This document shows positions 1-59,068 of a stretch of 59,068 nt of DNA, piece after piece (position 1 is the first letter of the stretch; each line of letters opens with the position of its first letter). The notes beneath the pieces are model-generated. The model worked only from the letters and a program-made list of their open reading frames with translations. It did no database searches and was not told where the DNA came from. The position numbers were made by a program, and so were the translations under genes. The stretch is from Caldisericia bacterium (lineage in GTDB: Bacteria > Caldisericota > Caldisericia > UBA6126). Location: the NCBI GenBank assembly GCA_023146045.1, contig JAGLCW010000017.1, forward strand, positions 1 through 59,068. The letters are read 5' to 3'.

Positions 1-614
1 GTTACTACATCGAGATCATGTGTTGCCATTAGAATGCTTGTTCCCATTTCGTTAATTTTACTAAATAAAGAAATTATCTCTTTGGAAGTTTGAAAATCTA
101 AGTTTCCGGTTGGTTCATCAGCCAAAAGTAGTCTTGGTTTCGTAACAATTGCTCTTGCAATTGCTACTCTCTGTTGTTCTCCACCAGACAATGTCATTGG
201 CATGCTTTTTTCTCTGTTTAACAAATCAACAATTTCAAGAACCAAGCGTACCTGTTTATTTATATAGCTTTTTGAAAAACCTGCAATTTCAAGTGCAAAT
301 GAAATGTTTTGAAATACATTTTTATATTCTATAAGGTTAAAATCTTGGAACACAATGCCAATACGCCTTCGTATTCTATAGCCACGCTTTTTTGAAACCT
401 GAGAAATCTTTAATGTTTCTAGTAAGATTTCACCAGAGTCTGGGTCTTCTTGTTTCGTGATTAATCTGAATAATGTTGTTTTCCCAGCTCCAGATCTACC
501 CATTAAATAGACAAACTCACCTTCTTGGATTGAAAAACTTACATTCTCTAGTGCTTTAACGTTTGGCTTGTATACTTTTGTAACATCTCTAATTTGAAGA
601 ATTTGGGAAGTCAT
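1..614 (-). CDS. ftsE: Cell division ABC ATP-binding protein FtsE (3' end runs off the window; not in ORF track)
   Basis: Manual translation from ATG at 614: MTSQILQIRDVTKVYKPNVKALENVSFSIQEGEFVYLMGRSGAGKTT (Walker A), then SGGEQQRVAIARA, LLLADEPTGNLD and ATHD, an FtsE-type ABC ATPase. Confidence 0.8.
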   Translation of the reverse strand, partial: MTSQILQIRDVTKVYKPNVKALENVSFSIQEGEFVYLMGRSGAGKTTLFRLITKQEDPDSGEILLETLKISQVSKKRGYRIRRRIGIVFQDFNLIEYKNVFQNISFALEIAGFSKSYINKQVRLVLEIVDLLNREKSMPMTLSGGEQQRVAIARAIVTKPRLLLADEPTGNLDFQTSKEIISLFSKINEMGTSILMATHDLDVV

Positions 615-1502
615 TTAGTCCCTTTTCCTTTCAAAACCTTCACCTACAACCTCATCCAAAGATCCAATCATGACAAATGCTTTTGGATCAAATGACATAA
701 CTTGTTTTTTGAAAGTTGAGTATTGCCTTCTGGAAAAAGCGCAAATTAGAATTGTTTTACCAGACTTGGTGTATCCGCCTTTTCCCTCCAACATTGTTAC
801 CCCTCTGTCCATTTCTTTAATAATAAAGTCTTTAATTTCTTCATCTTTAGAAGTTACAACAAGCGCAGCTTTAGAAGAAGATAGACCCTCCTGAACAAGA
901 TCTATCATTTTACCAACCACTATTATTCCAAGAAGTGGTAACAATGCCAGATCTGCATCTTTAAAAATTAACGCTGAGGACAGTATTACAATCCCATCCA
1001 ATGATATTACTATTTGCCCAAAAGACGCATTTGTATATGTTTTAACTATTTGAGCCAGCATATCAGTTCCGCCCAATGAGCCGTAAGATCTATAAAGCAT
1101 TCCTATTCCAAATCCAGAAAGAACTGCTCCGTAAAGAACAGATATTAGTAAGTCTGGATGAATATCTAAAGATGGTATTACATATTTTGAGAAAAAATCT
1201 ATCGCTAATGAATTAGCTACTACAGATATAAAAGTTGTTAAAATTACTCTTTTTTGTAGACGAAAAAATGCCCATATAAATATCGGGATATTCAATACTA
1301 AATATATTACTCCTACTGGATATTTTGCCTCTATTAAGTAATAAATTATAATAGCAATCCCATTAATCCCACCTAGCGTTAGCTTATTAGGGATTAAAAA
1401 TAAGGAATAGCCAAAAGCGTCTACAAATGTACCTAGAATAACTCCCAAAAAATTAGCCCTTATTCTAGGTACTTCAGTTTGTGTAATTGTATCGTTCACC
1501 AC
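615..1502 (-). CDS. YitT family membrane protein (DUF161/DUF2179)
   Basis: GGINGIA, LNIPIF and GSLGGTD motifs; C-terminal RGVT..GKGGYT..DPKAF..V.GEGF domain; SD GGAGG upstream of GTG start. Confidence 0.9.
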   Translation of the reverse strand: MVNDTITQTEVPRIRANFLGVILGTFVDAFGYSLFLIPNKLTLGGINGIAIIIYYLIEAKYPVGVIYLVLNIPIFIWAFFRLQKRVILTTFISVVANSLAIDFFSKYVIPSLDIHPDLLISVLYGAVLSGFGIGMLYRSYGSLGGTDMLAQIVKTYTNASFGQIVISLDGIVILSSALIFKDADLALLPLLGIIVVGKMIDLVQEGLSSSKAALVVTSKDEEIKDFIIKEMDRGVTMLEGKGGYTKSGKTILICAFSRRQYSTFKKQVMSFDPKAFVMIGSLDEVVGEGFERKRD

Positions 1503-1510
1503 ATCCTCCG

Positions 1511-3208
1511 TTAAAATTTTATCATTATTTCTTTTGTTGAAGGTAAGTATTCAACTACAGAACCAAAAGCTTCAGATATAAACCTTAACGGTACCATAGT
1601 TCTTTGGTTGGTGATAAATGGCTCGCCATCCAGAACAATATATTGTGTATCTTTTGTATCACTTTCTATTCTTGCACTTACACTACCTATTTTTAAAAAG
1701 ACATGCGTGCCCACAAGAGAGATGTGAATCTCCTTTGTTTCCTGATTCCATTCCATGTCTGCTCCATATATATCAGTAATTGTATTTATTGGTACAAACA
1801 CTCTACCGTTTACAATCTGTGGCGGTGTATCTAGTGCAAATTCTTTGTCATTAAAAACTCCCAGAGTCTTCCCTATGGTCAAAACTATTAAGTTGTCTAA
1901 TACTGGTTTGTAAAAGAAAACTGCATACTTTGTTAATTTATTTCCAATGGCATCTTTTGATGTAAAAATTAGCTGGTTGATTTTTTGTATCACCTGGTAA
2001 GATATTTGGAATGTACCATCTTTTTTGACAAGAACTTCAGCTCCATTAAAGCTCAAAAATGATCCATAATCTGTTTTTCCTGTTACTTTAACACTCTTAT
2101 CGCTTGTTACCATTGGAACAGGATCTAGTATTAGCATAGGTGGTGTTGTATCTAATTCTATTTGAATTGTTTCTGATCGAGTATTGTTATGAGCATCCCA
2201 AACTGAAACAATAAATGTGTTCATTCCTTCATCTAGTATTGTTCTATAGTAGAAAACACCATCTTCTTGATCCACTGCTATGCGCTGTTTATTTATGCTT
2301 GCATAGCTTCCTGGTTCTGTTTCGCATAAAAAGAACAATTTGCTTTGTTTTGTTTTGAATCCATCATCTGGAGTTAATATTGTCAATGGTGGAGCTTTTG
2401 AATCTATAGTTTTTTCAACATATATTGAGACTGGGAGTTCTATCTGTCCACCATTGCTTTGAATTCCAATATTCCCCTTGTACGATTGGTTTGGTGGCAA
2501 CAGCGTTGTATCGGCAGTAATTGTAATTTCAGTTTCACCGGTAAACCTTTTTGGAGTTACCTTTAGCCATGGAGTATACGAATCAAGAGTTCCGGATATT
2601 TCTCCTTCTCCTGAATTAAATACTTTAAATGTTTTTGTTGGTATTTTTGCAAATTGTACGTTTCCAAAGTCTATAGACCCTGGATCAACGGACAATATCG
2701 GCTCATGAGAAAGCTCATAAATCTCAATTTCAAAAGAATCTGCTTCACACTGCATTTCCATTAATTCACTATTCATTAAAGTTAGATCACTTATCGCAAA
2801 CAGTGCTTTGCCTATAAATTTTGGTTTGCATATTAATGTAAAAAGCGTTCCGCTAACATCAATACCATCAGATTTTCCCAATATAGCGGATCCAATATTT
2901 ATTATTCCATTTTCAGTAACTTTTCTTTGAAATGAAGCATCTTTGCCATTATCTTGGAAAATACTTCCTTGAATTAAGTCTACGTATTCAACTTTATTTT
3001 GTGGATAAGAAAAGGACAATGAATACCCAAATAAATCTTTTGCGTTGCTAATTTTTACTGTAATCTCGATTTTTTGTTCTTCAACAGAATATTTGGTTTT
3101 TTCCGAAGATATAGTTATGCTTGTTTGCTCTGCAAAAACACTTTTTAGCTGTACATTCAATGCAAAAAAAATAGCCAGAATCGTAATGCTAGCAACTATC
3201 CTTCTCAT
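1511..3208 (-). CDS. Secreted surface protein: cohesin-like, BACON/Ig-like, two Ig-like domains and C-terminal copper amine oxidase N-terminal (stalk) domain
   Basis: Start moved to MRRIV (ATG 3208, AGGAG upstream); signal peptide; DLFGYSLSFSY..GTLFTL cohesin-like; IDFGNV..PWLKVTP BACON-like; PQIVNGRVFVP and RTMVPLRFISEAFG stalk motifs. Confidence 0.75.
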   Translation of the reverse strand: MRRIVASITILAIFFALNVQLKSVFAEQTSITISSEKTKYSVEEQKIEITVKISNAKDLFGYSLSFSYPQNKVEYVDLIQGSIFQDNGKDASFQRKVTENGIINIGSAILGKSDGIDVSGTLFTLICKPKFIGKALFAISDLTLMNSELMEMQCEADSFEIEIYELSHEPILSVDPGSIDFGNVQFAKIPTKTFKVFNSGEGEISGTLDSYTPWLKVTPKRFTGETEITITADTTLLPPNQSYKGNIGIQSNGGQIELPVSIYVEKTIDSKAPPLTILTPDDGFKTKQSKLFFLCETEPGSYASINKQRIAVDQEDGVFYYRTILDEGMNTFIVSVWDAHNNTRSETIQIELDTTPPMLILDPVPMVTSDKSVKVTGKTDYGSFLSFNGAEVLVKKDGTFQISYQVIQKINQLIFTSKDAIGNKLTKYAVFFYKPVLDNLIVLTIGKTLGVFNDKEFALDTPPQIVNGRVFVPINTITDIYGADMEWNQETKEIHISLVGTHVFLKIGSVSARIESDTKDTQYIVLDGEPFITNQRTMVPLRFISEAFGSVVEYLPSTKEIMIKF

Positions 3209-3425
3209 TGTTTTCTCCTTCTTGAAATTTCCTAGGTTCACTTTGATTTTTAAATTTTAAAGTAGAATCTAAAATTACTGGTAAAGAATAAAAAATTTTT
3301 TTTATGGTTTTTTTTCTCGATTTTGAAAATAATACTCCTTTTATTGGAGTAAACAATATTGCCAACAATAACCCTATCGAAAATCCCGTAATAAGCCCAG
3401 CGATTCTTTCTTTATTTTCCATCAT
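3189..3425 (-). CDS. Small single-TM protein, YtxH-like N-terminus
   Basis: GLITGFSIGLLLAILFTPIKG resembles the YtxH G..IG....LL.AP.SG pattern; ATGA overlap with the upstream rseC-like gene. Confidence 0.55.
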   Translation of the reverse strand: MMENKERIAGLITGFSIGLLLAILFTPIKGVLFSKSRKKTIKKIFYSLPVILDSTLKFKNQSEPRKFQEGENNEKDSC

Positions 3426-3826
3426 ATCTTCTCAACAATTCTAATTACTTTAATTTTGGCTTTAAATTTCTTATCAAAGCTATATGCACAAACAACAGCA
3501 ACGAGAAACAATACACCACCGTAAATAGCTTGCTTGGTGATATCACCATTTCCAAGAATAATTCCAAAAACAAGCATGAATACAGGAAAAAGTAAACTTA
3601 CAACAACTGCTATAATAATTTTTGTGTTCTCTATTAGTAGTTCAACCGTATCTCCGATTTGTGCAAAAGAAATGTCATCAACAAAAACTAGATCGTTATT
3701 TTTGCAATCCGAATGACAACTGTTACATTGTGAACCACAATTTTCTGATTCACCGTTATTTCCTTTTGTCAAAACAACCCAACCGCCACTACCAATAACT
3801 TTTTTTACAACTGCTTCATGAAACAT
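3422..3826 (-). CDS. RseC/MucC family (SoxR-reducing system) membrane protein
   Basis: CGSQCNSCHSDC cysteine cluster, AQIGDTVEL, then two TM helices; SD GGAG upstream. Confidence 0.75.
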   Translation of the reverse strand: MFHEAVVKKVIGSGGWVVLTKGNNGESENCGSQCNSCHSDCKNNDLVFVDDISFAQIGDTVELLIENTKIIIAVVVSLLFPVFMLVFGIILGNGDITKQAIYGGVLFLVAVVCAYSFDKKFKAKIKVIRIVEKI

Positions 3827-3848
3827 TTATCTCTCCGTCCATATCAAA

Positions 3849-4024
3849 AAACCCCCAAGATGGCGTCAAAATATAGACCATAGAACCGCACAAAACTTAA
3901 TATGGGAATTAACATATCGTTCGGGTACTAAAGTAAAACAAAAGCGCCACTCCAGATACATTGCAACCGTTATGCAATCCATTTGCGTCCTAGTCTATAC
4001 TCACAACAACCATCGCAGGGTGTT
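3849..4024 (-). ncRNA. ssrS: Probable 6S RNA
   Basis: About 175 nt intergenic element with end-to-end pairing (CCC..GAUGG/CCAUC..GGG, UAUAGAC/GUCUAUA, UAGGA/UUCUA, CGCA/UGCG), central bubble, apical stem and 3' U-tract; TATAAT 7 nt upstream. Confidence 0.75.
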
Positions 4025-4031
4025 ACTTATT

Positions 4032-4059
4032 ATTATACAGAATTTGTAGATTATGAAAA
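4032..4059 (-). promoter_or_regulatory. Sigma70-type promoter for 6S RNA
   Basis: TATAAT on the minus strand at 4037-4032, with a weak TTTTCA -35-like hexamer 16 bp upstream. Confidence 0.5.
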
Positions 4060-4169
4060 GGAATTTCAATAGTAACCATAAAATATTGCAAAATGATTAC
4101 AAAACACCCTTTACAAGTTTTTAACATTTGTTAAACATCCTATGTATCTTTTTTTACAAGGAGAATAAA

Positions 4170-4697
4170 ATGATTGTTTCTTTTAAAACATGGACTCCGT
4201 CTATAAGAGAATGTAGTTTTGTGGCACCAGACAGTTCAATTATCGGTGATGTTTTCGCTAAAAGTAATAGCAGCATATGGTATCAAGTCGTACTTAGGGC
4301 TGACCTTGCAAGAATTGAAATTGGTGAAGGAACAAACATTCAAGAATTATCATCCATTCATGTAAAGCATAATAGCCCTGTAATAATAGGAGATTATGTT
4401 ACGGTTGGACATAACTCAATACTACATGGGTGCAAAATCGGTAACAATACACTTATCGGCATGGGAAGCATTATTCTTGATGATGCACAAATTGGCAATC
4501 AATGCATTGTTGGGGCTGGTTCATTGGTAACAGAAGGAAAAGTTTTTCCAGATGGTTGTCTAATTCTTGGTTCTCCAGCAAGAGTAATCAGAGAGTTAAC
4601 GGTTGATGAAAAAAAATCTCTTTTATCTTCAGCTGAACAATATATTAATCTAGCACTTGAAAATAAAAGTGCCGTATTAGGAGAAAATAATGTGTAA
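4170..4697 (+). CDS. Gamma carbonic anhydrase family protein (YrdA/PaaY-like)
   Basis: Hexapeptide repeats, LRAD..IEIGEGTNIQ, His ligands in SIHV and GHNSILHGC; ATG 4170 follows AAGGAG. Confidence 0.9.
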   Translation: MIVSFKTWTPSIRECSFVAPDSSIIGDVFAKSNSSIWYQVVLRADLARIEIGEGTNIQELSSIHVKHNSPVIIGDYVTVGHNSILHGCKIGNNTLIGMGSIILDDAQIGNQCIVGAGSLVTEGKVFPDGCLILGSPARVIRELTVDEKKSLLSSAEQYINLALENKSAVLGENNV

Positions 4698-5229
4698 AAC
4701 ACAAATCCAGTGTGGCGTGTCAAACCGTCATATACATGTTTGCCAACAAGATCTTGAAATTCTTTTTGGTAGTGGCTATAAACTTGCAGTTAAAAAAGAT
4801 CTTTCTCAAACTGGACAATATGCTGCAGAGGAAACTGTAAAATTAGTAACAGCAAAAAGTCAGATTGAAAACGTAAGAATCCTTGGACCAGTGAGAAAAG
4901 AAACTCAAGTAGAAATTTCTTTGACAGATACTTTTAAGCTTGGGATAAAAGCTCCATTAAAGGAATCAGGTGATTTAGAAGGTACACCTGGGATTTTAAT
5001 CGTAGGCCCAAATGGCTTTGTATTGATTAACGAAGGAGTAATAGTACCATCTAGACATCTTCATATGAACAAAGTAAATGCAGTAGCACTAAATGTAAAA
5101 GATAAACAAATTGTATCTGTTAAATGCGATGGACCAAGGTCACTAATATTTAACCAAGTTCTAGTACGAGTTAGAGAAGACTTCGTACTAGATTTTCATA
5201 TTGACACTGACGAAGCAAATGCAGCCGGT

Positions 5230-7775
<2,546 letters not shown>

Positions 7776-7795
<20 letters not shown>

Positions 7796-9317
7796 TCTTC
7801 ATAAATGAATCTGTAAATTTCTTAATTACTCTTTTTAAAGTTTCTTCAAGATTTTGTGAAATCTCTTTTTTTGTTTTTATTGAAGATACCAATCTTGGAT
7901 ATTTTGTATTCATGAATCTGAACAATGCATCTTGATACTCAAGGGTACGTTCTATTGATACATTTTCCATTAATTCTTCCTTATATGCAAAAAATATCAA
8001 TATTTGATTTTCAAAAGCTAATGGTTCTTCGTTCTTTTGTTTTGCTATTTCGATTAGCTGCTCTCCACGTTTTAATCTTTTGATAGTGTCTTTATCTAAT
8101 TCTGTACCAAATTCTGTGAAAGCTTTTAAATCATTGTATTGACTCATTTCCAATCTTAAGCCAGATGACACTCTTTTCATAGCTTTAGTTTGAGCTGAAC
8201 TTCCAACACGTGAAACAGATAATCCAATGTTTACTGCTGGTCTTTTACCAGCATTAAACATGTTTTTTTCTAAATAAATCTGACCATCGGTAATTGAAAT
8301 TAAATTGGTTGGGATATACTGGGAGATATCACCACCCTGAGTTTCAACGACCGGTAATGCAGTAATAGTTCCTCCTCCAATATCTTCTATAAAACTTCCA
8401 GCACGCTCCAATAATCTTGAGTGTAAATAGAATATATCACTTGGATATGCCTCTCTCGATGGAGGTCGATGAAGTAACAACGATATTTCTCTGTATGCTT
8501 CTGCGTGTTTAGATAAATCATCATAGACAATCAATACATCTTTGCCCATTGATGCAAAATATTCAGCAACTGCTGCTCCAGAAAATGGAGCTATGTATCT
8601 TAGTGACGTTGGATCCTCAGCTAGCGAAACAATAAACACCGTGTTTTCCATTGCTTTTCTGTTGGTTAAAGTCCTAATAATGGAAGCAACGGTGGACGCA
8701 CGCTGAGAAATTGCTACAAATATACATATCGTATCTGAAGAAGCTTGGTTAATGATTGTATCGATAAGAATTGCTGATTTACCAGTTTGTCTATCTCCTA
8801 CAATCAACTCTCTTTGTCCTTTGCCGATAGGTATCATTGAGTCTATCACTTTTATTCCAGTATGTAGTGGTCTATCAACTGCTTTTCTTTCCATTACAGA
8901 TGGGGCAATTGCCTCTACTCTTTTCTTGTCACTCGTGTGAATGTCTGATTTTCCATCCAATGGCATACCTATTGGACTAATTACTCTGCCTAGCAATGCT
9001 CTCCCAACTGGCATAGTCAAAGGATTACCAGTTCTATAAATTGGATCGCCAGTATGAACTGGAGATCCTTCTTTGAGAAGAATCAATTGAACTCTATCAT
9101 TAGAAATGAAGCCAAAAACAAATGCTAAAGAATCATCGTTTATCCTTATCATTTCTCCGCAAAAGCTATTACTAATACCTCTAGCAATAAGAACTGATGC
9201 GCTGATGTTAATAACAATACCTTGTTCCAGAATAAACCCATTAAATTGATAATCAGATAATTTTTTTTGTATTTCCTGATCTATAGATGTAAACAGCTTT
9301 TTATTTTGGTCGCTCAT
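7776..9317 (-). CDS. atpA: F1 ATP synthase alpha subunit
   Basis: GQRELIVGDRQTGKS, REAYPSDIFYLHSRLLERA and YIPTNLISITDGQI motifs. Confidence 0.97.
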
Positions 9318-9319
9318 TA

Positions 9320-10084
9320 TTAACTCAATTGCTCAATTATTGACTGTATTTGTCCACTCAAACTGAAATCTAATTCATTGAAACCAAAATTTACTATTAT
9401 TCCACCAGCCATTTTATTATTACGCTGGAATTCAATAATTTGAGTGGATTTTTTAATATGTGATATCTTTTTGTGCAATTCTTCTTTAATATCCCAAGGT
9501 AAATCTACAGCAGAATAAACTACAATCGGGGAATTAGCCTTATGAGCTTCTGTTACTGCTTGTTCAAACGTAATTAAACGATTTGTTTTATCAAGAATTC
9601 TAGTTTTTTCGATATTTTCAATCACGTTAAGTATAAATTCACAATCCATACTTTTTGTCAAAACAGATGACATTACTCCATTTGAAATAACCTGTGCCAT
9701 TTTTAACGCTTGCTTTTTCAAAAGTTGATTTGAAGTTTGGAGTAAGGCATTAATCTCATCTTCTGCTGCCATAATCATATTCTTTGCTTGAGCTTTTGCA
9801 TCTTCTTTAGCTTTATTTACTATTTCGTCTGAAAGTTCATTTGCACCTGAAATAATAATTCTTGCTTGCTCTTCAGATTCAGCAATACTCCTTTGACATA
9901 AATCTTTGCTAAGTTCTCCTTGAAGTATAATTTCTTCTTTTTTTTCTTCAGAGACTCTTATCGTATCTTCTCGTTGTTCTATTATTTTTTTAACTGGTTT
10001 GTAAAAAAATAACATAAATCCCCAAAATACAAGACCAAAATTAATAATTACTCCAATAAAGGTTGTTAGATCAAACTGTAACAT
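9320..10084 (-). CDS. atpF: Fo subunit b fused to a delta-like C-terminal domain
   Basis: N-terminal INF..FFYKPV..I.QRE and coiled coil (b subunit); C-terminal VYSAVDL..MAGGIIV..LDFSLSGQI (delta/OSCP C-terminal motif); 254 aa. Confidence 0.88.
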   Translation of the reverse strand: MLQFDLTTFIGVIINFGLVFWGFMLFFYKPVKKIIEQREDTIRVSEEKKEEIILQGELSKDLCQRSIAESEEQARIIISGANELSDEIVNKAKEDAKAQAKNMIMAAEDEINALLQTSNQLLKKQALKMAQVISNGVMSSVLTKSMDCEFILNVIENIEKTRILDKTNRLITFEQAVTEAHKANSPIVVYSAVDLPWDIKEELHKKISHIKKSTQIIEFQRNNKMAGGIIVNFGFNELDFSLSGQIQSIIEQLS

Positions 10085-10096
10085 ATTTTACACCTA

Positions 10097-10363
10097 TCAA
10101 GGAAGAATGTAGCTAATGAATGGGTTTGCAAATAATATTATGAGCGCAACAGCTAAAGCGTAAATTGCTAAAGACTCTATCAAAGCTAATGATAAAATCA
10201 ACGAACTGTTTATACCACCCTGTGCTTCAGGTTGACGCGCCATTGCTTCGAAAGCTGCAGCTGCAGCTTTCCCTTGTGCAGCAGCTCCACCAATAACAGC
10301 CAGCGCGATTGTTAATCCAGGTACAATAATAGAAATAGCATAAAATGCTAAAGCGTTGTCCAT
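10097..10363 (-). CDS. atpE: Fo subunit c
   Basis: Helical hairpin with ARQPEA loop and IESLAIY carboxylate motif; SD AGGAGG. Confidence 0.97.
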
Positions 10364-10372
10364 GAAATCCTC

Positions 10373-11092
10373 CTATGTGTGAACACCAATTGTTTCTTTA
10401 ATGTAAATAAGTATAAGTAAGGAAAATACATATGCCTGTATCAAGCCAGTAAACATTCCAAGTACAATAAGCAAAACTGGTACGACAAAACTAATCAAGT
10501 AAAAAACTATTTCGTAAACAACATGTTCTCCGAATAAGTTTCCAAATAGGCGGACAGATAAAGAAATTGGTTTAACTAATTCTTCAATTATGTTGATTGG
10601 TAGCATAAATGGATAAGGCTCAATGAAATGGTGTAGCCACTTTCCAATACCCATAGCCCCAATTGATGCTCCATGAACATATAGTATACCAGTAATTGCT
10701 AACCCCAATGTAACACTTAAATCTATATTAGGAGAAACTATCCAGTGCATTCCCATACCACCTAATGGTGAGAATAAACCAAGAAAGTTTGAGAATACTA
10801 TTATCCCAAACAAAGAGCCGATGAAAGGCATATATGAGTCTCCTATTTCGCCAATAATACTCCTAGTAAAATTGCGTAAAGCAAGAAAAATTAGCTCTCC
10901 AATTGAAGCTAAAACCTTCGGTTTACCGTTTTTTACAGATTTTCCTAGTAGTATTACAAATAATAGAAAAGAAGCTCCGGAAACAATCGAAGCTACAAGA
11001 GTAGATGAAAAAACAATACTTCCTTCACCAACAGGTATTTCAAATATTGGTCGTATTGAATGCTGTATAATCTCTTGCAGGGATTCTGTCAT
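10373..11092 (-). CDS. atpB: Fo subunit a
   Basis: KPISLSVRLFGN (essential Arg) and GLIQAYVFSLL motifs. Confidence 0.96.
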   Translation of the reverse strand: MTESLQEIIQHSIRPIFEIPVGEGSIVFSSTLVASIVSGASFLLFVILLGKSVKNGKPKVLASIGELIFLALRNFTRSIIGEIGDSYMPFIGSLFGIIVFSNFLGLFSPLGGMGMHWIVSPNIDLSVTLGLAITGILYVHGASIGAMGIGKWLHHFIEPYPFMLPINIIEELVKPISLSVRLFGNLFGEHVVYEIVFYLISFVVPVLLIVLGMFTGLIQAYVFSLLILIYIKETIGVHT

Positions 11093-11379
11093 TTATAAAT
11101 CTCCTTGCGGTGCTTTTTTTTATAAACAATAATGCTAATGAATAGCGTAATTATTGAAGAAGCCATAGCAACAAGCCAATAACTAATTCCAATTAATCCT
11201 GGGATAAATAATAACACAGGGATAATAAGCATAAAAAGACCATTAAACACAGAAGGTGTTTTCTTTTGCAATAAGGATGTTTCCAATTTTTTTACGTATA
11301 TTTTACCACTAAAATACGTCACAACAAACCCATAAAACACCGTAATAATAATTATCCATAAGTTAACATTTTCAAACAT
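11089..11379 (-). CDS. Small membrane protein, probable AtpI/AtpZ-like first gene of the atp operon
   Basis: Three hydrophobic segments, 4-nt overlap with atpB, SD GGAGG; assignment mostly by position. Confidence 0.55.
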   Translation of the reverse strand: MFENVNLWIIIITVFYGFVVTYFSGKIYVKKLETSLLQKKTPSVFNGLFMLIIPVLLFIPGLIGISYWLVAMASSIITLFISIIVYKKKHRKEIYK

Positions 11380-11512
11380 AACATTTATCCTCCGACAAGG
11401 TTTTATTTTAGCTTTACACTTAGTTTGTCAAATTCATTTTTCAAAATCATCAAACTTAATCTCTTTATATAGCTCTATCCTTTCATATAATATTAGTGGA
11501 TAGTTTTTTTAA

Positions 11513-14062
<2,550 letters not shown>

Positions 14063-14070
<8 letters not shown>

Positions 14071-14311
14071 AGTAATAATTAATGTTGACCCAAAAAAAAG
14101 TATTCTCGATCCTCAAGGAAAAACTGTTCTTCGAGCACTAAATAATCTTGGTTTTTCCAGTGCCGAAGAAGTTAGAATTGGTAAACATATAGTTGTCATG
14201 CTTGACGTAGAGTCAGAAAACCAAGCCATTGAATCAGCAAGAAGTATGTGCACTGCTTTGCTTTTTAATCCTCTCACAGAAGAATTTACTATAGATGTTG
14301 AACCATGTTAA
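14063..14311 (+). CDS. purS: FGAM synthase subunit PurS
   Basis: ILDPQGK, VRIGK and LLFNP motifs; position before purQ. Confidence 0.95.
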
Positions 14312-14973
14312 CAATTGGAGTAGTAGTTTTTCCTGGATCAAATTGTGACTTAGATGCATTAAGAGCCGTTAATGAAGTAATGAGTTGCAATGCAGTGCCT
14401 TTGTGGCACATGGACACTAACATACAGGCAGATGCAATTGTGTTACCTGGTGGTTTTTCTTATGGTGATTACCTTAGACCTGGTGCAATTGCTACACACT
14501 CCAGCATAATGAAAACAGTTAAAACATTTGCTGAAAATGGTGGCCCAGTTATTGGTATTTGCAATGGGTTCCAAATATTAACAGAGTCAGGGCTTTTACC
14601 TGGAACTTTGTTAACAAACAACTCAACTAGATTTATTTCAAAAGATATATCGTTAAACATTGTTACCAACAGAACTCCTTTTACAAAACTCTTTAAACCT
14701 AATCAACAGATAACAATGCCTATTGCACATAAAGATGGCAATTATCAAGCAGATGCATCTACGTTGGCATCTCTTAAAAATAATGATCAAATAGTCTTTA
14801 CATATAACAATAATCCAAACGGATCAGTTGAAAATATAGCTGGAATCTGCAATAAAGAAGGAAATGTGCTTGGTATGATGCCACACCCAGAAAGAGCTAT
14901 TTCAAAATGGACGAGAAGTACTGATGGTACAATAGTATTTAAATCTTTACTACAATTTTTGGAGGCAAAATAA
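14305..14973 (+). CDS. purQ: FGAM synthase glutaminase subunit PurQ
   Basis: FPGSNCD, PGGFSYGDYLR, GICNGFQIL and MMPHPER motifs. Confidence 0.97.
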   Translation: MLTIGVVVFPGSNCDLDALRAVNEVMSCNAVPLWHMDTNIQADAIVLPGGFSYGDYLRPGAIATHSSIMKTVKTFAENGGPVIGICNGFQILTESGLLPGTLLTNNSTRFISKDISLNIVTNRTPFTKLFKPNQQITMPIAHKDGNYQADASTLASLKNNDQIVFTYNNNPNGSVENIAGICNKEGNVLGMMPHPERAISKWTRSTDGTIVFKSLLQFLEAK

Positions 14974-17114
14974 TGAACTTGGAATTATTGAAAGAGCTCA
15001 ATCTAAACCAAGAAGATTACAAAAAAATTGTAAGTCGTTTGAAGAGAGAACCAGAACTCGTTGAACTTGGTCTTTTTTCTGCTATGTGGAGTGAACATTG
15101 TAGCTATAGAAGCAGTTCAAAATACTTAAAACAGCTTTTTACAGAAGGTGAATGTGTCATTCAAGGACCTGGTGAAAATGCTGGGGTTATTAGAGTAGAG
15201 GGCGACACTTACCTTACGTTCAAAGTAGAAAGTCACAATCATCCATCGGCTGTTGAACCATTTCAAGGAGCCGCAACGGGGGTTGGTGGCATTATTAGAG
15301 ATATTTTCACAATGGGAGCTAGACCAATTGCTGGAATGGATGCTCTTCACTTTGATTATCCATCATCTTCAAAATCAAAATATCTCTTAAATGGTGTTGT
15401 AGAAGGTATTTCCTTTTACGGCAATTGTGTTGGAGTTCCAACTATAGGAGGAGAAACACATTTCTCAGAATGCTATGGCGAAAACCCACTTGTAAACGCA
15501 ATGGCGATTGGAGTATTAAACAAAAAAGATCTTCGCAAAAGCATAGCAAAAACTCCTGGGGCTAAAGTTATATATTTAGGAGCCAAAACAGGTCGTGATG
15601 GCCTTCATGGAGCATCTTTTGCCTCTGGTGTTCTAGATGAAGAAGCTAAAAAAAGAAAAGGAAGCGTACAGGTAGGTGATCCATTCCTTGAAAAGCTTTT
15701 AATAGAAGCTACTTTGCAAATTATTAAAGAAGATCTTGTTGAAGCTATTCAAGATATGGGTGCAGCAGGAATTACAAGCTCATCTGTCGAAATGGCTGGA
15801 AAAGGTAAATTAGGAATAAGAATTGACCTCGAGAAAGTACCTTTGCGTGAAAAAAACATAGACCCAATTGAAATAATGTTATCTGAATCTCAAGAACGTA
15901 TGCTTCTAATAGCAAAACATGGAAAAGAAAAACGCATTGAAGAAATATTAACAAAATGGGAACTAGATTATTCAGAAATTGGTGAAATTACAAATACTGG
16001 TGCTATAGAGATTTATTCTGGCAATACATGTCACTGCAATATGCCAATAATCAATCTTCTTGATCCTCCATTAAACGAAACAAAACCAGTTCGGGATCCC
16101 TCTATTAAAATTACAGTTAACGATGTTCCAGACACAATACCTGTAGACCAAACCAAGAGTTTTTTGCTTAAACTTCTTGAAAACCCATCATATGGATCAA
16201 AGAGTTGGATTCATGACCAATACGATTCAACCTTATTTGCAAGTACTGTTATAGAGCCTGGAATTGGTGCCAGCTGTATTAAACTAGCTGGAACAAATAA
16301 ACAAATTGGAATAACTCTTAACAGCAGAGGGTTACTATGCGCTATAGACCCATATGAAGGCACAAAAACTGTATGTGCAATTGCTGCCAGAAGAATCTCT
16401 GCTCTTGGACTAGCCCCTTCTGCTGTGACAAATTGTTTGAACTATGGAGATCCAACTCAAGAACACACAATTTGGGAATTTTCTGAAAGTATTCGAGGAA
16501 TGAACGATGCATTGTCTGTTCTTGGGGCACCTGTAGTGTCTGGTAATGTAAGTTTTTATAACGAAGGAGAACTGACAAGGATTTTCCCAACACCGGTTGT
16601 TGGTATGGTTGGTATAGGAGATACATCTTTCATTCCAAATAAAGGATTTCAAAACACTGAGTTAGTGTGTGCTGTCATTGGGAAAACTAAAAAGGAATTT
16701 ATAAGATCAGACTCAATTCCACACTTGGATATTACTCTAGAAAACAATACTCAAATTGAGGTTAGATCGCTAATCCAAAACAAATTAATATCCAGTTGCC
16801 AAAGCGTAGACAGGGGTGGTATTTGGTTTGCTTTGTTAAAAAGCATGATGGTTAAACAGATTGGAGTTCACATAGATTTTAATTTTGATGATTTTTATCC
16901 GATTTCATTTTTAATGAGTGAGACAAATAGCAGATTCCTAATCACTTTTGAAAAAGATAATTTCGAAAGAATCAAATCATCTCTAAAAACAACTCCTCTA
17001 CAAATCATTGGTAAAACAACTTTGGATGAATTTTCAATTAAGAACATTCTAAATATTCCTATATCTAAAATTAAACAAGCTTATGATCTGTCTTTTTCGA
17101 AATATTTTGATTGA
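14973..17114 (+). CDS. purL: FGAM synthase subunit PurL (small type)
   Basis: MWSEHCSY, KVESHNHPS, QDMGAAG and MLSESQERM motifs. Confidence 0.97.
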   Translation: MNLELLKELNLNQEDYKKIVSRLKREPELVELGLFSAMWSEHCSYRSSSKYLKQLFTEGECVIQGPGENAGVIRVEGDTYLTFKVESHNHPSAVEPFQGAATGVGGIIRDIFTMGARPIAGMDALHFDYPSSSKSKYLLNGVVEGISFYGNCVGVPTIGGETHFSECYGENPLVNAMAIGVLNKKDLRKSIAKTPGAKVIYLGAKTGRDGLHGASFASGVLDEEAKKRKGSVQVGDPFLEKLLIEATLQIIKEDLVEAIQDMGAAGITSSSVEMAGKGKLGIRIDLEKVPLREKNIDPIEIMLSESQERMLLIAKHGKEKRIEEILTKWELDYSEIGEITNTGAIEIYSGNTCHCNMPIINLLDPPLNETKPVRDPSIKITVNDVPDTIPVDQTKSFLLKLLENPSYGSKSWIHDQYDSTLFASTVIEPGIGASCIKLAGTNKQIGITLNSRGLLCAIDPYEGTKTVCAIAARRISALGLAPSAVTNCLNYGDPTQEHTIWEFSESIRGMNDALSVLGAPVVSGNVSFYNEGELTRIFPTPVVGMVGIGDTSFIPNKGFQNTELVCAVIGKTKKEFIRSDSIPHLDITLENNTQIEVRSLIQNKLISSCQSVDRGGIWFALLKSMMVKQIGVHIDFNFDDFYPISFLMSETNSRFLITFEKDNFERIKSSLKTTPLQIIGKTTLDEFSIKNILNIPISKIKQAYDLSFSKYFD

Positions 17115-17122
17115 GGTGTAGT

Positions 17123-17743
17123 ATGTCTTTAAAAAAAGTAGCAATATTCATTTCAGGAAGAGGAAGCAACCTAGAATCTCTTCTAAAAAAAAGAGACATG
17201 GGAAGAATAAAATGTGAAATACCATTTGTACTTTCAAACCGTGAAGATGCTCGCGGTCTTCAAATCGCGGAAGAAAAAGGCATTAAAACATACTTAATTA
17301 ACCATAGAGACTACCCTGTTAGAAAAGACTTTGAGTCTGCAGTTTTGCAATTAACGGAAAAACATGAGGTAGACATTATTGTTCTTGCTGGTTTTATGAA
17401 AGTTCTGTCTGCATATTTTGTTCGAACATTTAATAAACCAATAATAAATATCCATCCTTCATTACTTCCATCGTTCCCTGGCTTGAACTCTCAAAACAGA
17501 GCATTGGAATATGGAGTAAAATTCGCTGGGTGTACTGTTCATTTTGTTACTGAAGATGTTGATGCAGGACCAATAATTGGTCAGGAAATTATCCCGGTTT
17601 TTAATGACGATTCAGAAGAGTCTATTGCATTAAGAATTCTTGAAAGAGAACATATCTTGCTTTCAGAAGCACTTTCCATTGTTATAAATGGTAATTATGA
17701 AATTATTGGTAGGAGGGTTTTTGTAAACCATGATAAAGATTAA
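17123..17743 (+). CDS. purN: Phosphoribosylglycinamide formyltransferase
   Basis: ISGRGSNL, NIHPSLLPSFPG and GCTVHFV..VDAGPII motifs; ATG 17123 follows GAGGTG. Confidence 0.97.
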   Translation: MSLKKVAIFISGRGSNLESLLKKRDMGRIKCEIPFVLSNREDARGLQIAEEKGIKTYLINHRDYPVRKDFESAVLQLTEKHEVDIIVLAGFMKVLSAYFVRTFNKPIINIHPSLLPSFPGLNSQNRALEYGVKFAGCTVHFVTEDVDAGPIIGQEIIPVFNDDSEESIALRILEREHILLSEALSIVINGNYEIIGRRVFVNHDKD

Positions 17744-19271
17744 AAATGCATTAATTTCTGTCTCCGATAAATCAAATTTACTCGATTTAGCTGAAGTACT
17801 AACACAGAATAGGGTGAAAATTTTCGCTACAGGTAGCACATACAAGAATATTACAGATGGCGGTTTCACTTGCAATAAAGTTTCTGAATATACAAATTTT
17901 CCAGAAATTATTAATGGAAGAGTAAAGACACTTCACCCAAAAGTGTTTGGTGGAATCCTAAGTAGAACAAGAACAAATGGAGAAATTGAAGAGACCGAGT
18001 CATACGATATAATCAAATTTGATTTGGTGTGTGTTAATTTATACCCATTTTCAAAAAAAGCCACAGAAACTAACAATACTGAGTTACTTCTTGATAATAT
18101 CGACATTGGAGGAGTAGCACTTTTAAGAGCTTCGGCGAAGAATTTTCTTGAATGCGTTACTTTATCTAATCCTGATCAATATTTAGAGTTTATTAACACA
18201 CTACAAGAAAACAATGGTCACATACCTGTTAAAACATCAAAGCAACTCATGAAGAAGTCATTTTTGCTAACAAGCATGTACGATGCGTCAATTGTAAAAA
18301 AATTCACCGAAGAAGACAATCAAATTCAATCAATTTACATGTCAAAAAATATTTCTTTAAGGTACGGAGAAAATCCTCATCAATCTGCATCTTTTTGGAC
18401 ACCAATAGACAAACCAAATTGTATTGAACCAATACTTCCATTAGGATGTAAAAAAATTCACGGAAAAGAGTTATCTTACAACAATATACTTGATACTGGC
18501 ATAGGATTAGATCTTATTGATGAATTCAAAGATGTACCAACGTCTGTAATTTTGAAGCACACGAGTCCATGTGGTGCGGCTAGTTCTTCAACAATTGAAG
18601 ATGCATACAAAAAAGCTTTTGCTGGAGATCCAATTTCAGCTTTTGGTGGAATTTTTATCTTTAATAAAGAAGTCACTGCTCCTATTGCAGAACATATAAA
18701 TTCAGTTTTTGTTGAAATTGTTTGTTCACCGTCTTATTCAGAAGAAGCTCTTAAGATTCTTACAAAAAAGAAAAACATACGCATTCTGAAAAGAATAAAG
18801 CATAATTCACTCGATTTGAGAATTAGAGATGCTGGAAATGGTTTCTTGATTCAAGACAAAGACAAAGAACTTTTCAGTAAAATTGAAGTGATTACGGAAG
18901 AAACTCTTTCTGAATCAGATACAGCAGATATTATATTTGGACTACAAACATTAAAATACGTAAAATCCAATGCAATTTTAGTTTGCAAAAACAGACAAAT
19001 TCTAGGCATAGGCGGAGGACAACCAAACAGAATTGATAGCACACGCATTTCTCTATCTCACGCCAAAGAACGTTTTGGTGATTTAACAGGCTCGGTATTG
19101 TGTTCAGACGCATATTTTCCATTTGCTGATTCAATACAAGAAGCCTCAAAATATGGTATTCGCATAGTCGTAGAACCAGGTGGCTCGATTAAAGATAAAT
19201 TAGTAATAGAAGAAGCAAAAAAACTTGGTGTTATTTTAGTATTTACAGGACAAAGACACTTTTTACATTAA
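17730..19271 (+). CDS. purH: Bifunctional AICAR formyltransferase / IMP cyclohydrolase
   Basis: ALISVSDK, GRVKTLHP, LRYGENPHQ and C-terminal RHFLH motifs. Confidence 0.97.
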   Translation: MIKIKNALISVSDKSNLLDLAEVLTQNRVKIFATGSTYKNITDGGFTCNKVSEYTNFPEIINGRVKTLHPKVFGGILSRTRTNGEIEETESYDIIKFDLVCVNLYPFSKKATETNNTELLLDNIDIGGVALLRASAKNFLECVTLSNPDQYLEFINTLQENNGHIPVKTSKQLMKKSFLLTSMYDASIVKKFTEEDNQIQSIYMSKNISLRYGENPHQSASFWTPIDKPNCIEPILPLGCKKIHGKELSYNNILDTGIGLDLIDEFKDVPTSVILKHTSPCGAASSSTIEDAYKKAFAGDPISAFGGIFIFNKEVTAPIAEHINSVFVEIVCSPSYSEEALKILTKKKNIRILKRIKHNSLDLRIRDAGNGFLIQDKDKELFSKIEVITEETLSESDTADIIFGLQTLKYVKSNAILVCKNRQILGIGGGQPNRIDSTRISLSHAKERFGDLTGSVLCSDAYFPFADSIQEASKYGIRIVVEPGGSIKDKLVIEEAKKLGVILVFTGQRHFLH

Positions 19272-19313
19272 TATATACTGCACAAATATTAAACTGTGTG
19301 GAAGGATTTGACA

Positions 19314-20594
19314 ATGAAGTATAATGTTTTAGTCTTAGGAAGCGGGGGTCGTGAACATGCTTTGTGCTGGAAACTATCAAAAAGCACTCTTTTAGGAAAA
19401 CTTTATTGCATACCAGGAAATACTGGGATATCAGATATTGCAGAAACATTTAATGAACCAGATATATTAAATTTTTCTGCTATTGAAGATTTTTGTAAGT
19501 CTCACGATATTCACTTAATTGCTGTTGGGAAAGAATTGCCGCTTGTTTATGGGATAAAAGATTATTTCAAAGATTCTGATATTCTTGTTTTTGGTCCTTC
19601 AAAAAAGGCTGCCCAACTAGAAGGAAGTAAGATATATACAAAAAATCTGCTATCAAAATACAACATACCGTCTGCAGACTATGCTACATTTTTTAACAAA
19701 GACGATGCCGTATTCTACATACAATCCGTTTCAAAGTACCCAATAGTTATTAAAGCTGATGGACTTGCTCAAGGAAAAGGCGTTGTCATTGCTACTACTG
19801 AAGAAGAAGCAGTTAAATCAATTATTGAAATGATGGAATTTAAAAAATTCAAAGAAGCTGGAGAAAAAATTGTAATTGAAGAATTCCTAGTTGGAAGAGA
19901 GCTCTCTTACCAAATATTAGTAAACAATGATCAATACTATGAATTAATGCCATCTCAAGATTATAAAAGAGCATTCTATGGGAACAAAGGACCTAATACA
20001 GGTGGAATGGGAAATATTTCTCCACCGCCTTGGGTAACTGAAGAAATTTTAGAAAATGTTAGAAAGAATATCTCTGAAAAACTAATCAAAGCGCTGTCTA
20101 AAGAAAATAATCAGTACACAGGAATAATGTTTATTGGATTAATGATTGACAAAAACAATCAGCCAAAAGTTCTTGAAATAAATGTTAGGTTTGGTGATCC
20201 AGAAACGCAGGTTATTCTACCTCTACTTGAATCTGATATGCTTTACATAATGCTTACAATTGCCAAGAAAGAAAGATTGCCAGATTCATTTCGTTTAGAA
20301 TGGAATCATGGAAAAACTGCAACTTGTGTTGTTTTAGCTTCAGAAGGCTACCCAGAATCTTATGAAATTGGTAAGCCAATATATGGCATTGAAAACATTC
20401 TTGATTCTGACAATTGCTTATGTTTTCATGCTGGAACTAAAAAAGTAGACGGGGTTTTATCAACAGCAGGAGGAAGAGTATTAAGCATTGTGGGCATTGG
20501 GGCAACAACAGAAGAATCAGTTAAAAATGCATATGATGGAACTAATAAAATTAGTTTCGAAGGAAAAACATTTAGAAACGATATTGGGTCTTAA
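19314..20594 (+). CDS. purD: Phosphoribosylamine-glycine ligase
   Basis: GSGGREHAL, KADGLAQGKGV, GPNTGGMG and RFGDPETQ motifs; ATG 19314. Confidence 0.97.
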   Translation: MKYNVLVLGSGGREHALCWKLSKSTLLGKLYCIPGNTGISDIAETFNEPDILNFSAIEDFCKSHDIHLIAVGKELPLVYGIKDYFKDSDILVFGPSKKAAQLEGSKIYTKNLLSKYNIPSADYATFFNKDDAVFYIQSVSKYPIVIKADGLAQGKGVVIATTEEEAVKSIIEMMEFKKFKEAGEKIVIEEFLVGRELSYQILVNNDQYYELMPSQDYKRAFYGNKGPNTGGMGNISPPPWVTEEILENVRKNISEKLIKALSKENNQYTGIMFIGLMIDKNNQPKVLEINVRFGDPETQVILPLLESDMLYIMLTIAKKERLPDSFRLEWNHGKTATCVVLASEGYPESYEIGKPIYGIENILDSDNCLCFHAGTKKVDGVLSTAGGRVLSIVGIGATTEESVKNAYDGTNKISFEGKTFRNDIGS

Positions 20595-20609
20595 TGCTTT
20601 AAGAAAAAT

Positions 20610-21953
20610 CTATCTAGAAGAATCTTTTTTTAAAAGTAGTTCTTTCTTTTTTACTTGCACATAAAGAGCTGCTTCAATTCTAGTTTTTTGAATTTCACAG
20701 CCTATTTCCCATGAAGCAGTTAAGCTTCCATTCATTCTGTTATTGTTTGCAGAGCATCCGCCACCACAAAGATATCTTGCCCAACAAGTTTTGCACTCTT
20801 TTTTTGAATTTAAATTTGTAGCAGATCTAAATTTTTCTACTATTGCAAGATTAGTTATTCCATCTTTTATTGATCCAATTTTAAACTCTGAATTTCCATC
20901 AAATTGGTGGCATGGATATAAATCACCATCTGGCGACACCGATAAGTACTCTACCCCAGCACCACAACTTGTCATTAGCTTTTCTTTGCATGCTCCAAAT
21001 TCTAGATTTACTTCAAAGTGGTAGAATGAAAATTCTTTGTCTTCTTTGTATGTATCAAGATACCATTTGGTGACATTTTGATATTCTTTTTTGATCATTG
21101 GAATATCTTGCTTAGTAAAACCAATTTTTGTGTTATCAGAAACAACTGGTTCAAATGATATTTTCTTGATTCCTTCAGAATAAAGGTGTTTTAAGTCTTC
21201 TAAAAAATTAATGTTCTTTTTAGTGTATGTTCCTCGAAGATAGTAACCCTCTCCCCATTCTTTAGAAACTGGCTTAATAGCATTCATAACAGTTTCATAA
21301 GTTCCACTGCCGTCAGCTAATATTCTGAATCTATTATGGTTTTCAGGCAATCCATCTTCACTTAATATTAGGCTTACCGTATGGTCGTGCAAGTAATCTG
21401 TCATTTCTTTTGTTAAGAGAGATGCGTTGGATGTTAAGGAAAACCGGAATTTCTTTCCTGTTTTTTCTTCTATAGTTTTAGAGTATTCAATAATATGTTT
21501 AACTACGTCCCATCCTAACAATGGTTCTCCACCAAAAAAATCACATTCTAAGTATTTTCTAGAACCGCTTGTTCTAACTAAAAATTGCAATGCATCCTCA
21601 CCCATTTTTTTAGTCATAATCTTTTTACTAGGAGCTTTACTGCCCTTTTCAAAACAATACGGACACCTAAAATTACAATCTCTTGTTATCATTAAGCAGA
21701 GAGATTTGCATACTCTTGAATCATCAAATGGTAGATTCTTTTCTTTAGCAAAATAACCTTGCTGGACTAGTTTTTTAATCTCATTATTTAATTCTTCGTC
21801 GAATTCATTGCTTTGGATTTTCTTTACATCTTGTTTGGAGCATTCAAATATTGAATTTGATGTTGCATCAAAAATATAGCCACTATCATTCCACTTAAAT
21901 GCATGGATTAAGCCGTTTTTATCTAACTCTTCTATATTGTTTACCAAATCCAT
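20610..21953 (-). CDS. scfB: SCIFF/ranthipeptide radical SAM-SPASM maturase (CteB-like)
   Basis: N-terminal RRE-like segment, CNFRCPYC, DFFGGEPL, SPASM cysteines CGAG.EY..PCHQF..CKTCWARYLCGGGC..N..C; directly downstream of a SCIFF peptide gene. Confidence 0.92.
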   Translation of the reverse strand: MDLVNNIEELDKNGLIHAFKWNDSGYIFDATSNSIFECSKQDVKKIQSNEFDEELNNEIKKLVQQGYFAKEKNLPFDDSRVCKSLCLMITRDCNFRCPYCFEKGSKAPSKKIMTKKMGEDALQFLVRTSGSRKYLECDFFGGEPLLGWDVVKHIIEYSKTIEEKTGKKFRFSLTSNASLLTKEMTDYLHDHTVSLILSEDGLPENHNRFRILADGSGTYETVMNAIKPVSKEWGEGYYLRGTYTKKNINFLEDLKHLYSEGIKKISFEPVVSDNTKIGFTKQDIPMIKKEYQNVTKWYLDTYKEDKEFSFYHFEVNLEFGACKEKLMTSCGAGVEYLSVSPDGDLYPCHQFDGNSEFKIGSIKDGITNLAIVEKFRSATNLNSKKECKTCWARYLCGGGCSANNNRMNGSLTASWEIGCEIQKTRIEAALYVQVKKKELLLKKDSSR

Positions 21954-22111
21954 TTGTAGTTGGTTTTCTTACGCTTTTCGCATGTTTGGTTTCCTATTGT
22001 GCAAGAAGTTTTACATGCTGATTTACAAGGCGTTTGACACTCTCTGCAATTTGTTTTAGCCTGTGAGGAGTCCAATAGTGTTCCTTTAATTCTTAACGTA
22101 ATTTTGCTCAT
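21941..22111 (-). CDS. scfA: Six-cysteine ranthipeptide SCIFF precursor, 56 aa (not in ORF track)
   Basis: Manual translation: MSKITLRIKGTLLDSSQAKTNCRECQTPCKSACKTSCTIGNQTCEKRKKTNYKWIW*. Matches the SCIFF core CxECQTxCxSACKTSCTxxNQxCE; SD GGAGG upstream. Confidence 0.93.
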   Translation of the reverse strand: MSKITLRIKGTLLDSSQAKTNCRECQTPCKSACKTSCTIGNQTCEKRKKTNYKWIW

Positions 22112-22124
22112 TTCAGCCTCCGTA

Positions 22125-22727
22125 TTAACATACTTTTATGTGGTTTTTCAAATTCTTTTCTGAAAGCATTTCCAGAAATTTTTCTTTTTCATCAAATTTT
22201 ATCTCAAATTTTATATGTATATCTTCTTCAAATTCAGATTTTAACATTTTTATTGAAAACTTTTTCATTTCTATTTCAAGCAGTTTAAATGCAGAATAGC
22301 TTACTTTCATTTCTACGATCTCTTTTGCAACATATATCTCCATTTTTGAGTCTTTTAGAGCTTTAACTGCTGAATTTAAATATGCAGTTAGCAGGCCTTT
22401 TCTACCAAGCTTTACTCCACCAAAATACCTTACTACAACAATGGCTCCATTTGCAATGGAGTTTTTTTCTAGTAATGACAATATCGGTTTTCCAGCAGTT
22501 CCATGTGGTTCACCATCATCTGACATTTTCTCAAGTAGCACACCATTTTCTGGTTGTATTCTATAGGCAAAGCAGTAATGTGTTGCGTTTTTGTATTCTT
22601 TTTTTTTAATGTCTAATTGCTTTTTAAAGTCATTTTGAGAATTTACAATTAGCGAAAAAGCACTGAATTTTGATTTTTTAATTTGAAGGAAAGAGGCTCC
22701 TTCGACAATTATTAAATTTCGTGTCAT
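22125..22727 (-). CDS. yigZ: YigZ / IMPACT family protein
   Basis: IKKSKF, ATHYCFAY, SDDGEPHGTAGKP and VVVRYFGGVKLG motifs. Confidence 0.93.
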   Translation of the reverse strand: MTRNLIIVEGASFLQIKKSKFSAFSLIVNSQNDFKKQLDIKKKEYKNATHYCFAYRIQPENGVLLEKMSDDGEPHGTAGKPILSLLEKNSIANGAIVVVRYFGGVKLGRKGLLTAYLNSAVKALKDSKMEIYVAKEIVEMKVSYSAFKLLEIEMKKFSIKMLKSEFEEDIHIKFEIKFDEKEKFLEMLSEKNLKNHIKVC

Positions 22728-22733
22728 GACAAT

Positions 22734-22779
22734 AAAAAAACCAGAATGGGATCATATAGTTTCCCACTCTGGTTTTTTT
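22734..22779 (-). terminator. Intrinsic terminator after oppC
   Basis: A7-CCAGAATGGGA / TCCCACTCTGG-T7 inverted repeat, 7 nt after the oppC stop. Confidence 0.8.
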
Positions 22780-22786
22780 CACTTTA

Positions 22787-23767
22787 TTATTGTTTTAGTT
22801 TTGGATCTAATGCATCCCTGAGTCCGTCACCCAAGAAGTTAAATGATAAAATTGTTAAAAAGATCATAAGTCCTGGCCATACTACCAAATGTGGAGCATT
22901 CCACATAAAGTTTTGTGCACTAGATAACATATTACCCCACGTTGGAGTTGACGGATTTACACCAAGTCCTAAAAATGATAGTGATGATTCAGCCAATATT
23001 GCGCCACCTATAGCTAATGTCATTTGTACAATTAGTATAGCTAGTGTATTTGGAAAAATATGTCTTAAAATTATTCTTGTATTTGTACAACCAATAGCCT
23101 TTGCTGCTTCAATAAATTCGTAGTTCTTAATTTGGAGTACAAGTCCCCTAATCATTCTAGCCGTTCCAGCCCAACCGAATATTATTAATAAGAGAATGAT
23201 ATTAGCCTTGTTCGCGCCAAAGTAAGATGAAAGGGTTACTAAAATTGGTAAAGTTGGGATTGAGAAGAAAATTTCGACTAAACGCATAAGAACTGAATCT
23301 ACCCATCCACCAAAGTAACCTGATATTGATCCAACTAACCCACCAAATAAGCCCGCTGGAATAGCAATAAAAAATCCAATCTCTAGTGAAGTTTGTCCAC
23401 CATATAATAGTCTAGTCCATACGTCTCTACCAACATCGTCTGTTCCTAAAAAATGTCCTGGACTGAATGGTGGTAAAAATCTGTGTGTAATATCTGTAAA
23501 TGAAGGATTTTGTCCTCCACACCAAGTACTAGCACCAAATGCAAGTATAAGTAGTATTAATATGATTGCTGAACCAGTAAGAGCCATTTTGTGTTTTCTA
23601 AAACGTATCCATACCATTTGTGCATATGTGTAATCAACATTACCCATTACTTCGCCGGCTTCATTTTCAATTCCACCAGCTATACCATTGATACTGTCGC
23701 GTTCTTCAACAATTGATTCTTCTTCTTTTTGGTTTAAATCTTGATTCATATTTTTTTTCGTTTTCAT
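22787..23767 (-). CDS. oppC: Oligopeptide ABC transporter permease OppC/DppC
   Basis: HFLGTDDVGRDV, EFIEAAKAIG..RHIFPN and ESSLSFLGLG..PTWG..GDGLRDALDP motifs. Confidence 0.93.
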   Translation of the reverse strand: MKTKKNMNQDLNQKEEESIVEERDSINGIAGGIENEAGEVMGNVDYTYAQMVWIRFRKHKMALTGSAIILILLILAFGASTWCGGQNPSFTDITHRFLPPFSPGHFLGTDDVGRDVWTRLLYGGQTSLEIGFFIAIPAGLFGGLVGSISGYFGGWVDSVLMRLVEIFFSIPTLPILVTLSSYFGANKANIILLLIIFGWAGTARMIRGLVLQIKNYEFIEAAKAIGCTNTRIILRHIFPNTLAILIVQMTLAIGGAILAESSLSFLGLGVNPSTPTWGNMLSSAQNFMWNAPHLVVWPGLMIFLTILSFNFLGDGLRDALDPKLKQ

Positions 23768-23801
23768 TGTTTTTATTCCTTTCTACTGTTGTGATTACTT
23801 T

Positions 23802-24794
23802 TTATCTGTATGTAATACGAGGGTCTAGGAACGCGTATGCTACATCAGCAAGTAAAGTAAATATAACCATCAAAAAGGACATAAACATTAAATCGACCAT
23901 AGCAAGATTGTAATCTTTTTGCATAACTGCATCAAATATCATTTTTCCTACACCTGGCCATCCAAATATTTGTTCAACGATTAGTGATCCAGCGAATAAG
24001 CGTGGAATCATTTGAATAACAATTGTCGCGATTGGAATCATAGCATTTCTCATAGCATGAGAGTAAACTACTTTTCTTTCAGGAATACCTTTTGCTCTTG
24101 CGGTTCTTACGTAATCTTGCCTAATAACCTCAAGCATTGCAGATCTTGTATAGCGCATTAGACCTGCTAAAGAGAGCAGCGAAATAGTTATTACGGGAAG
24201 GATTAAATGCATAATCCTGTCGCCGAATCTTATCAACCACGGCGCTTGCGAGTAGGGAACCATTTGTCCCCCAACGTTTACAAGATCTGAGTACATTCCC
24301 GTGAATGGAAGACCGTATCCTACTCCAAGCCAAAGTATGAGCATTAATCCAACCCAAAAAATAGGTAAAGATTGTCCAGTAAAGGCAAAAAATGTTAAGA
24401 TGTAATCCCAGGTAGAATACTGATTAACCGCAGAAAAAATCCCTAGCGGAATAGCAACAAAAACAATAATTAATATGACAATTGCTTGCATTGCTACAGT
24501 GTTTGGTATTCTATCAATCAAAAGTGGGAGTACGTCCTCTTTGTAAGCACGAGATTTACCAAAATCACCATGGACTGCACCTTTTAACCAGTAAAAATAT
24601 CGTATTCCTGGAGATTTATCCAAACCTTGTTGCTTTTTGTATATATCAATTTGCTGTTGCGTGATATGTGGATCCATTGACTTTAAAATATCTACTGGAT
24701 CTGACATCATATTCAATGCTAAAAATGCTAAAAATGAAATAATTAGCAGAATAAATAGTCTTTGAATCAATTGCCGTACAACATACTGCCACAT
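23802..24794 (-). CDS. oppB: Oligopeptide ABC transporter permease OppB/DppB
   Basis: Likely start MWQYVVRQ (24794); GDFGKS, QDYVRTARAKG and YAFLDPRI motifs. Confidence 0.92.
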   Translation of the reverse strand: MWQYVVRQLIQRLFILLIISFLAFLALNMMSDPVDILKSMDPHITQQQIDIYKKQQGLDKSPGIRYFYWLKGAVHGDFGKSRAYKEDVLPLLIDRIPNTVAMQAIVILIIVFVAIPLGIFSAVNQYSTWDYILTFFAFTGQSLPIFWVGLMLILWLGVGYGLPFTGMYSDLVNVGGQMVPYSQAPWLIRFGDRIMHLILPVITISLLSLAGLMRYTRSAMLEVIRQDYVRTARAKGIPERKVVYSHAMRNAMIPIATIVIQMIPRLFAGSLIVEQIFGWPGVGKMIFDAVMQKDYNLAMVDLMFMSFLMVIFTLLADVAYAFLDPRITYR

Positions 24795-24953
24795 ATACTG
24801 ACCTGCCTTCCGTAATGCATCTACCTTTTGCTCAAATAAACACATAATGGTGGGTTTATTATTCAAGCGAAACAACAGCAATAAACTATTGAAGATCACC
24901 AAAACAAATTTTCTATCGAACTATATTATACAGAAAAACAAAAAAAAACTATG

Positions 24954-25874
24954 TTAAATACTCTTATCGTTTATTGAAATCAATTGAATTTCACGTTCAA
25001 GAATAATACCAGTTTGATTGAATACTTCAGCTTCAACAGATTCTGCTAGCTGAATAATTTCTTCGAAAGTAGCATTTCTAGTATTTACAATAAAATTTCC
25101 ATGTCTCTCTGATATTTTTGCATCTCCATTTTTTTTACCTTTTAGCCCTAATTGCTCTATTAGAGCCCCTGTTGACTGGTTATTCGTATTTTTCCAAAAG
25201 CAACCAGCGTTCTTTGTGTATAAAGGTTGGGAAAATTTACGCTTTTGTAAGTATTTTTGATTTTTTTGCTTCTCTTCTTCGATATCACCTTTCTGCAATT
25301 CCAAAATTACAGAAGTAACAACATATTTGTTTTTTAGAAAAAGACTGCTTCTATAGGAGAAATACTCATCTATTTGCGAACCATTTATTTGTGTTATTGA
25401 CTTACCATCATAGTATTCAACCATAGAAAGCAAAGATGCAATGCATCCATAGACGGTTCCAGCATTCATTGCCGTGCACCCTCCAATAGTTCCAGGTATT
25501 CCTGTAAGAAAAGAATATCCAGTACAGTCATTTTTAAGCAATACTTTTATCAGCTTTGGCAATGACATACCAGCTTCAACATGAATTCTTTTTTCATCCA
25601 AAAATGAATACTCAGAAATTTCATTTGCTATTTTTATAACTACCCCATCAAATCCATCACTTGGCGCTATAACATTTGTTCCATTACCAATAACAGTACA
25701 TGGAATTGAATTCTCGTTACACAACACTATTGTTTTTGTAATATCTTGAGTACATTTTGGAAGCAATAGAACTCTAGCTGGACCACCAACTCCAATTGTT
25801 AAATGATTCTTAAGCGGTTCATTGTATAAAACGCTTCCAGTAAAATAGTTAAGATTAAATCCAATGTTCATCAA
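24954..25874 (-). CDS. murB: UDP-N-acetylenolpyruvoylglucosamine reductase
   Basis: GVGGPA, IGNGTNV, GIPGTIGG..MNAG, FSYRSS and HGNFIVN motifs. Confidence 0.95.
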   Translation of the reverse strand: MMNIGFNLNYFTGSVLYNEPLKNHLTIGVGGPARVLLLPKCTQDITKTIVLCNENSIPCTVIGNGTNVIAPSDGFDGVVIKIANEISEYSFLDEKRIHVEAGMSLPKLIKVLLKNDCTGYSFLTGIPGTIGGCTAMNAGTVYGCIASLLSMVEYYDGKSITQINGSQIDEYFSYRSSLFLKNKYVVTSVILELQKGDIEEEKQKNQKYLQKRKFSQPLYTKNAGCFWKNTNNQSTGALIEQLGLKGKKNGDAKISERHGNFIVNTRNATFEEIIQLAESVEAEVFNQTGIILEREIQLISINDKSI

Positions 25875-27228
25875 TCACTAATTCTTTGCATGCTTTCCAT
25901 ACATCGCCTGGACCCAAAGCTAAAATTATTGAATCTGAATCTAAGAATCTTTTAGCAATGCTTACTCCATGATCAAGAGACTTTGCTAAGTATTTATTAC
26001 CATCTGATAGATTAACACTGTCAAAAAACACTCTTGATTTTACTCCTTTTCGGTCGCTCTCTCCAGCAGAATAGACTGGTAAAATAATTAACTCATCTGC
26101 TTTATGTACACATTCGATATATTCTGCAAATAAGTTTTTCAGCCTAGAGTATCTGTGTGGTTGCAATAAAACTACTAGTTTTTTATTCGGAAAATACTTT
26201 TTGGCATCAGCTAAAACAGCCTTTATTACTTCTGGACTATCACCTTCATCATCTACAATTAATGCTTTGTGTTTACTTGGGTAAAACTGAAATCGTCTGT
26301 CAATTACAGGCAAATTAGTAAAATATTGTGATGGATTTTTTAATTGCCCTGCAAAACTTTCAAGCAAAGCAAAAGCAAATACTGCATCTAGTACATTTCT
26401 TAATGATGGCATTTTAATTTGAGAGTCAAATTCTGAATATTTTCCTTTAACATGAAATTTTGTGAATAAGTTTACACCATTAAACTCTGTTTTTAAATCT
26501 TGTATCTGGTAATCACAATTTTCAACGCCACAAGTAGTATATTTTATTCCATTAAAAAGCTCTTTGTAATTCTTTATCATTTCATATGGGATAACTACAG
26601 ATTCTTTTGTTTTCATCATTAGATTAACAAGGGAATTAATCAAATTTATTTTTTTATTTCCATAATTCGGTAAATGGTCATTCCCGAAATTTGTTACAAT
26701 CAACCCTTCGGGAGAAAACTGTAAATACTCTGGTTTCGACTCATCAGTTTCCAAAATAAAATATTCCCCGTCAGAAATTTTGAAGCACGGGTAATGTAGC
26801 ATATCTGCACCAATAAGCCATGAGGGTTTGCAGTTTGCAGTAGAAAACATGCTAGACGCGTACACCGTAGTTGTACTTTTCCCATAACTACCAGATATTG
26901 AGATAAGTTTTTTAGATTGAACAATTTTTCTGATTGCTGATATCCTATCAATGCAATCAATTCCTAGCTTTTTTGCTTTCATTAATTCTTGATTAGTTCC
27001 TAGAATGGCTGTTGAATAGACTACTTCGTCAATACTAGCATTGATGTTACTCTCAATTTGTGAACGATTAACAACTATTCCTTTTTGTTGTAATTCATTA
27101 AGCATCCTAAAAACAGCAATGTCTGATCCGGATACATTATAACCAAGTTCTCGATAATACATTGCCAAAGGCGTCATACCGACGCCACCAATTCCTATAA
27201 AATAAACATGTTTTTTGTTATTGCACAA
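25855..27228 (-). CDS. murC: MurC-family ligase with divergent substrate motifs
   Basis: FIGIGGVGM, VSGSD, GKSTTT, DES, DHL, RRF and QPHRYSR motifs; dcw position. The canonical DDYAHHP reads DDEGDSP. Confidence 0.85.
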   Translation of the reverse strand: MCNNKKHVYFIGIGGVGMTPLAMYYRELGYNVSGSDIAVFRMLNELQQKGIVVNRSQIESNINASIDEVVYSTAILGTNQELMKAKKLGIDCIDRISAIRKIVQSKKLISISGSYGKSTTTVYASSMFSTANCKPSWLIGADMLHYPCFKISDGEYFILETDESKPEYLQFSPEGLIVTNFGNDHLPNYGNKKINLINSLVNLMMKTKESVVIPYEMIKNYKELFNGIKYTTCGVENCDYQIQDLKTEFNGVNLFTKFHVKGKYSEFDSQIKMPSLRNVLDAVFAFALLESFAGQLKNPSQYFTNLPVIDRRFQFYPSKHKALIVDDEGDSPEVIKAVLADAKKYFPNKKLVVLLQPHRYSRLKNLFAEYIECVHKADELIILPVYSAGESDRKGVKSRVFFDSVNLSDGNKYLAKSLDHGVSIAKRFLDSDSIILALGPGDVWKACKELVIDEHWI

Positions 27229-28360
27229 TTCTTAGCTCTTCCTTTTTAGAATTTTTCTCTGGAAGTCTTGCTGCGATATTTAGTATTACACCAATCTCAA
27301 ATAGATTCAACACCAGTGCACTTCCCCCTTTACTAATAAAAGGCAGTGGGACACCGGTTGGTAAGAATACAGCCAAAGTAACTGCTACATGCAGAATTGC
27401 TTGGAATAGAATATGAAATGCAATGCCAGAAACAAGAACAGAATTAAAGTGATTTTTTGATAGTCTTGCGATTTGCAAAGCGTAGTAAAAAAGGAAAAAA
27501 TACAGAATTAACAAAAGAAATCCAAAAATTAACCCGAACTCTTCACAGATTATGGCAAAAATGTAATCGGTAGATGAAAATGCAAGATTAACAAATTTTT
27601 GAGAGCTTTTCATAAAACCTTGACCGAAAAACCCACCTCTTACTATTGCCCTTAATCCTTGCCTTAACTGATAAGCATCTGGGCTAATATAAACAGCCTG
27701 CACTATATCTAGCCGTCTATTTAATCTTGGTATTTTTAACATAGCAAAATAAGAAAGAATTGAAAAACCTGTTGTAGAAAGAACTCCCAACATTAAAGGT
27801 AATCCAGCAAGCATCATTGTTACTATTCCTATTGCGCCAAAAACCAAAGCTGCAGAAGCATTAGGCTCTATAGCGATTAAAAGACCTCCAAGGACAATCA
27901 TAAACAAAGGACCGATATGATCTGAAAGCTTCATTCTATTTTTAAATCTTGAATAATAAGAAGCAATGTAGAAAATTATTGCTACTTTAGCAATTTCTGA
28001 TGGTTGCATTGTAATTCCCCACAAGCCAGGGATCATTATCCATCTTTTTGCTTGTTCTCCTACTTCATTTGTAATGGAAGTATGGAACATAAGCACAGCT
28101 ACTAGCAAACAAATTGATATGAAGTAAAACATAAATGCATACTTTTTTAAGTATTTTGTATTCATTTTTCTAACAACTAATGCAACAACTGTACCAATTA
28201 ATAAAAAGAAACTTTGCTGATAAAGTCCATTGAATGGATTTCCTATGCCACCATCATTAAAATAATATATTGATGTAGTTGAAAATGTCATCAATAAACC
28301 AATAACGCAGAGTAAACATGTTAATAATACAATATTGGCGTGTAGTTTTTTAGGTGACAT
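27218..28360 (-). CDS. ftsW: SEDS family peptidoglycan glycosyltransferase FtsW
   Basis: Polytopic membrane protein with KRWI, QPSEIAK, TDYIFAIICEEFG and TGVPLPFIS motifs. Confidence 0.92.
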   Translation of the reverse strand: MSPKKLHANIVLLTCLLCVIGLLMTFSTTSIYYFNDGGIGNPFNGLYQQSFFLLIGTVVALVVRKMNTKYLKKYAFMFYFISICLLVAVLMFHTSITNEVGEQAKRWIMIPGLWGITMQPSEIAKVAIIFYIASYYSRFKNRMKLSDHIGPLFMIVLGGLLIAIEPNASAALVFGAIGIVTMMLAGLPLMLGVLSTTGFSILSYFAMLKIPRLNRRLDIVQAVYISPDAYQLRQGLRAIVRGGFFGQGFMKSSQKFVNLAFSSTDYIFAIICEEFGLIFGFLLLILYFFLFYYALQIARLSKNHFNSVLVSGIAFHILFQAILHVAVTLAVFLPTGVPLPFISKGGSALVLNLFEIGVILNIAARLPEKNSKKEELRIVQ

Positions 28361-28362
28361 AA

Positions 28363-29754
28363 TTAGTGGTTATAGGTTCGCCAAACCATTTTTTTAAAAA
28401 AATCTCCTCTTTCTTCAAAATTTGAAAATTCATCAAAACTTGCACACCCAGGTGACAACAAAACAAATTCATTTTCATCTGCTCTCTTTATTGCTTCAAA
28501 GAATCCACTTTTAAAAGTAGGTGTCATTTTATAGTTTTTAAATCCTTTTGCTTCAAGAGCTGATCTGATTTTTTTCCTAGTTTTTCCGTATATTACTACA
28601 CATTTTATAAAAGGATGTTCTTTAATCCATTTTGCTAAATCAGAAAAATCGCTTTCTTTATCGGATCCACCAAGCATTAAAATAAATGGCTCAGTCATGC
28701 AGTTTATTGCTACTATAGATGTAGAAGGCTTTGTAGATTTTGAATCGTTTATAAACCCAATACCACCATATCTTCCAACCCATTCAAATCGATGTGGTAA
28801 CCCATCGAACGATGCCAATGCATCTAAACATTTTCTAATTGAAAAGTCTTTTTTCAAAAACAAATATGCAGAAAGTATTGAAACAATAGCGTTTTGTCTA
28901 TTGTGAAGTCCTTTAATCTTCATTTCTCCAATTGGAATTCGTATAGACTTTCCATGATCACATATCACTGCTTCATCTGTTAACTGATCATACCAACAGC
29001 CTTTCTCGACAGGATTTTTCATAGAAAATAGATATTTTTTTGCCTTACTTACTTTAATATTTGTTAAACATGGCTGATCTCCATTTAGTATAGAGTAGTC
29101 GTTTTCTGTCTGATTTTCAAAAATTCGTAGCTTTGCAGAAAAATAATCGTCCATATTGTTATATCGATTTAAATGATCTTCTGAAAAATTCAAAAAAACA
29201 GCAACATGGGGTGAAAACTCTTGTATTGTTTCTAATTGGAATGAACTGACTTCAACTACTAGTGTTGCTTTTTTTGTTTTATGCACAATCTCAGATATTG
29301 GAATTCCAATATTCCCACAAACATAAACAGGCGTGATGTGATAACGTAATATTTGACCAGTTAGCTCCACAGTTGTACTTTTACCAGAAGTACCAGTGAC
29401 TGCAATAAATTTTGATTCAGTATATTGATATGCAAGTTCTATCTCACCAATAATTGGAACATGATTCTCTTCTGCTGCTCTTAAAACTGGAATCCTAGTT
29501 GGAACAGCTGGAGAAATAACAATTAGATCTTTGTCGACGTAGGTTCTCTCAGAATGTAGTCCCAATTCAAAATCTACTCCGATCGACTCAAGCCAAATGA
29601 TAGTTTTCGGATCAACATCAGCAGCTTTTTCTGTTGCAAATACTATTGCCCCTTTTGACAACAATAGTTCAACTGCAGCCTTACCGCTTTTCATTAATCC
29701 AAAAACAGTAATTTTTTTATCTTTAACAGAAAGTGTTTTTTTCATAGTATTCAT
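28363..29754 (-). CDS. murD: UDP-MurNAc-L-Ala:D-Glu ligase
   Basis: GNIGIP, EVSSFQLE, DHLNRY, LPHRFE, NDSK and LSPGCASFDEFSNFEERG motifs. Confidence 0.95.
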   Translation of the reverse strand: MNTMKKTLSVKDKKITVFGLMKSGKAAVELLLSKGAIVFATEKAADVDPKTIIWLESIGVDFELGLHSERTYVDKDLIVISPAVPTRIPVLRAAEENHVPIIGEIELAYQYTESKFIAVTGTSGKSTTVELTGQILRYHITPVYVCGNIGIPISEIVHKTKKATLVVEVSSFQLETIQEFSPHVAVFLNFSEDHLNRYNNMDDYFSAKLRIFENQTENDYSILNGDQPCLTNIKVSKAKKYLFSMKNPVEKGCWYDQLTDEAVICDHGKSIRIPIGEMKIKGLHNRQNAIVSILSAYLFLKKDFSIRKCLDALASFDGLPHRFEWVGRYGGIGFINDSKSTKPSTSIVAINCMTEPFILMLGGSDKESDFSDLAKWIKEHPFIKCVVIYGKTRKKIRSALEAKGFKNYKMTPTFKSGFFEAIKRADENEFVLLSPGCASFDEFSNFEERGDFFKKMVWRTYNH

Positions 29755-29766
29755 TTTACAAAAAAG

Positions 29767-30720
29767 CTACAAAAAATAAATAATAGATGCAAGAACACAG
29801 CAAACTATTTGAATTACAGTAAAACTTACCATGATTTGAGTTTCAGAATGACCAGAAAGTTCAAAATGATGATGAAGTGGAGACATTTTAAACACTCTCT
29901 TCCCTTTGCCATATTTTCTCTTTGTGTACTTAAACCATGCGACTTGTATTATCACTGACATAGCTTCCGTAACAAAAATGAAACAAAGAATAAGCAATAA
30001 TAGCTCTGTCTTTGAAATAACAGCAAGCGAAACTATTGCACCACCTATAGCAAAAGAACCAACATTTCCCATAAACACTTTTGCCGGGTGAGCATTGTAT
30101 AGAATAAATCCTAGCAATCCAGCAATCATAAAAACAGCAAAAATAGCAGGATAGATTTTTCCTTGTGAAAATAATACTACAGAATAAAAAACAAAAATCG
30201 GGATAGATACACTGCTTAGCAGACCGTCTACTCCATCTGTCAAATTTACAGAATTTACAACTGAAAGAATTATTAATAACTCAAGCACAATAATAAACAA
30301 AATATTATATCCAGCAAAGTTATTGTTCAAGCTGTAAATAATTATTGGTACTGAAAATACTAGCTGAAGTGATATGTCTTCTCTAGCCTTTAAACCATAT
30401 GGAGATTTCAATATTGTTTTCTTATAATCATCAAGATATCCAATGAGTCCGTATGCTATAAAAGCATAAAGTGGTAGCCAATATTCTATATTTGCTTGAG
30501 AATAAATTAAAAAAACTGTAAAAAAACAACTAACAACAAAAATAAATACTAAACCACCCATAGTCGGTGTTCCTTGTTTTTTCAAGTGGGCTTGTGGACC
30601 TTCTTCTCTTACAAACTGTCCTATTTGAAATTTTTTTAACATCGAAACAACTATTGGCATCAAACCTGTTGTCAGAAAAAAACAAACGATAAAAGAGATG
30701 CCATATTTCAATAAAGTCAT
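29767..30720 (-). CDS. mraY: Phospho-MurNAc-pentapeptide translocase
   Basis: KQGTPTMGG, GYLDDY, NLTDGVDGL and PLHHHFEL motifs; FMGD reads FMGN. Confidence 0.93.
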   Translation of the reverse strand: MTLLKYGISFIVCFFLTTGLMPIVVSMLKKFQIGQFVREEGPQAHLKKQGTPTMGGLVFIFVVSCFFTVFLIYSQANIEYWLPLYAFIAYGLIGYLDDYKKTILKSPYGLKAREDISLQLVFSVPIIIYSLNNNFAGYNILFIIVLELLIILSVVNSVNLTDGVDGLLSSVSIPIFVFYSVVLFSQGKIYPAIFAVFMIAGLLGFILYNAHPAKVFMGNVGSFAIGGAIVSLAVISKTELLLLILCFIFVTEAMSVIIQVAWFKYTKRKYGKGKRVFKMSPLHHHFELSGHSETQIMVSFTVIQIVCCVLASIIYFL

Positions 30721-30721
30721 T

Positions 30722-32110
30722 TTATTTCCTTTGCATTTTTTCTAGATCTGATACAAATTGAGACAAACCAATTCCATTAGAAGCCTTCACAAACACGGCG
30801 CAGTTGTTTTTAATCCAAGGATACACTATCTTTTTTAACATTTTAACATCATTTATAGCATGTAATTGACTTTTTCTTAGATATCCTTTTGAAAAATCTT
30901 CAAAATGATCACCAACATAGTATACTGCATCAGCATTTACAGAGTTAGCTATCATGCCAAGCTTTTTGTGCTCATCTTTTGAGATTACTCCTAATTCTAA
31001 CATATCACCAAGAATTAATACTTTTTTGTTAGAATTAAAACTTTTGAATGCTTCTAGGCACATTTTCATAGATAAAGGATTAGCGTTGTATGATTCATCA
31101 ATACATACTGAATCATTTTCTAGTTCTATTATTCCACCTCTTCCTTTTTCTGGTTTAAAGTTGAGTAAGTTTTTTCTAATTGTTTCATATTCAATATCTC
31201 CCACAAGTTCTTTTGTAAGAACAATGCTTGCTGTAGCATCTAAAACAAAATGATCTCCAAATGCTCTTATACAAAATTCACCAATGTCTTTCCCGTTATT
31301 GAATATTGAAAATGTTGTACCAAAACTGTCCGTCTTCACCCTCTTTATGTAAATTTCAAATCCTTCATCAAATCCATAAAGCTTAATGTTTGGATGAATT
31401 TCTAATAGATCTTTTTCAAGTCCACCCATATGTCCATTTGCAAATTTTGTGTATGGGTTTTCAATATTCAAAAAAATCTGTGACTTTGTTCTCATTATTT
31501 CTTCAAGAGAAGAAAAATATTCAGTATGAGAAGCTCCAATACTTGTAAGAATAGCGGCTTTCACATCAGAAAAACACTTAAGTGTTTTTTCAATTTCTCC
31601 CCTATAAGAAGCACTTAACTCTGAAATAATCCATCTGGAATCGTCTGGAATATTTGATAATGCTATTGGTATACCAATTGGTGTATTATAATTTTTAAAA
31701 GTTGCATAAGAGTTTGGTAATAAACAATTTAGTATTTGTTTTGTAGTTGTTTTACCTGCTGATCCAGATATCAAGATATTGTTTCTTCCAGCGCTCATTT
31801 CAGCTGCCAAATCAATTAAAGCATCATGCGTATCTTTAACTTTGATAAATATCGTTTTTGAGTTTTCGAAAACAGTATCAACTTTTTTTTGAACAATGAC
31901 TACTCTTGGAAAATTTTTTAAAACATCTTTAATAAAATCATGACCATCTACTCTGTCCCCTTTTAAACAAACAAAAACATCTCCACTTAAAACATTTCTT
32001 GAGTCCACAGAAATATGAAGATTAAACTGAACATTATTTTCAAGTGCTGATTTAAATACTAGTTTCCCATTGCAAAATTTAATAATTTTTTCTACTGTCG
32101 TTTTAAACAC
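30722..32110 (-). CDS. murF: UDP-MurNAc-tripeptide:D-Ala-D-Ala ligase
   Basis: DSR..DGHDF, GSAGKTTTK, ESYNANPLSM and LGDMLELG motifs. Confidence 0.92.
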   Translation of the reverse strand: MFKTTVEKIIKFCNGKLVFKSALENNVQFNLHISVDSRNVLSGDVFVCLKGDRVDGHDFIKDVLKNFPRVVIVQKKVDTVFENSKTIFIKVKDTHDALIDLAAEMSAGRNNILISGSAGKTTTKQILNCLLPNSYATFKNYNTPIGIPIALSNIPDDSRWIISELSASYRGEIEKTLKCFSDVKAAILTSIGASHTEYFSSLEEIMRTKSQIFLNIENPYTKFANGHMGGLEKDLLEIHPNIKLYGFDEGFEIYIKRVKTDSFGTTFSIFNNGKDIGEFCIRAFGDHFVLDATASIVLTKELVGDIEYETIRKNLLNFKPEKGRGGIIELENDSVCIDESYNANPLSMKMCLEAFKSFNSNKKVLILGDMLELGVISKDEHKKLGMIANSVNADAVYYVGDHFEDFSKGYLRKSQLHAINDVKMLKKIVYPWIKNNCAVFVKASNGIGLSQFVSDLEKMQRK

Positions 32111-33582
32111 AATTCTTCTTTCTTCTTGACAATACTTGTTGTTTCGACAATGTCATCGAAAACTGTAATTTTCCCATTTTGGATGAACTCTTTTTGGTTT
32201 CCTCGTCCGAGAATTGCAACAACTGAGTTTGATGGAGCAAATTCAATAGCATTTGATATGGCTTCTCGTCTATTTCTAATAATTAATACTTTCTTCTTGT
32301 CTTCCATATTTAAATTTGCCAAAAAATGAGAAAAAGCAATTTCAGGATCTTCATTCTCTGGATCGTCAAGCGTCAGAACAATTTTATCGAAAAATGTATT
32401 AAAAAAGACTCCCAGCTGAGCCCTATACTCTTTTTTTCCCCCTCCAACATTACCGAATACTAGTATTTTTTCAGAACATTTTGTTTTAAGTAGTTCTTTT
32501 TTGATGTTCTCTAGTGCAATGATTGTATTGGCTTTGTCAATTACTATTTGAAATGGGAGTTTAGTTTCGATAATATGCCATCTACCAGGTATTGCTTGAG
32601 TTTTTTCTAAAACACTAGCTGTTTGTTTGGAAGAATATCCAAAATGGATACCTATCAATAATGCTACAGTAAAATTGTATGCCTGAAATTCCCCAATCAA
32701 CGGGATGTGGATTTTTTGGAAAAAGAAATCATTTTTCACACTGCAAACATTTTTCCACATAGAAAGTTGATAATCGGATCTTTTTTTTGTACTGACTGTG
32801 AAAAATCTAGGATCTTCTGGTAAATTCATGGTAGACGACAATTCTGAATCAATATTAATATACGCAGTACCACTTGTTTTTAACATTTTTAGAAGTTTTT
32901 CTTTTGCTTGAACATAATCTTCAACTGAGTTGTAGTATTCAACATGATGACAGTGTGCCAACGAAATAATAGATACAGCATCAAACTTTATTCCAAACAA
33001 TCTATTCTGGGATAGTCCATGAGAACTTGCCTCTAAAACAGCACACTTGCATCCATTTTTACATGCCATAGATAGAAGATAGTTCAGCTCATACGCATCA
33101 GGAGTAGTAACTGGACCTTTCATTGTATACTTAAAGATTTTCCCGCCAAACAAAATTCCTGCCGTGCCTATTACAGCAGTCTTAAGATTTAAGTTATTTA
33201 GCATTTGTGCAATAATATGTGCGGTTGATGTTTTTCCTGAAGTTCCAGTAATTGCTACCATTCTCATTTTTTTTGCGGGATACTTGAAAAATGCTTGTGA
33301 AAGAATGCTCCAACTTTCTGAAGAATCCTCCACTTCACAATAGGCAATTCCACTAGGTATTTTTTCTTTATTAAACCCATTCTGAACTATCAGCCCAATT
33401 GCACCATTTTTTAAAGCAACACCGATATAGTTGTGAGAATCTACTTCTGTGCCTTTTGTTGCAACAAAAATGTCTCCATTTTTTATTTTTCTTGAATCAC
33501 GTTCAATATTTTTTATTTCTTTATGAAATGGAATTTTATATGAAGTACAATTAATTATCGAAGGTAAATCAGTTAGATACAT
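32092..33582 (-). CDS. murE: MurE-family ligase with a divergent amino-acid pocket
   Basis: Likely start MYLTDL (33582); DSRK..DSH.Y, ITGTSGKTST, TTPDA, EASSHGL.QNR and PGRW motifs; DNPR reads DDPE and DYAHT reads DKANT. Confidence 0.85.
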   Translation of the reverse strand: MYLTDLPSIINCTSYKIPFHKEIKNIERDSRKIKNGDIFVATKGTEVDSHNYIGVALKNGAIGLIVQNGFNKEKIPSGIAYCEVEDSSESWSILSQAFFKYPAKKMRMVAITGTSGKTSTAHIIAQMLNNLNLKTAVIGTAGILFGGKIFKYTMKGPVTTPDAYELNYLLSMACKNGCKCAVLEASSHGLSQNRLFGIKFDAVSIISLAHCHHVEYYNSVEDYVQAKEKLLKMLKTSGTAYINIDSELSSTMNLPEDPRFFTVSTKKRSDYQLSMWKNVCSVKNDFFFQKIHIPLIGEFQAYNFTVALLIGIHFGYSSKQTASVLEKTQAIPGRWHIIETKLPFQIVIDKANTIIALENIKKELLKTKCSEKILVFGNVGGGKKEYRAQLGVFFNTFFDKIVLTLDDPENEDPEIAFSHFLANLNMEDKKKVLIIRNRREAISNAIEFAPSNSVVAILGRGNQKEFIQNGKITVFDDIVETTSIVKKKEELCLKRQ

Positions 33583-35293
33583 TGTTTTGCCCAATTCGAA
33601 TAATCCACTCAGAAATATCTTTAAAGGCAGGAGCAGCAACCGTTGAGCCATATGCGTCCCCGTATGGATGAGGCTCATCAATTGATACTAAAATCAAATA
33701 CTCTGGTTCATCAGCTGGAAAAAATCCAATAAACGAGCAGATAATTTTATCATTCTGATACTGACCATTTGTCACTTTTTTTGCCGTACCGGTTTTGCCT
33801 CCAACTGGCATTCCTTTAATTTTTGCATTAGAACAGCCATATTTGTTTTGAACAACATTCTGAAGTATTGAAACCATTTCTTTTGACGTTTCTGTAGAAA
33901 TTATTTTCTTTAAAATTTCTGGTTTGAAAGAGTTCACAATTTTCCCATTAGAATCTCTTATTTCTTTAATCAAAATCGGTTTCATTAAGTCTCCACCATT
34001 AATGATTGCCGCATATGCACTAATTATTTGAATTGGCGTAACGGATATTGAAGTTCCGAATGAAACGTTGGCGGCTTCTAAATCTGAATAATAATCTCTT
34101 GAAGGTAAGATACCTGATTCTTGGCCTAGTAAATTTAATGGGTACAAAGAACCAAAATTGAACTTTTCTACGAAATCAAGTAATCTGATTCCCATTTTCA
34201 TACCAACTTGAGCTAAAGCAACATTGCATGAATTTCTCATATAGTCGGTCATTTTTTGAATTCCGTGTGGGAACATGCATTGTATTTGCTTATTCTCTAC
34301 CCAAATTTGCCCTTCACATTCAAATTCATCCTCTGGACTTACTACTCCAAGTTCTAATGCTGAAGCAGCTGTAATAGATTTAAAAATTGAACCAGGTTCA
34401 TAATTCATTGATACAGCTTTATTCGAAAAATCTGAATCTAATATGAATTCACCACCATTATTTAAATCAAAAGATGGATTCGATGCCATAGCTAGTATTT
34501 CACCAGTTTTAGGTTCCATTATTATAACAGTCCCGCCTTTTGCATTCCATCTTTCAACATGCATCTCAAGTATTGACTCAACTTTTGATTGTAATTTTTC
34601 ATCAATTGCAAGAACTATTGTATCTCCCTGAATAGGAGGTTGAATAATTTCTTCTGACCCAGGTACTTTATTGCCGCTAAAAGACCTGTTGTATACTTTT
34701 CTTCCAGGAATACCAGCCAGAATATTATTGTATGAATACTCAAGTCCACTAAGCCCAGTTTTATCATCTCCTACCCAACCAATAAGTGATGCTGCTAGAT
34801 ATCGTTTTGGATATTCTCTTTTTTGATCAATTACAAAGTTGTAGTTACATATGGAGGAATTTTTCACAAGTTTTTTTATTCTTTCCATTTGAGATTCGTT
34901 CATTTTTTTAAAAATCTCAGCGTCTTTTCTTTCTGTATTAGAAATTGCTTTTTTTAAATCACTTAAGGCAATCTGTTCATCAAAATTAACTATCGGTGCT
35001 ATTTGGTTTATAAATAACTCTGGATTGTCCATTTCTTGTGGATTGCAGTGCAAAGTGTAAGCCTCTCTACTTTGAGCTAATATTTTACCGTTTCTATCCA
35101 ATATTTGCCCGCGCATAGGTAGAATAATGTCTGGCTGACAATATCTATACTCTTTTAACTGCTGAGCATTAACATCAAATAATCCTCTCCAAAATAAAGA
35201 TACAGAAACAAACAAAACAAGGAGAAACATAACAAATCCAGTAAGCTGTATACTTCTAATTCTAGATTTATATTTTCTATTTTTGGATTTCAT
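33569..35293 (-). CDS. ftsI: Class B penicillin-binding protein (FtsI/SpoVD-like)
   Basis: RGQILDRNG, REYP, GLEYSY, SxxK (EPGSIFK), SCN and KTGT motifs. Confidence 0.92.
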   Translation of the reverse strand: MKSKNRKYKSRIRSIQLTGFVMFLLVLFVSVSLFWRGLFDVNAQQLKEYRYCQPDIILPMRGQILDRNGKILAQSREAYTLHCNPQEMDNPELFINQIAPIVNFDEQIALSDLKKAISNTERKDAEIFKKMNESQMERIKKLVKNSSICNYNFVIDQKREYPKRYLAASLIGWVGDDKTGLSGLEYSYNNILAGIPGRKVYNRSFSGNKVPGSEEIIQPPIQGDTIVLAIDEKLQSKVESILEMHVERWNAKGGTVIIMEPKTGEILAMASNPSFDLNNGGEFILDSDFSNKAVSMNYEPGSIFKSITAASALELGVVSPEDEFECEGQIWVENKQIQCMFPHGIQKMTDYMRNSCNVALAQVGMKMGIRLLDFVEKFNFGSLYPLNLLGQESGILPSRDYYSDLEAANVSFGTSISVTPIQIISAYAAIINGGDLMKPILIKEIRDSNGKIVNSFKPEILKKIISTETSKEMVSILQNVVQNKYGCSNAKIKGMPVGGKTGTAKKVTNGQYQNDKIICSFIGFFPADEPEYLILVSIDEPHPYGDAYGSTVAAPAFKDISEWIIRIGQNNVSN

Positions 35294-35570
35294 AGTAAAA
35301 AACCTCTACCTGTTGATTTTGTGTCAGTGCAACCATTCGTAAAGTCTCTCTATTTATTGCTTCCGAATAAAGCCTATTTGCATCTGTAAGATATTCATAT
35401 TCTTTCTGAAGTTCTCCAATAGTATTTTTTAGTTCTTGGTTGGACAACTGAATTTTTTCAATTTCTTTATCCATCACCCATACTCGCACCTGAGGAATGC
35501 CAACTCCAATAAGTAAACATGCGAGAATTATTACCAAACTACTTAGAGCTTTTTGCATTTCTGGTTCCAA
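35277..35570 (-). CDS. Probable cell division protein FtsL
   Basis: One TM helix plus coiled coil, between rsmH and the class B PBP; assignment by position. Confidence 0.6.
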   Translation of the reverse strand: MEPEMQKALSSLVIILACLLIGVGIPQVRVWVMDKEIEKIQLSNQELKNTIGELQKEYEYLTDANRLYSEAINRETLRMVALTQNQQVEVFYYEIQK

Positions 35571-36438
35571 TTCGCAACTTTGCGCTTCTTGCTGCAGGAT
35601 TTACAGCAATTTCCTCATCCAATGGTCTTATAACTTTTTTATTAACTCTAGTGAAATCAACTGATTCTCTAATGAAATGTTTAATTATTCTGTCCTCAAT
35701 TGAATGGTATGATATAAAAGCAATTGTTCCGTTTTCGGCAACTAAGTCTGGTAAATTCTTTAACAAGTTTTGTAACTGCACCATTTCTTGGTTGACTTCA
35801 ATTCGAAGTGCTTGAAATGTTTGAGTTGCTGGATGAATTTTTCCCCTTTTGTATCCTTTGGCAGAAGCAATAATAGAAGCAAGCTGACTACACGTTTCAA
35901 TAGGTTTTCTATTTCTCTCTCTTACAATTTTATACGCTATTCTTCTAGAAGCCCTTTCTTCTCCAAACTCGTAAATAATATCAGCGAGTTTTTTTTCTGG
36001 ATATTTATTTACTACATCATGTGCTCTTAAGTCAACATCACTCCCATCAAATCTCATGTCTAGTGGATCATCAGTTTGAAAGCTAAACCCTCTACCTCTA
36101 GTTTTTAGCTGATACATTGAAATGCCCAGGTCTGCAATAAGAATATTTGGCTTTTCCAGCCTTGCATGTTCAATTTGTTTATTTGCATTTGCATAAGTGT
36201 CATGAAATAGTCTAAAGTTGTTTGCAATTTTTGATAATCTTCTCTTTGCGATTTCTAGTACACATTCATCTCTATCAAATCCATAATAATAACCCTCTTT
36301 GATAAGAGATAAAAAAATACTAGCATGGCCACCTTCGCCACAAGTGCAATCCAAAATAACTGAATTGTCTTTTACTTGCAAAAGTTCAACGATATTTAAT
36401 CCAAATACTGGTATATGTTGTATTTCTTCATTCATCAT
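35539..36438 (-). CDS. rsmH: 16S rRNA m4C1402 methyltransferase
   Basis: HIPV, DCT.GEGGH, DLGIS, RGFSF..PLDMR, HPATQTFQALRI and NPAARSAKLR motifs; start moved to MMNEE because the longer ORF start lies inside rnpB. Confidence 0.95.
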   Translation of the reverse strand: MMNEEIQHIPVFGLNIVELLQVKDNSVILDCTCGEGGHASIFLSLIKEGYYYGFDRDECVLEIAKRRLSKIANNFRLFHDTYANANKQIEHARLEKPNILIADLGISMYQLKTRGRGFSFQTDDPLDMRFDGSDVDLRAHDVVNKYPEKKLADIIYEFGEERASRRIAYKIVRERNRKPIETCSQLASIIASAKGYKRGKIHPATQTFQALRIEVNQEMVQLQNLLKNLPDLVAENGTIAFISYHSIEDRIIKHFIRESVDFTRVNKKVIRPLDEEIAVNPAARSAKLRIGTRNAKSSK

Positions 36439-36444
36439 AATAAT

Positions 36445-36767
36445 CCCTCGAGTAATCTTTAAGCCAGGTTCTGTGTTCAATTTCTTGAACGGCAATCATC
36501 TATCTTAGCGACTCACCTACAAGCTTGGCGAGCAACCTACAAACGCTTGTCATTGGTCTTGCTCCAGGTGGGGTTTACAAATCCAATCGGTCACCCGATT
36601 GCTGGTGAGCTCTTACCTCGCCATTTCACCTTTACCTGTTTCCAGGCTGTATATTTTCTGTTGCACTTTCCTTAGGGTCACCCCCACTAACCGTTAATTA
36701 GCACCTTGCTCTGTGGAGCCCGGACTTTCCTCTGATATCAATCAGCAATTGCCTTTCATACTCGAGG
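36445..36767 (-). ncRNA. rnpB: Bacterial RNase P RNA (type A-like)
   Basis: Minus strand contains GAGGAAAGUCCGGGCUCC, AGUGCAACAGAA, GUAAACCCCACCUGGAGCAAG, AGAUAGAUGAU and ACAGAACCUGGCUUA; P1 helix CCUCGAGUA / UACUCGAGG closes the ends. Confidence 0.96.
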
Positions 36768-36768
36768 T

Positions 36769-36787
36769 AATATGAGTATATCATATT
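36769..36787 (-). promoter_or_regulatory. Extended -10 promoter (TGnTATACT) for rnpB inside an AATATGA-N5-TCATATT palindrome
   Basis: TGATATACT on the minus strand at 36783-36775, 7 nt before the rnpB 5' end. Confidence 0.55.
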
Positions 36788-36876
36788 CATCATTTTTTTC
36801 AGGAGATTTTGCTAAATGCATTTAACATAAAGTTTTTTTTCTGTATTATACAGGTATAATTTTGTTAGGAGGAAGC

Positions 36877-37911
36877 ATGTTAAATCGATCGGAATATATT
36901 GATTATATTGAAAATATTTTAGTATTACTTTGTAATATACCAAGCCCTTCGGGATTTACCGAATCCATTTCTAACGAAGTAACTCTTCAATTAAAAGAAC
37001 TTGAACTCATTCCAAGCAAAACTCTCAAAAACTCTGTTTTGTGCGACACAAAAACAAACGGAGAAACGCTAACATTAGCAGCTCATCTAGACACACTCGG
37101 TGCAATAGTAAGATCTATTAAATCAAACGGTAGGATTAGATTAAGCAAGATAGGCGGCTGGTCAGAAAATACTGTTTCAGGTGAAAATTGCCTTATTCAC
37201 ACATACAATGGTGACGTATTCACTGGAACGGTTCAGTATACATCCCCAGCAGTACATGTTTACAAGTCTGTTGGCGACAAAAAGTTGGAAAATGAAATTG
37301 AAGTTGTCATAGACAGACTTGTAAAAAACAAAGAAGATGTGGCGATGCTTGGAATTGAAAATGGCAACTTTATCTCGTTTGATCCAAGAACTACAATAAC
37401 TAAAAGTGGTTTCATAAAAAGCAGACATTTAGATGATAAAGCTGGAGCTGCAATCCTTTTAGCTTTAGCAAAATGGATCCAAAAGAATAAAACAAAAGTT
37501 AATAAAAATGTACACCTTTTGTTCACTACATATGAAGAAGTTGGTCACGGTGGGGCATCTGGGGTATCAGCAAGTACCAAAGAAATGATTTCTGTAGATA
37601 TGGGAGCAGTTGGAGATGATCTTCTTGGGACAGAGGAAAAAGTCTCTATATGCGCAAAAGACAGCGGTGGACCATATGATTATTCCTTGACAAAAAGTCT
37701 TGTCAATATTGCAAAAAATGGGAATCTTGACTATGTTGTAGATGTTTTTCCATATTACGGATCAGATGTTGAAGTTACATTGAGAGCAGGATACGACATT
37801 AAGCATGGTTTAATTGGACCAGGAGTATTCGCATCTCATGGCTATGAAAGAACTCATATTGATGGAATCTTAAATACGTTGCTACTTTTAATTCACTACA
37901 TAACGCAGTAA
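36877..37911 (+). CDS. M42 family metallopeptidase
   Basis: PSPSG, AAHLDTLG, SRHLDDK, YEEVGHG and HGYERTH motifs; ATG 36877 follows AGGAGG. Confidence 0.92.
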   Translation: MLNRSEYIDYIENILVLLCNIPSPSGFTESISNEVTLQLKELELIPSKTLKNSVLCDTKTNGETLTLAAHLDTLGAIVRSIKSNGRIRLSKIGGWSENTVSGENCLIHTYNGDVFTGTVQYTSPAVHVYKSVGDKKLENEIEVVIDRLVKNKEDVAMLGIENGNFISFDPRTTITKSGFIKSRHLDDKAGAAILLALAKWIQKNKTKVNKNVHLLFTTYEEVGHGGASGVSASTKEMISVDMGAVGDDLLGTEEKVSICAKDSGGPYDYSLTKSLVNIAKNGNLDYVVDVFPYYGSDVEVTLRAGYDIKHGLIGPGVFASHGYERTHIDGILNTLLLLIHYITQ

Positions 37912-37921
37912 GGAGACAATT

Positions 37922-38791
37922 ATGTTTTTTATCGCATTTGCTTTTCTTCTTGTTATCGTTTTCATTGGCTCTATTGTTTATTCAAAAAAAAGTAATATTG
38001 TTGGAGGGATTCAATCTTCGATTCCATGGATTTGCGTTCTTTTACTTCTGGTAGTAACAACATTTTCATCAGTCAAGATTATACCGACAGGTAATGTTGG
38101 AATAATTTATGAATTTGGTTCAATTGTCAATCAAAAATCAGAGGGTTTAAATTTAGTCTCCCCGTGGCAAGACATGAAATTAGCTAACATTAGAATTCAA
38201 AAATATAATTACAAGAATTTAGAGTGCTTTTCACAAGAAACACAAAGCTTAAATATGGATTTAACAATAAATTTTAAGGTATCGCCAAGCATTATTCAGG
38301 ATCTATATAGAAATATTGGCACAAATTATTTTGAAGTTTTAATTTTTCCGAAAATTCCTCAAATTGCAAAAGATGAAACTGTAAAATTTAAAGCCATAGA
38401 AATAGCTCCAAATAGAGAAGCTTTAAGAATTGCTATGAGAGATAGGCTAAAAGATGCATTGCAAGAATACTCAATTGAAGTAGTAGATGTTCTTTTAGAA
38501 AACATTGATTTTAGTCCTGAATTCAAACAATCTATTGAACTTAAACAAATTGCTACACAAAAATCATTAGAAGAACAAGAAATCGTAAAACAAGCACGAT
38601 ACAAAGCAGAACAGGTTGTAGCTAAAGCAAGAGGTGAAGCAGAAGCAAACTTGTTAATCTCAAATTCACTAACTCCAGAAATTCTCCAGTATACAATGAT
38701 TCAAAAACTATCTGACAAAATAGAAATAATGATTATGCCGTCTGGACAAAATTTTATTCTTGACCCGAGCGGTCTTTTGAACTCTGAGTAG
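37922..38791 (+). CDS. SPFH/prohibitin (band 7) family membrane protein
   Basis: Two TM helices, IPTGNVGI..FG..EGL...PW, IDFSPEF..IE.KQ.A.Q and A.GEAEAN motifs. Confidence 0.92.
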   Translation: MFFIAFAFLLVIVFIGSIVYSKKSNIVGGIQSSIPWICVLLLLVVTTFSSVKIIPTGNVGIIYEFGSIVNQKSEGLNLVSPWQDMKLANIRIQKYNYKNLECFSQETQSLNMDLTINFKVSPSIIQDLYRNIGTNYFEVLIFPKIPQIAKDETVKFKAIEIAPNREALRIAMRDRLKDALQEYSIEVVDVLLENIDFSPEFKQSIELKQIATQKSLEEQEIVKQARYKAEQVVAKARGEAEANLLISNSLTPEILQYTMIQKLSDKIEIMIMPSGQNFILDPSGLLNSE

Positions 38792-39554
38792 CTCTTTTAA
38801 ATTTATTTAATGCACCCTGGGCTGCACATTGTTGGGCTTCTTTTTTAGTCTTTCCATGGCCGCAGCCTAGGAATTGTTTTTCTAGATAAACCTCACTGTA
38901 AAATCCATTTTTAATTCCAGCAATATCAGGGAATGTTTTGTAATCGGGTTTTTCATGACAACACTTTTGCGTGACCTCTTGTAATTTGGTTTTGGAATCC
39001 TTAAGAAATCTATCAGTCTTAATATGCAAAAACATTTCATTAAATATTTGTTTTAACCATCTTATTGGTGTTTTTACTCCAATGTCCATAACATAGGCAG
39101 CAATAAATGCTTCAAATAAATTGCCATAAGGATCGTAATTAACACTAAAAGGTTTTTTGCATTTATATTCTTCAATAAAGTGTCTTGCTTTTATTGTTTC
39201 CCCATTTGAAAGTAAGAGTACCGGGTACAATTTTAGCTTCATAGTCATGCCAGTTAAAGATTCACCTCGAACAAAAACTGATCTGAGAATAGACAGATCC
39301 CCCTCTGAAGCATTGATATGTTTTTCAAATAAAAACAATGAAATAGCTGTCTCAATGATTGAATCTCCAAGATATTCTAACCGTTCATTGTCGTTGTACG
39401 GCCAATCATTTTCAGCTTTGTACGACTTATGCGTAAAAGCTTCAAAATAATAACGAATGCACCTTGGTTTAATATCAAGAGACCCAAGGACATCTATTAT
39501 TATGTCTTTCTGTCTTATTTCAGTATCTGTAATTTTTTGTCGTATATTTGTCAT
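38754..39554 (-). CDS. rnc: Ribonuclease III
   Basis: AFTHKSY, NERLEYLGDS, EGDLS.LRS, FEAF and dsRBD (DSKTKLQE..G.GKTKKEAQQ.AA); start is ATG 39554 or TTG 39569. Confidence 0.93.
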   Translation of the reverse strand: MTNIRQKITDTEIRQKDIIIDVLGSLDIKPRCIRYYFEAFTHKSYKAENDWPYNDNERLEYLGDSIIETAISLFLFEKHINASEGDLSILRSVFVRGESLTGMTMKLKLYPVLLLSNGETIKARHFIEEYKCKKPFSVNYDPYGNLFEAFIAAYVMDIGVKTPIRWLKQIFNEMFLHIKTDRFLKDSKTKLQEVTQKCCHEKPDYKTFPDIAGIKNGFYSEVYLEKQFLGCGHGKTKKEAQQCAAQGALNKFKRATQSSKDRSGQE

Positions 39555-39628
39555 ATTAACCTTAATCAAGTATTATAATAAAAATAAAAACTGTTACAAA
39601 TCATGTATTTTCAAAAAAGGAATATAGA

Positions 39629-40312
39629 ATGAAAAAAAAGATCCTTATTATTGAAGACGAAGAACCAATTAGAAAATTTACAAGCATCAACCTACGTAGA
39701 AATAATTTTGACGTTTTAGAAGCTGGTTCAGGAGAAGAAGGATTAAACATACTTCTTAACGAAACGGTACATCTTGTTCTTTTAGACATTATGCTACCTG
39801 GAATAAACGGCTTTGAAACATGCAAAGAAATACGAAGAACAAACGAAGATATTCCAGTTATACTTTTAACAGCAAAAGGGCAAGACCAAGACAAAATACA
39901 AGGTTTTAGAAGTGGGGTAGATGATTACGTTGTAAAACCATTTAATCCAATCGAGTTAATTGCTAGGATAAATGCCATACTTAGAAGAACTGCAGCTGTT
40001 GAAAAGAATCAATCTGGATTTATTCAATCTCACGGTATTTCAATTAATATAAAAACAAGAGAAACTTATAATATGGGAAACCCAGTAGACTTAACTCAAA
40101 GAGAATTTAGGCTTTTAAGCATGCTAATGGAAAACCCTGGAGTTGCATATTCTAGAGATGAAATAATGGAAATTGTTTGGTCGGATGTTGTAACAGAACC
40201 AAAAACCATTGATGTTTATATAAGAAGACTCCGTGGCAAAATCGAAGATAATCCTGCAAAACCAGAAAATATTGAAACAGTATGGGGTATTGGCTATAGA
40301 TGGCGTAGATAA
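39629..40312 (+). CDS. OmpR/PhoB family response regulator
   Basis: IEDE, LLDIMLPG, LLTAK, KPF and winged-helix DVYIRRLR.KIE..TVWGIGY motifs. Confidence 0.96.
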   Translation: MKKKILIIEDEEPIRKFTSINLRRNNFDVLEAGSGEEGLNILLNETVHLVLLDIMLPGINGFETCKEIRRTNEDIPVILLTAKGQDQDKIQGFRSGVDDYVVKPFNPIELIARINAILRRTAAVEKNQSGFIQSHGISINIKTRETYNMGNPVDLTQREFRLLSMLMENPGVAYSRDEIMEIVWSDVVTEPKTIDVYIRRLRGKIEDNPAKPENIETVWGIGYRWRR

Positions 40313-41718
40313 TGATCGGAATTAAATTTAAAAGTATTCGAGCCAGACTAATTTCTGGTTACATATTGATCGTTTTTATATGCATTTGTTTCATTGAAAT
40401 AATCTTAATTGCATCAATTGATCAATATTACAAAAACAGCATAGCCGGTATACTAAAGAATCAAGCTAATCTATCTTCAACTTTTTTTCATGAATATTCA
40501 GACAATCCAGATATTTTCACGAAAAGACAATCAATAATAGAAAGTTTTGCTGCAAATTCACAAGCACAAGTTCAATTGTTTGAATCAAATGGTAATATTC
40601 TCGCTGACACACTTTGCACGCCAAACATTGTACCTCTTTACATAAATGATATAGAAGACATAAAAAAAGGCAACACAATACTGTGGAACTCTTCCACATT
40701 AAAAACCAATGAACCATTAATGGGAGTTACAATTCCTTTGTTTTCAAACCAGAGTTTTATTGGTTATGCAAGATTTATTACATCTATGGAAAAAAGTAAC
40801 AATGCGGTTCAACAGATCATTATTTTTCTAATTGCAATTGGATTAATGTCAATTTTTATTTGTATAATTCTTGGATATTATATATCAAAAACCTTTTCTG
40901 TCCCAATCGGCAACATAACAAGGGCTTCCAGAAAAATGACAAATGGAGACTACTCAGTAAGAATAAAAGAAAAAAGAGAGGATGAAATAGGTCAACTAGG
41001 TTTAGCTTTCAATAAAATGGCATCCGAAATTCAAGATAGAGAAGAGATTAAAAACAACTTCATATCATCCATCTCACATGATCTTAGGACTCCATTAACT
41101 TCAATCAAAGGATGGGCAATCACATTAAAAACAACGGACGATTTAAATCCGGATGAATTTGGAGAAGGCATTGATATCATAGAACAAGAATGTGATAGAC
41201 TTTCAGAAATGGTGAATCGACTATTAGATTTTTCGAAATTGTCTTCAAGCAAAGTAAAACTAACATTTGAGACCATCGACATAAAAACGATCATTGCTGA
41301 TTCACTATCTTATATTAAACCAGTTTTAAAAGAAAAAAATGTAAGGTGTTTAAAAGTTATTCCAGGCAACCCAATAATGCTTAATATTGACCCTTTTTAC
41401 ATAAAAAGAGCGCTAGACAATCTGCTAGACAATGCATCTAAGTACTCATTGCAGAACCAGTTGATAGAATTAAGACTAACAGAATCTGAAAAAAGTGTAC
41501 TTATTTGTATTAATGATTCAGGAGAAGGAATTCCAGAGGAAGATCTACCTTTTGTTAAGTTAAAATTTTTTCAAGGATCTAATAAAAGAAAAGGTTCTGG
41601 AATGGGTTTAGCAATATGTGATGAGATAATGCAATGGCATGATGGAGAACTAATTGTACAAAACAGAGTTGGAGGAGGAACATCGGTTTGTTTAAAATTT
41701 CAAAAAATCAAAACATAG
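40312..41718 (+). CDS. HAMP-domain sensor histidine kinase
   Basis: Two TM helices, HAMP (DEIGQL..AFNKM), SHDLRTPLTSIKG, NLLDNA.KY, DSGEGI and GSGMGLAI motifs. Confidence 0.96.
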   Translation: MIGIKFKSIRARLISGYILIVFICICFIEIILIASIDQYYKNSIAGILKNQANLSSTFFHEYSDNPDIFTKRQSIIESFAANSQAQVQLFESNGNILADTLCTPNIVPLYINDIEDIKKGNTILWNSSTLKTNEPLMGVTIPLFSNQSFIGYARFITSMEKSNNAVQQIIIFLIAIGLMSIFICIILGYYISKTFSVPIGNITRASRKMTNGDYSVRIKEKREDEIGQLGLAFNKMASEIQDREEIKNNFISSISHDLRTPLTSIKGWAITLKTTDDLNPDEFGEGIDIIEQECDRLSEMVNRLLDFSKLSSSKVKLTFETIDIKTIIADSLSYIKPVLKEKNVRCLKVIPGNPIMLNIDPFYIKRALDNLLDNASKYSLQNQLIELRLTESEKSVLICINDSGEGIPEEDLPFVKLKFFQGSNKRKGSGMGLAICDEIMQWHDGELIVQNRVGGGTSVCLKFQKIKT

Positions 41719-43886
41719 TGTTTGCTACTAATAGCTTTAAGCACCTTCTTTTTACTGTAACAATTTTTTCATTAATTTTTTCGTTATCAAGCTGTTCATT
41801 GTTCCCGTCACCATCAGATCTAATAATTAGACCATCTAGCAACAATCCGCTCTTAGAGATAATTAGCCAGTTCACTCCAGAAAAAACATTTTTAATATCT
41901 CCTGACAATTTTAAAAACCATTCTCTATATCAACAATATGACATTGATGGAAACCATAGAACAGAAATACTATTTGTTTATCAGTATCAACAGGGCAACC
42001 ACGAACAAAGTAAAATTGAAGTAAAAATAATTAAAGAGTTTGAATATGGGTGGGATTGTATTTGGTCTGTTAGTGGATATGGATCTGGCATGAACCATGC
42101 TGAATTGTACGATTTAACTAACAATTCTATCCCAGAGATAATTCTTGGATGGAGTAGTGGAAGTACTCTAGAAAAAGGATTGGATATTTACAAATTTACA
42201 AGCATTTTAGATTTTTCAACACAAAAAGATTTCTCAACTATTTATTCGTCTATAGAAATACAGAGTCTTAAAGAAATTGACGAGGAAAGCTCTGATTTTA
42301 ATAAAAATGAAGTAATTATTTGGAAAAAAGAAAAAGATGAAGCTTTTTCTGTTGATATATTTCGATTCCAAGATTCTGGTTCTGTTATCAATACTTCACT
42401 AAAAGCAATTCCAGCCAATGAAAATTATCCATATTTTTTTAGAGAAATTGCATCTCATTACGCACCATTAGTTGAAAAATATCCAGACGAAACGATATAT
42501 TGGTATTACTATAGTTTGTATCTTCTTTATTCCCACCAATACAAAGAAGCTCTCGATTCATGTTTAAAAGGTACATTGTCAAACCAATATAAAAATATAT
42601 TTCCCACATGGTATGATTTAGAATACTTAAACAGTTCAATACTACTTAAGCTTGGAAGATATTCGCAAGCAGAATCTAAGTTTACTTCCATAGTAAATTC
42701 TCTATCCTCGATTAAACAACCATCTGTCGATGAAAAAAATGTTTTGTGTTTAAGTGAAATATCTCTTGCTAAAGTAAATATACAGAAAAAGGACTTTCTT
42801 TCTGCTCTTTTAATGCTTGATAACACAATTGTTTTTATTGATTCAATTTTAAGCCCTCATTTAAAGAAAGACACTCTATCCAAAATTCCTTTAGACGTTA
42901 TTATTCTTAAAAAGGATCTACAAGACACACAATGTCTACTTCAATCATCGTATGCGGAAAATTTTTTAGAGCCTCACATTCTGGATCTTCAAGAGGGGAT
43001 GAACTCATTTAGTTTGCTATCAGATTTACACCAAAACCAAGAATGTGAGTTTAGAGTAAATACAAGATCGCTAAATCTTCCGTTTTCAGAAAAGTTTATG
43101 GTGATTGATTTCAGCGAAATTCAGCCTAAGTTCTTCTTCGACAACGGAGTTGACAACGGGTTTCCTTATCACACATTTGTATGGAAAGATAAAAATAATA
43201 ACTTTAAGTTTCAACATCTTTTTAACTGCTCTAGCAACCGTTGGCCTTTATCAAATAAAAGTACTGTTGATAAAATATTTTTTGAAGAAGAAACAAATGT
43301 ACTTTTATTGTTTTACAGCAATGATCCTATTGCGTGCTCATTTCAATGGAATAATGATTTGAGAAAATGGCACGCAGCCTGGTTTCCTTTGAAAAATGAC
43401 TGGAGGGGAAACAATGGTGAAATAAAATTTACTGCTAGTTCTTTAACTGGATTTGTCACAGAGGGTATTTCTGTGAGTAACCCAGACAAAGCAAATATGA
43501 TTTTTAAAGAAAGTATGAATTCATTTTTTAGAGAGTTTCAAGACACATGGCAATTCGACAGTGAAAACATTTGCTTTTACACTACTAAAACTTCTTTTAC
43601 AAAAAATGCTTATAGCATACTTGTAGAATATATATATTTAATAAGTACCATGCAATACACATTAAGCAATGAATATCTTGTTTCTGAGAATTGTGTTCAT
43701 GATGAAATAATTCAGTCATTGATTCAAAACCCCATCAAACAAGATTGGAATATTGTAAGCCCAAAAAACATCGAAAAACTGGACAACTGGATTGAGTTTA
43801 AAACTGGAAACAATAGTATTTTCAGGGTTGTTTTTCAATTCACTGAAAACTCTGTAAAAATAAAATCTATAGAGAAAATGAGATAG
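41688..43886 (+). CDS. Large putative lipoprotein with FG-GAP/DxDGxx-like loops and a TPR-like region
   Basis: Lipobox LSSC; DIDGNHRTE and DLTNNSIPE loops; TPR-like helices (YPD..YWYY..Y.EAL, LKLGRYSQA); strong GGAGGAGG before the TTG start. Confidence 0.65.
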   Translation: MFKISKNQNIVFATNSFKHLLFTVTIFSLIFSLSSCSLFPSPSDLIIRPSSNNPLLEIISQFTPEKTFLISPDNFKNHSLYQQYDIDGNHRTEILFVYQYQQGNHEQSKIEVKIIKEFEYGWDCIWSVSGYGSGMNHAELYDLTNNSIPEIILGWSSGSTLEKGLDIYKFTSILDFSTQKDFSTIYSSIEIQSLKEIDEESSDFNKNEVIIWKKEKDEAFSVDIFRFQDSGSVINTSLKAIPANENYPYFFREIASHYAPLVEKYPDETIYWYYYSLYLLYSHQYKEALDSCLKGTLSNQYKNIFPTWYDLEYLNSSILLKLGRYSQAESKFTSIVNSLSSIKQPSVDEKNVLCLSEISLAKVNIQKKDFLSALLMLDNTIVFIDSILSPHLKKDTLSKIPLDVIILKKDLQDTQCLLQSSYAENFLEPHILDLQEGMNSFSLLSDLHQNQECEFRVNTRSLNLPFSEKFMVIDFSEIQPKFFFDNGVDNGFPYHTFVWKDKNNNFKFQHLFNCSSNRWPLSNKSTVDKIFFEEETNVLLLFYSNDPIACSFQWNNDLRKWHAAWFPLKNDWRGNNGEIKFTASSLTGFVTEGISVSNPDKANMIFKESMNSFFREFQDTWQFDSENICFYTTKTSFTKNAYSILVEYIYLISTMQYTLSNEYLVSENCVHDEIIQSLIQNPIKQDWNIVSPKNIEKLDNWIEFKTGNNSIFRVVFQFTENSVKIKSIEKMR

Positions 43887-43913
43887 CATTTTACCTAGTT
43901 TTTACAATGTTCC

Positions 43914-43942
43914 TTTTCATAATGGCTTTTTTTTCGTATAAT
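43914..43942 (+). promoter_or_regulatory. Sigma70-type promoter for the SLH-OppA gene
   Basis: TTTTCA-N17-TATAAT, 34 nt upstream of the GTG start. Confidence 0.5.
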
Positions 43943-43976
43943 CATTAGAAAATCTATTTATTCATAGGGGGTAGTA

Positions 43977-46412
43977 GTGAGAAAACATTTAGTTCTTGTT
44001 TCTTTTCTTATTGTAGCTCTTTCCTCTTCTTTATTAACAGGTTGTGGAAAAAAAACTGGAGATAATGGCAACTCTTCAGAACCAGAAAAACCTAATTATG
44101 AAGTAGTATCTGTTTATGACTGGGAAAATTTACCATTTGGACAGAAAGAGTCATATTACGCATTTACTGAAAAATCCATGGATGAAATGCAAGGTATTGG
44201 CGTAGTTGCTAGCGAAGAACTTTCAGATCCAGCAACACCAATCACACGTGGTCAATTTGTTAGTTGGATCGTAAAAGGACTAGCTTTAGAAACCACAAAA
44301 GGTCATTCATTTGATGACGTAGCAAAAGATCATCAGTATCACGACGCAATAATTACTGCCGCTGAAAACGGTATAATTGAAAAAACAGAAGCATTTATGC
44401 CTGACGATGAACTACTTCGTGGGAACGCTGCTGTTTGGTTAGTTAATGCACGTGGTGATGAAGCAAAACAAAAAGCCGAATCAATTCAAGAGCCATTAAT
44501 TCCTGCACAAGATGGTTGGACAGAGACAATTGCAATGGGTGATGAAGTTGCAAATGCCCTTAGCGTATGTATTCTTCCGGACTACCAATTGATGTATTAT
44601 CGCTGGCTTGAAGGTGATGATTTCAGATATATCAGACCAGACGATTCAATGTTAGTTTCCGAAGGCTGCTACAGTATAGATATGCTCTTAAATCCACCAA
44701 ATCGTGGAGGAAACCTTACTATTGGTCAATCCCAAGAACCAAAAACTCTATTCTCTGGACTTGATCAAATGAGTGCAATGACACAAATTACTTCATTGCT
44801 CTATGAAAGTTCTACTGGAGGATTTGATGAATTTTGGGGTCGTTTCCCTGTTATGCTCAAATATATGCCAACACAAGAAAATGGCGATTGGGTAATAACA
44901 AAAGACGCCGAAGGCGAAGTAGAAAAAATGGTTGTTACATATCATCTACATGAAGGTCTAAAATGGTCTGACGGTTCAGATATAACATCCAAAGATGCTC
45001 TTTTCTCATATTATTTCTACAATCACCCAGCTTGTCCTGTAATTCATAACGAAACAGATTTCTGGATTGACGACATGATAGCAATTGATGATTATACAGT
45101 ACAAGTTACATGGAATACTCCATATCTATATGCAAATGGTGGCATTGGCTTATTGCCATCACATTGGTTTGAAAAAGAGTTCGGTTATGTGTTAGAACCA
45201 TATAGCATACACGACAAGACTTATTATGACTATGATCAAGACATCGATGAAACATCAGAGAACGAAGCTTATGTTTCCCAAAAATGTAAAGACGATGCAA
45301 CGTTTATAGTAGATGTTACGTCTGGTGAAAACGAAAACCCTTACGGTAAATCACCAGTACACGCTGGTTGTTACAAAGTAAAAAGTTGGGAACGTGGTCA
45401 AACAATTATTTTAGAACCAAATGAACATTACATGTATGGAACTCCATTAATTGAAACCATTATTTTCCGCACAATTGAAAGTACAGATACTCTTCTAGCT
45501 GCTGCTATTGCTGGTCAAGTTGACATGACATTGACAGGTTTAACTTTTGATCAAGCAAAACAACTCGAAAAACAAGCTAAAGAACAAATCCCTGTATTCA
45601 CACCATCTTTAACTTGGGAACACGCAGATTTGAACGTAGACAACGAATATCTTTCTGATCCTAATGTACGTCGTGGTCTCTTATATTGTATTGACAGGCA
45701 ATCAATTACAGATAGCTTTTTTGAAGGTCAACAACCAATCGCACATGCATGGTTGCCACCAAAACACCCTGCTTATGACAATAGCACAATCACAAAATAT
45801 GACTACAACACTGATAAGGCTATAGAGTCTTTTGCTGAAGCCGGTTGGACAATTAACGACGAAGGCAAAATGGTAAATGCTAATGGTGAATGGTTCACAA
45901 TTACATTTATGACAACAGCTCAAAACAAAGCACGTGAACAAGTTCAAGCAGTTATTAGCTCTGATTGGTCAGAACATTTAAAAATTAATGTTGAATTGAA
46001 AAATGAGCAACCAACAAGCTTCTTCACTTCTACTTTGCGCGAAAGACATTTCGATGGTCCATCAGCAGCAATGTATGCATGGATAATGGGTCCTACTTCA
46101 AACTTGTATTCAATAGTAAACTCTTCCCAGGTACCTACAGAGAAAAATGGTTATTCTGGACAGAACTATACAGCATATTCAAATGAAGAAGTAGACAAAT
46201 TAACATCTGGCATATTAAAAATGCTTGACAAAGATGAGATTTATACAAATCTACGGACCGTACAAGAACATCTGACAAGAGATATCCCTTCTCTTCCATT
46301 GTTCTATAGAGTAGATATTAGTTCCAAAAATAAAGGTATTAAAAACTTTAAACCTACAGGAACATCCTCTCCAATAACATGGAATACTCCATGGTGGTAT
46401 TGGGATAGATAG
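43977..46412 (+). CDS. Family 5 peptide ABC substrate-binding lipoprotein with N-terminal SLH-like domains
   Basis: Lipobox LTGC; SLH-like ITRGQF, FDDV..DH.Y..AI..A.ENGII and F.PD..L.RG; family 5 motifs QEPKTL, LKWSDG..ITSKD, VRRGL..IDR and PSLPLFY. Confidence 0.85.
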   Translation: MRKHLVLVSFLIVALSSSLLTGCGKKTGDNGNSSEPEKPNYEVVSVYDWENLPFGQKESYYAFTEKSMDEMQGIGVVASEELSDPATPITRGQFVSWIVKGLALETTKGHSFDDVAKDHQYHDAIITAAENGIIEKTEAFMPDDELLRGNAAVWLVNARGDEAKQKAESIQEPLIPAQDGWTETIAMGDEVANALSVCILPDYQLMYYRWLEGDDFRYIRPDDSMLVSEGCYSIDMLLNPPNRGGNLTIGQSQEPKTLFSGLDQMSAMTQITSLLYESSTGGFDEFWGRFPVMLKYMPTQENGDWVITKDAEGEVEKMVVTYHLHEGLKWSDGSDITSKDALFSYYFYNHPACPVIHNETDFWIDDMIAIDDYTVQVTWNTPYLYANGGIGLLPSHWFEKEFGYVLEPYSIHDKTYYDYDQDIDETSENEAYVSQKCKDDATFIVDVTSGENENPYGKSPVHAGCYKVKSWERGQTIILEPNEHYMYGTPLIETIIFRTIESTDTLLAAAIAGQVDMTLTGLTFDQAKQLEKQAKEQIPVFTPSLTWEHADLNVDNEYLSDPNVRRGLLYCIDRQSITDSFFEGQQPIAHAWLPPKHPAYDNSTITKYDYNTDKAIESFAEAGWTINDEGKMVNANGEWFTITFMTTAQNKAREQVQAVISSDWSEHLKINVELKNEQPTSFFTSTLRERHFDGPSAAMYAWIMGPTSNLYSIVNSSQVPTEKNGYSGQNYTAYSNEEVDKLTSGILKMLDKDEIYTNLRTVQEHLTRDIPSLPLFYRVDISSKNKGIKNFKPTGTSSPITWNTPWWYWDR

Positions 46413-46425
46413 ACTAATCTAACTT

Positions 46426-46461
46426 AAAAAAAGACCAAGGGTTACTCCTTGGTCTTTTTTT
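46426..46461 (+). terminator. Intrinsic terminator after the SLH-OppA gene
   Basis: A7-GACCAAGG / CCTTGGTC-T7 perfect inverted repeat. Confidence 0.88.
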
Positions 46462-46469
46462 ATTTAATT

Positions 46470-47285
46470 ATGAAAACAAAATCAGTATTTTCTTCAAAAT
46501 ATGCACTAATTACAGGAGCTACTAGTGGTATTGGTAAATCAATCGCAATTGAGTTAGCCAAAGAAAACTGCAATCTAGTTATTGCTAGTAGAAATTTTGA
46601 TAGTATGAAAGCATTAAAAGACATGTTAGAAGATAAATACAATGTCTCTGTAGACTGCATAACCATAGATTTATCAGTAGCTAAATCAAGCAAAATAATA
46701 TTCGACTTCTGCAAATCAAATAACATCCAGATTAGTATTCTTGTTAATAATTCTGGGTTTGCATTGGCAACAAAGAATGAATTCACTCAACTAGATAAAC
46801 TTGAGCGAATGATAATCCTTCAAACAGTTACAGTAACAGATCTATGCAGTCAATTCATTTCAAGTATGAAAAAAAACAAATTCGGTTATATTTTAAACGT
46901 TTCTTCGATTACAGCAATTACTCCAGCAGCGTCAACTTTGACATACAGTGCAGTAAAAAAATATATTCTAACATATTCAAGACTTCTACATGCAGAAGTC
47001 TATAAAGACGGAGTAAAAGTATGTTGCTTACTTCCTGGTGCAACGGATACCTCTTTCGATAAAAACTCCAATTTACCAGTACCGAAAAAACTCAAGAGAT
47101 ATTATGTTAGTCCAGATTATGTTGCTATAAAGGCAATATCTGCATTAAAAAGGGGGGCGACAACAGTCACCCCCGGTTTTCAAGCTAAGTTTTTATATTT
47201 CATTGGCGTTATATTTCCGTCAGGCTTAATATATCGTTTACACAAATTCTTTTGGGTAAACAAAAGAGATTCCTATCTAAAATAA
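46470..47285 (+). CDS. Short-chain dehydrogenase/reductase (DltE-like)
   Basis: TGATSGIG, LVNNSG, NVSS, YSAVK (YxxxK) and PGATDT motifs; likely ATG 46470. Confidence 0.9.
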   Translation: MKTKSVFSSKYALITGATSGIGKSIAIELAKENCNLVIASRNFDSMKALKDMLEDKYNVSVDCITIDLSVAKSSKIIFDFCKSNNIQISILVNNSGFALATKNEFTQLDKLERMIILQTVTVTDLCSQFISSMKKNKFGYILNVSSITAITPAASTLTYSAVKKYILTYSRLLHAEVYKDGVKVCCLLPGATDTSFDKNSNLPVPKKLKRYYVSPDYVAIKAISALKRGATTVTPGFQAKFLYFIGVIFPSGLIYRLHKFFWVNKRDSYLK

Positions 47286-47306
47286 TAACTAACCTTAAGT
47301 TCTTTA

Positions 47307-48491
47307 TTATGGAGATTCATTTCCTTTTTGTTCTTCCATGTACTGGTCAATCATACCGTCCATTCCCTCTATTGTATTTGGAGGAACATTGGAAGTAACG
47401 GTATCTGAAGGAAAAACTATTCCAGGTGTAATGATTGGCTCTCCATATTTAACTTTTTGTTCTTCAAGAAAACTTTTATATGTATCATTTTTCTTTGCAT
47501 CAAGAGCTCTTTGTTTAACATTATCAAATATCTCATCGAAAGTTGGCGTATATGCTTTTTTTACGTCATTTCTTTTTAGAACATAAAAAACAGTTTCTAT
47601 TGGAAACATAATAACATCGGAATTTTCAAATCTTGAATCGTCAAATATATGTTTAATCATTTCTGGTGGCAATTGTTCTTCGTTGACCCAACCCATAGCC
47701 CCTTTATTATCTTTTACTGTTGGATCTTGTGAATACTTCAATGCCAATTCTCCAAAATCTACTCCCTTAGAGTACTCATCCATAATTTTCCCAACTTCGT
47801 CTTCTTTATATGCGACTATAAGGTCAATGTCTGCTTGACTTGGTACGTCAAAACTGGTTATATTTTCGTCATAGTATTTTTTTATTTCTGCATCTGATAC
47901 TTCTACATGGTCCATAACAGGAGAAAAAACTTTCTGAAACATTATCTGATCGTACATATCTTTAGAAAACATCTCATCAGACACACCAAGATTCTCAAAA
48001 TAAGCATCTACATCCAAATCAGGTTTTCCACTTTGTTCTCTAAGGCTTTGTCTTGTTTTTTCTTTTTCAGCTTCGATTTCGGCTGGTGTAATTTCCATAC
48101 CGCTATCTTTAAAATACATCTGTACATAACCTGATTCAACCAAAAAATCCATGACGTCTTGCTCTAGTTTCTTCTTGTATAGTTTTTGATCAGGAGCTGA
48201 TAATTGTTGCATTTTTTGATCAAAATCCTGAGGCATAACCCTTACCATCTCATCAATAAATTCTTTCATGGTGAAACTATAGTCATCTCCAATGACACAA
48301 ATAACAGTTTCAGGATCAGTTACATCTTCTGGATAATAAGTGTCGTTGTTAGATTCATCTTGTGAATTAGTATTCTCTTCTTGAGTTGTAGAATTGTCTG
48401 CAACTTTCACCCCTTCAAATCTAAATATCAGGAATACGCCCAATAATAAAACTATTAAAACTGCGGCTAAAGCTATGTAATTTTGTTTCAT
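47307..48491 (-). CDS. PrsA/SurA-like foldase with a PpiC (parvulin) domain
   Basis: N-terminal membrane anchor, VSDAEIKKYYDEN, DFGELALKYSQD..KG.MGW and FDEI.DNVK motifs. Confidence 0.85.
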   Translation of the reverse strand: MKQNYIALAAVLIVLLLGVFLIFRFEGVKVADNSTTQEENTNSQDESNNDTYYPEDVTDPETVICVIGDDYSFTMKEFIDEMVRVMPQDFDQKMQQLSAPDQKLYKKKLEQDVMDFLVESGYVQMYFKDSGMEITPAEIEAEKEKTRQSLREQSGKPDLDVDAYFENLGVSDEMFSKDMYDQIMFQKVFSPVMDHVEVSDAEIKKYYDENITSFDVPSQADIDLIVAYKEDEVGKIMDEYSKGVDFGELALKYSQDPTVKDNKGAMGWVNEEQLPPEMIKHIFDDSRFENSDVIMFPIETVFYVLKRNDVKKAYTPTFDEIFDNVKQRALDAKKNDTYKSFLEEQKVKYGEPIITPGIVFPSDTVTSNVPPNTIEGMDGMIDQYMEEQKGNESP

Positions 48492-48541
48492 TTAACTCTC
48501 CTATCTAAAATCTTTAATAGTGTATCATATTTTGAAAATAT

Positions 48542-49747
48542 TTATTCTTTCTTTCTTTTTAATCGACAAGAAGTTGAATCCTTTACATAAGAAAAACTCA
48601 TCAATTCCTTTTGTATTTCTTTTGAAACCGTTGGGTCGATTAATACTTTTTTTATTTTTGAGCTATACATAATAGATGCTTTTTCCCATAAATCATTCTC
48701 TTTTAAAAAATTTTCTAAGTAAACCCTTGCAGGATCCTTAGAGTCTGGAAAAGCAATTTCTTTTTTAACGTCAACAGTTAATTCATGATCTTCCCCCTCT
48801 AAAGAAGTTAGATTTTTTAAAACCGCGTAATCTGTTGCTCTTATCTCCCATTGTTTTTTTTCCTCTTCCAATTTTTTTATAGCAAACTTGTGCTCTTTCA
48901 TTTTAAATTGTATTGCAGCTAACTCATTAACAGCTTGATAACCTTCATCTAAGATGTTGTTTTCAAGACTTTTTAATGTAAATGAATGTTTAAATGCTGG
49001 ACAAATGTCCTTGTACGAACACCAATCACAAAGTGGTGTTTTGTTTGGTTGATAGTTTCTATCCAGTTCAATGGTCTTTATGTTTTCAACAATATCTTCT
49101 TTAATTTCGTTTAGCTCTCTATCATTTTTAGTTATAGTAACGCTTTTGTTGAATCTTAAAAAATGCCATGTCAGTGAGATATTTTTAACATCTGGATAGG
49201 TTTCTTTAACTGCCATTTGATAAAGTGGTAACTGTCTATCAGTTTCTAGGTTTTTAACTTCTGGAAAACGTGATGTTGTTTTATAGTCATGTATCAAAAA
49301 AGTATCTTTCTCTTCGTAATCAATTCTGTCAACAATAGCTTTAATCTTATATCCGTCAATGGTAACAAAGAATGATCTTTCCACAGCAATTGTTTGTGCT
49401 ATTACTTCTTTTTCTTTCTGTTGTAAAAAATATGTATTCAGTATTTTTAGTCCATCAGACTTAAATTTTTCTGGATTATCTGATAAATGTATGGTGATGA
49501 TATTTTGAGAATACTCTTGATCCCATATTGTTTCATATTCCTCCTTTATTTCTTCTAATGAGGGCCATATTTTTGTACTCATATACTTTCTATACATAGT
49601 TTCAAGAGTTTGATGTACACAAATACCCACAAGAGAATTCAGAGATACTTCTCCAGCTGGTGGTTTTATTCTATCAATATAATGGAACTTGTATTTTTGA
49701 GGACAGGAATTATATGTATTGATCCTGCTTATAGAGTAGTAACTCAT
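48542..49747 (-). CDS. RecB/Cas4-like PD-(D/E)XK nuclease with predicted 4Fe-4S cysteines and a C-terminal extension
   Basis: S.SRI..Y..CP.KY, G..VH..LE, VE, VDRID, IHDYKT, QL.LY and CDWCSYKDICP motifs. Confidence 0.88.
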   Translation of the reverse strand: MSYYSISRINTYNSCPQKYKFHYIDRIKPPAGEVSLNSLVGICVHQTLETMYRKYMSTKIWPSLEEIKEEYETIWDQEYSQNIITIHLSDNPEKFKSDGLKILNTYFLQQKEKEVIAQTIAVERSFFVTIDGYKIKAIVDRIDYEEKDTFLIHDYKTTSRFPEVKNLETDRQLPLYQMAVKETYPDVKNISLTWHFLRFNKSVTITKNDRELNEIKEDIVENIKTIELDRNYQPNKTPLCDWCSYKDICPAFKHSFTLKSLENNILDEGYQAVNELAAIQFKMKEHKFAIKKLEEEKKQWEIRATDYAVLKNLTSLEGEDHELTVDVKKEIAFPDSKDPARVYLENFLKENDLWEKASIMYSSKIKKVLIDPTVSKEIQKELMSFSYVKDSTSCRLKRKKE

Positions 49748-50430
49748 GGTTCAAACACTGGCTTAAATGTAAAATACTGTGAATAAAATGCATCACTCAA
49801 TTCAATAGATCTTCCAGGCATAAATTCTGGTTTATTTGAAAAACCAAGTTTATAGATGTTGTCCAACAGTAATCCAATCTCAATAGCTTCAGTACGTCTT
49901 AACATGGGTAAAAGCATATTAAACTCCCTATAAACTTCTGGATACTGTTCAATAATTCCAGCAACATCTTTGTTTTTTGCTGAAACAGCATAGTCATTGA
50001 TCAGTTTTCTTAATCTTTCCATAGATATTTCAGGATTAGAGATAGAGTACTTTTTCGCTAAATCAACAATGCCATCTTTAAAACAAAAAAATTTATCTCT
50101 AGAGTCTACATTTCTTGTAAACTCCAATGCTAGCTGGTTTGTGTTGATCCAATATTCTTCTATGTTCGAATCATTTGAAAGACAAGCGTTAAAAATATAA
50201 TTGTTGTATTTCTTTCGAAATCGTTCCCATACAGCATTAAATTCAGCTACTTCCTTACTTCCAATTACAACCTCGTTTGTAGTTTTGTTTAAGTTAATAT
50301 AGTCCGCATTAATAGTGTGTTTCAATAATGGTTTCAAACAAAAATAAACCAATACAAGTACCAATATACTTAATCCTATCCATATAAATCTTGTTCTTGT
50401 GTTTTTTAAGTTTTTGTTTTTAGGGCGCAT
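49744..50430 (-). CDS. Hypothetical membrane-anchored protein
   Basis: 228-aa ORF with a basic N-terminus and one TM helix; overlaps both neighbours; no family recognised. Confidence 0.7.
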   Translation of the reverse strand: MRPKNKNLKNTRTRFIWIGLSILVLVLVYFCLKPLLKHTINADYINLNKTTNEVVIGSKEVAEFNAVWERFRKKYNNYIFNACLSNDSNIEEYWINTNQLALEFTRNVDSRDKFFCFKDGIVDLAKKYSISNPEISMERLRKLINDYAVSAKNKDVAGIIEQYPEVYREFNMLLPMLRRTEAIEIGLLLDNIYKLGFSNKPEFMPGRSIELSDAFYSQYFTFKPVFEP

Positions 50431-51286
50431 TTGTAGCTTCTTTGATTAGCCTATAATCTAAACCAATTGTTCTGGAAGAAACTTTTGGAATAATTGGTAA
50501 TCTTTGCTTGTACAAAGATTTACGACAAAGCTTTAAAACTGATGTTACATGTTCTTTGGAAAAGCCTTTTTCTACTAACTCTTGAAAAGTAAACCTTTTG
50601 TCAATATGCCAAAATAGAATTTGATCAAGTTCGTCATATGTTAATCCAATTTCTTCTTCATCAGTTTGGGTTTCCCAAAGTTCAGCTGATGGAGGCTTGT
50701 TAATAATTTCTTCTGGAACTCTAAAGTAATCAGCCAACGCAAATGCTTGAGTTTTATAAATGTCGCCTAGTGGTAGAATTCCTGCAGCACTATCTCCATA
50801 CCATGTGCTATATCCTATTAGTAGCTCTGTTTTATTACTTGTTCCTATGACTAATGCTTTTTCTCTTGCACTAACATCAAAAAGATTGACCATTCTTAGT
50901 CTTGCAAAAACATTACCTTTTCTAAGTGGGTTTTTAATTGATCTTTCTCCACATAGTGAATCAGCAGTATTCTTTATATTCCATGTTTCAAGATGCAGTC
51001 CTAAATCTTTACTAACCATATTAGCATGATCATCATTTGACAAACCCTTACCGTATGGCATGTACAATAACAATAATTGGTCAGGGTTCAGTGCTTTTGC
51101 GGCAATATAGGATACCAATGTAGAATCCAATCCACCAGACAATGCAATGACTGCTTTAGTAAACCCATATTTATTCATCTCATCTTGAATAAATTTTTCA
51201 AGTACTGTAGAAAGAAATTCTGCATTCTGTTGCAGATATGCTGCTATTTCTTTATTTTTTTTGCCTTTACGGCTATTTTCTTCCAT
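50420..51286 (-). CDS. nadE: NAD+ synthetase (synthetase domain only)
   Basis: LSGGLDS, GNVFARLRM, GTSNKTE..GYST.YGD and KPPSAELW..QTDE motifs. Confidence 0.95.
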   Translation of the reverse strand: MEENSRKGKKNKEIAAYLQQNAEFLSTVLEKFIQDEMNKYGFTKAVIALSGGLDSTLVSYIAAKALNPDQLLLLYMPYGKGLSNDDHANMVSKDLGLHLETWNIKNTADSLCGERSIKNPLRKGNVFARLRMVNLFDVSAREKALVIGTSNKTELLIGYSTWYGDSAAGILPLGDIYKTQAFALADYFRVPEEIINKPPSAELWETQTDEEEIGLTYDELDQILFWHIDKRFTFQELVEKGFSKEHVTSVLKLCRKSLYKQRLPIIPKVSSRTIGLDYRLIKEATNAP

Positions 51287-52119
51287 TAAAAATTCTCCTT
51301 GAATGCATCGAGAACAATATGATCTCTTCTGTCATAATGCAAGGGGAAAGATCTTATTTTTCTTTCAATTTCTTTGTGGTCAATATCAATAAACACAATG
51401 GATTCTTCCAAAAATGGTAGTTTCGCAATAATTTCACCACTTGGCGAAGCAACCATGCTACCTCCATAAAAACAGACACCTTCTTCAAATCCAACTCTGT
51501 TAACATAAATAACAAAAATTGAATTTTTTTCGGCATAACCGACAACAGTTCTTTCAATAAAAGAATCAATTGCAGGTCCGTCTCTGTTAATATTTCTTAA
51601 TGGTATATTAGATGCTACTATTAAACAATTCACATCTTTTTTTACAAATGAAACGATTGCTTCTTCGTGCCACATGTCACGGCAAATTAACATTCCCATT
51701 TTAAATTTATCAACATTAAATGGCGTTAACGTTTTCCCAGGCATAAAATCTTTAGAATCTTCAAACATACCATTAATTGGTAAAAATATTTTCCTATGTG
51801 TTTGCAGTATCTCACCTTTTGAACAATATGCTTGAGTAATATAGCACCTTGAATTGTCATCTATTTCAGGAAATCCAACTACGATGTCAATTTGCATTGA
51901 AAGTTTCATAACACTTTTCATTTTATCCGAATTAATTTTCATGCTAAGTTCATGCGTTAAATCTTTCAATCTATACCCACTAAGAGACATTTCTGGGAAT
52001 ACAATTAATTCAGCTTTTTCATCAATTGCCCTATATATGAACTCTTTATGTTTCTCAATTGATTTATCCCAATTTGAAAATATTGGTTCAATTTGAGCAA
52101 GAGCAATTTTCATATCCAT
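51286..52119 (-). CDS. Nitrilase-superfamily amidohydrolase, probable stand-alone glutaminase subunit of NAD synthetase
   Basis: ALAQ, FPEMSLSGY, HRK..LP..G.F, IC.D.W and NRVGFE.G..FYGGS motifs; stop overlaps the nadE start (TAATG). Confidence 0.85.
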   Translation of the reverse strand: MDMKIALAQIEPIFSNWDKSIEKHKEFIYRAIDEKAELIVFPEMSLSGYRLKDLTHELSMKINSDKMKSVMKLSMQIDIVVGFPEIDDNSRCYITQAYCSKGEILQTHRKIFLPINGMFEDSKDFMPGKTLTPFNVDKFKMGMLICRDMWHEEAIVSFVKKDVNCLIVASNIPLRNINRDGPAIDSFIERTVVGYAEKNSIFVIYVNRVGFEEGVCFYGGSMVASPSGEIIAKLPFLEESIVFIDIDHKEIERKIRSFPLHYDRRDHIVLDAFKENF

Positions 52120-52130
52120 CCTCCATTGCT

Positions 52131-52664
52131 TTATTTTGTTGGTAGCGTGTAAAGACTAGATCCTTTTGTTAACAAATATGTAACTAAAATGCTTCCACCT
52201 ATTCCAACAGAAACTAATTCACCAAGAATAATGGAACCAGCTACAGAAAAATATACCGGTAGTGAAAAATTAGCTAATGCAATATTAGAATCTATCATTA
52301 TGGAAACATAAAATGCTACACCAAAACCATTAATTAAAATTGGTGGCACTATACCAAAATATGCACCGATTCTTCTATTTTTCAAATTTCTCAAGTAATA
52401 AGTTAGAGTTGCGGCAATAAATGTGCATATTGTCCCTCCAATAATATCAACTATTCCAAATGGAGAAAAGATATTCGACAATAAACACCCAATTGTAACT
52501 CCCCAAATGGCTTCTGGGAAAAAAAATGGTAAAACAGTTAACATTTCAGAGAACCTAACTTGGATTTGACCAAATGACAATGGCATTACTGCAACTGTTA
52601 GAACAAAATACAAAGCTCCAATAAAAGACCCTCGTATCCAAGTTAGATTATCCAATTTTGGCAT
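52131..52664 (-). CDS. queT: QueT family queuosine-precursor transporter
   Basis: ALYFVLT..PLSFGQIQVRFSEML..LP and G.TIGCLLSN.FSPFG..D..G motifs. Confidence 0.9.
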   Translation of the reverse strand: MPKLDNLTWIRGSFIGALYFVLTVAVMPLSFGQIQVRFSEMLTVLPFFFPEAIWGVTIGCLLSNIFSPFGIVDIIGGTICTFIAATLTYYLRNLKNRRIGAYFGIVPPILINGFGVAFYVSIMIDSNIALANFSLPVYFSVAGSIILGELVSVGIGGSILVTYLLTKGSSLYTLPTK

Positions 52665-52667
52665 TAT

Positions 52668-54314
52668 TTAACTTTCAATAACAGAAACGAAAATTACTGG
52701 CTTCCTATGAACTTGTGAAGAGAAAAAGCCAGACAAATATCCCTTAACCATTATCTCAAGGTCAGTTCCTTTTCCATGCTGTTTTGACCATTTGTTAACG
52801 ATATCTTTTATACCATTAGATGATTTTTCATATAGATTGCTTGAAAAATCAGATGATATCAGTCCTTTTGTTTCAATTAACGGAAGTGTTTTCATTTTCC
52901 TTTTATCCATATCTAATAAAATCACTACATTTAAAACACCTTCTCGAGATAACTGCTTTCTTTCATTTATAACCGAAAGGCCAATATCCCCAACATTTCT
53001 TCCATCAACATAAATTGGTTCTGCAGGTACTTTACCAATTTGTTTCATCGTATTTTTATCTAGCCCTATAACGCTTCCATTCTCGCATATTTTAGTGTTT
53101 GCTTCTGGAATTCCAATCTCATGAGCAATCTTGCAATGAGCATACATTTGTCTGTATTCACCATGCACTGGAATAAAAAACTTTGGTTTAATCAATAACA
53201 TCATAAGTCTTAGGTCTTCTTTTGAACCATGCCCAGACGCATGAATGCCTTCTGTTCGATACACAACGTCTGCACCTCTTCTAATAAGGTTGTTAATATT
53301 TTTTGTAACAGATGCTTCGTTTCCTGGTATTGGATCAGCTGAGATAATTACTTTATCTCCTTTTTTAAGCTGAAGATGATCATGTCTATTTCTAGCAAGT
53401 TTTGAAAGTCCAGAAAAAGGCTCTCCCTGTGTTCCGGTTGTCAAAATCAACAGTTGCTTGTCTTGTAGTCTTTGCGAATCCTGATTGTTAGTCATTAATC
53501 TCTTTGGTATTTTAGAATAACCCAACTCCGTAGCAACCTGTATAATATTCATCATTGATCTTCCGTCAACTAAAACTTTTCTATTAACTTTATCTGCAAT
53601 ATCAAAAACTTGTTGAACCCTATGAAGGTTTGTAGAAAATGTTGCAACAATAACTCTTCCAGAAGTTGCTCTAATTAAATCTTCTAGTTTTAGTCCAACT
53701 GTTTTTTCAGATGGTGTAAAACCTGGTTCATCAGCATTGGTGCTGTCACCAAGATACAGAAGAACTCCATCTTTCCCAGCATTTGCAATCCCTTGTAAAT
53801 CTATTGGCCTATTGTCAATTGGAGTTAAATCTACTTTAAAATCACCAGAATGGATAATACTACCATGTGGAGTATGAAATACTGTTGCCATGCCATCTGG
53901 TATACTATGTGTTACACGAAGGAAGTCAATTTTTATTTTTCCAATTTTAATGCTTGAAGGTAAACTAACTTCTTTAAATTTTATTTCTTTAGATATGTAT
54001 GTTGGTAGTTCTGATTTAACAATCCCTATTGTCAAAGATGTTGCGTAAATAGGTGGATACCCAAGCTCTTTGCAAAAATACTTCAATCCTCCAATATGGT
54101 CTGCATGACCATGAGAAAGTATAATGCCCTTAATCTTTTTTTTATTTTGAAGAGCATAGCTAATGTCTGGCAATACTCTGTCTATTCCTAACAATTCTGC
54201 GTTTGGGAACTCAAAACCCGCATCTAGAATTATAATTTCGTTGTCGAATTCAAACAGGGTCATGTTCTTTCCTATTTCGTCAAGACCCCCTAAAAAATCT
54301 ATTTTAATTTTCAT
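52668..54314 (-). CDS. rnj: Ribonuclease J
   Basis: GGLDEIGKNM, SHGHADHIG, HSIPD, GDFK.D, TGTQGEP, HASGH and PVHGE motifs. Confidence 0.96.
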   Translation of the reverse strand: MKIKIDFLGGLDEIGKNMTLFEFDNEIIILDAGFEFPNAELLGIDRVLPDISYALQNKKKIKGIILSHGHADHIGGLKYFCKELGYPPIYATSLTIGIVKSELPTYISKEIKFKEVSLPSSIKIGKIKIDFLRVTHSIPDGMATVFHTPHGSIIHSGDFKVDLTPIDNRPIDLQGIANAGKDGVLLYLGDSTNADEPGFTPSEKTVGLKLEDLIRATSGRVIVATFSTNLHRVQQVFDIADKVNRKVLVDGRSMMNIIQVATELGYSKIPKRLMTNNQDSQRLQDKQLLILTTGTQGEPFSGLSKLARNRHDHLQLKKGDKVIISADPIPGNEASVTKNINNLIRRGADVVYRTEGIHASGHGSKEDLRLMMLLIKPKFFIPVHGEYRQMYAHCKIAHEIGIPEANTKICENGSVIGLDKNTMKQIGKVPAEPIYVDGRNVGDIGLSVINERKQLSREGVLNVVILLDMDKRKMKTLPLIETKGLISSDFSSNLYEKSSNGIKDIVNKWSKQHGKGTDLEIMVKGYLSGFFSSQVHRKPVIFVSVIES

Positions 54315-54903
54315 TTTTTCTCTTTCTGTTTTGAACTATTTCTTTCAATTTGGAAAAATCTTCCATAATTAACTCTAAAGTTGATCTTCGATACAATGCT
54401 GCTGCTGGGTGGTATGTGGGAAAATAACAAATGCCATTTACGATCATTGATTTTCCTCGAGCTCTGGATATAGATTGTCCAGACCCAAAAAGAGATGTAA
54501 GCGCAGCACTTCCAAGCACAACAATAACGGTTGGTTGGATTAATTCAATTTGTGATATTAAATATGGCTTACACGCTTCCATTTCAGAAGTTGATGGTGT
54601 TCTATTGCTTGGTGGTCTACATTTTACAGTGTTGCCAATAAATATTTGCTTCCTTGAAAGCCCAATATCTTCAAGCAATTTATCTAGAACTTTCCCAGCT
54701 TGTCCAACAAAAGGTTCACCGGTAAGATCTTCATTCTTACCGGGACCTTCTCCAACAAACATTACATCAGCATCTAGATATCCTGTACCAGGAACTGCCT
54801 TTGTTCTTGTTTTATACAAATCACACTTTTTACATGTCTCGATTCTCTTTATCAGTGTATTTTCAATTTCTTGCTTCCAAGTCATGCTTTTTGTTTGATC
54901 CAT
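54304..54903 (-). CDS. Family 4 uracil-DNA glycosylase (4Fe-4S)
   Basis: CKKCDL, GEGPG..ED..G.PFVG.AG, VKCRPP.NR.P and TYHPAA motifs. Confidence 0.95.
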   Translation of the reverse strand: MDQTKSMTWKQEIENTLIKRIETCKKCDLYKTRTKAVPGTGYLDADVMFVGEGPGKNEDLTGEPFVGQAGKVLDKLLEDIGLSRKQIFIGNTVKCRPPSNRTPSTSEMEACKPYLISQIELIQPTVIVVLGSAALTSLFGSGQSISRARGKSMIVNGICYFPTYHPAAALYRRSTLELIMEDFSKLKEIVQNRKRKNEN

Positions 54904-54906
54904 GTA

Positions 54907-57036
54907 TTAATCTTCTTGTTTTTGGTCGACACCTTTCATGGTAAGACTAATCTTTCCATTATTTGGGTCTACTGTCGCTACTTTTACTGTTACTCTTTGC
55001 CCCATTTTAATAACTACTTCATTTCCAGCCTTTAGTTTTCCATCTTCGTTATTTACACGTTTAGATGATATTTGAGAAACATGAAGTAAACCGTCTGTAC
55101 CTTTTTTTAATTCTATAAATGCACCAAAATCGCAAATTCTTACTACTTTGCCTTTGTATAATTCTCCAGGTTGGATTTCTTTTATCATTTCTTCAATTTC
55201 AGCTAAAGCAGCCTGCATCCCAGTGTCATCACTAGAAGAAATAAACACTCTACCGTCTGGTTCTATATCTATTTTTACGCCTGTTTCTTCTATTATTCGC
55301 TTAATATTTTTCCCACCGGGGCCAATAAGTTCGCCAATTTTTTCTTGCTTAATCTGAATGATTTTCATGCGAGGAGCATATGCTGATAAGTCTGTTCTGG
55401 CTTTATCTATTGTTTCAAACATTTGATCAAGGATATCTATACGTGCTATACGAGCTCGTTCTATACCTTCTTCTATTATGTCCATTGTGATCATCTGTTT
55501 TTTTACGTCCATCTGTATGGCAGTAATACCATCTCTTGTTCCAGCTACTTTAAAGTCCATATCTCCTGTGAAATCTTCAACACCTTGAATATCTGTTAGT
55601 ATTCTATATTTATCACCATCTGCTATCAGTCCCATAGCAATTCCTGCAACAGGAGCCAATATTGGTACTCCAGCATCCATTAATGCTAAGGTACTTGCGC
55701 AAATTGAAGCTTGCGAGCTAGAACCATTTGATTCAAGAACTTCAGAAACAACATGTATTGTGTAGGCAAATTGTTCTTCGGCAGGTACCACTGGAAGAAC
55801 TGCTCTTTCAGCTAATGCCCCATGTCCAACTTCTCTTCTCCCAGCACCTCGCAATGGTCTTACCTCTCCAACGCTAAATGGTGGGAAGTTATAGTAATGC
55901 ATATAATGCTTGGTCTCGGTTTCATCAAGGCTTTCCACAAGTTGACCTTCGCCTTTACCTCCGAGTGTTACCGCTGAAAGAACTTGTGTTTGTCCACGGG
56001 TAAACACTGCACTACCATGTACTCTAGGTAAAAGTCCAACTTCCATAGAAAGTTTTCTTATCTCGTTTTCTTTTCTTCCATCTGGTCTTCTGTTGGCATG
56101 AATGATCATATTTCTTACATATTTTGAAAGATACCCTTCAAATGCAAGATCTAGTTCGCTTTCTCTGTCTTCAAATGAAGGATCGCATTGAGAATGCATT
56201 TCTTTTTTTAGATCGCCTTCCGCAGTTTCTCTTTGTTCTTTGTCTGGGTTAAACAAAGCATCTTCAATACGAGGGTCTAAATATTCCTTAACGGCATTAA
56301 TTGCATCTTCAGCAGCGATAGGTTTTGTTGCAATATATTTTTCTTTGCAAGGTAATTGTTCAATTATTTCTTTTTGCCATGCAATCATTTCCATATTTTT
56401 TTCATGTAAACATTTAAATGCATCCATCATTTCATTTTCTTGTAAAATTGAAGCCCCAGCTTCAACCATCATGACAGACTTTTCGGTTTCAGCTACAACT
56501 AAATCTAAAGGGCTTTCAGCAAGTTCTTCTATGGTCGGATTTGTCTTTAAAACACCTTTAATCATCCCACATCTTGTAGCTGCTACAGGCCCATCAAATG
56601 GAACATTTGATATGGAAGTAGCAATAGAAGCCCCATTAATTGCTAACATATCGGAAGAATTTTCACCGTCGAATGAAAGAACATAAGCGATAACCTGAAC
56701 CCCATTACGAAGATATTTTGGGAATAAAGGGCGTAATGGTCTATCAATTAATCTAGATCTTAAAATTTCTCTATCAGATGGGCGACCTCCGCGTTTAAAG
56801 AAACCACCAGGGATTTTACCAGCAGAATACATCTTTTCAGCATAATCTACTGTTAGTGGGAAAAAATCAATATCCTCTTTTGGTTCTTTTGTCATAGTAA
56901 CTAATACTAATACTTTGGTCTCACCTGCCACACAAAGTAAGGATGCTCCTGCTTGTTTCGCAAGTTTTCCGTACTCAAATGAATAGTTAACACCATCAAT
57001 TGTTCGTTCAAATGTCATCAGCTTTTGCTCTTTCAT
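54907..57036 (-). CDS. pnp: Polyribonucleotide nucleotidyltransferase
   Basis: DFFPLTVDY, RLIDRPLRP, ESNGSSS and GDMDFKVAG motifs, with KH and S1 domains. Confidence 0.98.
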   Translation of the reverse strand: MKEQKLMTFERTIDGVNYSFEYGKLAKQAGASLLCVAGETKVLVLVTMTKEPKEDIDFFPLTVDYAEKMYSAGKIPGGFFKRGGRPSDREILRSRLIDRPLRPLFPKYLRNGVQVIAYVLSFDGENSSDMLAINGASIATSISNVPFDGPVAATRCGMIKGVLKTNPTIEELAESPLDLVVAETEKSVMMVEAGASILQENEMMDAFKCLHEKNMEMIAWQKEIIEQLPCKEKYIATKPIAAEDAINAVKEYLDPRIEDALFNPDKEQRETAEGDLKKEMHSQCDPSFEDRESELDLAFEGYLSKYVRNMIIHANRRPDGRKENEIRKLSMEVGLLPRVHGSAVFTRGQTQVLSAVTLGGKGEGQLVESLDETETKHYMHYYNFPPFSVGEVRPLRGAGRREVGHGALAERAVLPVVPAEEQFAYTIHVVSEVLESNGSSSQASICASTLALMDAGVPILAPVAGIAMGLIADGDKYRILTDIQGVEDFTGDMDFKVAGTRDGITAIQMDVKKQMITMDIIEEGIERARIARIDILDQMFETIDKARTDLSAYAPRMKIIQIKQEKIGELIGPGGKNIKRIIEETGVKIDIEPDGRVFISSSDDTGMQAALAEIEEMIKEIQPGELYKGKVVRICDFGAFIELKKGTDGLLHVSQISSKRVNNEDGKLKAGNEVVIKMGQRVTVKVATVDPNNGKISLTMKGVDQKQED

Positions 57037-57049
57037 TTCTTCTCTTTTC

Positions 57050-57316
57050 TTAACCTCTAATTCCCAAACTGGTAATCAGATTTTTGTAACGGATTTTATC
57101 CGTCTTTTTTAGGTAACGTTGTAATCTGCGGCGCTGTCCAACCATTTTCAATAGACCTCTTCTTGAGCTATGATCATGCTTGTGTTCAGCTAAATGTAAG
57201 GAGAGTGATTGAATCTTTTTTGTTAAGATTGCAATCTGCACCTCTGGTGATCCGTTGTCACCATCATGTACTTTATACTCTTCAATAAGTTTTGTCTTGT
57301 CCTCTTTAGTAATCAT
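57050..57316 (-). CDS. rpsO: 30S ribosomal protein S15
   Basis: [11 protein letters not shown] and [19 protein letters not shown] motifs. Confidence 0.98.
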
Positions 57317-57320
57317 TAAA

Positions 57321-57380
57321 TCCTCCTATCCTATTACACAGTACTTCGCTGAGGAAAGCATAAGCCCGTGAAAAAGGTAA
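57321..57380 (-). promoter_or_regulatory. Probable S15 autoregulatory leader hairpin
   Basis: Leader folds as CCU/AGG, CACGG/CUGUG, GCUU/AAGU and GCU/AGC directly before the AGGAGGA SD of rpsO. Confidence 0.55.
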
Positions 57381-57437
57381 CTAGTTTTATTAGCATAAAT
57401 TTTTAAGATTTAAACAAAAATCCCATCATATTTTATA

Positions 57438-58307
57438 CTAAAAATAAAATACTCTTTCTATTTTACTGTTTGAAACAATTTCATCAACCTGTATTTTGTT
57501 TCCTTTTACTAATTCTCTGAGAATTTCTACATCTTTTTTCTGATCTTCCATTTCACATTTAGGAGTCTCTGTAATAAAATCAACAGATTGAGACATTGTT
57601 GAAACAATGGCTCCAAGAGCACCAAGCCCAATATATCCTCTTCCTAAATGTGCATGCCTATCAATGAAACTTCCTTTTTTTGTGCTAGAATCATTCAAAT
57701 GAACAAGTTTTGTTTTACCAAATACAAATGGGTATTTTTTTTTCAATTCACGGGCTTCATCTTTAGTCTTAAAAAGATAACCTGATTCGAATAAATGAGC
57801 TGTGTCAAGACAAACCCAAGCTGACTGTGTTTTATTCAGTTCTTTAATAAGCTGATCAAACAAACTCATTTCAGAACCAACAACATTTTTCAATGTTGTA
57901 TTTTCTAACAGTAAATTGCACTTATAAGAAAAATCAAAAAATACAGAATTCATTTCTTCGGCAATTTTTTTAATCATAACGTTTTTTGGTAAATTAACGT
58001 GTACAATTAACCCATCAACACATAATTCATCAGCTTCGTGTAATTTTTCACGAATTAATTTCCAGGAATTAACAGAACGATTTGATTTTGAAGTAGACAA
58101 AGAAATATTGTCTTGAGAGTGTACATAAATATTATTTACTGATTCAGTTTTTTTAAGTCGTTGGAACAAGGCTCTGAAATGTAATTTGTCTTTAAGCGTT
58201 AAACCGTTTTTTGGTTTTAGAAACAGCTGAAAACAATCGATTTGCATTTCATCTATTAGTTTTTCAACCGTATCAATATTTTGTAATCTTACATGAATCC
58301 CGATCAT
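57438..58307 (-). CDS. nfo: Endonuclease IV family (AP endonuclease 2) TIM-barrel protein, divergent
   Basis: IG.H, FQLF, VH, LLEN, CLDTAH.F.SGY, HLNDS, DRH..LG.G.IG and ETP motifs; all trinuclear Zn ligand positions present. Confidence 0.8.
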   Translation of the reverse strand: MIGIHVRLQNIDTVEKLIDEMQIDCFQLFLKPKNGLTLKDKLHFRALFQRLKKTESVNNIYVHSQDNISLSTSKSNRSVNSWKLIREKLHEADELCVDGLIVHVNLPKNVMIKKIAEEMNSVFFDFSYKCNLLLENTTLKNVVGSEMSLFDQLIKELNKTQSAWVCLDTAHLFESGYLFKTKDEARELKKKYPFVFGKTKLVHLNDSSTKKGSFIDRHAHLGRGYIGLGALGAIVSTMSQSVDFITETPKCEMEDQKKDVEILRELVKGNKIQVDEIVSNSKIERVFYF

Positions 58308-58406
58308 AAGCTAATATGATAAAAAATAGTTTACAAATTGCAAAATTATTACATGATAATATTGCTTTAAAAAACATTTAAACTAAAACACATTAGGAGT
58401 ACTAAT

Positions 58407-59068
58407 ATGAAAATAGTAATTATAGGTGGTGGACCAGGGGGTTACGTTGCTGCAATACGTTGTGCTCAATACGGCGGAGAAGTAACTGTTATTGAAAAAA
58501 AACACTTAGGTGGTACATGCGTAAATGAAGGTTGTATCCCAACAAAAGCACTATTAAAAGGAGTTCAACCATTAATTGAATGGAAACACTTTAAATCAAT
58601 GGGATTTAGTGCAGACAACCCAACAATAGACAAAGATAAATTACAAAAGCATGTTCAAAAGGTAGTAAAAATATCACGTCAGGGAATCGGTTATTTGATG
58701 AAAAAGAACAACATCAATGTTGTAAACGGCGAAGCAATTGGTTATCGCAATCGCTCTGTTATTGTCAAAAAAGAAAATGGAGAAGAAGTAATTCCTTACG
58801 ATAAGCTTATTCTTGCCATGGGTTCTGTTTCATCTGATATTCCTGGGATTAAAGTAGATGGAGAAAAAATTGTATATAGCGACGTACCACTAAAACTTGA
58901 GAAAATTCCAACAACAATGTTAATAGTTGGTGGTGGCGTTATTGGTCTTGAAATGGCAACAATATACAGCCAACTTGGCACAGAAGTTACTATCGTAGAA
59001 TGGCTAGATCAACTTTTAGCATGTGAAGATGCTGAAGCAGTTAAGGTGATTGAAAAAAATCTTATAAA
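58407..59068 (+). CDS. lpdA: Dihydrolipoyl dehydrogenase (3' end runs off the window; not in ORF track)
   Basis: MKIVIIGGGPGGYVAAIRCAQ, LGGTCVNEGCIPTKAL (redox CxxxxC) and VGGGVIGLE motifs; SD AGGAG. Confidence 0.92.
   Translation, partial: MKIVIIGGGPGGYVAAIRCAQYGGEVTVIEKKHLGGTCVNEGCIPTKALLKGVQPLIEWKHFKSMGFSADNPTIDKDKLQKHVQKVVKISRQGIGYLMKKNNINVVNGEAIGYRNRSVIVKKENGEEVIPYDKLILAMGSVSSDIPGIKVDGEKIVYSDVPLKLEKIPTTMLIVGGGVIGLEMATIYSQLGTEVTIVEWLDQLLACEDAEAVKVIEKNLI

Follow-up and report, generated by a model that had tools for sequence, protein, structure and literature searches.

Does a complete and apparently functional cell wall cluster in which normally conserved substrate motifs are replaced still specify a canonical peptidoglycan stem? 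The question is raised by the window, a stretch of 59,068 nucleotides whose source organism is a member of the Caldisericia. A sequence-only reading had proposed that specificity motifs were rewritten in a coordinated manner across the dcw cluster. Stem peptide chemistry is known from few phyla, and no wall composition analysis for Caldisericota was found in the literature searched.

Layout and integrity of the cluster

The genes follow the dcw order mraW-ftsL-pbp-murE-murF-mraY-murD-ftsW-(murG)-murC-murB (Table 1), with murG located on a separate contig (C223) in the family of the window organism. As claimed by the sequence-only reading, its eight genes are intact and closely packed, i.e., uninterrupted reading frames on the minus strand that overlap or lie no more than 12 bases apart, and the penicillin-binding protein displays all three motifs SxxK, SxN, and KTG. 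MurF aligns with solved MurF structures. The canonical paralogues considered in that reading were not encountered: comparison of the eight proteins with 3163 open reading frames by BLASTP returned none, and genome searches gave a single match for each. A paralogous Mur ligase is absent from the 94%-complete genome, in which the cluster forms the sole set of Mur ligase genes. A scan of genome contigs with a MurC alignment recovered 16 clade loci and 7 weak others; by title, 14 of the 16 belong to Caldisericia, Caldisericota, or Caldiserica, one to Calditrichota, and one to a "bacterium." The corresponding scan with the single MurE as query yielded no matches, and a promoter scan upstream of the cluster was uninformative (4 sites versus 1.7 expected).

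Table 1. Cluster genes and altered sites, with positions in the window
Feature	Position	Strand	Observation
rsmH (mraW)	35539..36495	-	TIGR00006, 286 bits, over cut-off; first gene of cluster; start codon uncertain
ftsL/divIC-like small membrane protein	35277..35570	-	PF04977, E 1.7e-5, under cut-off
Class B penicillin-binding protein (FtsI/SpoVD-like)	33569..35293	-	Catalytic motifs intact
murE	32092..33582	-	496 aa from ATG, open frame to 33681; TIGR01085, 326 bits, over cut-off 257
MurE 349-353	32524..32538	-	Tyr to K350, His to N352; 33/33 clade, 0/87 outside
MurE G382	32437..32439	-	Replaces Arg; Gly 33/33 clade, Arg 85/87 outside
MurE 406-409 (DNPR equivalent)	32356..32367	-	Asp kept, Asn to D407, Arg to E409; 33/33 clade
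MurE 459-463	32194..32208	-	Lys to R460, His to N462, Glu (E. coli E468) to Q463; 33/33 clade
murF	30722..32110	-	TIGR01143, 270 bits, under cut-off 289; unremarkable except for overall divergence
mraY	29767..30720	-	TIGR00445, 255 bits, over cut-off 192
MraY 216-219	30064..30075	-	Mg-binding Asp (A. aeolicus D265, B. subtilis D231) to N219; 15/15 order, 0/15 other Caldisericia
MraY D115	30376..30378	-	Occupies the site of the conserved Lys equated by spacing with B. subtilis K116; residue survey
murD	28363..29754	-	D-Glu contacts T341, K366, S439, F446 kept; score over cut-off
MurD 337-342	28729..28746	-	DSKATN to DSKSTK
ftsW	27218..28360	-	Residue 344 variable; D265 kept in 41/41
FtsW 343-347	27320..27334	-	SYGGS to SKGGS
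murC	25855..27228	-	TIGR01082, 290.5 bits, under cut-off 335.1, still best family
MurC 326-332	26233..26253	-	H. influenzae Y346, H348, H349 to E328, D330, S331; alignment to 1gqq
MurC P440	25909..25911	-	Replaces H. influenzae A459; sequence alignment
murB	24954..25874	-	TIGR00179, over cut-off; Cys225 at what we take to be the catalytic Ser position

Precursor supply was examined in the same genome (G000). The genes murG, ddl, alr, and murI, which the sequence-only reading had suggested looking for in part, pass the NCBIfam cut-offs, and murA and murJ can be recognised by inspection on contig C137. Ddl has a D-Ala-D-Ala ligase as its best match and scores under all Van cut-offs shown. The supply of D-Glu and of D-Ala-D-Ala is canonical; an LD-transpeptidase was not found in G000.

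Decay, drift within a single genome, or an assembly error might be suspected from the divergence of the proteins, since MurB, MurC, MurE, and MurF of genus g1 are only 43 to 49% identical to those of G000 (MurD, 76 to 80%) and MurC, MurF, and FtsW score below their NCBIfam cut-offs. However, the changes in murC, murE, and mraY are fixed in the order of the window organism (13 to 15 genomes, two families) and absent or nearly so from outside homologues, and the catalytic residues are invariant. Run X1, possibly the source, contains a contig that matches with 0 differences, and the MurE site is confirmed by the independent run X2 from another study, a 158-base piece of which covers positions 32301 to 32458, spans MurE residues 382 and 406 to 409, and likewise has 0 differences. 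The dN/dS values for six pairs within the order are far below 1 (murC, 0.11 to 0.17; murE, 0.10 to 0.33) and similar to those of other families, with the values of genome G002 being inflated by frameshifted murF and murB genes. As the cluster genes are under purifying selection, the changes reflect neither assembly error nor decay, and an explanation along these lines is extremely improbable.

Substrate pocket of MurE and supply of meso-DAP

The window MurE is identical to a database protein of 496 residues (P0159), which sets the numbering used here; numbers in the Caldisericia-wide residue survey run 33 higher. Its AlphaFold model has the MurE fold; the P-loop, the carbamoyl-Lys position, and the Mg ligands are in place, and K117, E184, H213, K227, R334, and D349 are kept in all Caldisericia covering those sites. 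The motif changes described in the sequence-only reading, i.e., DYAHT to DKANT, DNPR to DDPE, and GKGHE to GRGNQ, are present as stated. The Arg lost at position 382 corresponds to R389 of E. coli MurE, which binds the α-carboxylate. Nine changes are fixed in all 33 clade homologues at positions that are at least 90% conserved among 87 outside homologues, and all nine fall within the amino acid-binding domain (P = 0.0009, Fisher, post hoc). Compared with the meso-DAP enzymes of E. coli and V. spinosum (DNPR), MurE has the same fold and catalytic core, but three of the four published DAP contacts are replaced (P = 0.004, Fisher, post hoc). For this enzyme, the earlier view that the changes mark altered specificity rather than decay is supported by both the clustering in the domain and the loss of DAP contacts.

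The distal carboxylate of mDAP is held by the Asn and Arg of the DNPR motif; pockets of acidic character favour L-Lys and also admit L-Orn (PMC3829189, section 17). In the window protein, D407, E409, and Q463 occupy the positions expected to hold Asn, Arg, and Glu in a meso-DAP-specific enzyme, and its score is under the PRK00139 equivalog cut-offs. Judged from sequence alone, it shares with the L-Lys-specific MurE of S. aureus (DNPA) the absence of the distal Arg, the retained first Asp, and the acidic pocket (PMC3829189). It differs in that S. aureus MurE needs E460 and N407, whereas Q463 (33/33) and D407 are found here together with a new Glu at 409, carried by 13 of 14 genomes from the order and replaced by Gly in G008. 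Since the Asn and Arg serving the distal carboxylate are lost and the pocket is acidic, MurE is likely to use L-Lys or L-Orn. Specifically, we propose that it adds one of these in place of meso-DAP: D406, D407, and E409 would bind the positively charged side chain and at the same time repel any distal carboxylate, E409 would substitute for the Glu lost at 463, and K350 and R460 would substitute for the lost Arg in binding the α-carboxylate. Against this proposal stands the E460A variant of S. aureus MurE, in which Lys addition is nearly abolished, the equivalent residue here being Q463. Overall, residue 3 is very probably not meso-DAP, and the pocket makes Lys or Orn the probable occupant. The suggestion of a stem unlike both the mDAP and the Lys type thus went too far, as a Lys/Orn-type residue fits the MurE pocket best.

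Among PDB sequences, T. maritima MurE (4bub, E 4.4e-59) is the best match. It likewise lacks the Arg at 382 and has Asp at 407 and Arg at 460, but retains the distal Arg as well as His at 352 and Glu at 463; the window protein has Glu, Asn, and Gln there, accompanied by Lys at 350. The T. maritima enzyme incorporates L- and D-Lys in vivo and uses mDAP in vitro (10.1101/2022.01.05.475093). The latter activity could be taken as favouring a canonical L-Ala-D-Glu-mDAP stem made by divergent enzymes, with the positive charge added by R460 or K350 binding the distal carboxylate, and G000 encodes a DAP/lysine operon. Yet mDAP use by the T. maritima enzyme was attributed to the Arg of its DDPR motif (10.1101/2022.01.05.475093), which is Glu in the window MurE, and in G009, a 97%-complete genome with the same pocket, dapF, dapB, ddh, and lysA were not found. 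A canonical stem is therefore very doubtful. Meso-DAP itself is available, because G000 and 10 of 12 other f1 genomes encode dapF and dapB; lysA occurs in 14 of 15 genomes of the order and ddh in 0 of 61 genomes. Family f5 keeps the distal Arg (10/10) and has dapF (13/13), whereas f4 and f6 lack the distal Arg and have dapF in 0 of 20 genomes. Family f3, however, keeps the distal Arg, yet 0 of its 13 genomes have dapF or dapB, and dapB is found in 1 of 13 f5 genomes; gene content hence separates the MurE types imperfectly, and the families are also kin.

Changes in MurC, MraY, MurD, and FtsW

MurC is identified by its fold (AlphaFold model with a pLDDT of 90.5 and a TM score of 0.87 to H. influenzae MurC, 1p3d), its operon position, and its being the sole candidate in the genome; the pseudomurein ligase profiles for pMurC and pMurE are far from reached (NF053645, 42 versus 560 bits; NF053648, 29 versus 600 bits). 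The two MurC proteins agree in gene position and in ATP and metal ligands, and K117, E160, H185, R312, D327, R359, and R362 are kept in all Caldisericia covering those sites. They differ in a P-loop His that is Tyr here (Y115), in an adenine-site Asn that is Asp (D281), and in the motif DDYAHHP, which reads DDEGDSP as the sequence-only reading had noted. E328, D330, and S331 occur in all 13 genomes from the order that cover the site, whereas Tyr/His are present in 99% of 144 outside representatives. The position of A459, now P440, we take to belong to the amino acid pocket.

Published amino acid contacts of MurC are H376, R377, R380, Y346, and H348 (PMC3060825), of which the first three are kept (H358, R359, and R362) and the last two replaced. 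The change in MurC is fixed and under purifying selection, but its proposed clustering in the pocket is weak (P = 0.07 with the published contacts). In Mpl, the His equivalent to MurC residue 330 has also been described as a triphosphate contact (PMC3060825), and the change at 330 may therefore concern catalysis. Only Ala, Ser, and Gly have been reported at position 1, and even canonical MurC enzymes use Ser and Gly in vitro (PMC4803751). Because the arginines are kept and Glu, Asp, Ser, and Pro now line the alanine pocket, L-Ser may be the first residue. In this proposal, MurC would add L-Ser in place of or beside L-Ala, with R359 and R362 still gripping the carboxylate and E328 and D330 accepting a polar side chain. 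That residue 1 is mostly not Ala we consider nearly an even call, falling slightly short of it; L-Ser, a weak deduction from the pocket lining, may be the residue with about half that likelihood. The alternative that MurC still prefers L-Ala would agree with the kept residues 358, 359, and 362, with the location of the other fixed changes (115, 118, and 281) in the ATP site, with the recurrence of MurC pocket variants across the class, and with MurD, which at the published UDP-MurNAc-Ala contacts displays no order-specific change except Gly73 to Ala in genus g1. It is nevertheless rather unlikely: Y346 and H348 are conserved in 99% of the outside representatives and in 67 of 67 outside matches of a region search, and it is difficult to regard the exchange of both for carboxylates as neutral in a pocket that receives a methyl group.

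MraY is recognised by its family score, its Asp-Asp pair, and its triple-His motif; like the A. aeolicus (4j72) and B. subtilis enzymes, it has D97, D98, N159, D162, and D165. It departs from them at the Mg-binding D265 of A. aeolicus, equivalent to D231 of B. subtilis, and at K116 of B. subtilis; D231 and K116 are both listed as catalytically important (PMC5039524). The described change from FMGD to FMGN was found, fixed and under purifying selection, with N219 in 32 of 32 clade proteins versus 1 of 88 outside. At residue 115, all 15 genomes of the order have D, H, or S, all 15 other Caldisericia have K or R, and all 88 outside proteins have Lys. We suppose that MraY remains active, D115 possibly making up for the carboxylate lost at 219.

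For MurD and FtsW, two of the five genes concerned, the label "near-invariant" did not hold. The Ala-to-Ser exchange in MurD is shared by S. agalactiae MurD, and retention of all four D-Glu contacts (equivalents of T321, K348, S415, and F422) speaks against altered specificity; in FtsW, position 344 varies among K, Q, R, I, V, and T across the order. Nor did "coordinated" describe more than part of the pattern. Order-specific changes comprise only MurC E328, S331, Y115, and D281, MurE E409, and the MraY pair, the last having changed on the same branch as MurC. MurE K350 and N352 are shared with f4 and f6, and MurC D330 and P440 with f3 to f5, the latter two being nearly class-wide. The intermediate MurC pocket is probably also present in the cultured outgroup Caldisericum exile. 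Across the class, the changes accumulated step by step instead of in a single event. A horizontal origin of murC is not claimed: a 54-row quick tree split the order from other Caldisericia, but a 28-row subset rejoined them with a support of 97.

Predicted stem peptide

For this intact, single-copy wall operon we tentatively predict from sequence the stem L-Ser(Ala)-D-Glu-L-Lys(Orn)-D-Ala-D-Ala, at somewhat less than even confidence as a whole, D-Glu at position 2 and D-Ala-D-Ala at positions 4 and 5 being highly probable. A bolder reading starts from the two carboxylates gained and the two bulky rings lost in MurC: the acidic, enlarged pocket would take a cationic residue (Dab, Orn, or Lys) or another outside Ala, Ser, and Gly at position 1, and/or MurE would link a D-diamino acid, with a non-DAP diamino acid at position 3 and an MraY that is adjusted to the new precursor and loads it on the lipid carrier without its supposedly essential Asp and Lys. 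K350 lies at the position of a Lys in the MurD D-amino acid motif (in our own register), T. maritima MurE uses D-Lys, a broad amino acid racemase (TIGR00035) is present in the genome, and the MraY pair changed together with MurC. On the other hand, MurD and the N-terminal parts of MurE and MurF have few order-specific changes although each has to accommodate residue 1, neither of the two f2 genomes yielded the second racemase, and the residues reported at position 1 are confined to the three named above. Such a stem, for which no precedent is described, is improbable; if real, it would make the Caldisericia class a natural series of re-specified Mur ligases.

Eubacterium limosum and Acetobacterium have group-B-like walls with L-Ser at position 1 and L-Orn or L-Lys at position 3, group B peptidoglycan being defined by a bridge from the α-carboxyl of D-Glu through a diamino acid. 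The residues predicted here at positions 1 and 3 match this arrangement, in which the cross-link would run from D-Glu via a D-diamino acid, and a spare racemase exists. Bridge routes through FemAB (0 of 61 genomes) or MurT (2 of 61, none in the order) are not evident, but a bridge-adding enzyme was not identified either, and a wall of this kind is highly improbable.

Independent of which stem is made, the Caldisericia enzymes represent natural variants at precisely those positions believed to govern Mur ligase specificity and MraY catalysis, and can test structural rules for the selection of residues 1 and 3 as well as the indispensability of the MraY Asp. Re-specified ligases could serve to make unusual wall precursors for research. 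The MurE proteins carry the automatic name "diaminopimelate ligase," and such names can be wrong.

Cluster integrity, genome context, and selective constraint

The genes from mraW to murB form an uninterrupted, tightly coupled run, and every motif quoted in the sequence-only reading, which had taken the rewritten motifs of this dcw cluster to suggest an altered stem peptide, was found in the sequence. At MurE codons 382 and 406 to 409, a sequencing run from another study (X2) is identical to the window. Two checks proposed in that reading were carried out on G000, the genome containing the window (1.95 Mb; G+C, 34%; completeness, 94%). No second murC, murD, murE, or murF was found there, and murG, ddl, alr, and murI from the rest of the Mur pathway, encoded outside this region, as well as lysA, scored over NCBIfam cut-offs, with dapF slightly under. 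In addition, murA, murJ, rodA, mreBCD-PBP2, and two class A PBPs were recognisable, partly by eye.

The 60 related genomes comprised 12 of the window's own family (f1) and 2 of f2, another family of that order; the remaining 46 represent families f3 to f6. Loci were taken from part of these genomes (alignment rows: MurC, 42; MurE, 42; MurD, 35; MraY, 30; FtsW, 41; MurF, 32). Decay, against which altered specificity had been preferred, was rejected: Nei-Gojobori dN/dS values for six pairs within the order all fell between 0.10 and 0.33, with 0.11 to 0.17 for murC (0.05 to 0.20 in other families), 0.10 to 0.33 for murE (0.09 to 0.20), and 0.10 to 0.27 for mraY (0.08 to 0.22); deep pairs were close to saturation.

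In the window and the ten f1 loci read (within L041 to L052), murG is absent from the cluster, residing on another contig of G000; in loci of f2, f4, and f5, ftsW and murC are separated by a MurG-sized gene. Since the region upstream of mraW holds no open reading frame (ORF) of at least 80 aa, no mraZ heads the cluster. No link was seen between the two flanking genes and the finding.

Features of the cluster and of related loci
Feature	Location	Strand	Remark
mraW, ftsL, class B PBP, murE, murF, mraY, murD, ftsW, murC, murB	window	minus	
Radical SAM/SPASM gene	window 20610-21953		cluster flank
murB	window 24954-25874		contains residue 225
MurC D281 codon	window 26386-26388		
MurC Y115 codon	window 26884-26886		
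Region upstream of mraW	window 36496-36861		
M42 aminopeptidase gene	window 36862-37911		cluster flank
MurE fixed changes	residues 350, 352, 379, 382, 407, 409, 460, 462, 463		33/33 clade proteins
murG	G000:C223:5664-6767		
161-aa ORF	G000:C30:7836-8321		precedes dapF
murF-related locus	L174:2814-6342 (G016)		also seen in f3 genomes

Amino acid pockets of MurC and MurE

According to PMC3060825, MurC contacts the incoming amino acid through H376, R377, R380, Y346, and H348. Alignment with the H. influenzae enzyme indicates that H376, R377, and R380 are kept in the window protein as H358, R359, and R362, while Y346, H348, H349, and A459 are replaced by E328, D330, S331, and P440. E328, D330, and S331 are present in 13/13 genomes of the order covering the site, Y115 in 15/15, and D281 in 14/14. 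When 1.84 billion representatives were searched with a profile, six clade proteins with the rewritten pocket headed the best matches; the next 144 of these carried Tyr and His at 99%, two having the His/Asp form of other Caldisericia. Searching with residues 300 to 400 yielded, among the best matches, 76 proteins (9 clade, 67 canonical). The predicted model keeps the MurC fold (pLDDT 90.5, TM 0.87). Because D330 and P440 are common to most of f3 to f5 and other pocket variants are present in f4 and f6, the amino acid site is, as judged from these alignments, one remodelled repeatedly within the class. Y115 and D281 take the place of the P-loop His and the adenine-site Asn, respectively, each 99% conserved outside. 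Two f4 proteins feature Cys328, Leu330, Tyr358, and Leu440 (f4/f6 loci L137, L138, and L126 to L136), and residue 358 is Val, Phe, or Met in f6.

For MurE (496 aa), 82 positions are at least 90% conserved among 87 outside homologues, a set heavy in near-identical Fusobacteriota, and nine of them are fixed to another residue in the clade. All nine are located in the C-terminal domain (p = 0.0009, post hoc), and three are among the four published DAP contacts (p = 0.004, post hoc). As described in PMC3829189, the distal carboxylate is held by Asn and Arg of the DNPR motif and the distal amine by Asp and E468; an acidic pocket prefers Lys and also accepts Orn. The window protein has Asp and Glu in place of Asn and Arg, which, at the level of sequence, speaks against DAP and favours a cationic side chain. 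Counting against a Lys-type reading, the E468 equivalent is Gln, and the E460A exchange cripples S. aureus MurE (PMC3829189); E409 might compensate for the lost Glu. T. maritima MurE, the nearest solved sequence, has three of the changes and adds Lys (10.1101/2022.01.05.475093).

K350 and N352 are common to the order, f4, and f6, and a quick tree unites f1, f2, f4, and f6 (support 97); f3 and f5 retain an aromatic residue and a His at these two positions, as well as the distal Arg. MurB residue 225 shows the same split (Cys in f1, f2, f4, and f6; Ser in f3 and f5), so shared ancestry alone can yield such covariation. The varied MurC and MurE pockets of f4 and f6 may reflect several wall chemistries within the class. 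Six of eight f6 proteins have Gly at MurE residue 406.

MraY and the conserved enzymes

The Asp-to-Asn change in MraY noted earlier is real and order-wide: N219 was found in 15/15 genomes of the order versus 0/15 other Caldisericia, and in 32/32 clade proteins versus 1/88 outside (P0303 to P0390). That reading overlooked that the K116 equivalent is lost too, being D, H, or S in 15/15 genomes of the order, where the other 15 Caldisericia have K or R. In B. subtilis MraY, D231 and K116 are catalytically important, with Mg2+ at the equivalent D265 (PMC5039524); the altered residues bear on catalysis rather than peptide choice. As the D231- and K116-equivalent losses coincide, compensation is suggested.

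Two further motif changes proved uninformative about chemistry. In MurD of the order, the D-Glu contacts T321, K348, S415, and F422 (PMC9780078) are kept as T341, K366, S439, and F446, and S. agalactiae MurD also shows the Ala-to-Ser change. FtsW residue 344 is any of six residues within the order; D265, which has a catalytic role, is invariant. MurF aligns normally with solved structures, with three order-specific residues, the class B PBP retains its motifs, and the best-scoring assignment for Ddl is D-Ala-D-Ala ligase. By sequence comparison, then, MurD, MurF, FtsW, PBP, and Ddl give no sign of changed chemistry. In f3 and genus g6, whose clusters lack murF, a MurF-like gene adjoins a hydrolase-like gene and ddl; a hydrophobic N terminus replaces the usual first domain of its product, possibly a membrane-anchored MurF.

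Gene content and the proposed precursor

dapF was found in G000, 10/12 other f1, 0/2 f2, 0/13 f3, 0/9 f4, 13/13 f5, and 0/11 f6 genomes; dapB exceeded its cut-off in G000, 10 f1, 2 f2, and 1 f5; lysA is present in 14/15 genomes of the order and ddh in 0/61. In G009, a related genome (97% complete) with the same pockets, dapF, dapB, lysA, and ddh were not found. The dap genes of G000 form one run with lysA at its end, as expected for lysine supply. Gene content supports a residue other than DAP, though not cleanly: f3 has no DAP genes but retains the Arg, and the families share ancestry. With dapF in 13/13 but dapB in 1/13 genomes, f5 may import DAP and epimerise it before its use in the wall. 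In G000, dapF is preceded only by a 161-aa ORF similar to the C-terminal portion of Asd, whose gene may be split.

Most likely, the precursor would follow the usual route (MurA-F, MraY, MurG, MurJ, FtsW-PBP), with D-Glu and D-Ala-D-Ala retained and L-Lys or L-Orn as stem residue 3. Residue 1, the weakest step, would possibly be L-Ser; it is preferred to a bulkier, cationic residue on two grounds: order-specific changes are few in downstream binding sites, and the residues reported at position 1 are limited to Ala, Ser, and Gly (PMC4803751).

The genes fall in known families, and MurC, MurE, and MraY each fail, at the sequence level, a residue-level feature of characterised members; this variation is real and testable. 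Among the main texts covered, a scope outside which the species description and subscription papers lie, no wall analysis of Caldisericota or mention of these motifs was found, nor in the available portions of PMC11915815, PMC7203096, and 10.1101/2021.05.31.446380. Since MurT is reported in cultured C. exile (PMC11915815) and turned up in just two of the genomes searched, both from f5, C. exile probably belongs to f5, outside the window's order.
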